Origin: Nitrosarchaeum sp.
GTDB lineage: Archaea > Thermoproteota > Nitrososphaeria > Nitrososphaerales > Nitrosopumilaceae
DNA: 64,000 nt
Direction of reading: 5' to 3'
Assembly: GCA_965223865.1 (NCBI GenBank)
Contig: OZ245020.1
Span: 288,001 to 352,000, forward strand
Part shown: piece by piece, positions 1 to 64,000 of the stretch
How positions within the stretch are numbered: the stretch's first letter is position 1
How the letters are laid out: every line of letters starts with the position of its first letter
Position numbers and translations under genes: made by a program
The notes under the pieces: generated by a model
Told to the model about the DNA's origin: nothing
Database searches by the model: none
Seen by the model: the letters and a program-made list of their open reading frames with translations, nothing else

Positions 1-156
1 AATGACAATGCTACGGGCATGGCAGTCTTTGAGGCAACAGAGCAAGAAGCAAACGAGTTTTACAACAAGTATGACAAAATTTGTTCTGGCATACTGGAAT
101 ATTCAATGTATCAGTGGGATGCAATGCCTATTCTATCTGTTCTGTCGAAAAAATAA
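1..156 (+). CDS. 3' end of a hypothetical protein, truncated by the window edge (NDNATGMAVFEATEQEANEFYNKYDKICSGILEYSMYQWDAMPILSVLSKK*)
   Basis: Frame 1 is open from base 1 to TAA at 154-156 with protein-like composition; more plausible than the track ORF 2..187. Confidence 0.65.
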   Translation, partial: NDNATGMAVFEATEQEANEFYNKYDKICSGILEYSMYQWDAMPILSVLSKK

Positions 157-180
157 TCTCAGGAATTCTTCTTTTTTAAA

Positions 181-318
181 ATGCTAAAAAATGAATTATG
201 TAGAATCTGTGGCTGTGGATTATGTCAATACAAGAAGTGCACAGAATGTAGTATGACAATATCTACAAAATGCCAGTGCTGCGATAACATTGAAGACATC
301 CAATTGCATCGACATTAA
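181..318 (+). CDS. 45-aa Cys-rich zinc-finger micro-protein (MLKNELCRICGCGLCQYKKCTECSMTISTKCQCCDNIEDIQLHRH)
   Basis: Manual translation; three CxxC motifs plus His with the same spacing as ORF 2073..2276. Confidence 0.7.
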   Translation: MLKNELCRICGCGLCQYKKCTECSMTISTKCQCCDNIEDIQLHRH

Positions 319-498
319 GAAAATGACAGTCTCAAATCATAGAACAAGATACAGGATTAACATTATGCAATAATGATTCTGTTTTAATTTCATTATGTTC
401 TTGTATTAAAAAAGACAAACATCGGGTAAAGATTATACTAAATCTTGTAAAGGATTGTTTTTAGATAATCAAATATTGTATTATCTTAATGTGGATTT

Positions 499-948
499 AT
501 GGATAAAATTGATATAGAAATCTTATGGACTTTGAAAAACTCGCCATCTCCTTTAAGAATTCAAGACATGGTGAAGAATAATAAAAAATTATCAATCAAC
601 GACAAACTAAAAGAAAAACTTCAATCTTTGGAAGAAGATGGAATGATTGAATCAAACAATGGAATTGGTGATGATATTGGTTATACAATCACAAAAGATG
701 GTGATGATTTAATCTGGAAGGGGGAAACATGGAAGCCGATTTTTAATTTGATCAAATTAGTTAATCCTGAAAAATATACTAGTAATGAAATACGTCGAAT
801 CACTAACAAATCACTGATAGAGTGTGTAAGAGATATAGAGTATTTGAGAAAAGAGCTCAAGCTCATAGATGGACAATCTCGAGGTTTCAAACTATACTTC
901 ATCCTATCAGAAAAAGGAAAATCATATAATAGTGAAATTGACTCCTAG
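499..948 (+). CDS. Tandem winged-helix DNA-binding protein
   Basis: D-IEILWTL start, LQSLEEDGMI, and two wing-end motifs (GYTITKDG, YFILSEKG) suggest two wHTH units. Confidence 0.6.
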   Translation: MDKIDIEILWTLKNSPSPLRIQDMVKNNKKLSINDKLKEKLQSLEEDGMIESNNGIGDDIGYTITKDGDDLIWKGETWKPIFNLIKLVNPEKYTSNEIRRITNKSLIECVRDIEYLRKELKLIDGQSRGFKLYFILSEKGKSYNSEIDS

Positions 949-1097
949 AGACATCATTAGATAAAATTCATCAAAATTGGCATTGAATTAATTATTCCAG
1001 TATAATATAGAATATTTTTTTGAAATGTTAGTGTATTCAAGTTAAGTTGCAAGTTGTGAGTAGTATTCTTTATGAGTAATATATTCAATAAAAAATT

Positions 1098-1948
1098 ATG
1101 AATTATTTTACGATTTCAGTTTTATCAGTTTTTGTAATTTCTTTTTTTCTATTGTATATGACTCAGGCCGAAGCTTTATGTGCACCAAATGAAGACTGGC
1201 CACAAGCTCCTTGTCTTGATGTGCTGATAAATGGTTGTTATGATTCTAAAGATGTCAAAACTTGGATGAATTACTATGATTACAAAGGAGAATCACTCAT
1301 GGAATCAAAAAAAATAGAGATGAATAATGCAGTTGAAGAAAACAGGTTAAGAGAATGGGAATCTCTCACACAGGAAAATTACAATGTTTGGATGTATTAC
1401 TATCTCAAAGGAGAAGTTCTAGGTTTTACTGGAACCTACTATCAGTGTGTTGAAAAATCAAATTTAGATAAACCGTTAAAAATACAGACGAATCAAAGTG
1501 TATTCTTTGATGACTATGAAATAAAATTTTCAGAAATTCTGGAGGACTCTAGATGCCCATCTGATGTTACATGTGTTTGGGAGGGACGTGCTGCTATCAA
1601 GTTAGATATAAAAAATAAAGACGATCAGAGTATATCCTTGTAACTCCAGACAGGACAATTGCATTTTTTGATTCATACAAAATCAATCTAATAGAGATCG
1701 TACCATATCCTGCAAGCTCAAAAATCATACTTCATGAAGAATATTCAGCTACTCTTGATATTTCAAGGATGAATGAAATTATTCCTCTAATAAAACAATT
1801 ATCTCAAGGGATTGAACCGACTGCAGTGATTTGTAAGAAAGGATTTATTTTAATTCTAAAATATAATGATGGATCTCCTGCATGTGTAAAATTTGAGACT
1901 GCATTAATTCTTGAGGAACGTGGATGGGGAAGTATGTTACAAGTATGA
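1098..1948 (+). pseudogene. Frameshifted secreted protein (signal peptide, DSRCPxDVxCVWEG domain, C-terminal SPACVK...ERGW domain)
   Basis: ORF 1098..1643 stops at TAA; the protein continues in the -1 frame (ILVTPDRTIAFFDSYKINLIEIVPYP...GSPACVKFETALILEERGWG) to TGA at 1946-1948; the shift lies between 1619 and 1640. Confidence 0.75.
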
Positions 1949-2072
1949 AAATTAAAAACAAATTAGAAACGGCAGACTATTGCTATTATTTTCTTGTTCT
2001 CATTATCTAGAATCAGAATTAATAGTCCAAACTAATTAGCTCTTTCTAATTTTAGAATTATTTTTATGCGAA

Positions 2073-2276
2073 TTGATAGTGATGGTATCTATGCAAAACA
2101 AATTCTGTAAAATTTGCAATTCTAATCTAGAGATAGAGAAAAGATGTAAATTCTGTAACGAACCAACGAGACTGTTTTGTCACACTTGTGGAGTCGTAAC
2201 AGAAAAGATGAGTCATCCAGCATGCATGGTAATTGATGTCAATTCAATGCTAATAGAGACTACAAACAAAAACTAA
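2073..2276 (+). CDS. Small triple-CxxC zinc-finger protein (likely start ATG 2091)
   Basis: CKIC-x9-CKFC-x7-CHTC-x8-H. Confidence 0.75.
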   Translation: MIVMVSMQNKFCKICNSNLEIEKRCKFCNEPTRLFCHTCGVVTEKMSHPACMVIDVNSMLIETTNKN

Positions 2277-2306
2277 TTTTTTATTTTATATCAAAATTAT
2301 TTTGAA

Positions 2307-3062
2307 TTAAGGTTCTGTGTTTACAAAGACATGTCCTAGTGTATGTGGTGTGTCATCTATTAAGACATCAATTGGAATTGGTTCTATGTTTGTTTGGAGT
2401 AATTCTTTTAATTCTTTTTTTGTAAACCACTGGCTGCGATATCCCAAACTATTCTTAAATACAATGTTTTTTTCATCAAAAGAATCTTCATCAATCTGTT
2501 TTACCATTTCTTTCATTGGCAAATACAGTTTTGGTGCTGCAAAGCCAAAATTATCACCATTAAAGGCAGAAATTATAGCTAGACCATCTGTTCTGGCTAA
2601 TCTTAACATGTTTTCAATAAACGTGGCTCTCTTATCTAGAGGTATGACTCCAATAGTGTTGTACATGCACATCACAATATTTGTTGTGTCTTGTTCAAAC
2701 AATTCACAAAGATTCGGATCTGTCAAGTCGTGTCTAAGAAATTTCATATTATGATTTTTGGAATTATTCAGTAATATTTTCTGGTTTGCCCTATTGATCA
2801 TTTGCTCAGAGTTATCAATGCCATAAAACATTATAGAATTGTCTTTCAATGTTTTATCAAGTGAGAACAAGACCCTTCCAGTTCCACTTCCCATATCAAT
2901 GATAGAGCATTTCTTTTTGTTGTTTTTCTTTCTAATGATTTTGCACAAATAGCTAACAATATCAATCTCTTTTTGAAGATAACCTGCTATTATGGGATCT
3001 TTATTTTCTTCAACATTTCTGTCATATTCTGAGGAAATATCATCCCAACTTTTTTTGTTCAT
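2307..3062 (-). CDS. Class I SAM-dependent methyltransferase
   Basis: Motif I IIDMGSGTGR, YGIDNS, HDL. Confidence 0.85.
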   Translation of the reverse strand: MNKKSWDDISSEYDRNVEENKDPIIAGYLQKEIDIVSYLCKIIRKKNNKKKCSIIDMGSGTGRVLFSLDKTLKDNSIMFYGIDNSEQMINRANQKILLNNSKNHNMKFLRHDLTDPNLCELFEQDTTNIVMCMYNTIGVIPLDKRATFIENMLRLARTDGLAIISAFNGDNFGFAAPKLYLPMKEMVKQIDEDSFDEKNIVFKNSLGYRSQWFTKKELKELLQTNIEPIPIDVLIDDTPHTLGHVFVNTEP

Positions 3063-3244
3063 TAGTCATTTCACAAAATTCCAATTAATATCATAATCGT
3101 AACTTATTGTATGGGTCATTTAATAGCCAAATTCTAGTTAAGGAGAACAGTTTGGTAAATTCTCATATTTGAATTAGGATTTCTCTAAATTAAGTAATTA
3201 GTTGATGAAATTTTTATAAATCCACCTAGTTTACCCACATTGAA

Positions 3245-4642
3245 TTGAGTGAATTTGATGAGCTTTTTCAAAAATTATTAGATCAAAAACCAGAACTAAC
3301 TCGTTCTGATGTTGAAGAACAAATTAAACTAAAGAAAGAAAAGATTGGTGCAGGGTACCTAACAGATCAAGGAGCACTATTTTTGATCGCATCTGATTAT
3401 GGAGTTTCATTATCAGAGCCACTAAAAGTTGAGATGGGATTAAAGGACCTTTATGCTGGTGCTAAAGAAATTTCTCTAGAAACTAGGGTTCTCAGTGTTT
3501 CTCCTGCAAAGCAATTCTCTAGAAAAGATGGCTCTCCTTTCTATCTTAGAACCATGACAGTTTATGATGCAAACTCTACTGCAAGTGTAAAGTTATGGGA
3601 TGAAAAAGCAAACATGCCAGGAATTGAAAATCTAAAACCAGGTGATTTAATTAAAATCATCAAAGCTTATGTAAAATCAGATCTTAATGGTTCTCCTACC
3701 ATCAATATTGGTTCAGGCTCTAATATTGAATCAGTAGATAACAGTAGTGAAATTCCTACAATTGAAAATATTACCAAAGATATCAGCGAGCTACAAGAAG
3801 GCCAAAAAGATTTGGTAACCTCAGGTGTTCTTGATGGAGTGATAAACAGTATGGAGTTTACAAATTCCAGAGGTCAGCCTGGAAAAGCACTAAGAATGAG
3901 GCTAAAAGGAAAAGATGGGAATGCCATGAGAGTGGTACTTTGGGGAAAAGATGAATCAAATATTCCAAATATGATATCCCAAGGAGCAAAGGTACGATTA
4001 CTGGGAGTTAAAGTAAGATCTGGAAACCAAGGAACAGAGATTCATGGTAATGATTCTACACAAATTCAGATAGAAGGGGCAAAAGAAGCAGAACCAATCA
4101 TAGCAAGAGTTCTATCTATATCACCAACTGAAACCGGGAAGAGTTTGATTTTAGCTGTTGATGATAAGAAAAATCTGTATAACATTACTGATAATTCCAA
4201 TTCAACTAGTATCTGTAATGAAGGAGATGTGATAGAGTGTATGCCATCAAAAGTTTATGGCAATGCCATTAATCTTGATGATAATTCATTTGTGAGAAAG
4301 CTAGAAAATGATGTATCAATTCCATCACTATCACAACTTAGAACAAGAATCAGTGATGTTAAAGTTGATGGAAACTATTGTATTGAATCTATAATTTTAA
4401 AAATTCCTGAAAGACGTGAAGTTCAAACAAAGTCAGGAGAATCTATTTCATTATCTGAAATGTTTGTTGAAGACGATACTGGTCAAATTTGGATCAAAGG
4501 TTGGAGAAACCAAGCTAGACTAATTGACAAATGTGAGCTAGGTGAAATTATTTCCGTAACTGGTTTGAATGCAAGAGCTGGTTTGGAAGGAAGAATAGAG
4601 TTATTTCTCACACCATTTTCAAAAATTACAAAGAAAAACTAG
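3245..4642 (+). CDS. rpa: Replication protein A, multi-OB-fold ssDNA-binding protein
   Basis: Repeated OB-fold motifs (FSRKDGS...DANSTASVKLWD; RVVLWG; EDDTGQIWIKGW) and N-terminal GYLTDQGALFLIA domain. Confidence 0.85.
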   Translation: MSEFDELFQKLLDQKPELTRSDVEEQIKLKKEKIGAGYLTDQGALFLIASDYGVSLSEPLKVEMGLKDLYAGAKEISLETRVLSVSPAKQFSRKDGSPFYLRTMTVYDANSTASVKLWDEKANMPGIENLKPGDLIKIIKAYVKSDLNGSPTINIGSGSNIESVDNSSEIPTIENITKDISELQEGQKDLVTSGVLDGVINSMEFTNSRGQPGKALRMRLKGKDGNAMRVVLWGKDESNIPNMISQGAKVRLLGVKVRSGNQGTEIHGNDSTQIQIEGAKEAEPIIARVLSISPTETGKSLILAVDDKKNLYNITDNSNSTSICNEGDVIECMPSKVYGNAINLDDNSFVRKLENDVSIPSLSQLRTRISDVKVDGNYCIESIILKIPERREVQTKSGESISLSEMFVEDDTGQIWIKGWRNQARLIDKCELGEIISVTGLNARAGLEGRIELFLTPFSKITKKN

Positions 4643-7386
4643 GAGTCCCAAAATCCTCTAGTTACAACATATTGTCTTTCTGCTTCATAGATTTGCTTGA
4701 AGAGATGTTCTTCATCAACCATGTTACGTAAAATTCTAGCAGCAGTATCTGCACCTACCCCGTATCCAGACATTACAGTTATTGCAGTTTTTCCAAAATT
4801 TTCTATCAAAGATGATACTTTCCAGGCACGATCAAACTTGTGTTTTTCATCTGAAGTTAGCTTTTTTCCTTCATGTTTTTTTCGAATAATTTTTGATAAA
4901 TCATAGTCAGAGTAAAATGTTGCAGTTATTTGTCGGCCCTTACAATATGGACAAATTAAGATATTTTTGACATCATTTGTCTCAACTACTCGTTCCCATT
5001 TACCACATCTTGCACAAACAAGTCGATGTTTAGTCTTTGCTAGTCTGGATTTTACAAGATCTAAAATTCCTTTATCAAGATTTGCAGGAGCAGAATAATA
5101 TTTTGTGGTATGGTCTAAGATTGGTTCGGCAAGTTTAGAAAATTTATCAACTTCTATCCATTTTACAGATATTTCATCTTCTCTAATTTTTTTTAGAATT
5201 TTATCTGTGTTTGGTAAATCGTATTTGTCATGGAATAATTCCCTTAAAGCTTCTTTAACTAAAGATGTTTTTGAATATCGCTCATACAAAAATCGCGCAG
5301 ATTTTTTTTCATATATTGCACCTCTTTCAACAACACCAAATTTTTTTGCAACACACCAAGTTCTCCAGTTTACATTATGAGTTCCTGCCAAAGAAGCAGT
5401 AACCATAGAATAAAGATCATAATCATCTGTTAAAACTTCGAAAAAGAGTTTTTCAGATATTCTAGATCGGGAGGATAAAACAATTCTATATCCATCGCCT
5501 CGTGAGTCTACCATACTCCCTAACATTGAAGATAGCATTGAAGATAGCAAAGTTGATAGAGTTGTGTTTATTTTTGTTCCAAAACAAGAGTGAATTACAA
5601 TTGAACCCTGTGTCTTACTTGATTCAATTATAACATGACTTTGATTTGGTATTTCAAAATTTAGATTATCTATGGTTTTGTTGATTAGCTTTAATGAACC
5701 GCTTTTTACTTTGGTACGAAAAAGACCAACTTTTTTAGCAGTATTGTAGTCAATTGGAATGCTTTCACCTTCCCAGTATGGTACTGTAATGCCACCACCT
5801 CTGAATGGTTCAACATTGACTGATAATGACTTTTCATCTACATTGAGAATTCTCCATTGAGAACCTTTTAGAACAAAGATATTTCCTGAATCACCAAAAT
5901 CACCCACAAATCTTTGATCCAAAGTCCCAATGATTTTCTTTCCTACACTATCAAAAACCTTGAATTTTAAAATGTCGGGTATTGTTGAAAGATTTTCAAA
6001 ATAATATTTGAAGGAACGACCTTTTTTCCAAAAAGACATTTTGTTTCTATCAAAGAAAATCAGATAGTTAGAGTCTAGTAAATCTAAAACCCCGATTAAT
6101 TCATCTAGCTGCAAATTTCTAAAAGGATACGCATGATTTATTGTCTCTAGAGCAAAATCAACAGGAATTTCACCCATCTGCATTGTCATTCCCACTAGAT
6201 GGTGTGCAAGAACATCCAAAGAACCATCATGAATTTTTTGCTCTTCTATAGAGCCTTCCTTAATTCTATCAAGAATTGCTTTTGCTTCAAATTCATCATC
6301 AGAGTTATTTGTAATAATTAAGCCCTGAGCAGATGCATCTCTGTTATGTTTACTTCTTCCTATTCTTTGAACAAGTTTTGATACTTGACGCGGTGATCCA
6401 TAATGAATTACCAATTCAATAGAGCCAATATCCAAACCTAATTCCAGAGAAGAAGTACATACAACAATTCCATGTTTTCCTTCTCTTAGTGAAAGCTCTG
6501 TGTCTTCTCTTACTTCTTTTGATAATGAACCGTGATGAAGTTCTATAGGTATAGAAGATTTTTCTTTAAGAATTGATGCTAGAAATTCAGCCTCTCCTCT
6601 TGTATTTGTAAATAAAAGTACAGGAGAATCCAAATTTTGTTCTTGCACATGCTCAATTATTTTGTCTGCAACATCTGAAATTGTGCCATCCACAAACTTT
6701 ACCTCAACATCATATCTTCGAACAGATGTATCTCTGATGATTTGACATTTTCTCTTAGAACCCACTACAAACTTTCCTGCTTCTTCAAAATTTCCAACTG
6801 TTGCAGATAATCCAATTTTTGTAAGAGGAAATTTTGAGGCTATTTGTAGTCTTTCCATGCTAAGAGATAGTTGAGCCCCTCTTTCACTTCCTAGTAATTC
6901 GTGAACTTCATCAATTACAATCCATTCTAGTTCTGAAAATGCATTGAGCATCTTTGGTTGGGTAAGAAGAATCACTAGAGTTTCAGGAGTCGTAATTAAA
7001 ACATCTGGAGGATTTTCAGTGATTTTTCTTCTGGCAGTTTGTGTTGTATCGCCATGCCTGATTTCTAGGGACAGATCATTTGAATGCGCATATTTTGTTA
7101 TTCTTCTAAATACGTCACGGTTTAATGCTCGAAGTGGAGTTATGTAAAGAACTTTGATTTTACCTAGTTTTTTTGAATTTTTTACAAGAGAAAAAATTGG
7201 AATTACCGAACACTCGGTTTTACCTGATCCTGTAGGAGCAATAATCAAAGAATCTTTTTTTTGTAATACCATAGGTGATGCCTTTTTTTGAATTTCCGTA
7301 AGATTAACAAATCCAAATTTTTCAAATAAGGAATTGATCTTCGAATCAGAAAAATTATTTTTCTGAATTTGATCGTGTTTTTTCAT
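4639..7386 (-). CDS. lhr: Lhr-family SF2 DEAD/H helicase with C-terminal Zn finger
   Basis: APTGSGKT, ITPLRALNRD, TTPETL, DEVH, SAT, HHGSLS, SLELGLDIG, QRIGRS; CARC/CPYC. Confidence 0.92.
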   Translation of the reverse strand: MKKHDQIQKNNFSDSKINSLFEKFGFVNLTEIQKKASPMVLQKKDSLIIAPTGSGKTECSVIPIFSLVKNSKKLGKIKVLYITPLRALNRDVFRRITKYAHSNDLSLEIRHGDTTQTARRKITENPPDVLITTPETLVILLTQPKMLNAFSELEWIVIDEVHELLGSERGAQLSLSMERLQIASKFPLTKIGLSATVGNFEEAGKFVVGSKRKCQIIRDTSVRRYDVEVKFVDGTISDVADKIIEHVQEQNLDSPVLLFTNTRGEAEFLASILKEKSSIPIELHHGSLSKEVREDTELSLREGKHGIVVCTSSLELGLDIGSIELVIHYGSPRQVSKLVQRIGRSKHNRDASAQGLIITNNSDDEFEAKAILDRIKEGSIEEQKIHDGSLDVLAHHLVGMTMQMGEIPVDFALETINHAYPFRNLQLDELIGVLDLLDSNYLIFFDRNKMSFWKKGRSFKYYFENLSTIPDILKFKVFDSVGKKIIGTLDQRFVGDFGDSGNIFVLKGSQWRILNVDEKSLSVNVEPFRGGGITVPYWEGESIPIDYNTAKKVGLFRTKVKSGSLKLINKTIDNLNFEIPNQSHVIIESSKTQGSIVIHSCFGTKINTTLSTLLSSMLSSMLGSMVDSRGDGYRIVLSSRSRISEKLFFEVLTDDYDLYSMVTASLAGTHNVNWRTWCVAKKFGVVERGAIYEKKSARFLYERYSKTSLVKEALRELFHDKYDLPNTDKILKKIREDEISVKWIEVDKFSKLAEPILDHTTKYYSAPANLDKGILDLVKSRLAKTKHRLVCARCGKWERVVETNDVKNILICPYCKGRQITATFYSDYDLSKIIRKKHEGKKLTSDEKHKFDRAWKVSSLIENFGKTAITVMSGYGVGADTAARILRNMVDEEHLFKQIYEAERQYVVTRGFWDS

Positions 7387-7462
7387 AAACCATTACTCCA
7401 ACTATACCAAGTACAAATAAAACAACAATAATCATTGGGATGGAATCAAAAATTTCTACCAT
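7355..7462 (-). CDS. 35-aa single-pass membrane micro-protein (MVEIFDSIPMIIVVLFVLGIVGVMVYEKTRSNSEK)
   Basis: Manual translation; hydrophobic core with a polar tail; fills the gap between the RadA paralogue and lhr, overlapping the lhr start. Confidence 0.5.
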   Translation of the reverse strand: MVEIFDSIPMIIVVLFVLGIVGVMVYEKTRSNSEK

Positions 7463-7494
7463 TTTTTAACATACTCAATGAGCATTAAAAATCT

Positions 7495-8142
7495 TCAGGA
7501 TTGAATTAATCCGGACGATGTAATTGTATAAGAAAAATAATTTTTATGAATTAACCAGTTTATTTCACCTTTGAATTTTGAAGAAATTTTTGAGAGTCTA
7601 ATTTTAACATGTGTAAATGGATCAATTGCAGATTTCATGTTTTCTACTTCTTTGTTCTCAATATTTCTAATCATATTTGTTATGACAACTGGAATTTTCT
7701 TATTAATTGCAACACATGAAAGTTGATGCATGAATTTCATAAAGGTGGAATTTTTCTGGAATGTAGAATCCTCACTCTGATATTCATAAGAAAATAAATC
7801 AGTAACATTATCAATTACAATAAGAGAAAAAATTTTTTCATTCATAATTTTGATAGAATTGATTTGTTCTGAAGTATTAGTTATTCGTAAAACCGTAATT
7901 TTGTCAAGTAAATTATATTGTAAATTTTGACTAGTTTGCATTCCAATAATTCGTTCAGGCCTAAAACCCCCTGTAGTATCTAGATAGAGAACATTGCCGC
8001 TGTTTTTGATAGAGTTTATGCAAATTTGTAATAAGAGTTGAGTTTTTCCAGTTCCGTTAGCGCCATAAATATCGGTAATAACACCATTTTGAATTCCTCC
8101 TAAAAGAAATTCATCTAATTTTTCTAGTCCGGTTGAGATCAT
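7495..8142 (-). CDS. RadA/RadB-like RecA-superfamily ATPase paralogue (no N-terminal HhH)
   Basis: MISTGLEKLDEFLLGGI, Walker A GANGTGKT, YLDT, FRPERI, LIVIDN; start placed at ATG 8142. Confidence 0.85.
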   Translation of the reverse strand: MISTGLEKLDEFLLGGIQNGVITDIYGANGTGKTQLLLQICINSIKNSGNVLYLDTTGGFRPERIIGMQTSQNLQYNLLDKITVLRITNTSEQINSIKIMNEKIFSLIVIDNVTDLFSYEYQSEDSTFQKNSTFMKFMHQLSCVAINKKIPVVITNMIRNIENKEVENMKSAIDPFTHVKIRLSKISSKFKGEINWLIHKNYFSYTITSSGLIQS

Positions 8143-8251
8143 TTGATTAATTATCAGAAAATGGAGAAAAAATTTAAGGAATTTCATCATTTACAAAGGA
8201 GGTAAGGCTTTTATTCTAGAGAACAACGTATGCAAAACAAGTGAATAATTA

Positions 8252-8494
8252 GTGTCGCAAACGAGTGCAAAAAGACCATTAACAACACTTCAGAAAAGTA
8301 CGAAAAAGAAAGTTACAGTTAGACTGAAGAATGAAGTTGAATACAAAGGTAAAATGGATAATGTTGATTCTTACATGAATTTGATTATGACTGATGCTGA
8401 AGAACTTCATGATGGTAAGGTTATTGCAAATTATGGCAGAGTAATAGTTAGAGGCAATAATGTATTGTTTATCAAACTAGAAAATGAACTCTAG
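8252..8494 (+). CDS. Sm-like (LSm/SmAP) RNA-binding protein
   Basis: Sm1 DSYMNLIM and Sm2 VIVRGNNV. Confidence 0.92.
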   Translation: MSQTSAKRPLTTLQKSTKKKVTVRLKNEVEYKGKMDNVDSYMNLIMTDAEELHDGKVIANYGRVIVRGNNVLFIKLENEL

Positions 8495-8497
8495 TTA

Positions 8498-9673
8498 GTG
8501 GTTCTCATGACTAATAATTTTATATTTTCTTCTGAATCCGTAACTGAAGGTCATCCAGATAAAATCTGCGATCAAATTTCAGATGCATTTTTAGATGAAT
8601 TTCTCCGACAAGATCCTGAAGCCAGAGTAGCTGTTGAGACTTTGGTTACAACTGATTTTGTGGCAGTTGCAGGTGAAGTTACATCAAAGGCAAATTTTGA
8701 TAAAAAAGCCCAGGAAGAACTTGTAAGAAAAACAATCAGAGATATTGGATATGATAATAAAGATTTGATGTTTGATACAGAATTTTGTGAAGTAACCTTA
8801 AGACTACATGCTCAAAGTCCAGATATCAGTCAAGGTGTAACTGCTACTGAAGACCATGAACAAGGAGCAGGAGACCAGGGATTGATGTTTGGATATGCCT
8901 CAAATGAAACAGAAGAGCTTATGCCTATGCCTGCTTTATTAGCACAAAAACTTGCACAAAAATTATCAGAAGTAAGAAAAAACAAAGTACTTCCTTGGGC
9001 AAGACCAGATGGAAAAACCCAAGTTTCAGTTAGATATGAAGATAACAAGCCAATAGGAATTGAAACTGTGGTTGTTTCCACACAACATGCACCTGAAATT
9101 TCTCAAGAAGAAATATCCAAACAAGTAATTGATAAAGTAATCAAACCAGTTTTAGGCGACTTGTGGAATGATCAAATTACAGTTCACATAAACCCAACTG
9201 GAAAATTTGTAATTGGTGGACCTCATGGAGATGCAGGACTGACAGGAAGAAAAATTATTGTTGATACATATGGTGGATTTGGAAGGCATGGAGGTGGTGC
9301 ATTCTCTGGAAAAGATCCTTCCAAAGTTGACAGATCTGCATGTTATATGTGCAGATATATTGCAAAAAATTTAGTTGCTGCAGGTTTGGCAGACAGATGT
9401 GAAGTTCAACTAGCATATGCAATTGGAGTAGCAGAACCAGTTTCACTTTATGTCAATACCTTTGGAACTCATAAGATTGCAGAACATGAAATTGAGGAAT
9501 TGGTTAGAAAGAATTTTGATATGAAACCTTCAGGAATTATCTCACAGTTAGACCTGAAAAGACCAATCTACAGAAAAACTGCAGCTTATGGTCACTTTGG
9601 AAGAAATGAGCCTGAATTTAATTGGGAAAAAACTGACAAAGCAGATGCACTAAAGCAAGCTGCCGGACTTTAA
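8498..9673 (+). CDS. metK: S-adenosylmethionine synthetase, bacterial/eukaryotic type
   Basis: [26 protein letters not shown] signatures. Confidence 0.97.
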
Positions 9674-10516
9674 CAATTCCATCACAGATTGAAATTTAAT
9701 TTGAGAGATGTTTTCTAATTTTTTGTGATTTCCCTTAAAATTACCAACTAGAAGATTTAGATCATCTACGCCAAAATCGTTTTTTGGATTCGTAATTGCT
9801 TGGTGATATACAGTTTCTAAGTTAATTTTTTTGATTTTTGTTCCTGTTCCATGTGAGAATTCTCTAACATATTTTTCAAAAGTTATTGATTCCGTACCAA
9901 CAAGATCTAAAATTTTGTTTGAAAATTTCTTATTCTGAGTAGATTTTAAAATTATTTTTGAGACATCATTGATGAATATTGGTTGAATTGTATATTTTCC
10001 AGATCCGGGAATTTGAATTATACCTCTTTTAATTTGTGATTTTAGGTATTTTGTAAATAGATCATCTTTTCCTACAATGTATGAGGGTCGAAAAATAGTA
10101 AAATCTAGGTTTGAGTTGATAATTTGTTGTTCAGCCTTGAATTTAGAAATAAAATATCCTAATGTAGTATTTTTTGAAACTCCTAAACCACTTGTATACA
10201 CAATTTTTTTGATGCTTGCTTTTTTGCACAAATCAATAATTTTTTTTGTAAATTCCAGGTTGATTAAAGAGTAATCGTTATCAACTGTTTGTTTTCCAAT
10301 ACCAACTAAATGAATTAAAGCATTAGAATTTTTTATTTTTGGTAAGATAATTTTTTCATCATAGTTTTTTGAAACAATTTTGGTTTCATTTTTAAATTTT
10401 TGAAAATTCTTCCTAGAGATTGATACTGTTTTTATATTATTTTCAAATAGAAATTTTCTAACATTTTTTGCTACAAAACCACTAGCACCTGTAACTACAA
10501 ATTGAAGATCAGACAA
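9650..10516 (-). CDS. NAD-dependent epimerase/dehydratase (atypical SDR)
   Basis: [22 protein letters not shown]. Confidence 0.85.
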
Positions 10517-10634
10517 ATTGGTATTCTTTATTTTAATTCAAATATAATCTAAAGATTTCTTTACAAATTTCATTGTAAATTTTTTAGTGAATTCTAAGAC
10601 AAAACCAAACAAGAGTTAATACATCAAAATAATC

Positions 10635-11732
10635 ATGATATCTGTGGAAGAAGTAAAAAGAGAAAAACTCAGGACAGGTTTTACAACAGGTACTTCAGCT
10701 GCTGCAGCATCAAAGGCTGCCTTATTATCAATTATTCATCAAAAGAAAATAGATGAGGTAGATGTAAAATTACCAAAAGGTAATTTTATTAAAATTCCAA
10801 TCCATTCTTGTAATTTTGATGAAAATAGTGCGCAATGTTCTGTGATAAAAGATGGGGGTGATGATCCTGATGTTACACATGGTGCAGAGATTATTGTGAA
10901 TTTATCATTTACAGATAAAATCGAGGAAATAGAGATTGATGGCGGAGAAGGTGTTGGAATTGTTACAAAGCCGGGATTAGGTCTTGAAATAAACAAACCA
11001 GCAATCAATCCAGTTCCAAAAAAAATGATTAATGAAAATATTAGAGAAAATGCCGAATCAATTCTTTTAGAAAAGGGGATCAAAGTAATTATTTCAGTTC
11101 CAAAGGGGAAAGAATTAGGTCCAAAGACAGATAATCCCAGAATTGGAATTTTAAATGGGATTTCTATTTTAGGTACTAGTGGTATTGTAATTCCATTTTC
11201 AACTGCATCATTTGCAGCCTCCATCAGACAAAATCTTGATGTATCTATAGCAATGGGAAACGACAGTGTTGTTCTTACAACCGGTGGTAGAAGTGAAGAT
11301 TTTGCAAAGAAGATCATAGACTTGCCAGAGCATTGTTTTGTTCAAATGGGAGATTTTTCTGGATATACAATTCAACAATGTGGAAAAAAGGGGATCAAGA
11401 AAGCCTTTGTTGTAGGATTTATTGGCAAATTAGCCAAGATGGCAGCTGGGGTAAAACAGACTCATGTTAAAGGCTCCAAAGTAGACATGAATTTCTTGTC
11501 TGAAATTGCAAAAAAATGTAAAGCAAGTGAAGATGTAATTGAAAAGATCAAAAAAGCAAATACTGCAAGACATGTATCAGAAATAATCAAAGAAAATAAG
11601 ATTGAAGGTTTTTTTGATGAAATCTGTACAGAAACATTCATGCATATGAGAAAGCATTCTGAACAAAAAGTTCCCTTGGAGGTAATTTTGTTTGATTTTG
11701 ATGGAGAAATTCTTGCTCGAAAATCATTGTAG
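10635..11732 (+). CDS. cbiD: Cobalt-precorrin-5B C1-methyltransferase
   Basis: LRTGFTTGT, KDGGDDPDVTHGA, AINPVP, GISILGTSGIV. Confidence 0.95.
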   Translation: MISVEEVKREKLRTGFTTGTSAAAASKAALLSIIHQKKIDEVDVKLPKGNFIKIPIHSCNFDENSAQCSVIKDGGDDPDVTHGAEIIVNLSFTDKIEEIEIDGGEGVGIVTKPGLGLEINKPAINPVPKKMINENIRENAESILLEKGIKVIISVPKGKELGPKTDNPRIGILNGISILGTSGIVIPFSTASFAASIRQNLDVSIAMGNDSVVLTTGGRSEDFAKKIIDLPEHCFVQMGDFSGYTIQQCGKKGIKKAFVVGFIGKLAKMAAGVKQTHVKGSKVDMNFLSEIAKKCKASEDVIEKIKKANTARHVSEIIKENKIEGFFDEICTETFMHMRKHSEQKVPLEVILFDFDGEILARKSL

Positions 11733-11760
11733 TAAGGTATTTTATTTAATCTAGAAAGTT

Positions 11761-12819
11761 TTGATTATGGATAAGATTTCAGTTCTTGCTATAACAAAAA
11801 ATGGTGTAAATATAGGCACAAAATTAAAAAAAGTATTTCCGTCTTGGAGTATTTTTGCACCAGCTAAATTTGAAAATGATAATGATGACATATCATGGTA
11901 CTCTGAGTCTACAACAGAAAAGATTGTAGATCTCTTCAAAAATAATGAAGCCTTGATTTGTTTATTTTCATTAGGAGCAGTTATACGATTAATTGCACCT
12001 TACTTGAAAGATAAGAAAACTGATCCTGCAGTAATTGTAATTGATGATAAAACTAACTTTGTGATTAGTGTATTATCAGGACATATTGGAGGTGCAAATG
12101 AATTAACAAATAAAATTGCTGAAAAACTAGATGCAACCCCTATAATTACTACAGCTGCTGATGTAAACAAGACAATTGCAGTTGACCTTTTGGGACGAAA
12201 CCTTGGATGGAAAATAGATGATGATTCTACAGTTACAAAAGTGAGTGCATATATGGTAAATGACGAAAAAATAGGAGTTTTTCAAGATGCCGGAAATAAA
12301 AATTGGTATAAAGAATTACCAAAAAATGTGAAAAATTTTGCAAGTTTGGAAGAATTGAAAAATTCTGATTCAAAAGGGTTTCTAATAATTACAGATAAAA
12401 GAATTGATGGAGAATTTCTAAAAGATTCAGTTGTGTATAATCCACCTAGTCTAGTAGTAGGAGTAGGTCTTCATTGGAATACGACCAAAGAAAAAATCAT
12501 GGATGGCATCGATTTTTGTATGAAAAAATTTAATCTTAATCCAAAATCAATATCTCAGCTAGTTTCAATAAAAAAACCGGAAGATGTTCAGGGATTAATT
12601 GATGTTGGAAAAGAAATGAGAATACCTGTAGAATATGTAAATCGAGAAGATTTGGCTGAAATTTCTGCGCCAAATCCATCAGAAACTGTAAGATCATTTG
12701 AAGGGACAGCCAGTGTTTCTGAGGCTGCTGCAATCAAAGTGTCTGAAGGAAGGTTAATCGTGGAAAAACAGAAATTTCCTCCAGATTTGACTATAGCAAT
12801 AGCGAGGAGATTAGATTGA
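11761..12819 (+). CDS. cbiG: Cobalt-precorrin-5A hydrolase
   Basis: KDKKTDPAV, LSGHIGGAN, SVSEAAA. Confidence 0.93.
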   Translation: MIMDKISVLAITKNGVNIGTKLKKVFPSWSIFAPAKFENDNDDISWYSESTTEKIVDLFKNNEALICLFSLGAVIRLIAPYLKDKKTDPAVIVIDDKTNFVISVLSGHIGGANELTNKIAEKLDATPIITTAADVNKTIAVDLLGRNLGWKIDDDSTVTKVSAYMVNDEKIGVFQDAGNKNWYKELPKNVKNFASLEELKNSDSKGFLIITDKRIDGEFLKDSVVYNPPSLVVGVGLHWNTTKEKIMDGIDFCMKKFNLNPKSISQLVSIKKPEDVQGLIDVGKEMRIPVEYVNREDLAEISAPNPSETVRSFEGTASVSEAAAIKVSEGRLIVEKQKFPPDLTIAIARRLD

Positions 12820-13568
12820 AACGTGGATTATTATTAATTGATAGGGGTAGCCGTGAAAGAGAAGCATCTGAAGAACTAGAGATAATTTGTGATGGCATCA
12901 AAAACAAAGGTGATTATGTCTTTACTGATTTTTGCTTTCTTGAGGTAGAGCCTCCCTATATTGAGGATGGTATTGAAAAATGCCTAAAACAAGATATTGA
13001 TGCATTAACGATAGTCCCCTATTTTCTTTATCCCGGTAAAAAAGTAAAGATTGCCGTTACAGATGTAATGAAATTTCAAAAAGATACCAATGTAAAATTT
13101 GTTGTAACAAAACCTATGAGTATGCATAAAACTTTGATAGATCTTGTACAAAATAGAATTTCTTCAACACTTAAAGAAAATAATGTAACTCTTGCTGAAA
13201 AAAATGTTGATGTTTTAATTATTGGCCATGGTAGTAAAGACTCCAACGCACAAATGTCATTAAACTATGTAGTAGATGGACTAAAAGAAAATTATCGAAA
13301 TGTAGATAGATGTTGGTTGGAAATTGAACAGCCTGATATTTTTGAAGGTATTAAAACATGTGAAGAAAACAAACCTGAAGTGCTTGTAATAGTTTTTTAT
13401 TTTTTGCACGAAGGAGCACATGTTAAAACTGATATCAATAATGATCTTTTACCTGCTCTGGAAAAATCAAATTTGAAAAATGTTTACATTACTAAACATT
13501 TGGGAACAGATGAAAAAATGATTGATTTGATTGTTGAACGAGCAAAAGAGGTAGAAGATGCAAACTAG
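12816..13568 (+). CDS. cbiX: Sirohydrochlorin cobaltochelatase, two-domain CbiX-like
   Basis: Duplicated CbiX fold; C-domain GHGS and FLHEGAHV; inside the cbi operon. Confidence 0.88.
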   Translation: MKRGLLLIDRGSREREASEELEIICDGIKNKGDYVFTDFCFLEVEPPYIEDGIEKCLKQDIDALTIVPYFLYPGKKVKIAVTDVMKFQKDTNVKFVVTKPMSMHKTLIDLVQNRISSTLKENNVTLAEKNVDVLIIGHGSKDSNAQMSLNYVVDGLKENYRNVDRCWLEIEQPDIFEGIKTCEENKPEVLVIVFYFLHEGAHVKTDINNDLLPALEKSNLKNVYITKHLGTDEKMIDLIVERAKEVEDAN

Positions 13569-14199
13569 AAAAGGTCAATCAATTGAAGATGCAAGTATGC
13601 AGATGATTGAAGAGGAAGTAGGAGAGCACAATTATAGTAATAAAGAATGGCCAATTGTTAGACGAATAATTCATTCAACAGCCGACTTTGATTTTGTTGG
13701 AAAGAACAAACTAATTTTTCATAAAGATGCAGTAGAAAGTGGAATAAATGCTATCAGGAATGGATGCAGTATTGTGGTTGATGTTAATGGTGTAATTGGT
13801 TTATTGAATAAACAAAATCCAAAAGATTTTGGAAACAAGATAGTTTGTAAAATTTCAGATCCTGAAATAATGAAATTGGCAAAAAAAGAGGATAAAACTC
13901 GTTCTCAAGTATGTATGAGGGCAGCAAGGTCAGAAATTGAAGGAGGAATTGTGGCGATTGGGAATGCTCCAACTGCACTCTTAGAGGTGATTCAAATGAT
14001 CAAAGAAGGGATTGTGAAACCTGCTTTAATTATTGGAATTCCAGTAGGCTTTATCTGCGCCTCAGAATCGAAGGAAAAATTAAGTAAATTAGAAGAAATT
14101 CCATTCATTACAAATATTGGAAGAAAAGGAGGAAGCTCTTCAGCAGCTGCAATAATTAATGCATTATACAAGCTTGTAAGGGCTGAATTATCTTCTTGA
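13558..14199 (+). CDS. cbiC: Cobalt-precorrin-8 methylmutase
   Basis: RRIIHSTADFD, IGNAPTAL, PVGF, GRKGGS. Confidence 0.95.
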   Translation: MQTRKGQSIEDASMQMIEEEVGEHNYSNKEWPIVRRIIHSTADFDFVGKNKLIFHKDAVESGINAIRNGCSIVVDVNGVIGLLNKQNPKDFGNKIVCKISDPEIMKLAKKEDKTRSQVCMRAARSEIEGGIVAIGNAPTALLEVIQMIKEGIVKPALIIGIPVGFICASESKEKLSKLEEIPFITNIGRKGGSSSAAAIINALYKLVRAELSS

Positions 14200-15543
14200 A
14201 TATTTTACACAGTTTTTTACAAAAATTTTTGAATAATCAGAACTATCAAAATAGAGGTGTCCATAAGATGCAAGTGTATTGTATAGAATCATTCCATCTT
14301 TATGATTTTTAATTCCGTCACCAATTTCTAATTGATATGCAAATTTAGAATCAGAAGAAACTGAAATCAGTTCTGAATAATGAAATTCATGTCCACGCAA
14401 TAAATGAGATTTATATGAAATGATATTTTTTGTAATTATTTTTCCTTTGGTGTAATTAAGTTTCATTCTCTTGGTCATTTTTGTTTCGGCATCAAAGAGA
14501 CCTATCATTTTGTATTTTTTATCACCATAATCAATTGATTTGGTTAGATACATCAATCCTCCACATTCTGCATAAATGGGCATACTTTGTTCTGATAATT
14601 TTTTTATGGATTGTCTCATAAAAGAATTTTTTTCTAGTGAATTTCCTAAAATTTCTGGAAATCCACCACCGATGTAAATTCCATCACAACTTGGAAGTTT
14701 CTTATCTTTTATTGGACTAAAAAATTTCAGATTTGCTCCTTGTTCCCTTAATGATTTAAGATTATCATGGTAATAGAAGTTAAATGAATTATCAAGAGCA
14801 ACTGCTATTGTAACATTAGTTTTTTTGTTTATTGATTGTGATTTCTTTTTAAGTAAAGTTGGATTTTTGGTCAATTCAATTATTTTTTCAATGTCTAATG
14901 ACCCTGCAATAATTCTCGAAATTTTTTTTATTTTTTTCTGAAGATTTCTTTCATTCATTGTAGATATCAGACCAAGATGTCGCGATTGTAAAGATAGATC
15001 AGGATTCTTTGGAATTATACCAATAATGGGGAGGTGTGTTTTTTCCAGTGCTTGCCTGCATAAAATTTCATGTTTTTGACTACCAATTTTATTTAGAATA
15101 ATACCTGAAATTCTTGAATTTTTATGGAATTTCTGAAAACCTAATGCTGTTGCAGCAATGGATCTTGCTGTCTTACTAGCATCTAAAACCAATATTACAG
15201 GAGATTTGGTCAATTCGGCCACATGATGAGTACTTGCAAAATTAGAATCACCTCCAAATCCATCATAATAACCCATTACACCTTCAATTACTGAAATATC
15301 AGAATTGGAATTTTCAATGAAACTTTCTAAGAGTTGGTTTTTCCCCATTAACCAAACATCTAGATTGAAAGTCTTTGAATTTGAAATGCTAGAAAGATAA
15401 CTAGGATCTATGTAATCAGGACCTACTTTGAATGGTTGTACTGAAAATCCTTTTTTCTTTAGTGCATATATTATTGCACAAGTTATGGAGGTTTTTCCAA
15501 CTCCACTAGTAGCTCCTGCTAGGACTATTCTTGGAATTTTCAA
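14188..15543 (-). CDS. cbiA: Cobyrinate a,c-diamide synthase
   Basis: SGVGKT, FKVGPDYIDP, EGVMG, AECGGLMYL, GHEFHYS. Confidence 0.95.
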   Translation of the reverse strand: MKIPRIVLAGATSGVGKTSITCAIIYALKKKGFSVQPFKVGPDYIDPSYLSSISNSKTFNLDVWLMGKNQLLESFIENSNSDISVIEGVMGYYDGFGGDSNFASTHHVAELTKSPVILVLDASKTARSIAATALGFQKFHKNSRISGIILNKIGSQKHEILCRQALEKTHLPIIGIIPKNPDLSLQSRHLGLISTMNERNLQKKIKKISRIIAGSLDIEKIIELTKNPTLLKKKSQSINKKTNVTIAVALDNSFNFYYHDNLKSLREQGANLKFFSPIKDKKLPSCDGIYIGGGFPEILGNSLEKNSFMRQSIKKLSEQSMPIYAECGGLMYLTKSIDYGDKKYKMIGLFDAETKMTKRMKLNYTKGKIITKNIISYKSHLLRGHEFHYSELISVSSDSKFAYQLEIGDGIKNHKDGMILYNTLASYGHLYFDSSDYSKIFVKNCVKYSRR

Positions 15544-15616
15544 TTCGCATGTCTAGAACTATTTTTTATTTAAATTGATACATTAGTCCAAGATAGTACT
15601 GAATGTTTTTACTTGG

Positions 15617-16168
15617 ATGATTTCCAAAATATTCATGGAAAAAGAGGGTTTAACCATTGTATATACTGGAAAAGGTAAAGGAAAGACCACAGCAGCATTG
15701 GGAATTGTGTTAAGAGCGGTAGGTTATGAAAAAAAAATTTGTATGATTCAGTTTATCAAAAGTTCCTGGCATTATGGAGAGATGTATTCATCAAAAAGAT
15801 TGGAACCTGAATTTGAAATAGTTGCAATTGGCAAAGGATTTGTTGGAATTATTGATGATAAAAGTCCAAAAGAAGATCATGAAAAAATTGCAAAGGAAGC
15901 AATCAAAATTAGTGGAGAAAAAATTCAATCGGGAAAATATGATATTGTAATATTAGATGAGATAAACTACGCAATCAATTTAGGATTAGTAAGTTTAGAA
16001 GAAGTAATAGATTTGATAAAATCTAAACCTCATAAATTAGATCTTATTTTAACTGGAAACTATGCCAAAAAAGAAATCATTGATTTGGCAGATTTGGTAA
16101 CTGAGATGACTCAGATAAAACATCCATTTCAGAGTGGTATCAAAGCAAGAAAAGGAATTGATTTCTAA
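15617..16168 (+). CDS. cobO: Cob(I)yrinate diamide adenosyltransferase, CobA/BtuR type
   Basis: YTGKGKGKTTAA, LDEI, ADLVTEM, KHPF..G. Confidence 0.93.
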   Translation: MISKIFMEKEGLTIVYTGKGKGKTTAALGIVLRAVGYEKKICMIQFIKSSWHYGEMYSSKRLEPEFEIVAIGKGFVGIIDDKSPKEDHEKIAKEAIKISGEKIQSGKYDIVILDEINYAINLGLVSLEEVIDLIKSKPHKLDLILTGNYAKKEIIDLADLVTEMTQIKHPFQSGIKARKGIDF

Positions 16169-16208
16169 CTAGCAACATTAAATTACGCAAGAATTAGTTT
16201 TAGAAGAA

Positions 16209-17006
16209 ATGTCTACTGAAATTCAAGAATTACCTGAACAGGGGGAAATTGTTCTAGCCACAGTAACCAAAATAATGGATCATGGTGTGTATGTTTCATT
16301 AGATGAATATGATGAAATTCAGGGATTTTTACATATTTCAGAAATTGCTCCAGGATGGATACGCTCCGTCAGTAGATTTGTGAGGGAAGGAGAGAAAAAA
16401 GTACTACTTGTAAAAAAAGTAAATCCCAAGAGAGGAGATATAGATCTTTCCTTAAAACAAGTATCTAACGATCAAAAAAAGCAGAAACTCAAAGAAGTTA
16501 AAAAATATGAAAAAGGAAAAACCCTCTTACAAAGCGTACAAGAAAAAGCAAAACTATCAGATAATGAAATTGAAAAATTAGAAGATAGTATTTATTCAAA
16601 ATTTGATTCAGTATATGATGCTTTTATTGAAATAGGAAGAAATGGAATTAATTCAATAAAGGAGCTCAAATTAAACAAAAAAATACTATCAGCTATTGAA
16701 GAAGTTTGTTCAAAGATCAAATTACCCTCAGTAGAAATTCGTGGTATAATGGAAATAACAAATACAAAATCAAATGGTGTGGAAATTATTAGAAAGAACT
16801 TGCTTGATGCAATGAAAAAAAATTCGAACATTGACATTACCTATTTGGGTGCACCAAAGTATAGACTGTCAATAAAAGCAGAAGATTTCAAAATAGCTGA
16901 AAAATCTTTAAAACCAATTATTGAAGAAATTCAAAAAAGTATGGAAAAGAAGAATGGATCATTCAAATTTACTAGAGAAGAATCTAAGAAAACCAGAGAC
17001 GGTTAA
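16209..17006 (+). CDS. eif2a: Translation initiation factor aIF2 alpha
   Basis: S1 domain LHISEI, IDLSLK, GAPKY. Confidence 0.95.
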
Positions 17007-17007
17007 G

Positions 17008-17163
17008 ATGAGATTTCAATTAAGAAAATGTATCAAATGTAATCAGTATACTCTAAAAGAAAAATGTACAAAATGTAACGAAGGAACTATATCAGCTCAT
17101 CCTGCTAAATTTTCTCCTGATGATAAATACATGAGATATAGATTAGCTGAAAGATACGACTAA
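17008..17163 (+). CDS. nop10: H/ACA RNP protein Nop10
   Basis: [26 protein letters not shown]; start at ATG 17008, directly after aIF2 alpha. Confidence 0.93.
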
Positions 17164-17322
17164 TCTAAAATCCATTCAAAACAAATTCTTTGGTTGTTCT
17201 CTAATAGACAATTTGGTATCAGAGAAATTCTATAAATGAAAATAATTTCTCAGACTAAACATCTCACAAAATAAGAGCTAAATCAAGTAAATTTTGATGT
17301 AATCATTTTAAAAATTCAGGTA

Positions 17323-17778
17323 TTATGGTGCGTATTTACCTTCTAGTTTTGCCTCAGTGACAATATGATTTTTCATGGCGTTTTCCACGTCTGCTTTTGA
17401 GGATCCTTTTTCCAGGTCAAGTTCAGTATCTAAAGCATATAATTTGAAAACGTAGGTATGCTCTTTGTCAGGTGGTGCAGGTCCACCATAACCAATTTCA
17501 CCAAAATCAGTTTTACCTTCAATAGAATTTGTAGGAATAGAATTTTCAGTAATTTCATTTGTGTTTGGAGGTATATTCCATAAAACCCAATGGACCCAAA
17601 CTTTTCCGACTGCACCCATCGCATCAGGATCATCCATTATCAAAGCTAAAGATTTTGTTCCATCAGGAATCTCACTTATTTTTAGAGTAGGACTAAGATT
17701 TTCATTTTTATATCCATATTTTCTTGAGATAATTCCTCCATTTTCAAAATCAGTACTTGTTAAGATCAATCTAATCAC
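17323..17778 (-). CDS. YbhB/YbcL PEBP-family protein
   Basis: DPDA, WVHW, GYGGPAPP, HTYVFKLYALD. Confidence 0.92.
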   Translation of the reverse strand: MIRLILTSTDFENGGIISRKYGYKNENLSPTLKISEIPDGTKSLALIMDDPDAMGAVGKVWVHWVLWNIPPNTNEITENSIPTNSIEGKTDFGEIGYGGPAPPDKEHTYVFKLYALDTELDLEKGSSKADVENAMKNHIVTEAKLEGKYAP

Positions 17779-17810
17779 AAGAATTTGTATATTCTATAAG
17801 TTAAATTTTT

Positions 17811-18179
17811 CTAAGATTCTAAGACAAGTCTATCATTTGAAAAAGAGATTACAGAGCCTCCTGCTTGCTTGAGCTGTTTTTTTAATTCTTTATCCATCGT
17901 TCCAATAATAGATCTGTGATTTTTTGCATAATCTAACAGTTCTTTATCTGCAAAATTTCCAGAAATAGGAATTGTTTTAAAAGATTTTATAAAATTTGAA
18001 GTTGCAGTTATATCTTGTTTTTTTTCAGGTATGTTTTCTAATTTAGATAATTCATTTTTTACAACTTCAGGAACAACAAAAGAAATTGAACCTATCTCAA
18101 CATCTATTTTATCCATATTTTTTATTCGTTTAGTAGCTAAATGGATTAAAAAACTAGTATCACAGATTACTTCAACCAA
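17811..18179 (-). CDS. PIN-domain nuclease (Fcf1/Utp24-like)
   Basis: ICDTSFL, V..EL, ADKEL, TMDKELK; follows aIF2 gamma. Confidence 0.85.
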   Translation of the reverse strand: MVEVICDTSFLIHLATKRIKNMDKIDVEIGSISFVVPEVVKNELSKLENIPEKKQDITATSNFIKSFKTIPISGNFADKELLDYAKNHRSIIGTMDKELKKQLKQAGGSVISFSNDRLVLES

Positions 18180-19434
18180 GTATTCCTGCTCCGATTAGTC
18201 TCCATCTATCTGCAATTCTTCTACTGATTGCAACATTTCCACCTTCAAAAAGACATGCAGGTCTTCGGAGTTTAATTTCAGCAGTTGTTGATTTAATTTT
18301 AGAAACTTGACCCAAAACAGGCGCAGTACCAATGTTTAATCTTAGGAGTTCTCCAGATTGAATAGGCATAACCTTGGTATCTTCAGTAGTGCCAACAGCA
18401 GAATCAAAAAGATTTACTTCAAGTTTAATGTCTGTAGAGTTTTCAGGAAGAGTTCCAGGTTTACCAATGACAGAACCAATAAAAGAATCACTTCTGGTCA
18501 TTGCTGGATCTAATTTGGTTCCAATGGCAACTAATCCACCAGGTTTTACAGATTCTACTATTCCAGCTGCTGTTCCTAAGGAAGTAATTTCAGTTACTAG
18601 TGGTTCATATTTTTTCTTTTTTTCATTCATTATCCCGGGTTTGATTTCAATTTCATCATCTACATTGAATATTCCTTGTGTCAAGCTTCCTCCGATTACA
18701 CCACCCTTGATATTTTTCAGCTTGGTACCTGGTTTGTTTACATCAAAAGAACGTAAGACATGCATTACTGTATCTTTAGATTCATCTCGTTCTGGAGTTT
18801 TGATAGTATTTTCAATTGAGCCAATTAATGCATCAATGTTTAATCCAGATTGAGCAGATATTGGAATGATTGGTGCTTTTGCTGCATGTGTTCCTTTAAC
18901 AAATTGTGTAATGTCTTGATAATTCTGAAGAGCTTCCTTGTAAGAGAGTAAATCAACTTTATTTTGAACTACAACAATTTGTTGAATCCCAAGAGTTTGT
19001 AAAGCTAATAGATGTTCTTTTGTTTGTGGTTTGGGTACTTTTTCATTTGCTGCAACCAATAATAATGCACCATCCATCAAAGCCGAACCAGAAAGCATAT
19101 TTGCCATTAAACTTTCGTGTCCAGGACTATCTACAAAACTTACAACTCTAGATAATTCACTATCTTTTCCACAATTATTACATTTTGGAGTAGTAGAGTA
19201 TCCTAACGGTTCTTCACAATTTTTACATTTGTAAAATGCTGCATCAGAGTATCCAACACGAATTGTAATTCCTCGTTTTAATTCTTGACTGTGAACACTA
19301 GTCCATGATCCTGTTAGTGCCTGAATAAGAGTAGTTTTTCCATGGTCAACATGACCTGCAGTTCCAATGTTTACACATGGTTGATAACCATATTTTTTGA
19401 TATACCATTCTGGAAGAGTTTCTCTCCAATGCAT
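18172..19434 (-). CDS. eif2g: Translation initiation factor aIF2 gamma
   Basis: GHVDHGKTT, ELKRGITI, Zn ribbon, DSPGHE, QNKVD. Confidence 0.97.
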   Translation of the reverse strand: MHWRETLPEWYIKKYGYQPCVNIGTAGHVDHGKTTLIQALTGSWTSVHSQELKRGITIRVGYSDAAFYKCKNCEEPLGYSTTPKCNNCGKDSELSRVVSFVDSPGHESLMANMLSGSALMDGALLLVAANEKVPKPQTKEHLLALQTLGIQQIVVVQNKVDLLSYKEALQNYQDITQFVKGTHAAKAPIIPISAQSGLNIDALIGSIENTIKTPERDESKDTVMHVLRSFDVNKPGTKLKNIKGGVIGGSLTQGIFNVDDEIEIKPGIMNEKKKKYEPLVTEITSLGTAAGIVESVKPGGLVAIGTKLDPAMTRSDSFIGSVIGKPGTLPENSTDIKLEVNLFDSAVGTTEDTKVMPIQSGELLRLNIGTAPVLGQVSKIKSTTAEIKLRRPACLFEGGNVAISRRIADRWRLIGAGILG

Positions 19435-19465
19435 AAGTCAAAATGTAAAACTGGTATATGTTAAG

Positions 19466-19867
19466 CTATTCTTTTTTATTTTTGTCTGAAGATTCAGTAG
19501 ACTCTTCTGTTGGAGCTTCTACTGGTAATTCTCCATCATACTTGCAATTAATTTGGTAAATTTCTTCAGAGACAGTATTTCCTCTCATAAGCTTTCTTAC
19601 TCTTTGTCCAGTTTCGGTATCTTGTAATCCAACTCCTTTGGATAGAAGAACATATTTTCTTGCTGCTCCGTGAACATCATTTCTCATAGGAACTCCAGAT
19701 TTGTCACTACCACCTGTAAGCTTTAGTTTGCCATTCAAACCTACAATTGCAGCATCAGTTTCATTTCCTAATTGCAAACCTAATAATGGATTTGCATCAC
19801 TATCTTTCAATTCTTTAGTGACAGACTTTCCTTTTATATCTGATACCGTTAACTTGAAATTTGCCAA
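19466..19867 (-). CDS. rps6e: Ribosomal protein S6e
   Basis: LTGGSDKSGVPM, RGNTVS; probable TTG start at 19867. Confidence 0.93.
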   Translation of the reverse strand: MANFKLTVSDIKGKSVTKELKDSDANPLLGLQLGNETDAAIVGLNGKLKLTGGSDKSGVPMRNDVHGAARKYVLLSKGVGLQDTETGQRVRKLMRGNTVSEEIYQINCKYDGELPVEAPTEESTESSDKNKKE

Positions 19868-19943
19868 GTATTCCAAAAAAATGTCAAACGACTAATTAAC
19901 CTTTGGACATTATTTTTAAATCAAGATTACTAAAGTTAGACAT

Positions 19944-20066
19944 ATGGCTGAAGAGATAACGTGTCCTCGATGTGATAATAAGATGGTAGATATGCAAGTA
20001 TGTCATTTGTTTTGTCCTAATTGTGGAGCTCACTTAGATTGTTCAGATAAAGGGAATTTTTGGTAA
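19944..20066 (+). CDS. 40-aa CPxCG zinc-finger micro-protein (MAEEITCPRCDNKMVDMQVCHLFCPNCGAHLDCSDKGNFW)
   Basis: Manual translation; CPRC, CPNCG, DCSD; TTTTTAAA about 25 nt upstream. Confidence 0.8.
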   Translation: MAEEITCPRCDNKMVDMQVCHLFCPNCGAHLDCSDKGNFW

Positions 20067-20240
20067 TCAGAGACCAGGCCTTTTTGGAATATATTCAGAT
20101 GTCATATTGATTGCTTGATCTTTCATAATTTCAAGATAAGTATCATAATCTGCTTCAAAATTACAATGAGGACATTTTACATTTGTAATATTACTATCTA
20201 ATATTGCAATATTTTCACATTCTGGACATCTTGCATCCAT
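20067..20240 (-). CDS. 57-aa zinc-ribbon micro-protein (MDARCPECENIAILDSNITNVKCPHCNFEADYDTYLEIMKDQAINMTSEYIPKRPGL)
   Basis: Manual translation; CPEC and CPHC; TTAAATA upstream on the minus strand. Confidence 0.8.
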   Translation of the reverse strand: MDARCPECENIAILDSNITNVKCPHCNFEADYDTYLEIMKDQAINMTSEYIPKRPGL

Positions 20241-20293
20241 AGTTTAATTGAACAATTAAGGTATTTAATTATAATCAGTATTTTTTGAGTTAG

Positions 20294-20367
20294 GCGGAAT
20301 TAGTCTAGATCGGTATGACGTCAGCTTCCCAAGCTGAAGGCCGCGGGTTCAAATCCCGCATTCCGCA
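20294..20367 (+). tRNA. tRNA-Gly(CCC), intronless, CCA not encoded
   Basis: Acceptor GCGGAAT/ATTCCGC+A; anticodon arm TCAGC-TTCCCAA-GCTGA; T-arm GCGGG-TTCAAAT-CCCGC. Confidence 0.97.
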
Positions 20368-21330
20368 TTATAATTCTCGAATTGCTTGTTCTATAATTCC
20401 TCTGTCAGTGGCTCTAGGAAATAATTTCAGATATGTTTTAAGATCATCTATTGCCCCAGAATTTTTGTTTAGCTTTTCTCTTATGTATGCTCGATTCTTG
20501 TAAATTTTTGCAGATCTTTTTGGATTAAGTCTTATTGCTTTATTGTAAGAATCTTCGGCTTTTTCAAATTGATTAGATTTAAGATAAAAATTCCCCATTC
20601 CATTGTAGGATAGATACGATTTGTCATTGAGTTTAAGGGATTTTTCATAAAAGTTTAGGCAATCAGGGGAATTTTGTTCATTTAGCATTGCGCCCATTAG
20701 ATTCATTGCCGTTGAATTGTTTTGATCAATTTCAATTGCTTTTTCTAGAGATTTAATTGCTTCATCATTATTTTTTTGAATATTAAATTTCTCAGAAAGT
20801 AAACATAGTCTATTTGATTTTTCAAATGATTCATTTTCCAATTTGATAGAAGATAAAATTTCAGAAGGTGCTAATATGATCAATAATTTTCCTTCCTCAG
20901 ACCACTCTTTTTCAAATAAATTCTGGGGAATAGCTCCTTCTTGCTGTTCGCCTTCTTTATTTCCCTTCTGAACATAATGAAGAATAGTCTTGTCTTCATC
21001 ATTGTAACCAGTAATTACTGATGCGTGCTGTGTAATTTCTGGGATTCCTGGAAGAAGAACAATTGGAGGAATTCCTGAATCAATAATTTTTTTTAGTTCA
21101 GTTAAATTAGAACGAATTATCTTACATTCAAGACCCTGTCTCTCAGCAGATTCAATTCCTTCAATCAAGATACTTCCAGTATAACCCGAATATTGCTTTG
21201 CAATTTCCTCAGCTTCTGCCATTGACAATTCAACATTCCAATATTTTGAGACAACATTGATAGGAAGAGGAAGACAGATATTTTCTTCATCAACTAGAGG
21301 TAACAAAAGTTCATGATCAGACTGTTCCAT
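20368..21330 (-). CDS. C39-like cysteine peptidase domain plus TPR repeats
   Basis: ENICLP (Cys), QHASVITGY (His), C-terminal TPRs; start placed at ATG 21330. Confidence 0.75.
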   Translation of the reverse strand: MEQSDHELLLPLVDEENICLPLPINVVSKYWNVELSMAEAEEIAKQYSGYTGSILIEGIESAERQGLECKIIRSNLTELKKIIDSGIPPIVLLPGIPEITQHASVITGYNDEDKTILHYVQKGNKEGEQQEGAIPQNLFEKEWSEEGKLLIILAPSEILSSIKLENESFEKSNRLCLLSEKFNIQKNNDEAIKSLEKAIEIDQNNSTAMNLMGAMLNEQNSPDCLNFYEKSLKLNDKSYLSYNGMGNFYLKSNQFEKAEDSYNKAIRLNPKRSAKIYKNRAYIREKLNKNSGAIDDLKTYLKLFPRATDRGIIEQAIREL

Positions 21331-21363
21331 GAAAAATAAAATTTTTAGAGTTATTAAAACCAA

Positions 21364-21906
21364 TCAGAGAGAACAGAATTTTTCAATTAAATGATAGCCA
21401 TCGTTACTCATTTCAGGATGAAATTGAGTTCCAAATATTGGCTTTTTTTTATATTGAATAATTTCATACTTGCAGTTATCAGATTCTCCTATGGATATTA
21501 TTGGATCCGGTAGTTTTGAAATCTCAAAACTATGACTTTCAAAAACTTGTAAATTATTATTGCAAATCATATTTTCTTTGACAATTTTTACATTTTCGTT
21601 ACCTTTTTGAGGTAAATGAGTTTTTTTTATTGTACCACCTAAAGTGAGAGCTAAAATTTCAGCACCATAACAAATTCCTAATAATTTTTTTCCATGTTTT
21701 ATTGAATGTAAAACTATTTTGGAATTTATTTTATTTGTCTTTTGTTCATTTTTTCTTCTTCCTGATAAAATAAAAGAGTCATATTTTTCAAGATTTTCTA
21801 AGTTTAAATAATCAGGAGTTTGTTTTTCAAATTGGATATTTTTTTTGTTTAGAAAATTTATAAGATTTTTTGTATAAACAGAACCATTATCAACTACTAG
21901 TAACAT
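21364..21906 (-). CDS. Stand-alone class I glutamine amidotransferase (GMP synthase subunit A-like)
   Basis: VVDNGS, LGICYG, ESHS, GTQFHPE triad. Confidence 0.85.
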   Translation of the reverse strand: MLLVVDNGSVYTKNLINFLNKKNIQFEKQTPDYLNLENLEKYDSFILSGRRKNEQKTNKINSKIVLHSIKHGKKLLGICYGAEILALTLGGTIKKTHLPQKGNENVKIVKENMICNNNLQVFESHSFEISKLPDPIISIGESDNCKYEIIQYKKKPIFGTQFHPEMSNDGYHLIEKFCSL

Positions 21907-21966
21907 GATTGTTATCTAAAAAATAGATAATTTAGTATTTTTTAAAGTAAAAAAAGGATAGTGTTG

Positions 21967-24828
21967 TTAGCTACCCACTTCGATGGAGACGTAATGTATC
22001 TCAGGTATACTGTCTTTTACAACAATTGTACCTATGTTGAGATTATTTTCCTCTTGCCACATGAAAACTCTATCACTTCTTGGTTTGACAAAGTCATCAA
22101 TGAAGTTATTCAAGAATTCTTCAGTTTCTGATTTATCATTTTCAGTAAAGAAGAAAATCTCTCCTTCATTGAAAGACAATGGAACCTGAATTGATGTGGG
22201 TTCTGAAATAGTAATTCCTTCTTCAGTAAATATCAATTTTATTATATCGACTCTATCGTCTTTATCTAATTCAATATAGTCTGAATCAACTGTAGTCGAA
22301 GAAGGTGCAACACCTGATACTTTTTTCAGATATGCCTCAAATGCTTCTTCTTGAGTATCTCCCAATCCTACATAATATTCTCCAGTAAATGCAGCACCAA
22401 CTGCTGCAATAGTTCCTAATTGAGCAACAACTCCTCCTGCACCTGCAGTATAAACAGGAATAAAGTAAACATCATGGTCACCTACACGATATAGTATGTT
22501 ATCTCCGATTCTTGGATTTCTCAAAAGTGTCTTTAGTTGAGCAAACTCTGGGTCTCTATCTAGTGCTTCTCTAACTGCTGTTGGGCCAATTAATTTTGTA
22601 GTAGAGTTTAGTGGAACTTCATAGAATTGCAAGTTACCTAGATTTGTTAGGTCATTTTGGACTACCATATATCCTGCTAAGTTTCGTCCTTGAGAACCTC
22701 TTAATTCCAATGATAAAAGACCTAGGAAGTTAGTTTCTTCAAAACCAGGTGGTTTTGCTTCAACATAATATGTGTCTAGTCCGGTAGGAATTTCATAGAA
22801 TTGATTAGCCTGAATAAAGGTCTCTACATCAGTTACATGGTAAATATTGTACATTTCTGTTTTCCAATTAAATAATTCAACTGGATATCTGATTTGTTCC
22901 TCAAGCCATGTTGGCATAGGTTGGAATTGTTCAGAGTATTGACTGGAAAACATTTCAGTAAAGAAATCATCACCAGTTTTTAACAATTGAATTTCTCCGT
23001 TATACGAATCAATCAAGGCATATCCTACTAATCTCAAATATGGATTTCCGACAGACCATGGAACATCTTGCGTGTCAAATCCAATAATTAATGGAACCAA
23101 CCAGTAAGAATTATTGCCATTAGTTACAGGAAGAGAATCAAGTTCTCTACCAAAAAGATCATAGAGGAAATAAGGGTACAAAGTTTCCATTCTGTCATTG
23201 ACATCCTTGTATCTCATAATATGGACAGCATCTCCTGGAAATGATAGCAAGAAGTTAGGCTCAAATATCCAGCTAAGAGGTGGGGGAACATCCAAGCCGC
23301 CAGCTCCTGAATAAAATGCTTCACCTAATTCGGCACTTGTGTCACCACGAGAAGTTGGATATGCAGACCATGTTTGTTCAAACAATCCACCTTCGCCATA
23401 ATAGATCTCTCTTTGTTTGAAAAATGTACTACTATCTACAATCTGGCCATCAGTGGCTTCTAATGTCAAAAATGCATTTGGTACATGAGTGTACACCAAA
23501 TGTTCATTATACCATCTATTTTCAAGGCTGACAGTTGTAGGCAAGATTGGTTTCATAGATGCCGTCCAGTATAGTGTATTATTAAAACGAAGAATATCAT
23601 TGTCCTCAAAATCTACATATGGAATCAAGCCAATTTCTGGCTTTAGTTTAGCAAATGCTGCTTGCCAGTCCCATACCCTGATAACATCTAGAACATCGCT
23701 GTTTTTATCAACATAATTATTAATATTATTTGGAGATACTGATTGTAATTTAACATCATGAATGTTTTCCTCAATGTTGTTTAACTCACCCAGATAACGA
23801 TTGACGCCAATCTGCTGGGCGGTATATGGTCCCAAAAATTCAATCTTTCTGGCATCAGCAATGCTGTTATTTACTCCTACAACACTTGCAATGATTAAAG
23901 CAATTGCAAAAATTGTTGCCAAGCGAATAATAACATCACGTTTGAACATGTGAGTTAAAACACGAGCTCTGATTTTGTCAATTACTGAAAATGCAATTAA
24001 TGCAAATCCGATTACTAAAATCCCACCTATAACATATCTAGTATTGTAATCAATTTGATCAGTAAAGAAAAGATTGAAGCCTGCCCATAAAACACCAATT
24101 CCTAAAATGGCTTCAATAGTTGAGACATAGTTAAGGTATCTTGGCTTTCCTTCGTTAGAGTCTTTGATGAAAGAAGTAAATACATCGATTATTCTATGAA
24201 TTCCAACATACAAAACAAGTCTAAGTCCTATTGCTGCTAATATTGGTGGAATTAGAATTACAAGAGCAGGAATCATTGGAACAACTTTTTCAGCTGCATA
24301 GTTTGGATCAGTATCAGGTGTAACAAATGGTAACGAGAATAAGTTAGGTAAGTTTTCTATTCCTAAATCATTTCCATCAAGAAATGCCATAGCTGCAAAA
24401 CCAAACATGATATTTGCAAAGAATGCACCAAAAAGGAAGATCTTGGTAATTTGCCAAATTACAAATTGGGGTGGACTAAGTTTGTAATCTCTAAAACTTT
24501 GTATGCTTGCAGAGATGTTTTGCTGGGAACCACGTCTGAGAAAGCCTATTGCAGAGTTTATACCATACCAAAATATTGAAGATCTAGATCCAATGTTTAC
24601 TCTAACCAAAGCAATTGCTGATAAAATTACAGTTGAAACTAGTGTGTAAAAGAGAGGTTTTGTGAATCGATCACCGAATTCTGTAAAATTCATCGATAAA
24701 ATTACAGCCTGGTTACCTACAATAGCAAAAATTGCAATACCGATTACAGCAACTATTCCTAATCTTATGTATTTTCCAGCATCAGGAGGTGGAGCTTGCT
24801 TATCAGTAGAGGCGCTATACAAAATCAA
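21967..24828 (-). CDS. UPF0182-family membrane protein
   Basis: Multiple N-terminal TM helices; IRVWD, HLVYTH, IYYGE, IRYP, motifs recalled for UPF0182. Confidence 0.85.
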   Translation of the reverse strand: MILYSASTDKQAPPPDAGKYIRLGIVAVIGIAIFAIVGNQAVILSMNFTEFGDRFTKPLFYTLVSTVILSAIALVRVNIGSRSSIFWYGINSAIGFLRRGSQQNISASIQSFRDYKLSPPQFVIWQITKIFLFGAFFANIMFGFAAMAFLDGNDLGIENLPNLFSLPFVTPDTDPNYAAEKVVPMIPALVILIPPILAAIGLRLVLYVGIHRIIDVFTSFIKDSNEGKPRYLNYVSTIEAILGIGVLWAGFNLFFTDQIDYNTRYVIGGILVIGFALIAFSVIDKIRARVLTHMFKRDVIIRLATIFAIALIIASVVGVNNSIADARKIEFLGPYTAQQIGVNRYLGELNNIEENIHDVKLQSVSPNNINNYVDKNSDVLDVIRVWDWQAAFAKLKPEIGLIPYVDFEDNDILRFNNTLYWTASMKPILPTTVSLENRWYNEHLVYTHVPNAFLTLEATDGQIVDSSTFFKQREIYYGEGGLFEQTWSAYPTSRGDTSAELGEAFYSGAGGLDVPPPLSWIFEPNFLLSFPGDAVHIMRYKDVNDRMETLYPYFLYDLFGRELDSLPVTNGNNSYWLVPLIIGFDTQDVPWSVGNPYLRLVGYALIDSYNGEIQLLKTGDDFFTEMFSSQYSEQFQPMPTWLEEQIRYPVELFNWKTEMYNIYHVTDVETFIQANQFYEIPTGLDTYYVEAKPPGFEETNFLGLLSLELRGSQGRNLAGYMVVQNDLTNLGNLQFYEVPLNSTTKLIGPTAVREALDRDPEFAQLKTLLRNPRIGDNILYRVGDHDVYFIPVYTAGAGGVVAQLGTIAAVGAAFTGEYYVGLGDTQEEAFEAYLKKVSGVAPSSTTVDSDYIELDKDDRVDIIKLIFTEEGITISEPTSIQVPLSFNEGEIFFFTENDKSETEEFLNNFIDDFVKPRSDRVFMWQEENNLNIGTIVVKDSIPEIHYVSIEVGS

Positions 24829-24915
24829 GGTTCGTTATGGCTTGGTAAATTAATGTCTTACCAGTAAAAAAGAAGTTTCAGCATTACATTTTAGTAATAT
24901 AACTCTACAAAAAAT

Positions 24916-26037
24916 TCAGGAAATTGTAGCCAGATTTTTACAAATCATGTATGCTGCTGCATAGGTTGGAATGTGGACTTTGTCATTTTCATAGGGACCA
25001 AATTTTCTATTTTTTAGCTTAAATTCAATCGGACAATTTGCAATTATTTCTATGGTTTCTTCACTAAGAAAAGAGGCTTGCACATATGGGTCAAATTTTG
25101 AAATATCTTTACAATAAATTTTTGTCAAACCACTCTTACTGTTAAGAGATCCTGGAAGTCTAAAGATTCTGTGAATGTCCATTGTAACATTAGGATCAAT
25201 TCTTACACCAATTCTAGAAGAAAGATCTTTCAAATTTTGTTGAAAAGACGGATATCCATTTACTAGGAGTTCTGTAATAATTTTTGAGCGCCTTGATTTT
25301 GAACCAAAAATTTCTTTTGAAAATCTTTTTCTCCATCCTTTTTCATCAAAATCTGGAAATGAAGATCTGTTTGGTTTGAATTTTTTCATTCCAAAAGTTT
25401 CAGGAATTGCTCCATTGAATAAAAAATAGTCAACAAGCTCTGATCTTTCCCTAGAGCCAAGATCTTGAAATTGTGAGTTGTAAACATATACATGAAAACC
25501 CTCATTTCCTGAAAAGTAAACATCGATGTTTTTCTTGTCAATAGCAAAATCTTCAATTAAAATATCTGATAATTTTTTGACTTCAATTTTAGAACCTTCA
25601 ATACAGTTTTTACATGGAAGAGATTTTTTTTCAAATTTTGTTGAATTACATTTTGAACATTGGATGCTATTTTTTGAAATTGTATTACAATTATTGCATA
25701 TAGATACAGTATGATTTATTCTACACTCAAGATTAAGATCTTTTGAATCAATATCAAATATCAGATCTGCTTCCTTCCAATCTTTTTCATTCATTGGAAG
25801 ATTTGGAAAAGAATAGTATGCATTAGAACAATAAACATCTGAAGGAGTATTTTTCATCAATAATAGATGGAGTTCTTTATCATCTTTCAAAGATATGTGT
25901 CGAGTCATTCCTGAGCTAAATTTTTGATAACCGAATTCTCTTTCGGATGTTCTTTTAGGAACATGTATTTGTTCAAAATGCTCAAAATAGTATTTTTTGA
26001 AGATGCCTTCAAGAAATTTTACATCATTTTCATTCAT
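24916..26037 (-). CDS. priS: DNA primase small (catalytic) subunit
   Basis: REFG, DLIFDID, FSGNEGFH, IDPNVTMDIHRIFRLPGSLN. Confidence 0.95.
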   Translation of the reverse strand: MNENDVKFLEGIFKKYYFEHFEQIHVPKRTSEREFGYQKFSSGMTRHISLKDDKELHLLLMKNTPSDVYCSNAYYSFPNLPMNEKDWKEADLIFDIDSKDLNLECRINHTVSICNNCNTISKNSIQCSKCNSTKFEKKSLPCKNCIEGSKIEVKKLSDILIEDFAIDKKNIDVYFSGNEGFHVYVYNSQFQDLGSRERSELVDYFLFNGAIPETFGMKKFKPNRSSFPDFDEKGWRKRFSKEIFGSKSRRSKIITELLVNGYPSFQQNLKDLSSRIGVRIDPNVTMDIHRIFRLPGSLNSKSGLTKIYCKDISKFDPYVQASFLSEETIEIIANCPIEFKLKNRKFGPYENDKVHIPTYAAAYMICKNLATIS

Positions 26038-27063
26038 TTAGTTTCTCTTTTTTCCAAATTGAAGGGGGCTTATGATATTATCACATTCTGGAATCGCAAA
26101 ACAAAGATTTTGTGTTTTTAATTTTTCACAAGAAGGGCATGAATATTGTGTACCACTGCCAGAAGTTCCTGCCAGATGATTTAACTGATAGAGTGTGACT
26201 CTTTCATTGAAATCTGGTGCATTTTTGAATAATGGAGCAATTTGCTGTACAGATTGTCCCTTTGAAAGCAAAAATGTTGCAAGCATGAATCTACCTGAAT
26301 GTGGTAAATTTTCTCCTTTTTCTAGTATTTCTATTGCATGTTTGATACATGGTGGGTATTCTCCTGTAGTAACAGTAAATGTTACAAATTTTTTTGATAA
26401 AGACAATAATTTGTTTACAGGATCTTCAAAACCTGGGATCATTGATGGTGTTTTTGCGTTAATAATTTTAGAGTTGATATATGTTCCAAGCTCTTTTCGA
26501 ATAAGTCTTACAATTTCATGAGAATTAAGAAAAACTTGACCATTTTCAACATGTCTGTTGATTAGTTTCCATTCTCTCTCATGAAAATTAATTGAATGTT
26601 TTAGATAATCTGAAACAGGAATAACAAAGTAATCATCTTGTTTTTTTACCTGAACTGAAAACAAATCATCTATGACTCTAATTGCGAGTTCTTTTTTTGA
26701 TTTATCCGAGATATTAGCTAAATCTTTTTCCAAGTATTTTTCTGCTCGTCTGGCTTCTGCAAGAGCAAATCTTTTGATTAAAGTATTCATCCCACTTAAT
26801 TTTAAAAGAACTATGGCTAAGAGAAAAGAGAAAACTTCTCTAGGAAGTGCAGCTTCTTTTGATACTTGGTCCTCTATTAAATCAGATTTGTATATTTTTC
26901 CATCAGCGGCTACTTGTATTCTATCAAATGCTTTGTCGATTAGAGATTTGAGATCAGGATCGCTTCCAAATTGTTCTAAGGTAAAACCTTTATCTTTTAG
27001 ATATTGACCAGCATCTGCCAGAAAAGGATACTTTGCAACCTCATCCTGACCTAATGCAAGCAT
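26038..27063 (-). CDS. priL: DNA primase large subunit
   Basis: KYPFL, YPPCI, HSGRF, YQLNH, PSCEKL..C Fe-S motif; adjacent to priS. Confidence 0.93.
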   Translation of the reverse strand: MLALGQDEVAKYPFLADAGQYLKDKGFTLEQFGSDPDLKSLIDKAFDRIQVAADGKIYKSDLIEDQVSKEAALPREVFSFLLAIVLLKLSGMNTLIKRFALAEARRAEKYLEKDLANISDKSKKELAIRVIDDLFSVQVKKQDDYFVIPVSDYLKHSINFHEREWKLINRHVENGQVFLNSHEIVRLIRKELGTYINSKIINAKTPSMIPGFEDPVNKLLSLSKKFVTFTVTTGEYPPCIKHAIEILEKGENLPHSGRFMLATFLLSKGQSVQQIAPLFKNAPDFNERVTLYQLNHLAGTSGSGTQYSCPSCEKLKTQNLCFAIPECDNIISPLQFGKKRN

Positions 27064-27154
27064 ATTACTGATTAACTATATTTACATAAAAATCTGGTTT
27101 CGAGATCCAGATGTAAATGCTGATTTAAATAATGTTTAGATAAATTTTTCATAA

Positions 27155-27994
27155 ATGCGGATTGGTTGTCATGTATCAATTTCGGGCTCTATTGACAAGT
27201 CAGTTGATAATGCAGTAGAAAGAGAATGTTCAGCTTTTCAAATTTTCACAAGGAATCCTAGAGGATGGCATGCAAAGGATCTAACAGAAGAGAATATAAC
27301 AAATTTTCAGACTAAGCTGAAAAATAGCAAAATTGACAGGATGGCCACATGTGCTCACATGCCGTATTTACCAAATTTAGCCACTCCAAAGGAAGATGGA
27401 TTTGAAAAATCGGTCAAGACATTGATTAGTGAAATTGGAAGGTGTGGAAAACTAGGAATTCCATACCTTGTAACTCATTTAGGTAGTCATTTAGGAACTG
27501 GAGAAGAAGAAGGAATTAAACGACTTGTTAAAGGACTTACAAAAGCAGGCCAAACAAAAAATGATGTCATGATTTTACTAGAAAACACAGCTGGTCAGAA
27601 AAATTCTGTTGGTGCTGATTTTGAACAGCTTGCACAGATTTACAACCAATTAAAACCTTCAAAGAAATTTGGAGTTTGCTTTGATACATGTCATGCATTT
27701 GTGTCAGGATATGATTTAAGAACTGAAAAAAATGTGAAAGATACTTTTTCAAAATTTGATGATTCAGTTGGTATGGAAAATTTGAAAATTGTACATCTTA
27801 ATGATGCTAAGGGAGAAATAGGTTGTAATTTAGATAGACATTATCATATCGGACTAGGAAATATTGGAGAAAAAGGTCTGGGAGCGGTGGTTAAAATTGT
27901 AAATAAGAAGAAAATACCAATAATTTTAGAGACTCCAATTGATGATGTCCGAGATGATTTTGGGAATATCAGAGTTGCAAAGGAACTTGCGTAG
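27155..27994 (+). CDS. nfo: Endonuclease IV
   Basis: IGCHVS, HMPYLPNL, LENTAG, CFDTCH, HLND, DRH, LETP. Confidence 0.95.
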   Translation: MRIGCHVSISGSIDKSVDNAVERECSAFQIFTRNPRGWHAKDLTEENITNFQTKLKNSKIDRMATCAHMPYLPNLATPKEDGFEKSVKTLISEIGRCGKLGIPYLVTHLGSHLGTGEEEGIKRLVKGLTKAGQTKNDVMILLENTAGQKNSVGADFEQLAQIYNQLKPSKKFGVCFDTCHAFVSGYDLRTEKNVKDTFSKFDDSVGMENLKIVHLNDAKGEIGCNLDRHYHIGLGNIGEKGLGAVVKIVNKKKIPIILETPIDDVRDDFGNIRVAKELA

Positions 27995-28026
27995 AAATTT
28001 ATTCGGATATTTTAGGGAGTGATTAG

Positions 28027-29484
28027 TTGAATTATGAAGATGTAATGAAATTAGCACTCGAGCGTGGATTTTATTTTCCAAGCTGTGAGGTATATGGTGA
28101 TGCCCAAGCTGGATTTTGGGAATATGGACCATCTGGCGTTAGTTTGAAAAATAAGTTCTTAGAATTATGGAGAAGAGAGTTAATTCGACGAGATGGTATG
28201 CTTGAGATTGATGGTTCTCAAATAATGTCTAAATCAGTCTTTGAAGCATCAGGTCATTTAGGAAGCTTTGCAGATCCCATCATAAAATGTAGAAAATGTA
28301 AATCTACCTTTAGGGCAGACAGAACAATAGCTGAGATTTCAAATATTGGGATTCCTGAAAGTGCAGATTTAGTAGAATTTGATAATGCCATTTCACAAAA
28401 CAATATCAAATGTCCAAAATGTAAAGGAGATTTTGAAAATACTAAAAAATTTAACATGATGTTTAGAGTTGGAATAGGACCGGAAGAAGAAGAGGCATAT
28501 CTAAGGCCAGAAACATGCCAATCGATATTTGTTGATTTTCCAAGATTGTTTAAGACAATGCGTGGGAAATTACCATTGGGTATTGCTCAGATTGGAAAAA
28601 GTTTTAGAAATGAGATTTCACCACGTCAAAGTTTGCTTCGTCTTAGAGAGTTTTATCAGGCAGAAATTGAAGTGTTCTGTAATCCCTCAAAATTAAATGA
28701 TGTGGAAAATTTTTCAGAGATTCAAGACACTGTAATCAGAATCCAAACTGATTCTGAATTAATTGCTATGTCGTGTAAAGAAGCAGTTGAATCAAAAACT
28801 ATTCCAAATAAGTTTGTGGCGTATTATTTGGGAATGTTAACAGAATTTTATGAAAAAACAGGCATTGACATTTCAAAAAGTAGATTCAGAAAGCTTGGTG
28901 ATAAAGAAAAAGCCTTCTACGCTAAAGTTGCATTTGATTTTGAAGTAGATACAACAATTGGTTGGCTTGAGCTTGTCGCATGTAATTATAGATCAGATTA
29001 TGATCTTTCAAGTCATGCTAAGAAAAGTAAAGAAAAATTTGAAGTGATGGATAATGACCAAAAAGTACTTCCACATGTCTTTGAAATTTCAATGGGAATT
29101 GATAGAAGCTTATACACAATTATCGAGCATTGTCTTAATGACGATAAGGAGCATGAAAGAATTGTATTATCTCTAAAGCCATATTTATCTCCAATTCATG
29201 TAGGTGTTTTATCTTTAGTAAAAAAAGATGGATTAAAAGAAAAAACTGATGAAATTTATCTTAAAATTAAAAGAAAGTTTGATGCATTTTTAGACCATTC
29301 TGGAGCAATAGGAAGAAGATATCGTAGATTAGATGAGATTGGATCTCCATTTGCAATAACAATTGATCATCAGACTTTGGAGGATGAAACAGTAACGATT
29401 AGAAAGAGAGATTCTATGGAACAAACCAGGATAAAGATTTCAGAAATTGATTCTGTTTTATCAGAATCTACAACCTACCCATAA
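28027..29484 (+). CDS. glyS: Glycine-tRNA ligase, homodimeric type
   Basis: YLRPETCQ, FRNEISPRQ..LRLREFYQAEIE, IGRRYRR.DEIG. Confidence 0.95.
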   Translation: MNYEDVMKLALERGFYFPSCEVYGDAQAGFWEYGPSGVSLKNKFLELWRRELIRRDGMLEIDGSQIMSKSVFEASGHLGSFADPIIKCRKCKSTFRADRTIAEISNIGIPESADLVEFDNAISQNNIKCPKCKGDFENTKKFNMMFRVGIGPEEEEAYLRPETCQSIFVDFPRLFKTMRGKLPLGIAQIGKSFRNEISPRQSLLRLREFYQAEIEVFCNPSKLNDVENFSEIQDTVIRIQTDSELIAMSCKEAVESKTIPNKFVAYYLGMLTEFYEKTGIDISKSRFRKLGDKEKAFYAKVAFDFEVDTTIGWLELVACNYRSDYDLSSHAKKSKEKFEVMDNDQKVLPHVFEISMGIDRSLYTIIEHCLNDDKEHERIVLSLKPYLSPIHVGVLSLVKKDGLKEKTDEIYLKIKRKFDAFLDHSGAIGRRYRRLDEIGSPFAITIDHQTLEDETVTIRKRDSMEQTRIKISEIDSVLSESTTYP

Positions 29485-29557
29485 ATAATTTAAAATTTTG
29501 AAAAGTCAAAGATTTTAGTCAGAAGTGAATTTAAAAATTAATATTCTTTTAATCTAG

Positions 29558-30727
29558 GTGAAAATAAGAAGCATGAGAATGGAAAACCCCCAGGTATCAA
29601 TAATTGTTCCAACATATAATGAATCACAAAATATTATTGATATGCTAAAGTCTATAAGAAAATGTATGCCTGATGGTTTTTTTGCAGAGACTATTGTAGT
29701 TGATGACAATTCTCCAGACGGCACTGGCAAAATCGTTGAAGACTATATCTCAAATTTAAAGAAATTTACTGAAAATAAAATTAGTATTATTCATAGAAAA
29801 GCAAAGGATGGATTAGCATCTGCCATTTTAAATGGAATACAAAATGCTAGTGCCGATACAATTGTAGTGATGGATTCTGATTTTTCTCATCCCCCACAAA
29901 TAATACCTAAACTTGTTTCGGCAATTAAACAATATCAATATGATATAGCTATAGCATCTAGATATGTAAAAGGTGGAGCAGTTGAAGGCTGGTCCCTAAA
30001 AAGAAAAATTATTAGTAAAGTTGCCACTCTAATTGCAAGAAAAAGTTTAGGAGTAAAAAGCTATGATCCAATGTCAGGATTTTTCGCATTTAGAAAAAAT
30101 CTCATCAAGGGACTAAGTTTTGATGCTTTAGGTTACAAAATTCTTCTGGAATTATTGGTTAAAACAAAAGGTGTAAAAATACAAGAAATACCTTATACAT
30201 TTCAGGACAGAAAATTTGGTTCAAGTAAACTTGATTCCTCTACTGTGATTGATTATATCAAGTCGGTATTCAAATTATACAAATATGGAAAAATTACCGA
30301 AAAACAAGAAAGAAGACCTTCTGTAAGATTTTTCTCAAAAGCTGCAAGATTTTTTACTGTTGGCGCCTCAGGATTGGGCGTAAATTATCTGGTTTCTTTG
30401 TTATTTGCAGATGGAATTTCAAATTTATGGTATATTCATGCAACTACAATAGGAATTGTTACTTCAATGACTACGAATTTTATTTTAAATAAAGTTTGGA
30501 CCTTTAGTGATAGAGACTTTTCATTACTCAAAACTCTAAAACAATATGGAAAATTTGTCGCATTTAGTTCTCTTGGGGCATTATTACAGTTAGGAATAGT
30601 GTTCTATCTTGTGGATATGCAAAATATTTCATATCCAATTTCTCTTGTTGGAGCAGTAGGACTGGCAGCATTTGGAAACTTTGTTTTAAATAAAAAATGG
30701 ACTTTTAAAGAAAAATTGTGGAGTTAA
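29558..30727 (+). CDS. GT2 polyprenol/dolichol-phosphate glycosyltransferase fused to a GtrA-like TM domain
   Basis: IVPTYNE, VDDNSPDGT, MDSDFSHPP, DPMSGFF; C-terminal GtrA NF.LNK.WTF. Confidence 0.9.
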   Translation: MKIRSMRMENPQVSIIVPTYNESQNIIDMLKSIRKCMPDGFFAETIVVDDNSPDGTGKIVEDYISNLKKFTENKISIIHRKAKDGLASAILNGIQNASADTIVVMDSDFSHPPQIIPKLVSAIKQYQYDIAIASRYVKGGAVEGWSLKRKIISKVATLIARKSLGVKSYDPMSGFFAFRKNLIKGLSFDALGYKILLELLVKTKGVKIQEIPYTFQDRKFGSSKLDSSTVIDYIKSVFKLYKYGKITEKQERRPSVRFFSKAARFFTVGASGLGVNYLVSLLFADGISNLWYIHATTIGIVTSMTTNFILNKVWTFSDRDFSLLKTLKQYGKFVAFSSLGALLQLGIVFYLVDMQNISYPISLVGAVGLAAFGNFVLNKKWTFKEKLWS

Positions 30728-30776
30728 GAGATTCAGTAATAAAACAAAAATAATGACTGTCGTCTTTCCTAACTAG

Positions 30777-31427
30777 CTACTCAAAGGTAGAAGTAGAGGA
30801 TTGAGACGAAAGTCCTGTTGGTGATGGAACAGATGGGAATTTGTCTCCTATCTGTTGCTCAGCTACTGCAGATGCTTCTTGTAGAATCTTTTCAGTTTCT
30901 TCACTTGAAACATCAGACTCCATGCTAAATGAGTCTCCTGCAAGAGAATCCATCATAAGTCCATTGAGTGTCTGGGTCATGGTATTCAATTCTGAATCTG
31001 CTTCCGGCATGAATCTTCCTAGTGATGACTTTAATCCCTTCATTGTAGACATCGCTGGTCCAATTGCTACCATAGCATCGCCAAGATCGTGAATAGTTGT
31101 CAGTCTAAGTTGGACTTGTTCCAATGACATTCTTGCATTGCCGAGCATCTTTGTAACTTTACGAATTTCAGCTAATTCGTTAGACAAAACTCTACTTGTG
31201 CTAGTATCATGTTGCTGCATTGCTGTCACGACTCTCTGAAAGAGTTGCGCATCTCTTTCGTGCAGTTTACCTAACATAGAGTCCATTTTGGAGATTTGGA
31301 CCTGTAGTTTGTTTACTGCAGTTTGAATTCGTGGTTTTAATGCACCTTGAGGCTTTACTGCTTCACGGAGTTTGCCAGTTACGCTTTGGGTCTCTTGACG
31401 AGCCCAAGTCTTGTCGAAGTTTGGCAT
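30777..31427 (-). CDS. cdvB: ESCRT-III/Snf7 cell-division protein CdvB paralogue
   Basis: Helical hairpin, NELAEIRK, LEQVQLRL, EKILQEA..VAE; clearly paralogous to 55790..56437. Confidence 0.88.
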   Translation of the reverse strand: MPNFDKTWARQETQSVTGKLREAVKPQGALKPRIQTAVNKLQVQISKMDSMLGKLHERDAQLFQRVVTAMQQHDTSTSRVLSNELAEIRKVTKMLGNARMSLEQVQLRLTTIHDLGDAMVAIGPAMSTMKGLKSSLGRFMPEADSELNTMTQTLNGLMMDSLAGDSFSMESDVSSEETEKILQEASAVAEQQIGDKFPSVPSPTGLSSQSSTSTFE

Positions 31428-31450
31428 GGTTGTTGATTTAAAAAAAAGCT

Positions 31451-31502
31451 CTTAATGGACGGTGTATATTTAGATCGACTTTAGACTAAATTTAGCTAAC
31501 AA
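31451..31502 (-). promoter_or_regulatory. cdvB promoter: ATTAAG (-29..-24), ACAC (-38..-35), TTGTTAGnnAAATTT (-75..-61)
   Basis: Same three elements at identical offsets upstream of the second cdvB paralogue. Confidence 0.6.
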
Positions 31503-31531
31503 ACTATATTCAAGATTTCCAGAGGTGGATT

Positions 31532-32302
31532 ATGGCTAGAATTGCAGTTTTTGACTCTGGATTGGGCTCATTATCGATTATTAAAGAGATACAAAAAATA
31601 TCTAAAGTAGAAATTATTTACTTTGGAGACCAGGAAAATTTCCCGTATGGAAAAAAATCAAAGTCAGAGCTGAAAAAAATTATTGAAAAATCAATCAAAG
31701 TCATTAATGATAATTTTTCTCCGGATTTGATAGTTGTAGGTTCAAACACTCCTACAATCATCTTAGATATAGAAAGTGAAAAAATTGTTGGAGTTAAACC
31801 TCCATTAAAGGAAGCTAGAAAAATTTCAAAAACAAAAAACATTGGAATACTTGGAACTGAATCTGCAATTCAAAGCAAAGAATTATCAAAATTTATCAAA
31901 GAATCAAATCTTGGTTCAAGTATAAAAATTCATAAAATTAATGGTTCAGGTTTAGTTGAACTTGTCGAATCTGGAAAATTTCTTACAGATAAATTATTGT
32001 GTCAACAGATTATTAAAAAAGGATTAGAAGAAATGTTAGCCAAAAAAAATATTGATGTTATAACCTTATCAAGTACACATCTACCATTTTTAAAAACTAT
32101 GTTAGAAAGACAATTTCCAAAAATAACTTTTATTGATCCAGCAAATTCAATCGCGAAGAAAGTTTATCAAAAAATTAAAAGTAATCAAGAAAACCAAAAT
32201 AAATTAAAAATATTTAGTTCAGGAGATGTAAAAAAATTTCAAAAAAATCTTTACAAACTCGGAATAAAAAACAAAGTTAACTTTTTGTCGATTTCGTCTT
32301 AG
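31532..32302 (+). CDS. Glutamate racemase (MurI)-like protein, catalytic Cys pair replaced by Ser
   Basis: VFDSGLGSLS, DQENFPYG.KS, GSNT (canonical ACNT), LSSTH (canonical LGCTH). Confidence 0.8.
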   Translation: MARIAVFDSGLGSLSIIKEIQKISKVEIIYFGDQENFPYGKKSKSELKKIIEKSIKVINDNFSPDLIVVGSNTPTIILDIESEKIVGVKPPLKEARKISKTKNIGILGTESAIQSKELSKFIKESNLGSSIKIHKINGSGLVELVESGKFLTDKLLCQQIIKKGLEEMLAKKNIDVITLSSTHLPFLKTMLERQFPKITFIDPANSIAKKVYQKIKSNQENQNKLKIFSSGDVKKFQKNLYKLGIKNKVNFLSISS

Positions 32303-33053
32303 ATTTTCTATGTCCATGACTAAATGTTTTATCATAGAGCTTAGAATACTCATACGATTTTGGCTGAATTACATCACTAATTATTATAATTGCAGTTCGG
32401 GTAATTTTTTCATCATAAATTTTTTTTACAATGTCATTTAATGTTCCTTTGATTATCTTTTGATCATCCCAGGATGCTCTATAAACTACAGCTACTGGAG
32501 TTGATTTTTTGTAACCTCCAGATATTGCTTCAGTTACAAGCTTGGGCAGGAGATGTACGCTAAGATAGAAGATCAATGTTGCTTTGTGTTTAGCAAGCTC
32601 TGAAATTTTTTCACGTTTTGGTACTTTAGTTCTAGATTCTGCTCTTGTTAGAATTATTGTTTGAGTTATACCAGGAAGTGTTAACTGGGTCCCAAGTGCA
32701 GCAGCCGAGGCCAAAAATGCTGTAACTCCAGGAACAACTGTGGATTTGATGCCTTTTTTCTCTAAATTATCAATCTGTTCTTTAATTGCCCCATAAATTG
32801 ACGGATCACCGTCGTGTAATCTTACAACTATTTTTTCTTTTTTTGCATTTTTGTACAGCAAATCAAAAATTTCCTCTCTTACCAATTTTGCAGCATCATA
32901 GAGTTTGCCCTTTTTACAAAGTTTCAAAATAGGTTGAGGAATTAATGAACCTGAATAAACTACAACATCTGCTTTTTGAATCAGTTTTTTGGCCTTAATT
33001 GTGATAAGTTCAGGATCGCCAGGACCACATCCAACAAAAAAAACATTAGACAC
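32277..33053 (-). CDS. cbiF: Cobalt-precorrin-4 C11-methyltransferase
   Basis: GPGDPELIT, YSGSL, RLHDGDPSIYGAI.EQ, SKLYD..FSH. Confidence 0.95.
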   Translation of the reverse strand: MSNVFFVGCGPGDPELITIKAKKLIQKADVVVYSGSLIPQPILKLCKKGKLYDAAKLVREEIFDLLYKNAKKEKIVVRLHDGDPSIYGAIKEQIDNLEKKGIKSTVVPGVTAFLASAAALGTQLTLPGITQTIILTRAESRTKVPKREKISELAKHKATLIFYLSVHLLPKLVTEAISGGYKKSTPVAVVYRASWDDQKIIKGTLNDIVKKIYDEKITRTAIIIISDVIQPKSYEYSKLYDKTFSHGHRKSKTKSTKS

Positions 33054-33768
33054 GCTTTATCACCAATATTGAAAAATATTTTGTAGTTAATGTGTCATCA
33101 TTAACTTCACCTAGCTTCATTTTTTTAATAACCTCATTTTCAGTCCCAAGATCCTGTCCTATCGCAAATATTGAATCATTTGGAAAACCTGATTCTTTTA
33201 ACAACTCTATTACTTGATCAAAATATCTACCATCTTTAAGAAATATCATAGTCTCAGAATTTTTTGCAATTTCTTTTACTGTAGTTAAGTCATAACAAGA
33301 GGGAATTATTGATACTTTTTCTGCACCTTCAGCAATACTGACTCCAACTTTGGAGGCAAAAGTAAACATTGAAACAATTCCAGGGATAACACTAATTTTC
33401 ATTTTTGGGTATTTTTCTTCAATTTCTCTATGCATGTATATCCATGTGCTGTATAGATATGGATCACCAACAGTAAGATAAACAACATTGTTACCAGACA
33501 AAACTTTTTCAGCCATTATCTTTGCATTTTTTTTCCAAGTTTTGACTAGAATATCTTTGTCTTTGGTCATTGGAAAAATTAGTTTAATGATTTTTTGATT
33601 TTTTGATTTTTCAATTAATGAAGAAACCACAGAGAGAGCTATACTCGGTCTATCTTCTTTAGAAGCTGGACACATAATGACATCAGCATTTTGGATTGCC
33701 TTTACTGCCTTGACAGTAAGAAGTTCAGGATCGCCAGGACCAACACCAATTCCAACTAATTCAGGCAT
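33046..33768 (-). CDS. cbiL: Cobalt-precorrin-2 C20-methyltransferase
   Basis: GVGPGDPELLT.KA, FPMTKD, GDPYLYST, YFS. Confidence 0.93.
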   Translation of the reverse strand: MPELVGIGVGPGDPELLTVKAVKAIQNADVIMCPASKEDRPSIALSVVSSLIEKSKNQKIIKLIFPMTKDKDILVKTWKKNAKIMAEKVLSGNNVVYLTVGDPYLYSTWIYMHREIEEKYPKMKISVIPGIVSMFTFASKVGVSIAEGAEKVSIIPSCYDLTTVKEIAKNSETMIFLKDGRYFDQVIELLKESGFPNDSIFAIGQDLGTENEVIKKMKLGEVNDDTLTTKYFSILVIKRV

Positions 33769-33804
33769 GAAAAGTATGATTTTCTTCCCAATTAAAAAGC
33801 TAGA

Positions 33805-34395
33805 TTATTTTTTTGTGGCAGAAATAATAGTTACTGGATTACGTGATAGCATCATAGTTCCAGTAGATGTTTTTCGGCTTTTTGATATTGTTACTTGTGT
33901 GATATCTACTGAATCAAAATCAAATTTGTTAAGAATTTGTAAAATTGAGTATAATGTTTCAATTAAAATTATTCCAATAACTATTCTGCCACCAGATTTC
34001 AATTTACTCTGGCATTTTTCTACAATTTCTTGTGAATCTCCCCCTGTGCCCCCAACAAAAATTACATCTGCCTTTTCTAAGTTCAAAATTTTTTCGGTTG
34101 CATTTCCATAAATCACTGTAACATTTGTTAGACCAAATTTTTCGATGTTTTTCTTTGTAAGATTCACTGCATTAGTATCATAATCGATTGCAACTACTTT
34201 TCCAGAACTTTCAACCTGTAAAGCAGATTCAATAGAAATAGAACCACTTCCACAACCAATATCATAAACAGTTTGTCCTGGACGTAATCTCCCTTTGCTG
34301 ATTTGAATAGTTCGAACTTCTTCTTTGGTGATTGGAACCTTCTCTGTTCGTTCAAATGCCTCATCTGGTATTCCGGGAGTTTTAAAATTCCACAT
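33805..34395 (-). CDS. cbiT: Cobalt-precorrin-6B C15-methyltransferase (decarboxylating)
   Basis: PGIPDE.F, PITKEEVR, DIGCGSGS, RNPV. Confidence 0.93.
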   Translation of the reverse strand: MWNFKTPGIPDEAFERTEKVPITKEEVRTIQISKGRLRPGQTVYDIGCGSGSISIESALQVESSGKVVAIDYDTNAVNLTKKNIEKFGLTNVTVIYGNATEKILNLEKADVIFVGGTGGDSQEIVEKCQSKLKSGGRIVIGIILIETLYSILQILNKFDFDSVDITQVTISKSRKTSTGTMMLSRNPVTIISATKK

Positions 34396-34419
34396 AAGAT
34401 TAGACCAACATTATTAGGA

Positions 34420-34908
34420 CTATGGCAGAGGCGAAGGAATTACTGTAGCTACATTACTTCCATGAACTAATGTATTAGTCAAAACCCAGACGAACAGGTA
34501 AATGAAAATATAACTTCCAATTGCTTGAGTAACAATTTTCTTCCTATCTGAAGATGGTAATTGTATTTTCATTCCTTTTGCAATTACTATAGTTACCATA
34601 AAGACTATAATCATAAATCCAATGGATGTCCATCTTTTTTCTTCCATGTTTGCTATATCATCAAAGATAAAAGTTGCAGCAGTACCTGCAATTACTGCAA
34701 AACCTACACGTAGCCAAAATAATTTGTTTAATTTTTTGTCTTTTTCACTCTTTTCAGCCTGATTTTCAACGGGTACAGAGGGTGGATTATCAGGTTCTTT
34801 GGATTCTATAGGCTCTGTTTCAGGAATTTCTTTTTCCTCAACTGGTTCTTTTTTAGAGTCATCAGGTCCAGGAGTGGGTTTGGATTTTTTCTTTTTGAAT
34901 TTGGCCAA
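34420..34908 (-). CDS. Membrane protein, three TM helices after a disordered charged N-terminus (possibly EMC6-like)
   Basis: LFWLRVGFAVIAG...YIFIYLFVWVL hydrophobic segments. Confidence 0.6.
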   Translation of the reverse strand: MAKFKKKKSKPTPGPDDSKKEPVEEKEIPETEPIESKEPDNPPSVPVENQAEKSEKDKKLNKLFWLRVGFAVIAGTAATFIFDDIANMEEKRWTSIGFMIIVFMVTIVIAKGMKIQLPSSDRKKIVTQAIGSYIFIYLFVWVLTNTLVHGSNVATVIPSPLP

Positions 34909-35007
34909 GTGAATTTCTAGCCTGACTCAACCAAGCCTCGTTTAAAATCTTTGGTCACTAATGAAACCATAATTATAGCAAGAGTATAATTTCAGTCACA
35001 AAAAAAC

Positions 35008-36930
35008 TTGGTTATGCCACTTGCGGGAATTGAACTTCGTTATCTAGTGGATCAAATCACAAAAGAGGTTCAAGATTACTATGTAAGTAACATTTATGGA
35101 ATTACAAAAGACAGTATTCTATTCAAGTTACATCATACTGAAAAACCAGATATTTTCATGATGGTCTCAACCGTTGGAGTTTGGCTAACCTCAGTTAAAA
35201 TAGATCAGATGGAGCCAAACCGACTACAAAAAAGATTAAGAAATGATCTTCTCCGATTAAAATTAAAGAAGATAGAGCAAATAGGTGCAGAAAGGGTAGC
35301 ATATTTTACTTTTGCAGGATTTGATAAAGAATTCGTTATTGTTGGAGAATTTTTTGGCGATGGAAATATTTTACTCTGTAACAACAAAATGAAGATTTTA
35401 GCATTACAACATTCAATTGATGTAAGACATAGAAAATTGGGAGTGGGTTTAGAATATGTCCCTCCACCAACAATCGGATTAGATATTTTTAATATTTCTG
35501 AATCAGATTTTGATGAAGTTAGAACATCTGATTTGGTTTGTGTAAAATGGATCGGAAGAACATTAGGTTTGCCTAAAAAATATGCAGAAGGAATTTTTGA
35601 AATTGCCAAAATTGATTCAAAAAAATTGTGCAATGAGTTGACTGATGAAGAAATAAAAAAAATTTATGAGGTTACAAAAAAAATTGTTACAGACGTTAAA
35701 ACAGGAAAACATGAACCAATCATAGTTCAAAATGAAAAAACAGAAGTTTTGCCTATTAATTTAAGTAAATTAGGAGAAAATGTAACTCGAGTCAATAGTT
35801 TCATTGAGGGATTAGATACTGTTTTTACAGAAAATCTTGTTGAAGCAGGAAAATCAATCCAATCAAGTAGTTCTGAAAAAAAGATAAAAGAACTTGAAAG
35901 TCAAATTGCAGAACAAGAAAAGGCAGTTGAAACGGTTAAAGAAAAATCTAATCACATAACAAAAGTTGCAAATTCACTTTTTGAGATGGTATCAAAGGGA
36001 ATTTTGTCCATAGAAGATCCCAAGGCTCAGGATATACTAACGAATGTTAATTCAAAATTTACCAAAGAAAAAGGGATTTCATTAATTATTATTAATGACC
36101 AAAAAATTCAGATAAACTCTAAATCTCCATTACAATCTATTGCCTCAATTTTATTCAATGAGGCAAAGCGTCAATCTGGAGCAATAAAATCAATTGAACA
36201 AATTAAAGAAAAAACACTAGCAAAATTAGAAAAATTGCAAAATAAAAAAGAATTGGAAAAAAATATGATAATAGTATCTGATATTAGGAAAAAAAATTGG
36301 TATGAAAGATACAGGTGGTTTTTTACATCAGATGGATTGCTAGCAATTGGAGGCCGTGACGCAGCGTCAAATTCTGCTGTTGTAAGGAAACATCTTGGAA
36401 AAAATGATAAAATTTTTCATGGTGAGATTCATGGTTCTCCATTTTTTATTTTAAAGAATGCAGAAGAGCCTCCCATTTCAAGCATGAATGAAGTTGCACA
36501 TGCGACAGCATGTTTTAGCAGAGCATGGAGAGAGGGTATGCATGGTCTTAAAACATATTGGGTAAATCCAGACCAAGTAAAAAAATCAGCCCCAAGTGGA
36601 CAATTTCTTCCTAAGGGATCATTTACCATTGAAGGAAAAAGAAACTTTATTGGAGTTCCATCTTTAAAATTGGCGGTAGGAATAATTCCTCAGGAAGAAC
36701 ATTATCTCCTAACGTGCGGGCCTCCAGAACCAATCAAGATGAAATCAATATGTTATGCAATAATTGAACCACATGGTTCTGAGATGGTAGAGGTGGCAAA
36801 AAAGATCAAGATGGAATTTTCAAAGTTAGAAGAAGAAATTTCTAAAAATATTACGATAGATGATTTTGTTAGAGTTCTTCCTGCAGGACAAAGTCAAATT
36901 AAAGAAGTTGCTTTAGGAAATGCTTCGTAA
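35008..36930 (+). CDS. NFACT/Rqc2 (RqcH-like) ribosome quality-control protein
   Basis: EFFGDGNILL, coiled coil, KNWYERYRWFFTSDG, GGRDAASN, QVKKSAPSGQFLPKGSF. Confidence 0.92.
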   Translation: MVMPLAGIELRYLVDQITKEVQDYYVSNIYGITKDSILFKLHHTEKPDIFMMVSTVGVWLTSVKIDQMEPNRLQKRLRNDLLRLKLKKIEQIGAERVAYFTFAGFDKEFVIVGEFFGDGNILLCNNKMKILALQHSIDVRHRKLGVGLEYVPPPTIGLDIFNISESDFDEVRTSDLVCVKWIGRTLGLPKKYAEGIFEIAKIDSKKLCNELTDEEIKKIYEVTKKIVTDVKTGKHEPIIVQNEKTEVLPINLSKLGENVTRVNSFIEGLDTVFTENLVEAGKSIQSSSSEKKIKELESQIAEQEKAVETVKEKSNHITKVANSLFEMVSKGILSIEDPKAQDILTNVNSKFTKEKGISLIIINDQKIQINSKSPLQSIASILFNEAKRQSGAIKSIEQIKEKTLAKLEKLQNKKELEKNMIIVSDIRKKNWYERYRWFFTSDGLLAIGGRDAASNSAVVRKHLGKNDKIFHGEIHGSPFFILKNAEEPPISSMNEVAHATACFSRAWREGMHGLKTYWVNPDQVKKSAPSGQFLPKGSFTIEGKRNFIGVPSLKLAVGIIPQEEHYLLTCGPPEPIKMKSICYAIIEPHGSEMVEVAKKIKMEFSKLEEEISKNITIDDFVRVLPAGQSQIKEVALGNAS

Positions 36931-37411
36931 AAAAGAAATAACTTTTTTTGTTGATGCAATGTTAGGAAATATTGCTAAAAAATTAAGGCTGTTAGGATAT
37001 GATTCTAAATATTTTTCAGATATTGATGATGAACAACTTATTGGTATTGCAAAAAAAGAAGATAGAATAATAATTTCAAAAGATGAAAATCTTATCAAAA
37101 AGGCCAAAAAATTGGGGTTGAAACCCATCTTTATAATGGAAAACAAAGAGATAGAGCAGTTTCTTGAAATAATTAACCAAGTGAATTTGAATATTTCTCA
37201 AATAAGTGGCGATACTGCAAGATGTCCAAAATGTAATTCTTATACTGAACTAGTAGACAAAGAATTCATAAAAGAAAAAGTTCCACAGGGAGTATATCAA
37301 ATAAATGGAAAATTTTGGAGATGTGGTACCTGTAATCAAGTATATTGGGAAGGCACACATATTAAAAATCTTCAAAAATTTCTAGGTAAGATAAATGAAA
37401 GACTACAATAA
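36920..37411 (+). CDS. Mut7-C family PIN-like RNase with Zn ribbon
   Basis: VDAMLGNIAKKLRLLGYD, RCPKCN, C..C.QVYWEGTH. Confidence 0.9.
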   Translation: MLRKKEITFFVDAMLGNIAKKLRLLGYDSKYFSDIDDEQLIGIAKKEDRIIISKDENLIKKAKKLGLKPIFIMENKEIEQFLEIINQVNLNISQISGDTARCPKCNSYTELVDKEFIKEKVPQGVYQINGKFWRCGTCNQVYWEGTHIKNLQKFLGKINERLQ

Positions 37412-38006
37412 TCTATCAACAGAAGATGGTACGGTTCTAGTAAAAACCGCAAGAGATGTAGTTACTATGTATCTAAATACTGATTCGAAACTAAATCTAG
37501 AAAAACAATTCCAAGAAGATTTTTCTTTTAATTCTGGAATATTTGTAACATTGAATAACTCTTCGGGTTTAAGAGGTTGTATTGGATATCCTCTTCCTGA
37601 CAAAAAATTATTCAACGCATTAGAAGAAGCTGCAATTGCTGCTGCGACAGAAGATCCAAGATTTCCCCCGGTAAAATCTGAAGAACTAAAATCAATAAAA
37701 TTTGAAGTAACTATTCTAACTCCACCTGAAACAATTTTAGTTGATGAACCTGAAGAATATATTTCCAAGATAAAAGTAGGAAGAGATGGTCTTATTGTAA
37801 GAAATGGATTTAATTCAGGATTGCTTTTGCCTCAAGTGCCAGTAGAATACAATTGGAATGAAAAAGAGTTTTTGGAACACACATGTGAAAAAGCAGGATT
37901 ACCAAAAGATTATTGGAAGAACCCCAATACAGAAATTCAAAAATTTGAAGGAATTGTTTTCAAAGAAGAAAAACCAAATGGTCAAGTTATTCAAGAAAAG
38001 ATATAG
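37395..38006 (+). CDS. AMMECR1-domain protein
   Basis: GIFVTL, LRGCIG, DPRFPPV, GRDGL, GLLLPQV, CEKAGL. Confidence 0.93.
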   Translation: MKDYNNLSTEDGTVLVKTARDVVTMYLNTDSKLNLEKQFQEDFSFNSGIFVTLNNSSGLRGCIGYPLPDKKLFNALEEAAIAAATEDPRFPPVKSEELKSIKFEVTILTPPETILVDEPEEYISKIKVGRDGLIVRNGFNSGLLLPQVPVEYNWNEKEFLEHTCEKAGLPKDYWKNPNTEIQKFEGIVFKEEKPNGQVIQEKI

Positions 38007-38379
38007 GATTTGAAGATTCTGTATCTATAGAGACTTTTTGTCCATTTTGAAATGAAGAAAATTCTTCATCATTTATTAAAACAAGTGGAATATTTGCAAG
38101 AGCACATCCTGTTGCAACAGTAAGATCAGCTTTTTGGCAAATCATTGCAAGAGGAGCAGAATTATTGGATTTAACAGAATAGATAGTATATGCACCTACA
38201 CTACTTCCTATACCAGAAGGAAAAACTAGGACAGTGTTTTTGATTGATTTTTCATATAATTCATGATTTTTATCGCTAATTATTCCGGTTTTTTTGTCAA
38301 CCGTGCCTAGAAAATTAATGGGATCATTAGATTTGAGAATAATTCCTTGAGTTTTTCCTTTTACAAGAATTTTTTTCAT
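37987..38379 (-). CDS. Aconitase X swivel subunit (putative phosphomevalonate dehydratase small subunit)
   Basis: PINFLGTVD..TG.I.D..H, GSSVG. Confidence 0.88.
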   Translation of the reverse strand: MKKILVKGKTQGIILKSNDPINFLGTVDKKTGIISDKNHELYEKSIKNTVLVFPSGIGSSVGAYTIYSVKSNNSAPLAMICQKADLTVATGCALANIPLVLINDEEFSSFQNGQKVSIDTESSNPISFLE

Positions 38380-39536
38380 TTTGTTTCGTCTTCAACTATT
38401 TGCGAAAGTGGTTTAAGATTTACACCTACACCATTTGAATTGTTGAGGTAAAATGCACCTTTGATGCTGTTAGTAGTTACTGCATCAATATCATCTTTAC
38501 TAATTAATGGGGTAAGACAAGTACAACAATCAGAAAGAATTTCACATCCTGCTCTTTCAAGCTCATTTGTATAACCAATTTTTCTTGCTTGTTCTTTAAC
38601 AGATCTTGGGCAAAATATCATACATCTCTTTTTGAAAGATCTTCCTTTGAGTTTGCTGGCAAGATCAGAAATTTCTTCAATTCCTAATTGAGGACTGCCA
38701 AGTGTAATTAGATCACCTTTTTCAGCAGTATTTAGTTCATCATGAACATTCTGCATCTCCTTTTGGTCAAAATCTACTTTTTCACAATTAGTATCACCAT
38801 CATCAAAAATGAATTTTGCACATGTGCCAGATGTCCCCATTCCACCACATATGGCTTTACAACTTCGCCTATCCATTTCTCCAACTCCAGAAATGTTCAC
38901 TGAATTGTTTCCTACTTTGCCAGCAAAGAATCCGAGCATTCCGTAAGTTAACTCATTTGGATTGTCCACTCTCATTCTAATTGTAAGGTTAGGTGAGTCT
39001 TCCTTTCGTAGTGAAGAGTAGGGACTCTTTCCTGTAATTGCACTGGCAAGTGCGCTAAAGGCACTTTCTTTGTTTGTTTTTAGATTATCAAAAGAGTTTG
39101 CATGAATTGCGGCATTGCTTTCTGCAAATGATACTTGAGTTCCTTCTTTTGGAATATCAAAAATTTCATATGGAATACATGAGAATGAAGGAGTTACCCC
39201 CATTGTTTCATATGAATTTTTGATAGATAATTGCTTTGAGATAAAATTTTCATCTAAACCATAATTGGAGACATTGTCAATATCAAATCCCATGGGATTT
39301 AGAGTGGTCTTTACCTTAACTCTAGCCTCTTTACTTATACTTGCCAAAAATTCTTCACCCGCATCACCAATTGTGTTGTAATTTACGCCTGAAAGATGAG
39401 CCCACTCTATAGGAATTAGTTTCTCAGCGTCAGTTGCCTCTCCTGTTGCAACCAATATTCTATAGGCCATCTGCATAATTTCACCTTGCTCACCTTTTAG
39501 TGCAGATTCTTCTTCTCTTGTTAGCTCCACTAGCAC
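38376..39536 (-). CDS. Aconitase X catalytic subunit (putative phosphomevalonate dehydratase large subunit)
   Basis: AHLSGVNY.TIGDAG, SCIPY, AESNA, LGSPQ, DCC, TNS.KGAFY. Confidence 0.88.
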   Translation of the reverse strand: MLVELTREEESALKGEQGEIMQMAYRILVATGEATDAEKLIPIEWAHLSGVNYNTIGDAGEEFLASISKEARVKVKTTLNPMGFDIDNVSNYGLDENFISKQLSIKNSYETMGVTPSFSCIPYEIFDIPKEGTQVSFAESNAAIHANSFDNLKTNKESAFSALASAITGKSPYSSLRKEDSPNLTIRMRVDNPNELTYGMLGFFAGKVGNNSVNISGVGEMDRRSCKAICGGMGTSGTCAKFIFDDGDTNCEKVDFDQKEMQNVHDELNTAEKGDLITLGSPQLGIEEISDLASKLKGRSFKKRCMIFCPRSVKEQARKIGYTNELERAGCEILSDCCTCLTPLISKDDIDAVTTNSIKGAFYLNNSNGVGVNLKPLSQIVEDETK

Positions 39537-39583
39537 TAGTTGATTATTACAGATATAATACTTGTACGTAAAATTTCATAGAG

Positions 39584-40237
39584 ATGAAAAAGATTCTGCG
39601 AGGAATGATAGATACTATGAATTCTGTAAAACCACCTAGGATGACTGCATTAAGAGAACTTCATGAAGCTGAAACAGGAAATCCATTTAGTATTTTAATT
39701 GGTACAATTTTATCTGCTAGAACTAAGGATGAAAATACCACAAAAGTTGTCAAAGTATTATTTGTAAAATACAAGAATGCAAAAGAACTTGCGGAGGCTA
39801 AAATTAGAGATGTTGAGAAAATTATAAAGTCAATTGGTTTCTATCATGTTAAATCAAAGAGAATAATTGAAGTTGCAAAGATTATTGATTCAAAATATAA
39901 TGGTAAAGTTCCAGATAACATGGATGAATTAGTAGAATTACCAGGAGTTGGACGAAAGACTGCAAACTGTGTATTAGTCTACGCATTTGAAAAACCTGCA
40001 ATACCTGTTGATATTCATGTGCATAGAATTTCAAATAGACTAGGTTTGGTTGAAACAAAAACACCAGAAGAAACGGAACAAGATCTTATGAAGAAAATTC
40101 CGAAAAAATATTGGATTGATATTAATGATACATTTGTGATGTATGGCCAAAATATTTGCAAGCCAGTCTCTCCAATGTGTGATGTTTGTAAAATAAAAAA
40201 GAACTGTAAATTCTACAAAACTAGGAACGTTTCTTAG
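39584..40237 (+). CDS. nth: Endonuclease III
   Basis: ILSART, LPGVGRKTAN, VDIHVHR, C-x6-C-x2-C-x5-C. Confidence 0.95.
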   Translation: MKKILRGMIDTMNSVKPPRMTALRELHEAETGNPFSILIGTILSARTKDENTTKVVKVLFVKYKNAKELAEAKIRDVEKIIKSIGFYHVKSKRIIEVAKIIDSKYNGKVPDNMDELVELPGVGRKTANCVLVYAFEKPAIPVDIHVHRISNRLGLVETKTPEETEQDLMKKIPKKYWIDINDTFVMYGQNICKPVSPMCDVCKIKKNCKFYKTRNVS

Positions 40238-40901
40238 TTAGGTATAAGGCTCCAACTAGAATGCCAATCCCGGCAGCTACATAAAATGGAACTAATGCAA
40301 ATACGTTTCTTGCAGGATCACCTGAAAGAAATTCTACTGTCATTATTCCAGAGTTTACTGCAAAGGGATCAGAATAACTCTCCATTCCATATACGGAGTA
40401 GGAATCAAATGAAAATTTACCAATATCAAGATTAGAGACTACGATTCTGGCACCGTTATTTACTGTCAATCCTGCCCTTTCAGTATAAGAAACGATTACT
40501 TTGGCTTCTGGAAACCATCCACGCTCTAGATTACTATGAACTACAATATACCCTTCTTTTGGAGTCTGAACTGCAACCCAGAATTTATGTTCTGGTTGAG
40601 CACCCATACCTACTTCGACTATTTTGTAGGGATCTTCTACATCATAAATTCTCAAAACTGCATTACCATTAGGATTTGCATATAGAAGATTGTTGTCAAT
40701 GGTTGCCTGCCAACTTACAGCATGTTCCTTTTCCATTTGAACTATAGTGGTATCTCGTGAAATTTTATTAAATTCATCAGCAGGAATATCAATTGTTTCT
40801 ATAAGTAGTGATGGATTTTTTTGTTCTTGAGCCATTGCAGGATAAACAAAAAATGCTGAAAATACAATCAACATAATTAGATATTTCACAAGCAAAGTCA
40901 C
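40221..40901 (-). CDS. Hypothetical secreted beta-rich protein with C-terminal TM anchor
   Basis: Signal peptide ending PAMA; C-terminal hydrophobic helix followed by KKRS. Confidence 0.7.
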   Translation of the reverse strand: MTLLVKYLIMLIVFSAFFVYPAMAQEQKNPSLLIETIDIPADEFNKISRDTTIVQMEKEHAVSWQATIDNNLLYANPNGNAVLRIYDVEDPYKIVEVGMGAQPEHKFWVAVQTPKEGYIVVHSNLERGWFPEAKVIVSYTERAGLTVNNGARIVVSNLDIGKFSFDSYSVYGMESYSDPFAVNSGIMTVEFLSGDPARNVFALVPFYVAAGIGILVGALYLTKKRS

Positions 40902-40919
40902 ATCAAAGTGAATAAAAAT

Positions 40920-42062
40920 CTAATCAACAAATGGATGAGTCGAATCCAAAATTACTTTTGATACTTCAGGTCTCAAGATAAATTCAGATGGAGCTTGACC
41001 ATTTTGAATCATCTCTCGTAATTTTGTACCGCTTATCTGTTCTTTTGCATCATCATCATGTGGACATGCTTTAGGGTTTGTGTATGTCAAACATTTTCTG
41101 CAATAGAAAAATGCTGGGAAGAAAACTGGGGAAATTTCTAATTCTGGGTAATTATCAAAGATTTTCTGTGCAGCAAATGGATCATAGAATTTTCCAACTC
41201 CAGCATGATCTCTACCTATTATAATGTGTGTGCATCCATAGTTTTGTCTCATAATTGCGTGATGAATTGCTTCTTTCGGTCCTGCATATTTCATTTCAGT
41301 ATGTAAAGTTCCTAATTGACATCTATTTTCTGGATAATAATGCTTAATCATTGTTTCATAACATTTTACAATCACTTCATCAACAAAATCACCAGATTTC
41401 TTCTTTCCAATGATTGGATTTACAAACACTCCATCTCTTGTAGTAATAGATGTCTTTTGTAGCATTTCATGTGCTACATGTGGTGGATTTCGTGTTTGAA
41501 ATGCTACAATAGTCTTCCATCCAGCTTTTGCAAATCTTTCCCTAGTTTCTAGAGGCGAAAGTCGATATTTTCTAATTTCTGTTTCTTCTGGTCTTTGAAT
41601 AAAGTCAATTTTTCCACTTACTAGATAGTCTTGCATAGAAAATGTTTTTGCTACACCAGGATGTGAGGAATCAGTTGTTCCATAAACTCCTTTTGCAGTG
41701 TTTTCTTTATCGAAAGTAAAGGTCTCCTCAACATATAAAATTGCAACGCCGACTCCTTGAGGATTTTTTAATAAAATATCTCCAGATTCTTTAATTTTGG
41801 AAGCAGTTCCTTCATCAACATCTAACACCGTAGGAATGGTCCATGCTAGATCGTTTGATAATCTACCTTTTGAAACTACATTCTCAAAATCTTGTTGTCC
41901 TAAGAATCCTTCAAGTGGGCTAAAAATTCCATCAGCTATGTTTTCAACATCATTTGCAAGATCTTCTGTAATTGTAATAGATGATAATCCTGTTGGATCG
42001 GCTTTTGTTATTCTGTTAACTAGATTTCCACCATGTGGTTTAATTGAATAATTTTCTGACAT
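40920..42062 (-). CDS. sat: Sulfate adenylyltransferase
   Basis: [34 protein letters not shown]. Confidence 0.96.
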
Positions 42063-42071
42063 ACTAACCCC

Positions 42072-42788
42072 TTACTTATGGTCTATATGAAGGCCACACT
42101 CTTTATGTTCACCTTGTTCCCACCACCAACGACCTGCTCTAAGATCTTCTCCTGGTTTGATTGGTCTAGTACAAGGTTCACAGCCAATACTTGGATATCC
42201 CTTGTCTAGAAGACTGTTGTATGGAAGATCATTTTCTTTGATATAATCTTGAATATTTTTCCAAGTCCAATCAATAATTGGATTAATTTTCAAAATTCCT
42301 CCGTGTCCGTGATCAATTTGAAAGATATTCACCTCTTTTCTAACTTCAGTTTGGTCGCGTCTTAATCCAGTAATCCAACCATCAAGTGTACTCAGCATTC
42401 GATTAATAGGATGAACTTTTCGAATTTCACAGCATAATTTTCTATTCTCAATGCTCTCATAGAAGAGATTCATGCCTTTTTCTTTAACCATATCTTCAAC
42501 TTCTTTAGTATCAGGAAATAAAACCTCGATTGAAATATTGTACTTTTTTCTCACCGTATCCATAATGTCATAAGTCTCTTGGGGCAGTCTACCAGTATCT
42601 AAGGTAAAAAATCTAAATTTTGGGTTAATCTTTAGCATAATGTCCATAATTACTGCATCCTCAGCTCCAAAACTAGATGCCTTGGCAACTTTGGGATGAA
42701 GATTATCAGATGTCCATTGAAGAGCTTCTTCAGTAGTCTTTATTTTTGCATTTAGCTCATCAACCTCATCTTGGGTAAATTTTGTCAT
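42072..42788 (-). CDS. cysH: (Phospho)adenylylsulfate reductase, Fe-S (APS-type) motifs
   Basis: SFGAED, LDTG, CCEIRKV, GYPSIGCEPCT, RAGRW, ECGLH. Confidence 0.93.
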   Translation of the reverse strand: MTKFTQDEVDELNAKIKTTEEALQWTSDNLHPKVAKASSFGAEDAVIMDIMLKINPKFRFFTLDTGRLPQETYDIMDTVRKKYNISIEVLFPDTKEVEDMVKEKGMNLFYESIENRKLCCEIRKVHPINRMLSTLDGWITGLRRDQTEVRKEVNIFQIDHGHGGILKINPIIDWTWKNIQDYIKENDLPYNSLLDKGYPSIGCEPCTRPIKPGEDLRAGRWWWEQGEHKECGLHIDHK

Positions 42789-42800
42789 AAAAACAATTGA

Positions 42801-44000
42801 TTGATTTGTTTTATATTGATTACCCGAAGTTTTGACCTAAATTATAAACAGGGATGTTGGAAAAAAGAAAAGATGGACGAAGTTTCTTATGTAGTGGTTT
42901 TCCCAAACGATTTTTCAAAAAATAAAATATCTCAATTAATTTTTAATATTAAAAAAATCTTGAAAATCAAAAATCAACAGTTCCGTTCGGTAAAAAGAGA
43001 TGGAGATGTAATTCTAGTAGATACTAATGATCCTGTTTTTTCCTCATCTGCAATAAATCTACTTTTTGGAATTAAAAAAGTTGCAATTGCAAGAAAAATT
43101 AAAAATAATTTTCAAGATATTGTATCTGAAATTACATCAGTAGGAGGAAATCTGCTTCTAAAGGGTGAAAGATTTTTGGTAAGAGTTGAGGGAACATCAA
43201 AAGGATTTTTTACCAAAGATGTAGAGCTTTCAGCAACCTCATCAATTATAGAAAAAAAATCAAATATTGATGCTAAACCTGGTACAGATGAAGACTATGA
43301 TAAAATACTATACACCTATCTTACAAAAAATAATGCCTACGTTTGTATATTTTCAGATATTGGACAAGGTGGAATACCATACCAATCACAAAATCAAAAT
43401 GTAATCTGCAGTGTTTATGATGAAATTTCTGCTGTATCTTGTTTTGAAACAATAAAACAAGGATTTAATCCAAAAATTATCGTATGCTATCAAAAAAAAT
43501 CTGAATTGATGAATTTGGTAAAAATGATTAATCAGATTATTCCAAGATTAGTAAAACAACAAATTGATATTGAATTTTTTCATATTAATACTACTGGTTC
43601 AGGATTTAAAAATTATCTTTTAATTCATTATTATGTATTAGAGATTATGCTTCGTTTATCTAAAGTAAACAAGATCAATCATGTTTCTATTGCATTGTCT
43701 CCATTGATATTTTCTGTTGATTTGATTGATAATTCAATACAACATGTGTTTGAAAATGGTTTAATTCCAATAGTTCCTTTGACAGGTATAGATTCCAATC
43801 TTTTTGAAGAACTCAAAGAGATTGGAATGGAAAAGAACATTCCAAAAACAAAAAAACTGATTTCAATGAATGCAAGAGATGTACCAGAGCCTTCAAACAG
43901 AATAATAGATGAGGTAATAAAATCTAGAAAAATAGTCAGTATTAATGTTGGACCAAATAATGTTCATGATATACTAGATTCACTAGATAAAAATCATTGA
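42801..44000 (+). CDS. THUMP-domain ThiI-like protein with degenerate PP-loop (likely start ATG 42873)
   Basis: LFGIKKV, F.VRV THUMP region, GQGGIP linker; SGGxDS absent. Confidence 0.65.
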   Translation: MICFILITRSFDLNYKQGCWKKEKMDEVSYVVVFPNDFSKNKISQLIFNIKKILKIKNQQFRSVKRDGDVILVDTNDPVFSSSAINLLFGIKKVAIARKIKNNFQDIVSEITSVGGNLLLKGERFLVRVEGTSKGFFTKDVELSATSSIIEKKSNIDAKPGTDEDYDKILYTYLTKNNAYVCIFSDIGQGGIPYQSQNQNVICSVYDEISAVSCFETIKQGFNPKIIVCYQKKSELMNLVKMINQIIPRLVKQQIDIEFFHINTTGSGFKNYLLIHYYVLEIMLRLSKVNKINHVSIALSPLIFSVDLIDNSIQHVFENGLIPIVPLTGIDSNLFEELKEIGMEKNIPKTKKLISMNARDVPEPSNRIIDEVIKSRKIVSINVGPNNVHDILDSLDKNH

Positions 44001-44030
44001 AAATTTAAACAGCATACACTGGTTTGATCT

Positions 44031-45266
44031 ATGTACAAAATAGGTGAGTTTATCTATCCTTGGGGAAGTGGTCACTATTCTAGAATGATGAGACTCAATT
44101 CCGTTTTGGGAGACCATATCAAAGGAGAATTAGAGATTCATTATTCTAGCAAAGATCATGTTTATCAAAAATTATTAGAAAAATTTCCTGAAAATAAAGA
44201 ACAGATTCACGAAATTTTGATGCCAACTCCTATTGATGGAAAATTTGGTCCTAGTGTTTCTTTATCTATGTTCAATTTGTTATTACCAGTTTCACAAAAT
44301 CCTCCACTGATTAAACAGATTGCAAGTTATTTGAGACAAGAAAGGAAGTTGTATGATACTGAAAAATTTGATCTTGTGATTAATGATGGAGATATGGGTT
44401 CCAATATTTTAGCTAATAATCGTAATATTCCAAGTTTGTTTGTAACAAATCAGTTTATGCCAAAATTATATAAATCAAGATCTTATTTTTATCCATCACT
44501 GATTTTTGTTGCTAAACAGATTGCAAAAGCTTCAAAAATTCTTGTAGCAGATTCTCCACCACCATACACTTTATGTGAATATAATCTAAATTTTACAAAA
44601 GAAGTAAAACATAAAGTAATCTATGTAGGCCATTTTACAAATTCAAAAATAATTAAGAGAAAATCATTATCGGATCTTGAAAAATTAATTCATAATTCAG
44701 AATTTGGTTATTGGATGAGAACAGGAAATAAATCAACAAATGATGGAACAGGTCAAAGATATGAGGAGGTTTTTCAAAAAGACGAAATGAAAAATGAAAA
44801 GAGAATCATATCACACGCAAGAAATAATTCATCAATTGATTCAGTAATTGGAGTAGATGGAGAAAGATATTCCGTGTCAGATGCGCTAGAGAAAAAAATT
44901 GATTGGATTCAGATAGATATTGGCTTTCTATCTGAACAAGAAAAAGAAACGGTACTTGATCTTTGTAAATACGCAGTTGTTAATGGTTCTCATACTGTTA
45001 TGGGAGAGATACTAGGTGGAAAGGCAAAACCAATAATTGGAATTCCAATTTATGATGAGCACACAAATAATATCAAATGGGCTGAAGAGAAGAATCTAGG
45101 GGTTTTAGCCGTCAAAACAAAACAAGTAGTAGTGGCTATATCAAAAATCAAAAATAATTATAATAAATTCGAAGAAAATCTTGCCGAATTTTCAAAAAAT
45201 TTTGTTCCTAATGGAGCAGAAAGTTCAGCAAAAATAATAGCCGAAATATTAGAAGAAAAGAGATAA
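44031..45266 (+). CDS. GT-B glycosyltransferase (GT28/MurG-like)
   Basis: GSGHYSR, DLVIND, YVGHF, NGSHTVMGE, PIYDEH. Confidence 0.8.
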   Translation: MYKIGEFIYPWGSGHYSRMMRLNSVLGDHIKGELEIHYSSKDHVYQKLLEKFPENKEQIHEILMPTPIDGKFGPSVSLSMFNLLLPVSQNPPLIKQIASYLRQERKLYDTEKFDLVINDGDMGSNILANNRNIPSLFVTNQFMPKLYKSRSYFYPSLIFVAKQIAKASKILVADSPPPYTLCEYNLNFTKEVKHKVIYVGHFTNSKIIKRKSLSDLEKLIHNSEFGYWMRTGNKSTNDGTGQRYEEVFQKDEMKNEKRIISHARNNSSIDSVIGVDGERYSVSDALEKKIDWIQIDIGFLSEQEKETVLDLCKYAVVNGSHTVMGEILGGKAKPIIGIPIYDEHTNNIKWAEEKNLGVLAVKTKQVVVAISKIKNNYNKFEENLAEFSKNFVPNGAESSAKIIAEILEEKR

Positions 45267-45290
45267 TACATAATTTTGACATCTTTTTTG

Positions 45291-45361
45291 TATCTGGCAC
45301 GCGGGAAGTTCGATGGGCGAACGGACCGCAAGGGATGACGATAAAATCCGCGTGTCAGATA
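45291..45361 (+). ncRNA. Candidate 71-nt structured RNA with a K-turn
   Basis: 15-bp basal stem 45291-45305/45347-45361 with two G-U pairs; GUUCG/CGAAC hairpin; CGGA-CC-GCAA-GG-GAU-GACG K-turn capped by a GNRA loop; GC-rich intergenic island. Confidence 0.7.
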
Positions 45362-45421
45362 GAATCGATCAGAAAATTAATGTGGGAACGCTTTTATGGA
45401 AAAAATTAGGCCAAATCATCA

Positions 45422-45730
45422 GTGCCTAACTGTCCTGAATGTACCGCAAGAGAAAAAAAGAAAATTCAAGAAAAGTATGAAGCAGAAACTCCAGAAGAAG
45501 AAAGAGGGAGAGATGATTTGTATAAATTATTTGATCAAATAGATATTCCTATGAAATTAGATACTGCAACAAAACATTTCATTTGCAAGCGATGTGGACT
45601 ATATGCAACAAGAGAACAAGTTTCTGACATTAGATACAAACTCAACCAAAGGGAAAAAACACGTGAAGATAAGCAAGATGATTATCTTGATTGGTGGCAA
45701 AAAAGCAAAAAAGAAAAACAAGAAAATTAG
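45422..45730 (+). CDS. Hypothetical zinc-binding protein
   Basis: CPEC...CKRCG; GTG start with TTTTAT about 25 nt upstream. Confidence 0.75.
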   Translation: MPNCPECTAREKKKIQEKYEAETPEEERGRDDLYKLFDQIDIPMKLDTATKHFICKRCGLYATREQVSDIRYKLNQREKTREDKQDDYLDWWQKSKKEKQEN

Positions 45731-45738
45731 TGGTATTT

Positions 45739-46137
45739 ATGGCAAAAAAGAAAGATGACATACCAAGTTGGGTTACTGATGAGATTCAAAATGCAAAGTT
45801 TGGAAAACCGGAGGAACTAAAAAGATCTGGATACATTCTCGAAATTTATGATGCTGATAATAAAATAGATGCTCAATTGTATGATCCAGTTGAGGATGGT
45901 AGACATATTGTAACAATGGATTTACCAAAAAAAATCAAAGTATCAGATTTGGAAAAAGGAGTAGTATACGAATTTACTTTTGATCAACACAAGGCTCCAT
46001 TAAGTAAAAAAGTTTCAGAATACCTTCAAAAAGAAAAAGAGATTGATATGAATGCAATATATCAATTTGAGTTAAAATCTATGGAATTGCTAGATGTAGG
46101 GTCTAGCGAATCTGCAGATGATAATATGGATGAATAA
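45739..46137 (+). CDS. Hypothetical acidic protein
   Basis: Long open frame; start placed at ATG 45739, 8 nt after the upstream stop. Confidence 0.75.
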   Translation: MAKKKDDIPSWVTDEIQNAKFGKPEELKRSGYILEIYDADNKIDAQLYDPVEDGRHIVTMDLPKKIKVSDLEKGVVYEFTFDQHKAPLSKKVSEYLQKEKEIDMNAIYQFELKSMELLDVGSSESADDNMDE

Positions 46138-46139
46138 AA

Positions 46140-46940
46140 CTAATCACTGTTTTTAGAGTTTAATTGTTTTTTAAAAGCTGAACCTAGTATGGGGTTTATG
46201 AAATATGGAAATGTGCTCTTCAACCATACTACACCACGAACAGCAGAAGGTACAATAATTTCTAATCTTGGAGAATTTGCTGCTCTTAAAATTGCCTTTG
46301 TAACTGTTTTTGCATTAAGAGATGTTGGTGAATATTTTGGCATTTTTTCAAAAGAAGGATGATCAAAAAAATCCGTACGGACCATAATTGGGCTTACGAC
46401 TGTAACCCCAACACCAGATTCATTTAGTTCATGTTTGAGACCCTCAGAAAATCCCAACATAGCAAATTTCGAAGCACAATATGAAGCAATTCCTGGTAAA
46501 CCAAAACTTGCAGCAACTGAAGCTACATTTACAATATGACCTGATTTTCTTTCAAGCATAGATGGAAGAAAATTTTTGACACAATAAATCATTCCAAAGT
46601 AATTTGTTGCCATTTGAGATTCAATCTCTTCAATAGTTAAATCAGACACAGAACCATAAATTGCAAATCCAGCATTATTAATCAAAATATCAACATGACC
46701 AAACTTTTCTAAAACAGTTTCAGACATTCTTGAAACTTGGGATTTATCTGAAACATCACATTCGCAAATCATGGTTGATACTTTGAATTTTTGTAATTCT
46801 TTTTCAAGTTCTTCTAGCTTTTGTTTTCTTCGTGCAATTAGAACTATTTTGGCATCCTTTTTTGCAAATTCTATTGCAGTCTCTTTTCCAATTCCTGACG
46901 ATGCTCCGGTGATTAGTACAATTTTATTTTTAAAATCCAT
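46140..46940 (-). CDS. SDR oxidoreductase
   Basis: TGASSGIG, NNAG, YCASK. Confidence 0.92.
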   Translation of the reverse strand: MDFKNKIVLITGASSGIGKETAIEFAKKDAKIVLIARRKQKLEELEKELQKFKVSTMICECDVSDKSQVSRMSETVLEKFGHVDILINNAGFAIYGSVSDLTIEEIESQMATNYFGMIYCVKNFLPSMLERKSGHIVNVASVAASFGLPGIASYCASKFAMLGFSEGLKHELNESGVGVTVVSPIMVRTDFFDHPSFEKMPKYSPTSLNAKTVTKAILRAANSPRLEIIVPSAVRGVVWLKSTFPYFINPILGSAFKKQLNSKNSD

Positions 46941-46975
46941 AAATCAAAAAAATTCATTAAAAGATAAAGTGGTTT

Positions 46976-48016
46976 CTATGAAGCCTTAGGTTTTGATATC
47001 TTGCTTAGGGCCAGCTTGACAAGCAATAACCAAGTGATTGCTATTGGTACATAATAGGTTGCAATTCTCCAACCAATCACTGCATCCCAGGCAACTGCAC
47101 CTTCAGGTATGTCAAAGTTGAATGGATCCAAGTCATTAAGGTACGCAACTATGCCAAATTCGGCCAATCCAGAGCCACCAACAGTAATTGGCAAGTTTCC
47201 AATTGCATTTGCACCCATCACTGCCATTATGGACTCAAAGGCGCTGATGAAATATCCTGTTCCAAATGCAATTATCATAAATGAGATCCCATAAAATGCC
47301 CAAGACGCAAGTGAGAAGAAGAACGAAACAGTAAAGACTTTCTTGGATTCTGTTGTTCTAAGATTTTTTCTACTCATCATGCAGACTTCTGCCATCCAGC
47401 CATTTGTCTGCTCTATGTACTTTGCACCTTTCTCCTTTCCAAATCGTTGTACAAGTGTGGATAATACAGATGGCACTTGGAATGTTCTTTTGGATGATAA
47501 AAAGAACAGAACCATCCACAGTGATGTTACGGTGATGCTTGTTCCTAAGATTACACCTGCAACAATGTATGCACCATGCATCAAAGCTATAATTCCAGCC
47601 ATGATTGACAGTAAACCCCCTGCAAAAACCTCAGTTACTATATCCATTATTGCAATCCAAGTGGACTTTGATGGTGAGACGCCTTTTTTGTGCAGATAGT
47701 AAATTACAATAAATTCTGCCCCAACAAACATTGGGGTTGTAAACTTGATGAACTCACTTCCTACCCTTACACCAGTAAGCTTCCAAACAGAGTCAAACTT
47801 TCCAAGATAATTCTGAGCAATGTATGCAAACTTTACGCCTTGAAGACCAAGCTTTATCATCATTGCAACAACGGCACCAACAAATGGGAGGATTCCAATA
47901 GCCAAAACATCTTCTGGCTTTATGTCAAACTGGATGGCAATGATAATAATTGGAATCAGCGTAGCGGGGATGGCAACGGCTCTCCAGTTCATTTGATGAT
48001 TTCTTTTTAGATACAA
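46976..48016 (-). CDS. Lysylphosphatidylglycerol-synthase TM / UPF0104 flippase-like membrane protein
   Basis: TP..VGAE, LPITVGGSGLAE, WRIATYY; many TM helices. Confidence 0.8.
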   Translation of the reverse strand: MYLKRNHQMNWRAVAIPATLIPIIIIAIQFDIKPEDVLAIGILPFVGAVVAMMIKLGLQGVKFAYIAQNYLGKFDSVWKLTGVRVGSEFIKFTTPMFVGAEFIVIYYLHKKGVSPSKSTWIAIMDIVTEVFAGGLLSIMAGIIALMHGAYIVAGVILGTSITVTSLWMVLFFLSSKRTFQVPSVLSTLVQRFGKEKGAKYIEQTNGWMAEVCMMSRKNLRTTESKKVFTVSFFFSLASWAFYGISFMIIAFGTGYFISAFESIMAVMGANAIGNLPITVGGSGLAEFGIVAYLNDLDPFNFDIPEGAVAWDAVIGWRIATYYVPIAITWLLLVKLALSKISKPKAS

Positions 48017-48131
48017 ATATGAAAGTTGAGTGGTCTTTTCTAGATGATGGTTTTGTGTTTAGGCACAGAATTTCAAAAATTGATCAAATTCAAGTCGATT
48101 ATAGAATAAAATATTCTGAGTAGATTTAAGT

Positions 48132-48926
48132 TTGAAATATAAGCAAAAAAGGAAGATCCAGAAAGGGATGAAAACAATTTTTATTTCTGGAACTGCTGGT
48201 TCAGGAAAATCTCTTCTTTCATCAAAACTAAATGAATATTATACAAAAAATGGTGCATTTACTGCTGTCTTGAATCTAGATCCAGGTGTTGAAAACTTGC
48301 CATACACATGTGATATTGATGTCAGGGATTACGTAGACATTGTATCGATAATGAATCAGTATGACTTGGGACCTAATGGTGCACTTGTCATGGCAAATGA
48401 TCTAATAGCTTCTAAAATTGATGATATTCAAAATGAAGTTAATAGAGTTAATCCAGATTATCTGATAGTTGATACGCCAGGTCAGATAGAATTATTTGCA
48501 TATCGTTCTAGTGGTAGATTTCTTGTGGAAAATATTACCTCTGAAGAAAAGACAAGTCTTTTTCTCTTTGATGGTGCATTAATTACCACTCCAGTAAATT
48601 TTGTATCTATTGCACTTTTAGCTACATCCATTAGACTACGTTTGAATTTGCCTACAGTTAATGTGGTTACTAAAGCAGATCTGATTGGCTCAAAGATTAA
48701 AGATATTCTTCAGTGGTCTACTAGTATTAGAACTCTTGAGAATGCAATTGCTAATGAGGCAGATGGTGAAACCTACTCACTAACTACAAATATTTTACGA
48801 GGTTTAAACTTGAGTGGATTTGCGCAAGGATTAATTCCGATTTCTAATGTAACAGGTGAAGGATTGGTGAATTTAGAAGGGGCATTAAGCAGAATTCTTA
48901 ATTTGGGTGAAGAGGTAGAAGACTAG
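48132..48926 (+). CDS. GPN-loop GTPase (likely start ATG 48168)
   Basis: GTAGSGKS, NLDPG, LGPNGA, DTPGQIELF. Confidence 0.93.
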   Translation: MKYKQKRKIQKGMKTIFISGTAGSGKSLLSSKLNEYYTKNGAFTAVLNLDPGVENLPYTCDIDVRDYVDIVSIMNQYDLGPNGALVMANDLIASKIDDIQNEVNRVNPDYLIVDTPGQIELFAYRSSGRFLVENITSEEKTSLFLFDGALITTPVNFVSIALLATSIRLRLNLPTVNVVTKADLIGSKIKDILQWSTSIRTLENAIANEADGETYSLTTNILRGLNLSGFAQGLIPISNVTGEGLVNLEGALSRILNLGEEVED

Positions 48927-49853
48927 ATGACTTCAAAAGTTACTGTTACAGCTCCATCATCTACTGCAAACTTGGGCCCTGGATTCGATGTGTTTGGATT
49001 GGCAGTTGATGCATTTTTTGATCAGATTACATTAACAAAAAAGAAGCAAAAAGGAATCAGTATTGTTACTGAAGATAAGATTCCAACTAATCCTGAGAAT
49101 AATACTGCAGGATTAGTTGTAAAAAACATGATGAAAAGATTCAAAATCAAAGATGGTATTGAAGTCAGAATCAAAAAAGGAGTTCCCGCAGGATTTGGAA
49201 TGGGTAGTAGTGCAGCATCAGCTGCTGCAACAGCAGTTGCCTTTGACAAATTGTATGGATTGAAGCTTGATGGAAGTTCCTTGGTAGAATTTGCAGGATC
49301 AGGAGAGAAAGCTAGTGCAGGATCTGTTCACTATGATAATGTTGCTGCATCTGTATTAGGTGGATTTGTTATTGTTAAAACAAACCCATTAGAAATAATC
49401 CAAATTGTACCTCCAACAAATCTAAAGATGTGTGTCGCAATTCCAAAATTAATAGTTCCAAAAAAAAAGACCAAGGTTTCAAGAGGAGTAATTCCTAGTA
49501 AAGTGAATTTGGGTGATAGTGTTTTGAATTTATCAAATGCAGCAGCAATTGTGGCAGGATTTATGAAAAAAGACCCTGAATTGATCGGAAGATCAATTCA
49601 AGATGTTATTGTTGAACCTGCGCGGCAACATATGATTCCTGGATTTGTAAAAGTAAAAGAAAATGCACTAAAATCAGGTGCACTAGGTGTAACTATCAGT
49701 GGAGCGGGACCCTCAGTTATTGCATTTTCAAAAAGTTCGGCCAATTTGAAGGGAATCTGTATGGCAATGACTAGAGGGTTTTCATCTGCAAATACTAAAT
49801 GCCAGACTGTTATTTGTAAACCAAGTAAGGGTGCTACAGTAATAAGAAAATAA
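48927..49853 (+). CDS. thrB: Homoserine kinase
   Basis: PSSTANLGPGFD, PAGFGMGSSAAS, HYDNVA, ISGAGPS. Confidence 0.95.
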   Translation: MTSKVTVTAPSSTANLGPGFDVFGLAVDAFFDQITLTKKKQKGISIVTEDKIPTNPENNTAGLVVKNMMKRFKIKDGIEVRIKKGVPAGFGMGSSAASAAATAVAFDKLYGLKLDGSSLVEFAGSGEKASAGSVHYDNVAASVLGGFVIVKTNPLEIIQIVPPTNLKMCVAIPKLIVPKKKTKVSRGVIPSKVNLGDSVLNLSNAAAIVAGFMKKDPELIGRSIQDVIVEPARQHMIPGFVKVKENALKSGALGVTISGAGPSVIAFSKSSANLKGICMAMTRGFSSANTKCQTVICKPSKGATVIRK

Positions 49854-49868
49854 TTTGAAGGGAGGTCT

Positions 49869-50543
49869 ATGAAAAAAGCTGTAATTGTATTTAGTGGAGG
49901 AATAGATTCTGTTTGTTCAGCATCATTTTTAAAACCAAAATACGATCTTTATGGAATTTCGTTTTCGTATGGTCAAAAAGCTAGTCAGGAAATTGTTACG
50001 GCAAAAAGGTTTGTAAAAAAACTAGGATTAAAACAACATAAGATTATCGATATTAATTTTATGAAAAATTTGTATGGAGATTCAAACGTCTTAACAAGTA
50101 ATAAAAAGAAAATACCAAGTGAATTTGACTATTCAATTGTGGTGCCTATTAGAAACGCAGTTTTTCTGTCTATAGCCTCTGCATGGGCTTACACTTTGAA
50201 TGCTTCTCTTGTAGCATATGGAGCACATACTGGTGACAAACAATATCCTGATTGTAGACCAGTTTTTGCAAAAAAATTAGAATCAGCATTCAATCAAGGT
50301 GAAATTGATGGAATAAACTCAGGATTACGAAAAAATATTGAAATATGGTCGCCTTATCGTAATGGTTTATCAAAAAGTGATTTGTTAAAAGAGGGAATAA
50401 GAAATTTGGGAGATTCGATTTTTGGTACATGGAGTTGTTATTCTAATAAAAAATTTCATTGTGGTATTTGTGAATCTTGTAATAATAGAAAAAGTGCATT
50501 TGACAAGGCTGGAATAAAAGACAAAACAAAATACATAAAATAA
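49869..50543 (+). CDS. queC: 7-cyano-7-deazaguanine synthase
   Basis: SGGIDS, YGQ, VPIRN, YPDCRP, TWSCY..HCG.C.SC. Confidence 0.94.
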   Translation: MKKAVIVFSGGIDSVCSASFLKPKYDLYGISFSYGQKASQEIVTAKRFVKKLGLKQHKIIDINFMKNLYGDSNVLTSNKKKIPSEFDYSIVVPIRNAVFLSIASAWAYTLNASLVAYGAHTGDKQYPDCRPVFAKKLESAFNQGEIDGINSGLRKNIEIWSPYRNGLSKSDLLKEGIRNLGDSIFGTWSCYSNKKFHCGICESCNNRKSAFDKAGIKDKTKYIK

Positions 50544-50544
50544 T

Positions 50545-50808
50545 TTAGTATTTGTTACTAAGGATCTTCTTTTTAAGAATAAAACTTCTAATTATAATAT
50601 ACCAAATAAAGAAAATTGCTCCAACAATTCCCATAAACACCCAATTTTGTATTTCAGGAGTCAATCCTTCAAAGGAATTTGTTATTTCTCGTGAAACTAA
50701 CATTGAAATTGCAATAACAATTCCAAATTCTATTGCATACCATGTCCAGTTAGGCCATGATTCTTTTGGAACATGAACATTTGGATGTGCCCCCATGAAT
50801 GTTGTCAA
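50545..50808 (-). CDS. Small two-TM membrane protein
   Basis: Two hydrophobic segments and a basic tail. Confidence 0.65.
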   Translation of the reverse strand: MTTFMGAHPNVHVPKESWPNWTWYAIEFGIVIAISMLVSREITNSFEGLTPEIQNWVFMGIVGAIFFIWYIIIRSFILKKKILSNKY

Positions 50809-50837
50809 AAAGATTGATTATTTAATTTTTCACTACA

Positions 50838-51395
50838 TTATAGTAGGTTATCAGAAGGGCGTCTTCTAATCATAGCCATAATGTTCTCTTTTTCTTCCTT
50901 GTTTTCGTAAACCCCTCTATATGCTGATGAAGAAAGCATTGCATCATTTCTGACTCCACGCATCTTCATGCACAAATGTTCTGCATCTGCTAAAACTACC
51001 ACACCTTTTACTCCCTGAGCATACAACTCATCAGCAATATCTTTGGTGAGTCTTTCTTGAATTTGCAGTCTCTTTGAGAATTTTTCTACTAATCTTACTA
51101 GTTTTGATATTCCAAAAACCCTTCCATTGGGGGAGTAGGCAATGTGAATTTTGCCAAAAAACGGAAGCATGTGATGTTCACACATTGAATAAAACTGAAT
51201 ATTTCTGGCAACAACTACGTCAGAATCTTCTGAAAACTGTACAGATAGACCCGAATCTGATTCATATCCACTAAATATTTCCTTGTACATATCTGCAATC
51301 CTCTCAGGAGTATCCCTTAATCCCTCTCGAGTGGGATCTTCTCCGATTTCAATAATTAATTCCCTAACAAGTTTTTTAACACGTTCTTTGTCCAT
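50838..51395 (-). CDS. folE: GTP cyclohydrolase I (type IA)
   Basis: GEDPTREGL.DTP.R, SMCEHHMLPF.G, GISKL.R, RLQIQER, HLCM.MRGV. Confidence 0.96.
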   Translation of the reverse strand: MDKERVKKLVRELIIEIGEDPTREGLRDTPERIADMYKEIFSGYESDSGLSVQFSEDSDVVVARNIQFYSMCEHHMLPFFGKIHIAYSPNGRVFGISKLVRLVEKFSKRLQIQERLTKDIADELYAQGVKGVVVLADAEHLCMKMRGVRNDAMLSSSAYRGVYENKEEKENIMAMIRRRPSDNLL

Positions 51396-51458
51396 TTTAT
51401 GATCACAGAGATTTATGCTAGTATTTGAACCTAATCGATTTTTTTACGCTAGAGATAA

Positions 51459-52172
51459 CTATGGAGCGCCAATTAATTTATGAAGTTGTGGTACTACTTT
51501 GACATCACGATAATGTGGATAGACAGAATCATAAAATTCTAAAAGTAGCTCCAAGGAGGGTTCAGCTACTCCAAAAGTTGGTTGTATAATAAATCCATCA
51601 ATCTCTTTTTTTGAAATAGTATTGAAGATTTTAGTTACGAGAAACTTGAAATCAGCTAATTTTGTTTTAGAGCTTACAACAATTTTGATATATGTTGTTT
51701 TTTTAGCTGATACTGATAACTCTAGGCATTTAATAGCATTTTCAATGAGTGTATCATAGTGTTTAGAATCAACAAAATTAGAATCTCTTGTCTTAAATTC
51801 TATTTTTACAATATCAATATGTGGTAAAACAATGCTGAATCTTTTTGAATCAAAACAGGATGATTCAAGGTAGGTAGGAATTTTTTTTGATTGAACATAT
51901 TTTGCAAGTTCAGCTACAGCTTGATGTTGAATTAATGGATCACCACCTGTAAAATTTACTTTGAATGTTTTATCTTTGAGATTACCGTCAATAAGTTTGA
52001 ATACCTCCTCCAATGAATATTCACTGCCTGAATCTAGAGGTAAAGATTCTTTTGTATCGCAATAAAAACAAGTAAAGGGACATCCAGCTAACCTGACAAA
52101 AAGAGTCTTTGTACCAAAAAGAATTCCTTCTCCTTCAACTGAAGTGAATATCTCAAATAATCTAACTTTCAA
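51459..52172 (-). CDS. queE: 7-carboxy-7-deazaguanine synthase (radical SAM)
   Basis: EIFTSVEGEG, FVRLAGCPFTCFYCDT, TGGDP, PQLHK. Confidence 0.9.
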   Translation of the reverse strand: MKVRLFEIFTSVEGEGILFGTKTLFVRLAGCPFTCFYCDTKESLPLDSGSEYSLEEVFKLIDGNLKDKTFKVNFTGGDPLIQHQAVAELAKYVQSKKIPTYLESSCFDSKRFSIVLPHIDIVKIEFKTRDSNFVDSKHYDTLIENAIKCLELSVSAKKTTYIKIVVSSKTKLADFKFLVTKIFNTISKKEIDGFIIQPTFGVAEPSLELLLEFYDSVYPHYRDVKVVPQLHKLIGAP

Positions 52173-52215
52173 TAATTTGTAGAAATTGTTTTCATTATTT
52201 ATTCAATGAGTCTTT

Positions 52216-52416
52216 TCAATGCATAACAGGTTCTTTTGTATAAAATAAGCCTGAAATAAAGATAACAACGCCTAGAATACCAATTAGACTTCCAACGAAT
52301 TCCACAGTATTTCGCATTTCTCCTTCAACAGGAGCCCAAAGCCACGCCATAAGAGCTCCAACTACAATCATTGGAATGCCTACTCCAACAGTAATTGCTT
52401 TAGAAGCCATGCTCAC
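52216..52416 (-). CDS. Small two-TM membrane protein
   Basis: Two Gly-rich hydrophobic helices. Confidence 0.7.
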   Translation of the reverse strand: MSMASKAITVGVGIPMIVVGALMAWLWAPVEGEMRNTVEFVGSLIGILGVVIFISGLFYTKEPVMH

Positions 52417-52451
52417 TCTGTTTTGAAAATGTATATGAAGTTTATGATAAT

Positions 52452-53459
52452 TTATGAGCTAGATTTTATGGCTTGCTTAAGTTGATCTATTAAACTGCTA
52501 AGAAGTTCTTTTGCATTATCAACTTCACCGTCTGATAATTGAAGTTTGATTTTTTGCAGATTTTCTTTGGCATTTTCTATAATTTCTGGATCTACTTTAT
52601 CCGAATTATCTAATTTGGATATGGTTCTTTCAACTATTATGATTTTTGATTCCAATGCATTATTTTGGTTTAGTTTGTGCTCATTCTTTAAAGAAATAAT
52701 TTCTCGTACTTGTTGGATTATTTGCGTAGAAGTTGAGGCAGAAGAAAGTTTTTCTCTTGCATCCTCTAGTTTTTTGATTACATCATCAGGTACTCCTTGA
52801 TTTTTTACACTTTGAATTAGTCTATCTAGTTGTTCAAGGTATTGCTGAGCATATCTCTTTGCATGTTCAGATTTTTGTTGTGAGGATTGATCACCAAGTT
52901 GTTTCTTAATATCATTAACTGCTAGTTTGATTGCACTGATTGTCTCCTGAGCATCACCAAATTGTTTGGAGATAATCTGTTCTCTTGCTTTAGTAAATAG
53001 ATTATTTATCTCAGTAGAGTCAAATGACATGTTATTTTTTTCAGCTATTGTTTTCAGAGTAGAATAATACCTATGGAGTTTTAGTAAATCGCTTGTAGGA
53101 TTATTTGTTGCTGCTTTTGTTGAAGCAATTTCAGCTTTAGGAGTGTCATTCTGAGTTAACAATTGCGATATCTGTTTGAAGATTTTCATAGCAGAAAAGA
53201 AATTTTTCTTTGAAGACTCACTATCGTTTTTACTAAGCGCTGTACTTAGAGCATCTACATGATTAGAGCCTTCTTGGAATAATTTCTTTATTTGATTTGA
53301 AGAGTCATCTGAAATATGGTTTTTAATTTGATCTTGTGCTTTTTTAGCAATTTTAAGTAAAATTCCAGATTCATCTTCAGCTGCTGCAGGAGCTGTCATT
53401 CCTCCTAACATCATAATTGCAACTAAAACTGACAAACCAAATAATGCTATTTTTTTCAT
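52452..53459 (-). CDS. Secreted all-helical repeat protein
   Basis: Signal peptide MKKIALFGLSVLVAIMMLGGMTAPAAA; amphipathic helix repeats; 4-nt overlap with the upstream gene. Confidence 0.75.
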   Translation of the reverse strand: MKKIALFGLSVLVAIMMLGGMTAPAAAEDESGILLKIAKKAQDQIKNHISDDSSNQIKKLFQEGSNHVDALSTALSKNDSESSKKNFFSAMKIFKQISQLLTQNDTPKAEIASTKAATNNPTSDLLKLHRYYSTLKTIAEKNNMSFDSTEINNLFTKAREQIISKQFGDAQETISAIKLAVNDIKKQLGDQSSQQKSEHAKRYAQQYLEQLDRLIQSVKNQGVPDDVIKKLEDAREKLSSASTSTQIIQQVREIISLKNEHKLNQNNALESKIIIVERTISKLDNSDKVDPEIIENAKENLQKIKLQLSDGEVDNAKELLSSLIDQLKQAIKSSS

Positions 53460-54547
53460 TCCTCTTCCTCCAATTCTTTTTTTATCTTAACCATGTTTTG
53501 TAGATCTTTTTTAGTGATTTCAACTACTCCTAATCTTTCTAATCTCTTTACAGCTCTCCACATAGTTGTTCTAGGTTGAAGAAACTTTTTTCTGAGTTCA
53601 CTCTCAAGTACTTGACCACCATTTTGTGAGATGAATTTTACAATTTCTTTATCATCTTCTCTCATATCCGGTCTAAGATTGAAAATTGACTCTACATCTA
53701 CAGTTTCGGTTTTTTGTTTTTCAATAATTGATTCATCTTTTGTTACTGTGGATATTGACTTTGACTGTTTTTTCTTAAGAATTAATGAGATGCCAGCTAC
53801 TGCAGCAATGATTGGACCTGCAATCATTGCTGCAGTGGAGTAATCAAGAGAGGATTCGGGTGGATTGGTTGGTGGATTGGTTGGTGGATTGGTTGGTGGA
53901 TTGGTTGGTGGATTGGTTGGTGGATTGGTTGGTGGATTGGTTGGTGGAATTGTTACAGAGCTAAAAATGTAATTTATCTCTGAAGAACCACTAGCGAAAT
54001 CTAATCTTGTTTGTTCATCCACTAATTCCATGTTTGTAGGTAATGCACTCATACCGACAATTACGGAATTTTCAGGCATAAATAAAGAATAGTCAGAAGG
54101 AGAATCAAATGAAAAGGTCCAAACCCGTCCTTCTTTAGAAACTAAATCATGAATATCATAATCAATAGTAATACTAGATGAGCCAAAAGTGTCAATAATT
54201 ACATTATTTTCTATTATTTCACTAGATAAAAGAAAGCCATTTTCTCCTATCGCCACAAAATTATCAATTGATGGACCAAAGAGATTAACTTCAAAATCAG
54301 GGTCTAATGGATCAACCTCTATCTCAGAGAATACATGTGTCGAACCATCAGAATAAACGATAAGTTCAAGAGTACGAGTAGAGCCGAATGAGGTTTGAGT
54401 GGGCATCGCAATAGCCACAACAAGTAAGCCTACAATAATCAAAGGGGCTTTAGTCATTGTTTCGAGGATACTCCCATTCCTTACAAAAAGCATTCCATCT
54501 TCTCGAAGAGACTCTTCAATAGAGATCAGGGCCAGTTTAGAGTTCAT
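53456..54547 (-). CDS. Membrane-spanning transcription regulator: extracellular beta domain, PPTN stalk, TM, cytoplasmic wHTH
   Basis: Signal-like MTKAPLIIVGLLVVAIAMP (likely true start), TM MIAGPIIAAVAGISLILKKK, DDKEIVKFI..GG.V.ESELRKKF..PRTTMWRAVKRLERLGVVEI. Confidence 0.82.
   Translation of the reverse strand: MNSKLALISIEESLREDGMLFVRNGSILETMTKAPLIIVGLLVVAIAMPTQTSFGSTRTLELIVYSDGSTHVFSEIEVDPLDPDFEVNLFGPSIDNFVAIGENGFLLSSEIIENNVIIDTFGSSSITIDYDIHDLVSKEGRVWTFSFDSPSDYSLFMPENSVIVGMSALPTNMELVDEQTRLDFASGSSEINYIFSSVTIPPTNPPTNPPTNPPTNPPTNPPTNPPTNPPESSLDYSTAAMIAGPIIAAVAGISLILKKKQSKSISTVTKDESIIEKQKTETVDVESIFNLRPDMREDDKEIVKFISQNGGQVLESELRKKFLQPRTTMWRAVKRLERLGVVEITKKDLQNMVKIKKELEEEE
53859..53948. repeat. 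Perfect 12-bp tandem repeat (GGTGGATTGGTT) x7.5, encoding (PPTN)7-PP on the minus strand
   Basis: Read directly; all units identical. Confidence 0.97.
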
Positions 54548-54550
54548 TGG

Positions 54551-54838
54551 CTAATACCTGAGGTTCATGCTTTCTACGAGTCCCTGAAACCTCTTGAATT
54601 CCTGGAAAAATTGCAGTCCCTTTTCTGTAATCAAAAAGACTCTATTTCTATCATTTTTGACGGACTCGACTAAGCCTGCTTCTACCAGTTTCTCACATTT
54701 GTCTAGTACTGCATAGTGAGATAGGTTAGCTTTGCGAGAAATTGCAGATACAATGACTCCATTACGTCCGCCATCAGCGGTTACGTCTAAGATATCACCC
54801 ATTATGCCCATTTCGGACCTGTATTGTTGTTTTGACAT
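54551..54838 (-). CDS. Small archaeal winged-helix transcription regulator
   Basis: YRSEMGIMGDIL, ISRKANLSH, LVEAGLV, ITEKG. Confidence 0.88.
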   Translation of the reverse strand: MSKQQYRSEMGIMGDILDVTADGGRNGVIVSAISRKANLSHYAVLDKCEKLVEAGLVESVKNDRNRVFLITEKGLQFFQEFKRFQGLVESMNLRY

Positions 54839-54881
54839 GTGTTAGTGTATAACTCGTTGATTAATGAGGAATATTTTGAAA

Positions 54882-54908
54882 CTTTATAGCGGAACGCAAA
54901 GCGGAACG
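54882..54908 (-). promoter_or_regulatory. Direct-repeat operator AGCGGAACG-caa-AGCGGAACG abutting a minus-strand TATAAAG
   Basis: 9-bp GC-rich direct repeat with 12-bp period (54888-54896, 54900-54908) in an AT-rich intergenic region upstream of the wHTH operon. Confidence 0.6.
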
Positions 54909-55318
54909 GGTATTTCATAGTAAAAAATTATCCAAAATTATGATTTTTAAATGAAGGAAAGGAAATTCTGATATTTATGACGCCTAGAAATTTTATAAAG
55001 AAATCTCATTTTTTGGATATTCTTTCAAGTTTTAGAAATTAGCTAAAAGTGAGAAATTTTGACGATTTTTTGGTTTTTTAGTATATAAGGAACAGGGCAA
55101 CTTTTGTTGTTTCTACATGAAAATTATTGAAAATGTGTTTAATGTAAGAATTTACAAAGAAATTATTGATTTTGTTAATTCAAACCATTCAGATACATTG
55201 TCCTAGAAGCATCCTATGATGATATTAGAATGAAAATTTGGAGGGAAATAATGATCAAAAAATCAACTTTTGAGACTCATAATAACTTTTTATTCTTACT
55301 TTAGAAAAGTAATCATAA

Positions 55319-55786
55319 ATGTTTGATAAATTCAAAAAAGAGGATGGAGAAATGGTAGAAGAAATGAAAGAAGAGTCAAATGTTGAGTCAGAGCCATCTA
55401 CATCTACAGAATCATCAAGTGAGATCGGAATTGGTAATCTAATGGATAAGCGTGCCAAATTAGAAGAGGCGATAGATTATGTTGGATTAATGATTAAGAA
55501 TCTTAAGGACAAGAGAACAAATCTAGAAAAAGAGATTGAAGAAGAGTCAGTAGATATTAAAAATCTCAAAGAAAAACTTCAAAAAGTAAGTGAGTATATT
55601 GAGGAGGAAAATCAAGGAATTAAACAATTAGCAAATAAGAGAAATCAAGTCGAAAAAGAGGCTGACGAGGTAGGTTCTATAATCAATAGTCTGAGGGATA
55701 GATTATCTGGAATTGATAGAATAATTGACAATGAAGGTAATAGAGTTAAAAAAATTAAGGAATCCAGAGAATCCCTAGAAAGGTAA
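55319..55786 (+). CDS. Acidic coiled-coil protein
   Basis: Continuous heptad pattern over about 110 aa after an acidic, Ser-rich N-terminus. Confidence 0.8.
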   Translation: MFDKFKKEDGEMVEEMKEESNVESEPSTSTESSSEIGIGNLMDKRAKLEEAIDYVGLMIKNLKDKRTNLEKEIEEESVDIKNLKEKLQKVSEYIEEENQGIKQLANKRNQVEKEADEVGSIINSLRDRLSGIDRIIDNEGNRVKKIKESRESLER

Positions 55787-55789
55787 AAT

Positions 55790-56437
55790 TTAGTAAAATT
55801 TTGAAGAATTTGTAGTTGTTGCGTGTGCATCAGCAGGCACTGAAGGGAACATTTGGCCAGTTGAACTCTCTGCAACAGCTGCTGCTTCTTGAAGAATTTT
55901 ATCAGATTCGGAGTTTGTTGAATCATCTATTCCAAATGATCCTTCACTTGAGAAACTATCAGTCATGAATCCTCCTAGCATTTCTGCCATTTGGCTGATT
56001 TCTTGGTCAGCTCCAGGCATGAATTTTGCCAGTGATGATTTTAGATTTTTCATCAAGCCCAGTGTAGGCATGATGGTTACAACAGTATCTCCAAGATCAT
56101 GATATGTTGTTAATCTCAATTCAATTTGTTCTAAGGCAATTCTTGCATTACCTAAAATTTTTAACACTTTTCTTACTTCAGCTAATTCTTTTGATAAGAC
56201 TCTGCTTGTACTTACATCATGTGATTGAGTAGCCTCGACAATTCTCTGGAAAAGCTTCCCATCTCTCTCTTTTAATTTGGTAATCATTGAATCTAGTTTA
56301 GCAATTTGAGTTTGTAATCGCTTAATTCCACTTTGAACTTTAGGTTTTAATGGACCCTTTGGTTTAATAGCATCATTAATCTTATCACCAATTCCTGGTT
56401 GATATTGCTTTGTCCATTTATTTTGGAAGTTTGGCAA
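55790..56437 (-). CDS. cdvB: ESCRT-III/Snf7 CdvB paralogue
   Basis: KELAEVRK, LEQIELRL, DKILQEAAAVAE; aligns end to end with 30777..31427; TTG start. Confidence 0.88.
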   Translation of the reverse strand: MPNFQNKWTKQYQPGIGDKINDAIKPKGPLKPKVQSGIKRLQTQIAKLDSMITKLKERDGKLFQRIVEATQSHDVSTSRVLSKELAEVRKVLKILGNARIALEQIELRLTTYHDLGDTVVTIMPTLGLMKNLKSSLAKFMPGADQEISQMAEMLGGFMTDSFSSEGSFGIDDSTNSESDKILQEAAAVAESSTGQMFPSVPADAHATTTNSSKFY

Positions 56438-56460
56438 TGGTTTTGGTCATAGAGTTTATA

Positions 56461-56512
56461 CTTAATTTCAAGTGTGAATATTGCTTCACAGTTCATAAAA
56501 TTTGTCTAACAA
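56461..56512 (-). promoter_or_regulatory. cdvB promoter with the shared elements plus palindrome TGTGAA-N6-TTCACA (56473-56490)
   Basis: CTTAAT, GTGT and AAATTTnnCTAACAA (plus strand) at offsets identical to 31451-31502. Confidence 0.6.
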
Positions 56513-56998
56513 GAAGATAAGGTAAATATGTAAAATAATCAAATTTTGAGAAAAAGTTTTTGTAAAATGATTGAGGAGATAAAGTTATTATTCATTAATT
56601 CTTTGCAAAAAAACATTTTTTCATTTTATAAAAAAAGGTTGTTAAAATTCATTGAAATATTTAGCCAAAATTAAAGATTCTTCAATTAACTAAAATTTGC
56701 TTTCCCGTATATTTTTGCGTTTACATCTATCTTAATCTGTATTATGTTGCTTTAATTTTGTAATATTATTTAAAAATGAGATCTAGAACCAATTTATTAA
56801 CATATGATCTTATTGGGTTTTTTCTGATGTGTTGAGGTTAATGCATCAATTCTTTTACAATTCTAAAAAAATTGATTAGAATAAACAATTATTAAAAATC
56901 AGAATTTTTAAAGGAATATTATTTCATTTGAATACTTCTATATTCATTTAATAATTTAATTTCATTGAACTTAGAAATTTATTTTTATTAGATAATTA

Positions 56999-57442
56999 TT
57001 GGATTTTTTGTTGAATAAAAAAATTGTAATTATACCCATCATAATTCTGGCTATTAGTTTAGTAATTCTTTCTTCTTCTAATGATAATGAGAAAATTGAC
57101 AAAACCATTTTTCATGTAACATTGGCAGATCCTAAAATGTATCACGAAGGGATATTTTCCGATGTTTTTTCGGTAGAAGCAGGAAAATATTTTTTTAGAT
57201 TTGTTCCAAATGGAGACAGCCCTAAATCTCTATCAATTTCATTAAAAGGAGAAAATTTTGATTTTAATGAAAATTTCAAATTAAATGGCACATCACATGA
57301 AACGGGTATTTCACAATATTATACTTGGGATTATGATGGACAAAAAGAAATTAACATTTTTGAATCTCAAGATGTTATTATTCAAATCAATCCAAATGGA
57401 AATTATTTGGGAACCGTATCAGTTGATATTATAGAAAATTAA
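56999..57442 (+). CDS. Hypothetical N-terminally anchored or secreted beta-rich protein
   Basis: Hydrophobic N-terminus; FHVTLADP..Y, YFFRFVPNGDSP. Confidence 0.7.
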   Translation: MDFLLNKKIVIIPIIILAISLVILSSSNDNEKIDKTIFHVTLADPKMYHEGIFSDVFSVEAGKYFFRFVPNGDSPKSLSISLKGENFDFNENFKLNGTSHETGISQYYTWDYDGQKEINIFESQDVIIQINPNGNYLGTVSVDIIEN

Positions 57443-57577
57443 GAAAGGCGCAAACCCCTTAAACTGCAGAACTCTGAGAGATTTCCTCTCGTTGTCAGGT
57501 CGTCATTACGCCTGATTGCCTTTTTCGTTCTGCGGGGCCACGCAGTTTTAGTCGATGAGATTTGTATCCATCGGCAT
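57443..57577 (-). ncRNA. Candidate ~135-nt highly structured, pseudoknotted RNA
   Basis: GC-rich island with at least seven complementary segment pairs; minus-strand TTAAATA at 57606-57600, 23-29 nt upstream; U-rich 3' end. Confidence 0.65.
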
Positions 57578-57795
57578 TAATTTCTATAGGAAGTTTAACT
57601 ATTTAACATTTAGTATAAAAAATTATAAAAAAAATCTAGTTTTATAAGAAAATTTATGACTTAATTTGTAATTGTTTATCATTGACAAAAAAAATTCCGA
57701 AGATTTGAAAAATTAGATTTTGTAATTTAGTAAAAGTGAGAGTTTGGTAAAAAAAATCACTGATCTATAAATTACGACCTTGATGAAAAAAGCAG

Positions 57796-58539
57796 GTGAG
57801 TCTTTCAGGCAAGGTTGCTTTGGTAACTGGTGGGAGTAGGGGTATTGGGTTTTCTACCGCAAAGATATTTTCAGAAAATGGTGCTAGTGTTGTTATCACA
57901 TCCAAGGATTCTTCTAGACTTGAAAATTCGGTACAAAATCTATCCAATACTATAGGATTGGCAGCTGATATTAGAAATGAAAATAGTGTAAGAAAAGTAG
58001 TAGAGAAAACAGTAGAGATTTTTGGAAAAATAGATATTTTAGTAAATAATGCTGGAATATTTCCGAAAATAAAGCCATTACATGAAATTGATGAATCTGA
58101 ATGGCAAGAAATTTTAGATGTAAATCTTACAGGACAATTTAGATTTACTAAAGCTTCTATTCCCTATTTGAAAAAAACTTCAGGTTCAATAATTAATATT
58201 TCATCAGATGCAGGTTTAAAGGCATATGAGGGGTTTAATGCAGATGCATATTCTGCCTCCAAAGCAGCATTAATCATACTTACAAAATGTTGGGCATTAG
58301 AATATGCAAAAAATAAGATTCGAGTTAATTGTATTTGTCCAGGGGTAGTTGATACTGATATGACAAAACCATTTTTGAAGACCAATAAAGATAGAGAATT
58401 TATGGACAATGAACATCCAATTGGACGAATTGGTAAGCCGGAGGAAGTAGCCAAAGCAATCTTGTATTTTGCCTCAGATGATGCAGCATGGACTACAGGC
58501 GCGGTGTTAACAGTTGATGGAGGAGAATCTATCAAGTAA
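57796..58539 (+). CDS. SDR oxidoreductase (FabG-like)
   Basis: TGGSRGIG, NNAG, YSASK, IRVNCICPG, VDGG. Confidence 0.92.
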   Translation: MSLSGKVALVTGGSRGIGFSTAKIFSENGASVVITSKDSSRLENSVQNLSNTIGLAADIRNENSVRKVVEKTVEIFGKIDILVNNAGIFPKIKPLHEIDESEWQEILDVNLTGQFRFTKASIPYLKKTSGSIINISSDAGLKAYEGFNADAYSASKAALIILTKCWALEYAKNKIRVNCICPGVVDTDMTKPFLKTNKDREFMDNEHPIGRIGKPEEVAKAILYFASDDAAWTTGAVLTVDGGESIK

Positions 58540-58580
58540 ATTCACATGGATTTAATACAGCAAAATGAGTAGCTAGAATA

Positions 58581-58787
58581 ATGACTGACAAGAAGAAAAA
58601 AGCAAAACTGATAATCCTTTTGGGGGTGATTTGGGTAGTGATAACCTTGCCTTTACCATGGATAATTAATAACCCGGAAGTTTCAAGTGAGCAATTTAAC
58701 ATAATTTTGTCAATTATTGGAGTAATGTCAGTTCCATTTATTGTCCTAGGGGTAGTATGGACGTTAAAGCCGGAATTAACTACCTAG
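58581..58787 (+). CDS. Small two-TM membrane protein
   Basis: Basic N-terminus and two hydrophobic helices. Confidence 0.7.
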   Translation: MTDKKKKAKLIILLGVIWVVITLPLPWIINNPEVSSEQFNIILSIIGVMSVPFIVLGVVWTLKPELTT

Positions 58788-59611
58788 GATATCAGTTGAA
58801 CAGTATTCCAATTAAGGACAAGATTCCCGAATTAGATGTAGCTATAGAGGCTGTGATTGAAGCAGGAAAGGCAATTTTGGAGATTTATGGTGGAAATTAT
58901 GAATCCTCTACTAAGAGCGATGATTCTCCTATAACTGAAGCTGATCTAAAAAGTAATGAAGTAATTAAAAATATTCTAGCAAAAACAAATCATATTATTT
59001 TGTCTGAAGAAGATGAGGATGATCAAAGTAGATTATCAAAAGAAATAGTTTGGATAGTAGACCCACTTGATGGGACTTCAGATTTTATTGACAAGACCGG
59101 TGAATTTACTGTAATGATAGCTCTTGTAAAAAACAAAAAACCAATTGTAGGAGTTATTGGTTGGCCAACTGAAAAAACTATTTTTGCTGCACAAAAAGAT
59201 AGTGGAGCCTTTAGATATTCAAATGGTAAATGGGGAAAAATTCAAGTTACTAAAATTTTAGAACTATCAAAATGTAGAGTTGTTGGATCTAGACATCATC
59301 TATCAGATACCGAGAAAATGTTTATCGAAAAATTAGGAGTTGTTGATTTTACCAGTATTGGAAGTTCTTTAAAGGTAGGAAAGATTAGTTCAGGTGAAGC
59401 AGAGGCATACATTACTACAACAAACAAGATGAAGGAATGGGATTCAGCTGCATCATATTGTATTGTAAATGAGGCCGGAGGTAAAATGACAGATATGTCA
59501 GGAAGTGACCTTTCATACAACAACAAAATTGTAAATCATCTGAATGGAATTCTTGTAACAAATGGTTTAATCCATGAAAAAATAGTAAATGAATTTAAAA
59601 AATTATGCTAG
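58757..59611 (+). CDS. cysQ: 3'(2'),5'-bisphosphate nucleotidase (inositol monophosphatase family)
   Basis: SPITEAD, LSEE, WIVDPLDGT, GSSLK, EWDSAA; adjacent to cysC. Confidence 0.88.
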   Translation: MDVKAGINYLGYQLNSIPIKDKIPELDVAIEAVIEAGKAILEIYGGNYESSTKSDDSPITEADLKSNEVIKNILAKTNHIILSEEDEDDQSRLSKEIVWIVDPLDGTSDFIDKTGEFTVMIALVKNKKPIVGVIGWPTEKTIFAAQKDSGAFRYSNGKWGKIQVTKILELSKCRVVGSRHHLSDTEKMFIEKLGVVDFTSIGSSLKVGKISSGEAEAYITTTNKMKEWDSAASYCIVNEAGGKMTDMSGSDLSYNNKIVNHLNGILVTNGLIHEKIVNEFKKLC

Positions 59612-60118
59612 ATTTCTTTCTTTGAGAAATACCTTGACTTTGTTTGCACTATCTGAGAGAGATTCGTGTTCTGTATCAATTACTAAATCTGCATTGGGTG
59701 GTGCTTCATATGGATCATCAATTCCTGTAAATCCTTTAATCTCTCCTTTTCTTGCTTTGGTATACATACCTTTGACATCTCTTTCTTCGCATTTTTCTAC
59801 TGAACACTTTACATAGCATTCTGCAAACTGGTCTCCTGCATCAATGATTTTTCTTGCATTTTCTCTATTCTCAATGTATGGTGAGACTAGTGATACTGCA
59901 CTTGGAACGCCGTGTTTTAGCAACAGTTTGGCCAGGTGAGCAACTTTTTTGTTGTGTTCATCTCTTCCTGCTTTTGAAAAGTCTTTAGGAGAAAACCATT
60001 CTCTTAGCTCATCACCGTCAAGCATAGCCAAATTAGGAATATCTTTTTGCAAATCTTTTACGATTGTAGTCTTACCTGAGCAGGGAAGACCAGTCATCCA
60101 CAGAACAAAAGGTTTCAT
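59603..60118 (-). CDS. cysC: Adenylyl-sulfate kinase
   Basis: WMTGLPCSGKTT, LDGD, RDVKGMY, FTGIDDPYEAP. Confidence 0.96.
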   Translation of the reverse strand: MKPFVLWMTGLPCSGKTTIVKDLQKDIPNLAMLDGDELREWFSPKDFSKAGRDEHNKKVAHLAKLLLKHGVPSAVSLVSPYIENRENARKIIDAGDQFAECYVKCSVEKCEERDVKGMYTKARKGEIKGFTGIDDPYEAPPNADLVIDTEHESLSDSANKVKVFLKERNLA

Positions 60119-60154
60119 AAATCAATTTTTAGATTAGGCCATAAAGAGCTTGCG

Positions 60155-60703
60155 TTAATTTTGAAACCAAGGTTGATTTTCAAGAAATTCAATTTCTTTA
60201 ATCATGTCATCTACTTTTTTTGTAATGGCAGTAATGGATCTATATTGTTCATACATTTCAATTTCTTCTTCTTTTGAAAGAACTTCAGCTTCTGATTTAT
60301 CAAAGAAAGCATTTTCTTTATTCAAGTGATCATATAGGTAAATTCCATAGGTTTTCAAAAATCTAGACACAGGTTCTCTTTCATCGTGACCTTGTCTCCA
60401 TCGCTGTAAATGTTTTGAAATTTGTCGTGCAATATTTCTACCAAATTCATGTTCTATCATAAACCCACGAATTTCTTCTTTTAGTGTATCATAACTTGCT
60501 ACACAGGGAAAATAAGAATTTTCTTCCCTTGGATGATGAATTGCATCTACAAAATCAGAGATTATTATCATTATCTTTTCAATATCTGAAAATGGTATAT
60601 TGCCACCTTTAGCAATTTCTTCAGAGCATTTCAGAACAACTTTTTCTAAGCGTCTTACTTGAACATGATCTTTTCGAAGTTGATCAGTTGCACTCATTAT
60701 CAT
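60155..60703 (-). CDS. Hemerythrin-domain protein
   Basis: L..DH, HHPREE..YFP, EHE, HLNKE. Confidence 0.9.
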   Translation of the reverse strand: MIMSATDQLRKDHVQVRRLEKVVLKCSEEIAKGGNIPFSDIEKIMIIISDFVDAIHHPREENSYFPCVASYDTLKEEIRGFMIEHEFGRNIARQISKHLQRWRQGHDEREPVSRFLKTYGIYLYDHLNKENAFFDKSEAEVLSKEEEIEMYEQYRSITAITKKVDDMIKEIEFLENQPWFQN

Positions 60704-60822
60704 ATATTGAAAAAAGGCTGATTTAATGTGTTATGAGTTTAAAAAAGATGGTCTATAATCAATGAATCAATCTAGCTTGACTAAATTGGCTTTTATCTAT
60801 AGTAAAACAATTCTTTTCAATA

Positions 60823-62205
60823 ATGAATTCTGTTTTATTTTCCATATTGAGTTTATTCAAAGGACAGATTCAAGATATTACAATGTTTGAAAATATTGAT
60901 ACTAGGTTAATTTTAGAAAAGGTTTTTGAGATTCAGGAATCTATAGGGACTTTATCAATTCAAGATGGACCGATTGCAAGTGCGCATGTAGTTTTACTTG
61001 CTGCAGGTGTAGTAGTTTTTCTTGGAGTAGCAGGCGAGGCATTCTTTAAAAAAACTGGAATTCCTGATGTAGCATTTTTAATGATATTGGGGGTGATTAT
61101 TGGACCAGTACTTGGAATCATTCAGCCTGAAGCAGTGATTCAAGTTGTTCCTTATTTTGCTGCACTTGCACTAATTATCATTATGTTTGATGGTGGGTTA
61201 AATCTTGACATTAAGCACATAGTAAGAACCGCACATTTTGCATTTACTCTTGCAATTCTTGGATTTATTTTATCCGTTGTTTTAGTAACATTTGGCGCTC
61301 ATTATGTTTTGGGATGGCTTTGGCTAGAAAGTATTCTTTTAGGAGCTATTGTTGGTGGAAGTAGTTCAGCAATTGTTTTTGGCCTTGTTCGAAACATTAG
61401 AATTTCTGAAGAAACAAAATCCATGTTAAGCTTTGAATCAGCATTAACAGATATTTTATCCACAATTGTAGCTTTTATTTTATTTGAGGCTGTGCTTGTA
61501 GGTCAATTTGATCTACAAACATTACAAGAGACATTGGGTCGAGCTATTGTTGTTGGATTAGTTTTAGGTTTTGGAGTCGGAATACCATGGATGTATGTAT
61601 CAACAAAGCTTGCAAATGCACAGCATGGATATATGCTGACTTTAGGAATATTGTTTGTACTGTTCTTTTTGGCAAATTCATTTGGAGAATCTGGTGCACT
61701 TACAGCATTAGTATTTGGTTTGATGTTAGGAAACAAAAGCCATCTTTCAAAAATACTGCGATTTAAACTACCAAAGATTGAGATGGATGATCCAACACAT
61801 AATCAGCTTACATTTTTGGTGAGATCTTTTTTCTTTGTGTTTGTAGGATTAATGGCTAGTTTTGGTAAAATTGAATATGTGATTTTTGGAGTTTTAATTA
61901 CAATAGCCATTTATTTTGGAAGAACTATTATTGGAAAAATTACACTAACTAAGAAATTTTCTAGGTTGGATAGAAAAGTTACCTATGTTATGATTCCACG
62001 GGGATTGGCAGCAGCAGTTCTTGCAACGTATCCAATAACTATGGGTTTACCAAATTCAGATGCATATCCTCAAATTGTATTTTTCATAATTTTATCATCA
62101 GTAATAATTACGACGATTGGTTTAGGAAGAACAAAAAACATTCCTCCTCCAGAATCTGTTGAGGGTGGATTTGTCAAACCGCCAAATAACCCACAAAATC
62201 CCTAA
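60823..62205 (+). CDS. CPA1-family cation/H+ antiporter
   Basis: IPDV..L...G.IIGP, FDGGL, FESALTD, FFFVFVG, PRGLAAAVLA. Confidence 0.9.
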   Translation: MNSVLFSILSLFKGQIQDITMFENIDTRLILEKVFEIQESIGTLSIQDGPIASAHVVLLAAGVVVFLGVAGEAFFKKTGIPDVAFLMILGVIIGPVLGIIQPEAVIQVVPYFAALALIIIMFDGGLNLDIKHIVRTAHFAFTLAILGFILSVVLVTFGAHYVLGWLWLESILLGAIVGGSSSAIVFGLVRNIRISEETKSMLSFESALTDILSTIVAFILFEAVLVGQFDLQTLQETLGRAIVVGLVLGFGVGIPWMYVSTKLANAQHGYMLTLGILFVLFFLANSFGESGALTALVFGLMLGNKSHLSKILRFKLPKIEMDDPTHNQLTFLVRSFFFVFVGLMASFGKIEYVIFGVLITIAIYFGRTIIGKITLTKKFSRLDRKVTYVMIPRGLAAAVLATYPITMGLPNSDAYPQIVFFIILSSVIITTIGLGRTKNIPPPESVEGGFVKPPNNPQNP

Positions 62206-62426
62206 TGAATAATTTTAGTTCTATGATCTTCTTACATTCAAAATATAATTAAATTAATAGAAATCTTAAACAATTAAGAAAAATTATTTGAAGACAATTC
62301 TTCATGAAGAAATATTCATTGTTTGATTTAGATTTTATTTGAGGAATTTAGTAACAGATCAATTAAGAAAACTACTTACGCTTGTGTGAAAGTTATTTTT
62401 GTTTTTTTAATCAAGAGAAAAAGAGA

Positions 62427-63341
62427 TTATAGATCTAATGAGTCTTTAAGACCTTTGTATCTATTTCGGATAGTTACTTCAGTTACATTTGCAGCTTCTG
62501 CTATATCTCTTTGAGTTTTATCCTCACCATTTTTGACACAAGACAAGTATAATGCTGCTGCAGCCAGCCCCATAGGATCTTTTCCTGCTGAAACTTCGTT
62601 TTCTTGTGCTTGCTTTAGTACTTTGATTGCATATCTTTTTGTTTTTTCTGCAATTCCAATTCTACTTGCAATTCTTGCAACACATTGAATGGAATCAGTT
62701 ACAGGCATCTTTAAATCAAGTTCTTTTACTAATAATCTGTAGCATCGAGCAATATCTTTTCTTTTTATGTTTGCTGCTTGCTCTACATCTTTGAGGTTTC
62801 TTGGTGTTTCAGTGTCTCGACATGCAGCATATAACGCAGATGCCATCAATGCGGAAATAGAACGTCCTCTGACAAGGCCCTTATCAAGAGCTTTTCTATA
62901 GATGTAAGCTGCTTTTTCGATTACAGCATCAGAAATTGCGAGTTTGTCTTTTAATCTATTTAATTCACTAAATGCTTGCCTAAAGTTTCTATCAACTGGT
63001 TCATGAACTTGACTTCTACTGTCCCAGGTTCTAAGTCTTTCAATGGTGCTTTTCATTGATGCAGTTAACGGACGACCTGAGGCGTCCTTGTTGACAGGAT
63101 TAATGATTGTAGCCAATCCCATATCATGCATAGTTAAAGATGTTGGTGCACCTGCTCGAGCTCGATCGCCATGTTCATCTTGGGTAAAGGATCTCCATTC
63201 TGGTCCCGATTCTTGTAATTTCTCAGTAATAACAAAGCCACATTTAGAGCAAAACATTTCTCCAGATTCATTGTCTGTGACTAGTTTACCCTGAGCGCAT
63301 CTTGGACACAATTCTTTTGGGTTTTTAGATTGATTTACCAT
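62427..63341 (-). CDS. tfb: Transcription initiation factor TFB
   Basis: Zn ribbon CPRC...CSKCG, GPEWRSF, two cyclin repeats, VTEVTIRNRYK. Confidence 0.97.
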   Translation of the reverse strand: MVNQSKNPKELCPRCAQGKLVTDNESGEMFCSKCGFVITEKLQESGPEWRSFTQDEHGDRARAGAPTSLTMHDMGLATIINPVNKDASGRPLTASMKSTIERLRTWDSRSQVHEPVDRNFRQAFSELNRLKDKLAISDAVIEKAAYIYRKALDKGLVRGRSISALMASALYAACRDTETPRNLKDVEQAANIKRKDIARCYRLLVKELDLKMPVTDSIQCVARIASRIGIAEKTKRYAIKVLKQAQENEVSAGKDPMGLAAAALYLSCVKNGEDKTQRDIAEAANVTEVTIRNRYKGLKDSLDL

Positions 63342-63469
63342 CTCACGATTCTAGGTTCTTGAGTTTGTTGGTATTTATGAATCATCAACTTTTATGCTTA
63401 AATTTTGGGCGTGTGAACCTGATAATAACACAGAATAGTCATTATGGAGATATTATTTTAGGAAAAACC

Positions 63470-64000
63470 ATGAAGTTATACGGGATTATCTCTTTGATGG
63501 TATTTGCGATCATTGTTTTGCTTCCAAGTGCATTTGCAGATACAAAAAACCTAACCATGGAAGGGAGCATGGACATTACTATTACATATCCAAATGAAGT
63601 TGTAATTGACAGAATTGTCTCGGTATCGATACTAGTAGAAAACAAGGGTTGGGAAGATAAACAAGACATTTCCTTTGTGTTTACTAGCCAAGATAATGCA
63701 TTAGTTCCTCTAATATCAAATAGTGTAATAATAGAAAAACTGTCACAAGGAGGTTCGTTTGGAGGAAATATCGATTTTCAAGTATCAGAAAATGCCAATC
63801 CTGGAACTAACTTTCTAAATGTAAAATATTCTCAAATTCTTGTTGCAAATAATGAAAATCCTCAAGAGAAAATGTTTCAAGATATTGCAATTCCAATTAC
63901 AATAAAAGAAAAGCCAAATGTTATAGTATATACAAAGACACCAGAATCAATTTTTGCAAAGGCGGAATTTCCAATAGAGGTGGAAGTAATTTCTGAGGAT
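63470..64000 (+). CDS. Secreted Ig-like/S-layer-associated protein, 5' part truncated by the window edge
   Basis: Manual translation MKLYGIISLMVFAIIVLLPSAFADTKNLTMEGSMDITITYP...VENKG...IAIPITIKEKPNV; open to the window end. Confidence 0.75.
   Translation, partial: MKLYGIISLMVFAIIVLLPSAFADTKNLTMEGSMDITITYPNEVVIDRIVSVSILVENKGWEDKQDISFVFTSQDNALVPLISNSVIIEKLSQGGSFGGNIDFQVSENANPGTNFLNVKYSQILVANNENPQEKMFQDIAIPITIKEKPNVIVYTKTPESIFAKAEFPIEVEVISED

Follow-up and report, generated by a model that had tools for sequence, protein, structure and literature searches.

Several described classes of RNA share features with the locus that we report here from an ammonia-oxidising archaeon. In the bacterial leader-peptide and translation attenuators, such as the trpL/hisL, ermC, cat and cmlA leaders, a very short 5' open reading frame (ORF) is followed by conserved helices and a U-rich end, and the position of the ribosome on the short ORF decides which helix forms; the cat and cmlA leaders are, like the frame described below, nine codons long. 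The dual-function small RNAs SgrS/SgrT, RNAIII/delta-haemolysin and SR1/SR1P are stand-alone genes with their own promoter and terminator, in which a small ORF accompanies a conserved RNA domain. Read-through and frameshift stimulators, together with the SECIS and PYLIS elements, carry a stable helix a few nucleotides past a stop codon or slippery site, and a structure that lies 3-5 nt past the stop meets the entry channel of the ribosome. The Hgc RNAs of A+T-rich archaea are intergenic G+C islands of 100-150 nt, and tmRNA holds a frame of about ten codons, with its stop, inside a structured small RNA.

The present RNA resembles each of these in the features just named, yet departs from all of them. 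It differs from the leader-peptide attenuators in being archaeal and leaderless, in having a variable peptide with no regulatory codon run, and in having no gene further along its transcript (in 82 of 97 cases the downstream ORF is convergent); a ribosome-dependent choice of helix would apply here too, but the candidate alternative pairings are unsupported family-wide, and the closing helix (P2, below) with the U-tract behind it could be a terminator. The dual-function RNAs are bacterial, encode conserved functional peptides of at least 26 residues and pair through their RNA part with known targets, whereas here there are nine variable codons, and conserved nucleotides that lie in helices; the independence of the unit is read from its sequence (a TATA box at -29 and a U-tract), with library contigs that span the core. 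Unlike the read-through and frameshift elements, the RNA uses the three stop codons interchangeably and shows no conserved extended frame beyond the stop, and its helix, which begins 3-5 nt downstream, closes a 95-nt junction domain rather than forming a simple hairpin or H-type pseudoknot. It matches no Rfam family of the Hgc kind in sequence or structure, and we know of no conserved mini-ORF in the Hgc RNAs. In contrast to tmRNA, it has neither a tRNA-like domain (ARAGORN) nor an Rfam tmRNA match, its AUG stands at the very 5' end and its C-terminus is variable. A nine-codon frame joined to a conserved folded domain is a design found in none of the catalogues searched.

The window, that is the whole stretch of 64,000 nucleotides from Nitrosarchaeum sp. 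that was analysed, contains at 57435-57577 on the minus strand what is, by the signals in the DNA, a stand-alone gene for an RNA of about 140 nt, and we hold it to be very likely that a structured and really transcribed RNA gene lies there. An earlier note on this DNA had proposed an undescribed structured non-coding RNA with its own promoter at this place. Each feature that it described can be found in the sequence, where it had placed it. The structure, through covariation, the promoter and the novelty have all stood; since the mini-ORF for its part shows conservation as a reading frame, the RNA is probably more than a purely non-coding one. The features of the locus are as follows, in the order in which the minus strand is read, with the neighbouring gene last.

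57600-57606, minus strand: TATA box TTAAATA, spanning -29 to -23 relative to the A of the AUG
57585-57592, minus strand: promoter-proximal element TTCCTATA, in conserved columns between the TATA box and the start
57548-57577, minus strand: leaderless mini-ORF of nine codons, from the AUG (57577-57575) to the stop (57550-57548)
57553-57573, minus strand: P1 hairpin, within codons 2-9 of the mini-ORF, leaving the AUG and the stop unpaired
57544-57547, minus strand: spacer of variable sequence from the stop codon to the first pair of P2
57534-57543, minus strand: P2, 5' strand (GCGU GG CCCC), partner of 57448-57458
57527-57533, minus strand: P3, 5' strand (GCAGAAC), partner of 57466-57472
57516-57526, minus strand: A-rich junction J3/4, a weak candidate for pseudoknot pairing with the 3' tail
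57495-57515, minus strand: P4 hairpin, variable in sequence, with a bulged A (pairing and both-side changes)
57476-57490, minus strand: near-invariant P5 hairpin (GAGAG stem, GNAAU loop, CUCUC), 98.2% paired
57466-57472, minus strand: P3, 3' strand (GUUCUGC), from RNAalifold and alignment pairing
57459-57465, minus strand: bulge of variable sequence in the 3' strand, where P3 passes into P2, from the alignments
57448-57458, minus strand: P2, 3' strand (GGGG UUU GCGC), from RNAalifold and alignment pairing
57433-57447, minus strand: 3' tail with a U4 tract at 57435-57438, a probable oligo-U terminator, overlapping the stop codon of the convergent gene
56999-57442, plus strand: convergent gene for a predicted membrane-anchored beta-sandwich protein of 147 aa, the tail-to-tail neighbour

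The gene is a G+C island: the G+C content is 0.50 at 57450-57549, 0.14-0.32 on either side (on the one as far as about 57400, on the other between about 57550 and 57750) and 0.34 in the host genome. Its folding energy lies well below that of shuffled sequences on either strand (z of -3.6 on the minus and -4.4 on the plus strand, with 0 of 200 shuffles folding as well in either case). Kinship among the sequences inflates all the shuffle statistics that we give. The predicted fold is one in which P2, a helix of 10 bp, closes a three-way junction formed by P3, the variable hairpin P4 and the invariant hairpin P5. When this fold is laid on 28 MAFFT-aligned homologues, 89.7% of the cells are paired, against 36-44% with the partners slid; for 98 model-aligned sequences the values are 88.7% and 35-46%, and 32 of the 37 pairs show changes on both sides. 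P2 is paired in 96.5% of cells, with both-side changes in 8 of its 10 pairs, and P3 in 94.4%, where all 7 pairs change on both sides in some sequence; the two helices of P4 pair at 85.5% and 83.9% (both-side changes in 8/8 pairs), and RNAalifold recovers P2, P3 and P5 independently. Both-side changes are found in 7/7 pairs of P1, of which 69% of cells are paired in a single fixed register, and the 79 unique 32-nt 5' ends have a mean MFE of -6.4 kcal/mol and a mean z of -2.5, with z < -1 in 94%. Across the alignments the junction strands and the bulge vary and the helices are invariant.

As to the strand, the paired cells hold 189 G-U against 88 A-C combinations, the U-G pair and two G-U pairs of P2 in this sequence are possible on the minus strand only, and the orientations of promoter and U-tract agree with that strand. 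An RNA from the plus strand, as the 3' UTR of the convergent gene, is disfavoured by the excess of G-U over A-C, by the minus-oriented promoter and by paralogues that stand apart from that gene.

Five of the seven helices that had been drawn from the single sequence are kept, with compensatory changes, once homologues are collected and compared: 57455-58/57534-37, which belongs, together with its G-U extension, to P2, 57466-72/57527-33 (P3), 57476-80/57486-90 (P5), 57495-99/57511-15 (lower P4) and 57553-57/57569-73 (P1). The invariant base of P2 (57540-43 with 57448-51) was absent from that first drawing. The two crossing helices fared less well. That at 57461-67/57542-48 pairs in 57.2% of cells against 56.4 +/- 1.0 in shuffled alignments, 115 of 500 of which reach that value, and the mutually exclusive folds suggested by the CUGC/GCAG segments are likewise without conservation. 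The helix at 57444-49/57518-23 finds no support in its fixed register, where 54.9% of cells pair against 47-52% when slid by +1 to +3; a register-free comparison gives a mean longest helix of 4.55 against 3.94 +/- 0.10 (0 of 1000 permutations as high), and since this modest excess ignores the relatedness of the sequences we leave the pseudoknot unproven. Among these two candidate pairings, both tested family-wide, no conserved alternative structure favoured by translation was found.

By its sequence signals the RNA is expected to start at or beside the A of the AUG at 57577 and to end in the oligo-U tract near 57435. The TATA box had been proposed in the earlier note and is indeed conserved in its distance from the start: of 98 homologues, 66 have TTAAATA beginning at -29 and 73 have it there or one base away, and the box is near-invariant in the 28-sequence alignment. 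The TTCCTATA element recurs in the copies of one further genus (g20). Genome-wide, ATGs that open ORFs of at least 100 codons peak 28-31 nt past the start of a TATA heptamer (24, 28, 24 and 19 cases at these four distances, elsewhere mostly 2-10), so that the AUG of the mini-ORF lies in the register of the leaderless genes of this genome and ribosomes should see it. P1 starts 2 nt past the AUG and could hinder leaderless initiation. At the other end, the U-rich terminus that abuts the convergent stop codon, as first described, is a conserved feature: a run of at least four T lies within 30 nt past ACGCC in 69 of 97 copies (median 6 nt), including copies without the convergent gene. The RNA model ends no more than about 20 nt past the end of the convergent ORF, stop included; if the RNA were a cis-antisense RNA of that gene, any further overlap would hinge on how far the 3' UTR of the convergent mRNA extends.

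Two metatranscriptomic libraries, both of the same study, supply contigs of 87 and 119 nt that match the core of the RNA, on 57462-57542 without a difference and on 57513-57557 with 3 differences; these contigs may derive from a relative. The two RNA-library runs contain no contig for the flanks of 57462-57557, and since these are contigs of a single study this proves neither the ends of the transcript nor its absence there. A further run (X3), which we only guess to be of RNA, covers 57453-57556 and then continues into unlike sequence, so that its source is a relative; matches also occur in run X4 and in other runs of unrecorded type.

A covariance model (R1) detects the RNA in 138 of 151 genomes of the Nitrosopumilaceae, in 1-4 copies per genome, or in 110 of the 115 genomes of high quality and in 26 of 27 genera, and a second model (R2) finds it in all 80 sampled genomes of the family. 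With filters that are stricter whenever more than 40 genomes are searched, R1 gave no match in 127 genomes from 19 other families of the order and R2 none in 70 genomes from 11 other families of the class. BLAST located the RNA in 23 of 61 relatives, every one from this family, and not in 24 genomes outside it; a search of viral contigs with a core-motif pattern gave 0 matches. The carriers, among them Nitrosopumilus, Nitrosarchaeum and Nitrosotenuis, encode archaeal AmoA, and within these collections the RNA appears limited to this one family of ammonia-oxidising archaea. A scan of the host genome for a TATA box, an ATG, an ORF of 3-20 codons and then a G+C-rich stretch returned six loci, three of which are exactly the three copies of the RNA in this genome, each with nine codons. 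There is also a third, divergent class, which has the same ORF, P2 and tail and differs in its interior. A reading of the locus as a MITE or other repeat was set aside in view of the 1-4 copies, the deep synteny and the compensatory changes.

The absence of any match to a known family, which the earlier note had reported for several RNA classes, held up in every comparison that we made. Against Rfam 15 (4227 models) at the gathering threshold the whole window yields only a tRNA at 20294-20367, which is also the only call of ARAGORN (tRNA-Gly), without a tRNA or tmRNA at the RNA gene; a permissive Rfam search of 57300-57800 gives only matches at E > 1, far below threshold. Two other copies from the same genome and one GC-rich homologue had 0 Rfam matches, and 15 diverse homologous loci gave nothing on the RNA at E <= 0.5. 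The candidate has no match to RNase P RNA (RF00373), the canonical copy of which stands elsewhere in the host genome (G000:C1:1697181-1697459, 191 bits). For C/D and H/ACA RNAs there are chance-level snoRNA matches (E 1.4-6.2, 11-21 bits), mostly outside the RNA, and the bulge between P2 and P3 is one-sided and thus not a pseudouridylation pocket. Full-text literature searches, and passages of PMC5069720, PMC13475601, PMC4152357 and PMC12379486, yielded no description of the RNA; Thaumarchaeota contigs are covered by the start-site tables in the supplement of PMC5069720, where it could have an entry.

The mini-ORF, given in the earlier note as MPMDTNLID*, is present and conserved. An AUG is found in 97 of 98 aligned copies and exactly nine codons in 92, closed by TAA (69), TAG (14) or TGA (14). 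The frame is kept while its product is not: the 98 copies encode 61 distinct peptides, the C-terminal residues are not conserved and there is no repeated-codon run. Among the 69 unique sequences frame 0 is free of stops in 66, against 39.8 +/- 4.0 after shuffling (0 of 2000 as high), frame 1 in 25 and frame 2 in 53; premature stops thus number 3 where about 29 would be expected, and only 6 of the 69 have no stop at the stop position. The absence of TGG at that position is weak evidence, since only about 2 would be expected among the copies. Two further copies have in-frame 3-nt deletions, so that both length changes are multiples of three; paralogues that are only about 40% identical in P1, by a count made by eye, keep the AUG, the nine codons and the stop; and the third class retains nine codons, with GTG for ATG in two members. 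One copy, from a GC-rich genus (L065), has no AUG or ORF and keeps P2-P5 and the P5 loop, and four other copies deviate. The spacer between stop and P2 is 3 nt in 17, 4 nt in 60 and 5 nt in 15 of the 92 nine-codon copies. Taken together, we consider it likely, with good confidence, that the mini-ORF is under selection as an ORF, and among the labels first offered for this RNA (ribozyme-, switch- or ribosome-binding-like) the ORF evidence would favour the ribosome-related one.

The best reading of these results, in our tentative judgement, is that of a translation-gated small RNA, the gene and its fold being the well-supported part. Ribosomes would load at the 5' AUG as they do on the ordinary leaderless mRNAs of the host, and would traverse P1; at the stop, the base of P2 would have to open. 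In this way translation of the mini-ORF would gate the folding or the availability of the junction domain, which would be the effector, and in which the invariant P3 and P5 look like a site where a protein or another partner binds. The gating mechanism is itself put forward as plausible and provisional, and the peptide is probably irrelevant. That P3 and P5 are conserved, rather than the junctions, is a circumstantial sign of a binding site there.

A purely non-coding RNA, untranslated and acting structurally or by protein binding through P3/P5 as a scaffold, decoy or guide, is in our estimate unlikely. The AUG would then arise as a side effect of the initiator context, the 'stop' would be part of an A-rich linker and the 27-nt distance a length set by P1, all of which sits well with the strong covariation of P2-P5, the conserved P1 hairpin, an unconserved peptide (61 in 98 copies), a frame 2 that is mostly open too (53/69) and the copy that has lost the ORF and kept P2-P5 with the P5 loop. 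What this account meets with difficulty is the use of all three stops at one aligned position, missing in only 6/69, the 3/69 premature stops against about 29 expected, frame length changes that are both multiples of three, a third class in which GTG is the only substitute for ATG, paralogues that keep every ORF feature on an unrelated P1 sequence, and an AUG in the leaderless-gene register of the genome. A ribosome stopped at the mini-ORF might instead act on the neighbour: P2 and the U-tract would form a terminator, and a ribosome at the stop would block P2 and allow antisense read-through into the 147-aa gene, or, in another form of the idea, the small RNA would pair with the 3' UTR of that gene. 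We think this improbable. In its favour, at 62 of 98 RNA loci the first ORF downstream is the convergent gene, with its end -20 to +11 nt from the RNA model end in 61 of these 62, a G+C-rich helix stands directly before the U-tract, the stop lies 3-5 nt before P2, and a plus-strand T5 run (57519-57523), in the complement of J3/4, could terminate the convergent mRNA within the RNA gene. However, archaeal termination does not require a hairpin, spacerless abutting genes remain adjacent for neutral reasons, and the two genes part company: in one genus (g10) the RNA occurs in 10/10 genomes and the protein in 0/10, extra copies have unrelated neighbours (Fur-like, TFB-like, EPSP-synthase-like and CorA-like genes), and non-syntenic copies have convergent and co-directional downstream genes in about equal numbers of independent contexts. 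The 147-aa protein, which occurs in 129 of 151 family genomes, belongs to no Pfam or NCBIfam family, and its structure model (pLDDT 88.7) has no PDB match at E <= 0.001 (best TM 0.33-0.43); the neighbour gives no clue to the role of the RNA.

A covarying three-way junction closed by a long helix is also a common aptamer architecture, and the third class, with a different interior on the same platform, looks as if sensors had been swapped. A ligand-sensing, riboswitch-like RNA, in which a ligand bound by the junction would stabilise P2 and so control translation of the mini-ORF, ribosome release or RNA stability, is nonetheless a decidedly improbable account: here it is the helices that are invariant and the junctions and bulge that vary, where most aptamers show the reverse, there is no Rfam riboswitch match, and the RNA is a stand-alone unit with its own U-tract rather than a 5' UTR. 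No regulated gene shares its transcript, 82 of 97 downstream ORFs being convergent; as was first described, no gene follows on the same strand for 1 kb in the window. In g20, eight copies lie 55-91 nt upstream of a CorA-like gene, and a role there as the leader of that transporter was rejected, since the CorA-like gene has a TATA box of its own, about 25 nt ahead of its start codon. Genes for very short peptides that end in stabilising 3' hairpins do exist, such as the 7-codon microcin C precursor gene, and an ORF conserved as an ORF would suit a gene whose product is a bioactive or precursor peptide of nine residues, the 3' structure serving only as stabiliser and terminator. But the peptide varies between paralogues and genera (61 variants), has no conserved adjacent modification or export genes and is far less conserved than the RNA domain, and we rate this as very improbable. 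Least credible of all is a processing element or ribozyme, in which RNase P or RNase Z would take the P2-P3 stack for a tRNA acceptor arm, or the RNA would cleave itself, to give a 5' piece and a core RNA. Architecture alone speaks for it, namely the long coaxial P2-P3 stack, an unpaired C and a U-rich 3' extension; ARAGORN makes no tRNA-like call, no ribozyme or tRNA family matches, and the library contigs show no joints or ends.

Were the translation-gated reading true, the RNA would report translational status, be it of the ribosome, of the initiator or of release and recycling capacity, and in sister classes this platform would be joined to different effector domains. That it represents a new class of archaeal riboregulator, in which a minimal leaderless ORF is purely a landing-and-stopping device for the ribosome and a ribosome at the stop switches an effector domain on or off, is a bolder and more doubtful proposition. 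Nine codons kept as a frame and not as a peptide, with the stop 3-5 nt before a helix, do make this a testable case of translation as a mechanical switch of a small RNA, and the RNA would be a natural substrate for the study of leaderless initiation and termination on archaeal ribosomes. The carriers are key nitrifiers of oceans, sediments and soils and belong to one of the most abundant archaeal lineages on Earth. According to a 2014 review (PMC4152357), Thaumarchaeota had until then not been the subject of any small-RNA study. With the covariance model the gene could be annotated across hundreds of genomes and metatranscriptomes, and, being near-universal in the family, multi-copy and conserved, with nothing alike in Rfam, the RNA offers a good entry to RNA-based regulation in this lineage.

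The RNA at window 57435-57577 (minus strand, ~140 nt) lies in an island of raised G+C at 57443-57580 (0.50 over 57450-57549), set in flanks of 0.14-0.32 (up to ~57400 and from ~57550 to 57750) and a host genome of 34% G+C. A plus-strand ORF ends before it at 57442, a plus-strand SDR-family gene starts beyond it at 57796, and at the locus folding beats shuffles on either strand (z -3.6 and -4.4). The host is an ammonia-oxidising archaeon, since its genome encodes archaeal AmoA.

At the gathering threshold, an Rfam search of the window returned a distant tRNA only, with no match at the RNA locus; a permissive search of 57300-57800 gave chance-level matches only, and ARAGORN made no call at the locus. 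A tRNA-Gly (CCC) at 20294-20367 (+) is the sole Rfam and ARAGORN match in the window, and the RNase P RNA of the host genome is located elsewhere. The proposal of an undescribed structured RNA, for which the earlier note had suggested an Rfam search, is therefore upheld: no family matched at either threshold and the published literature searched holds no description, while the supplementary start-site tables of PMC5069720, outside that search, might list the locus. According to passages of a 2014 review (PMC4152357), the Thaumarchaeota were then without any small-RNA survey.

With 181 bases as BLAST query, 23 of 61 related genomes proved to carry the stretch; the matches were confined to the Nitrosopumilaceae (22/36 there), with none among 24 genomes from 19 other families. 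Covariance model R1, constructed on 28 copies, detected the RNA 1-4 times in each of 138 among 151 family genomes, which include 110 of 115 high-quality genomes and represent 26 of 27 genera; it gave 0/4 in genus g4, whose genomes are very small, and no match in 127 genomes of the order's other 19 families. Model R2, derived afterwards from 98 copies, matched all 80 family genomes searched and none of 70 from 11 other families of the class. Because these searches were samples, with stricter filters in the large ones, absence here means only that the RNA was not found in the genomes searched. The tallies for the R1 family search, the convergent-protein search and R2 include three genomes flagged as unpublished (G103, G117, G118), whose sequence was not used. 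A core-motif pattern, which had no match in viral contigs, occurs in at least 114 public genome contigs, under titles naming Nitrosopumilus, Nitrosarchaeum, Nitrosotenuis, Nitrosomaritimum or Nitrosopumilaceae, plus three oddly labelled MAGs. The exact core motif occurs in L141, L187 and L145, from MAGs titled Nitrososphaeraceae (two) and Bathyarchaeota (one), which are probably Nitrosopumilaceae contigs with a wrong label or in a wrong bin, since R1 and R2 had no matches in other families.

The homologues share a fold in which P2 closes a three-way junction of P3, P4 and P5, with a variable bulge between P3 and P2 on the 3' side.

Helices of the RNA (minus strand, positions counted downwards from 57582; cells paired in the 98-sequence alignment)
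P1: positions 10-16 with 23-30, minus strand; 69% paired
P2: positions 40-49 with 125-135, minus strand; 10 bp, invariant GCGU/ACGC base, 96.5% paired
P3: positions 50-56 with 111-117, minus strand; 94.4% paired
P4: positions 68-75 with 80-88, minus strand; variable sequence, 85.5% and 83.9% paired
P5: positions 93-97 with 103-107, minus strand; nearly invariant, GNAAU loop, 98.2% paired

RNAalifold recovered P2, P3 and P5 independently from a plain MAFFT alignment, in which 89.7% of cells are paired, against 36-44% with slid partners, and 17 of 37 pairs have double-sided changes (shuffles 10.1 +/- 2.0, 0/500 as high). The 98-sequence alignment, which is biased towards the model because it was fitted to it, has 88.7% of cells paired (35-46% when slid) and double changes in 32 of 37 pairs. 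G-U outnumbers A-C in paired cells (189 to 88), which favours the minus strand as the RNA strand. Five of the seven helices originally drawn, P1-P5, are thus conserved and covarying. The other two fared less well: the crossing helix from J3/4 (the strand joining P3 and P4) to the tail lacks support in a fixed register (54.9% paired, against 47-52% slid), with a modest excess only in a register-free test, and the alternative pairing 57461-67/57542-48 is not conserved among homologues. Positions 57544 and 57465 (39 and 118 in the count from 57582; columns 42 and 183 of alignment A2) co-vary above their neighbours (UA 25, CG 15, UG 6, AU 2, GC 1, other 38); the helix to which they would belong is not conserved.

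The nine-codon leaderless ORF first seen at 57577..57548 (-) is kept as well. Of 98 copies, 97 have an AUG at the start position of the alignment, and in 92 the frame is exactly nine codons long; two further copies have eight through in-frame 3-nt deletions, and the other four differ, three with 12, 15 and 1 codons and one, GC-rich, without AUG. Stops are TAA (69), TAG (14) and TGA (14), and by-eye counting found AUG, nine codons and stop even in paralogues only ~40% identical in P1. Codons 2-9 are stop-free in frame 0 in 66 of 69 unique 5' ends (shuffles 39.8 +/- 4.0, 0/2000 as high; frame 1 25/69, frame 2 53/69), statistics that are inflated by the relatedness of the sequences. The same 30 nt also form a hairpin, with AUG and stop outside the pairing (79 unique sequences averaging an MFE of -6.4 kcal/mol and a z of -2.5), and the spacer from stop to P2 is 3, 4 or 5 nt in 92/92 canonical copies, its sequence varying. 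By these patterns, the frame is likely to be under selection as a frame.

The promoter reported upstream of the AUG is likewise retained, TTAAATA starting 29 nt before its A in 66 of 98 copies (73 within one base), and a second element lies between it and the start.

TTCCTATA element: 57585-57592, minus strand; conserved across genera, between TATA box and start

This element may be a site for a regulator, or it may belong to the initiator region. Across the whole genome, ATGs opening ORFs of at least 100 codons peak 28-31 nt after the start of a TATA heptamer (24, 28, 24 and 19, against mostly 2-10 at other offsets), a pile-up which indicates leaderless mRNAs as the norm, and the RNA's AUG falls in the same register. 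A genome scan for TATA, ATG, short ORF and G+C-rich downstream sequence, in that order, gave six loci, three of them the RNA's own copies. The U-rich 3' end also holds: 69 of 97 copies, some that lack the convergent gene among them, have four or more U in a row no further than 30 nt past ACGCC (median 6 nt). Short metatranscriptomic contigs from two libraries of one study cover 57462-57542 (identical) and 57513-57557; they place the RNA in RNA libraries, though not its ends or its strand, and may stem from a relative. The 119-nt contigs (runs X1 and X2) carry 57513-57542 twice around 44 unmatched bases, which may be an assembly join of paralogous RNAs or have another cause.

The host genome (G000, contig C1) contains three copies, the window copy and two others.

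Paralogue: G000:C1:152551-152697, minus strand; locus L024/L064, full paralogue, 123 bits with R1
Divergent third class: G000:C1:1777312-1777448, minus strand; locus L063:513-649, relatives L123, L124, L125 and L246-L251

The P1/ORF sequence of the full paralogue is unrelated, yet has nine codons and a TAG stop; a convergent Fur-like gene (140 aa) lies ~300 nt downstream. The third class shares the TATA box and has a leaderless ORF of nine codons and a 3-nt spacer, with a 10-bp GCGC...GCGC helix, a T6-7 terminator and a different interior domain; its ten members keep nine codons and stop, GTG replacing ATG in two. The C1:1777312-1777448 copy is flanked by EPSP-synthase-like and chorismate-synthase-like genes.

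Extra copies adjoin unrelated genes (Fur-like, TFB-like, EPSP- and chorismate-synthase-like, CorA-like, named by eye from translations). Second copies in genus g20 (L076, L021, L091, L094, L096, L097, L103, L105) lie between a divergent radical-SAM-like 340-aa gene and a co-directional CorA-like transporter gene 55-91 nt downstream. That gene has its own TATA box and the other neighbours are unrelated, so that a leader role was rejected: the RNA is a stand-alone gene.

The commonest neighbour is the convergent gene (56999-57442, +), a homologue of whose 147-aa protein is the nearest downstream ORF at 62 of 98 loci, ending within -20 to +11 nt of the RNA model end at 61 of these 62. The protein is family-restricted: of 151 family genomes, 129 have it, and none was detected in g4, which likewise lacks RNA matches. 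It matches no Pfam or NCBIfam family, and its predicted model, a confident one (pLDDT 88.7) of a beta-sandwich with an N-terminal membrane helix, has no PDB match at E <= 0.001. Near-invariant residues include FHV...PNGDSP...YYTWDY...PNGN. The first oligo-T past the gene's stop is a T5 run at 57519-57523 (+), complement of the A-rich J3/4; an mRNA of this gene terminating at that run would carry a 3' UTR of ~80 nt in antisense to the small RNA.

The comparisons establish a conserved promoter, fold and frame and a stop-to-P2 distance fixed at 3-5 nt. The entry channel of the ribosome covers ~12 nt past the A-site codon, so a ribosome terminating at the mini-ORF stop would have to open the invariant base of P2. 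Our reading from these sequence features, held tentatively and at rather less than even confidence, is that mini-ORF translation gates the junction domain, with the invariant P3 and P5 as a putative effector surface. An untranslated structural RNA we consider unlikely. Less probable again is a ribosome-controlled terminator that would feed antisense transcripts into the convergent gene, a conserved neighbour; in genus g10, where the protein of that gene was not found, the RNA is in 10/10 genomes. A ligand sensor is more doubtful still. A peptide gene we think very improbable: the 98 copies encode 61 distinct peptides, and the peptide itself looks unconstrained. A processing element or ribozyme is the least likely.

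Gating by mini-ORF translation would in its working come closest to the leader-peptide devices of bacteria and to small RNAs of dual function. The RNA was found to belong to neither: its transcript has no downstream gene, its frame no regulatory codon runs and its peptide no conservation, and the candidate alternative helices lack support across the family. We rate it as a new RNA family and as a new instance of a short ORF coupled to RNA structure; it may even, though we think this doubtful, represent a new class of ribosome-gated riboregulator.
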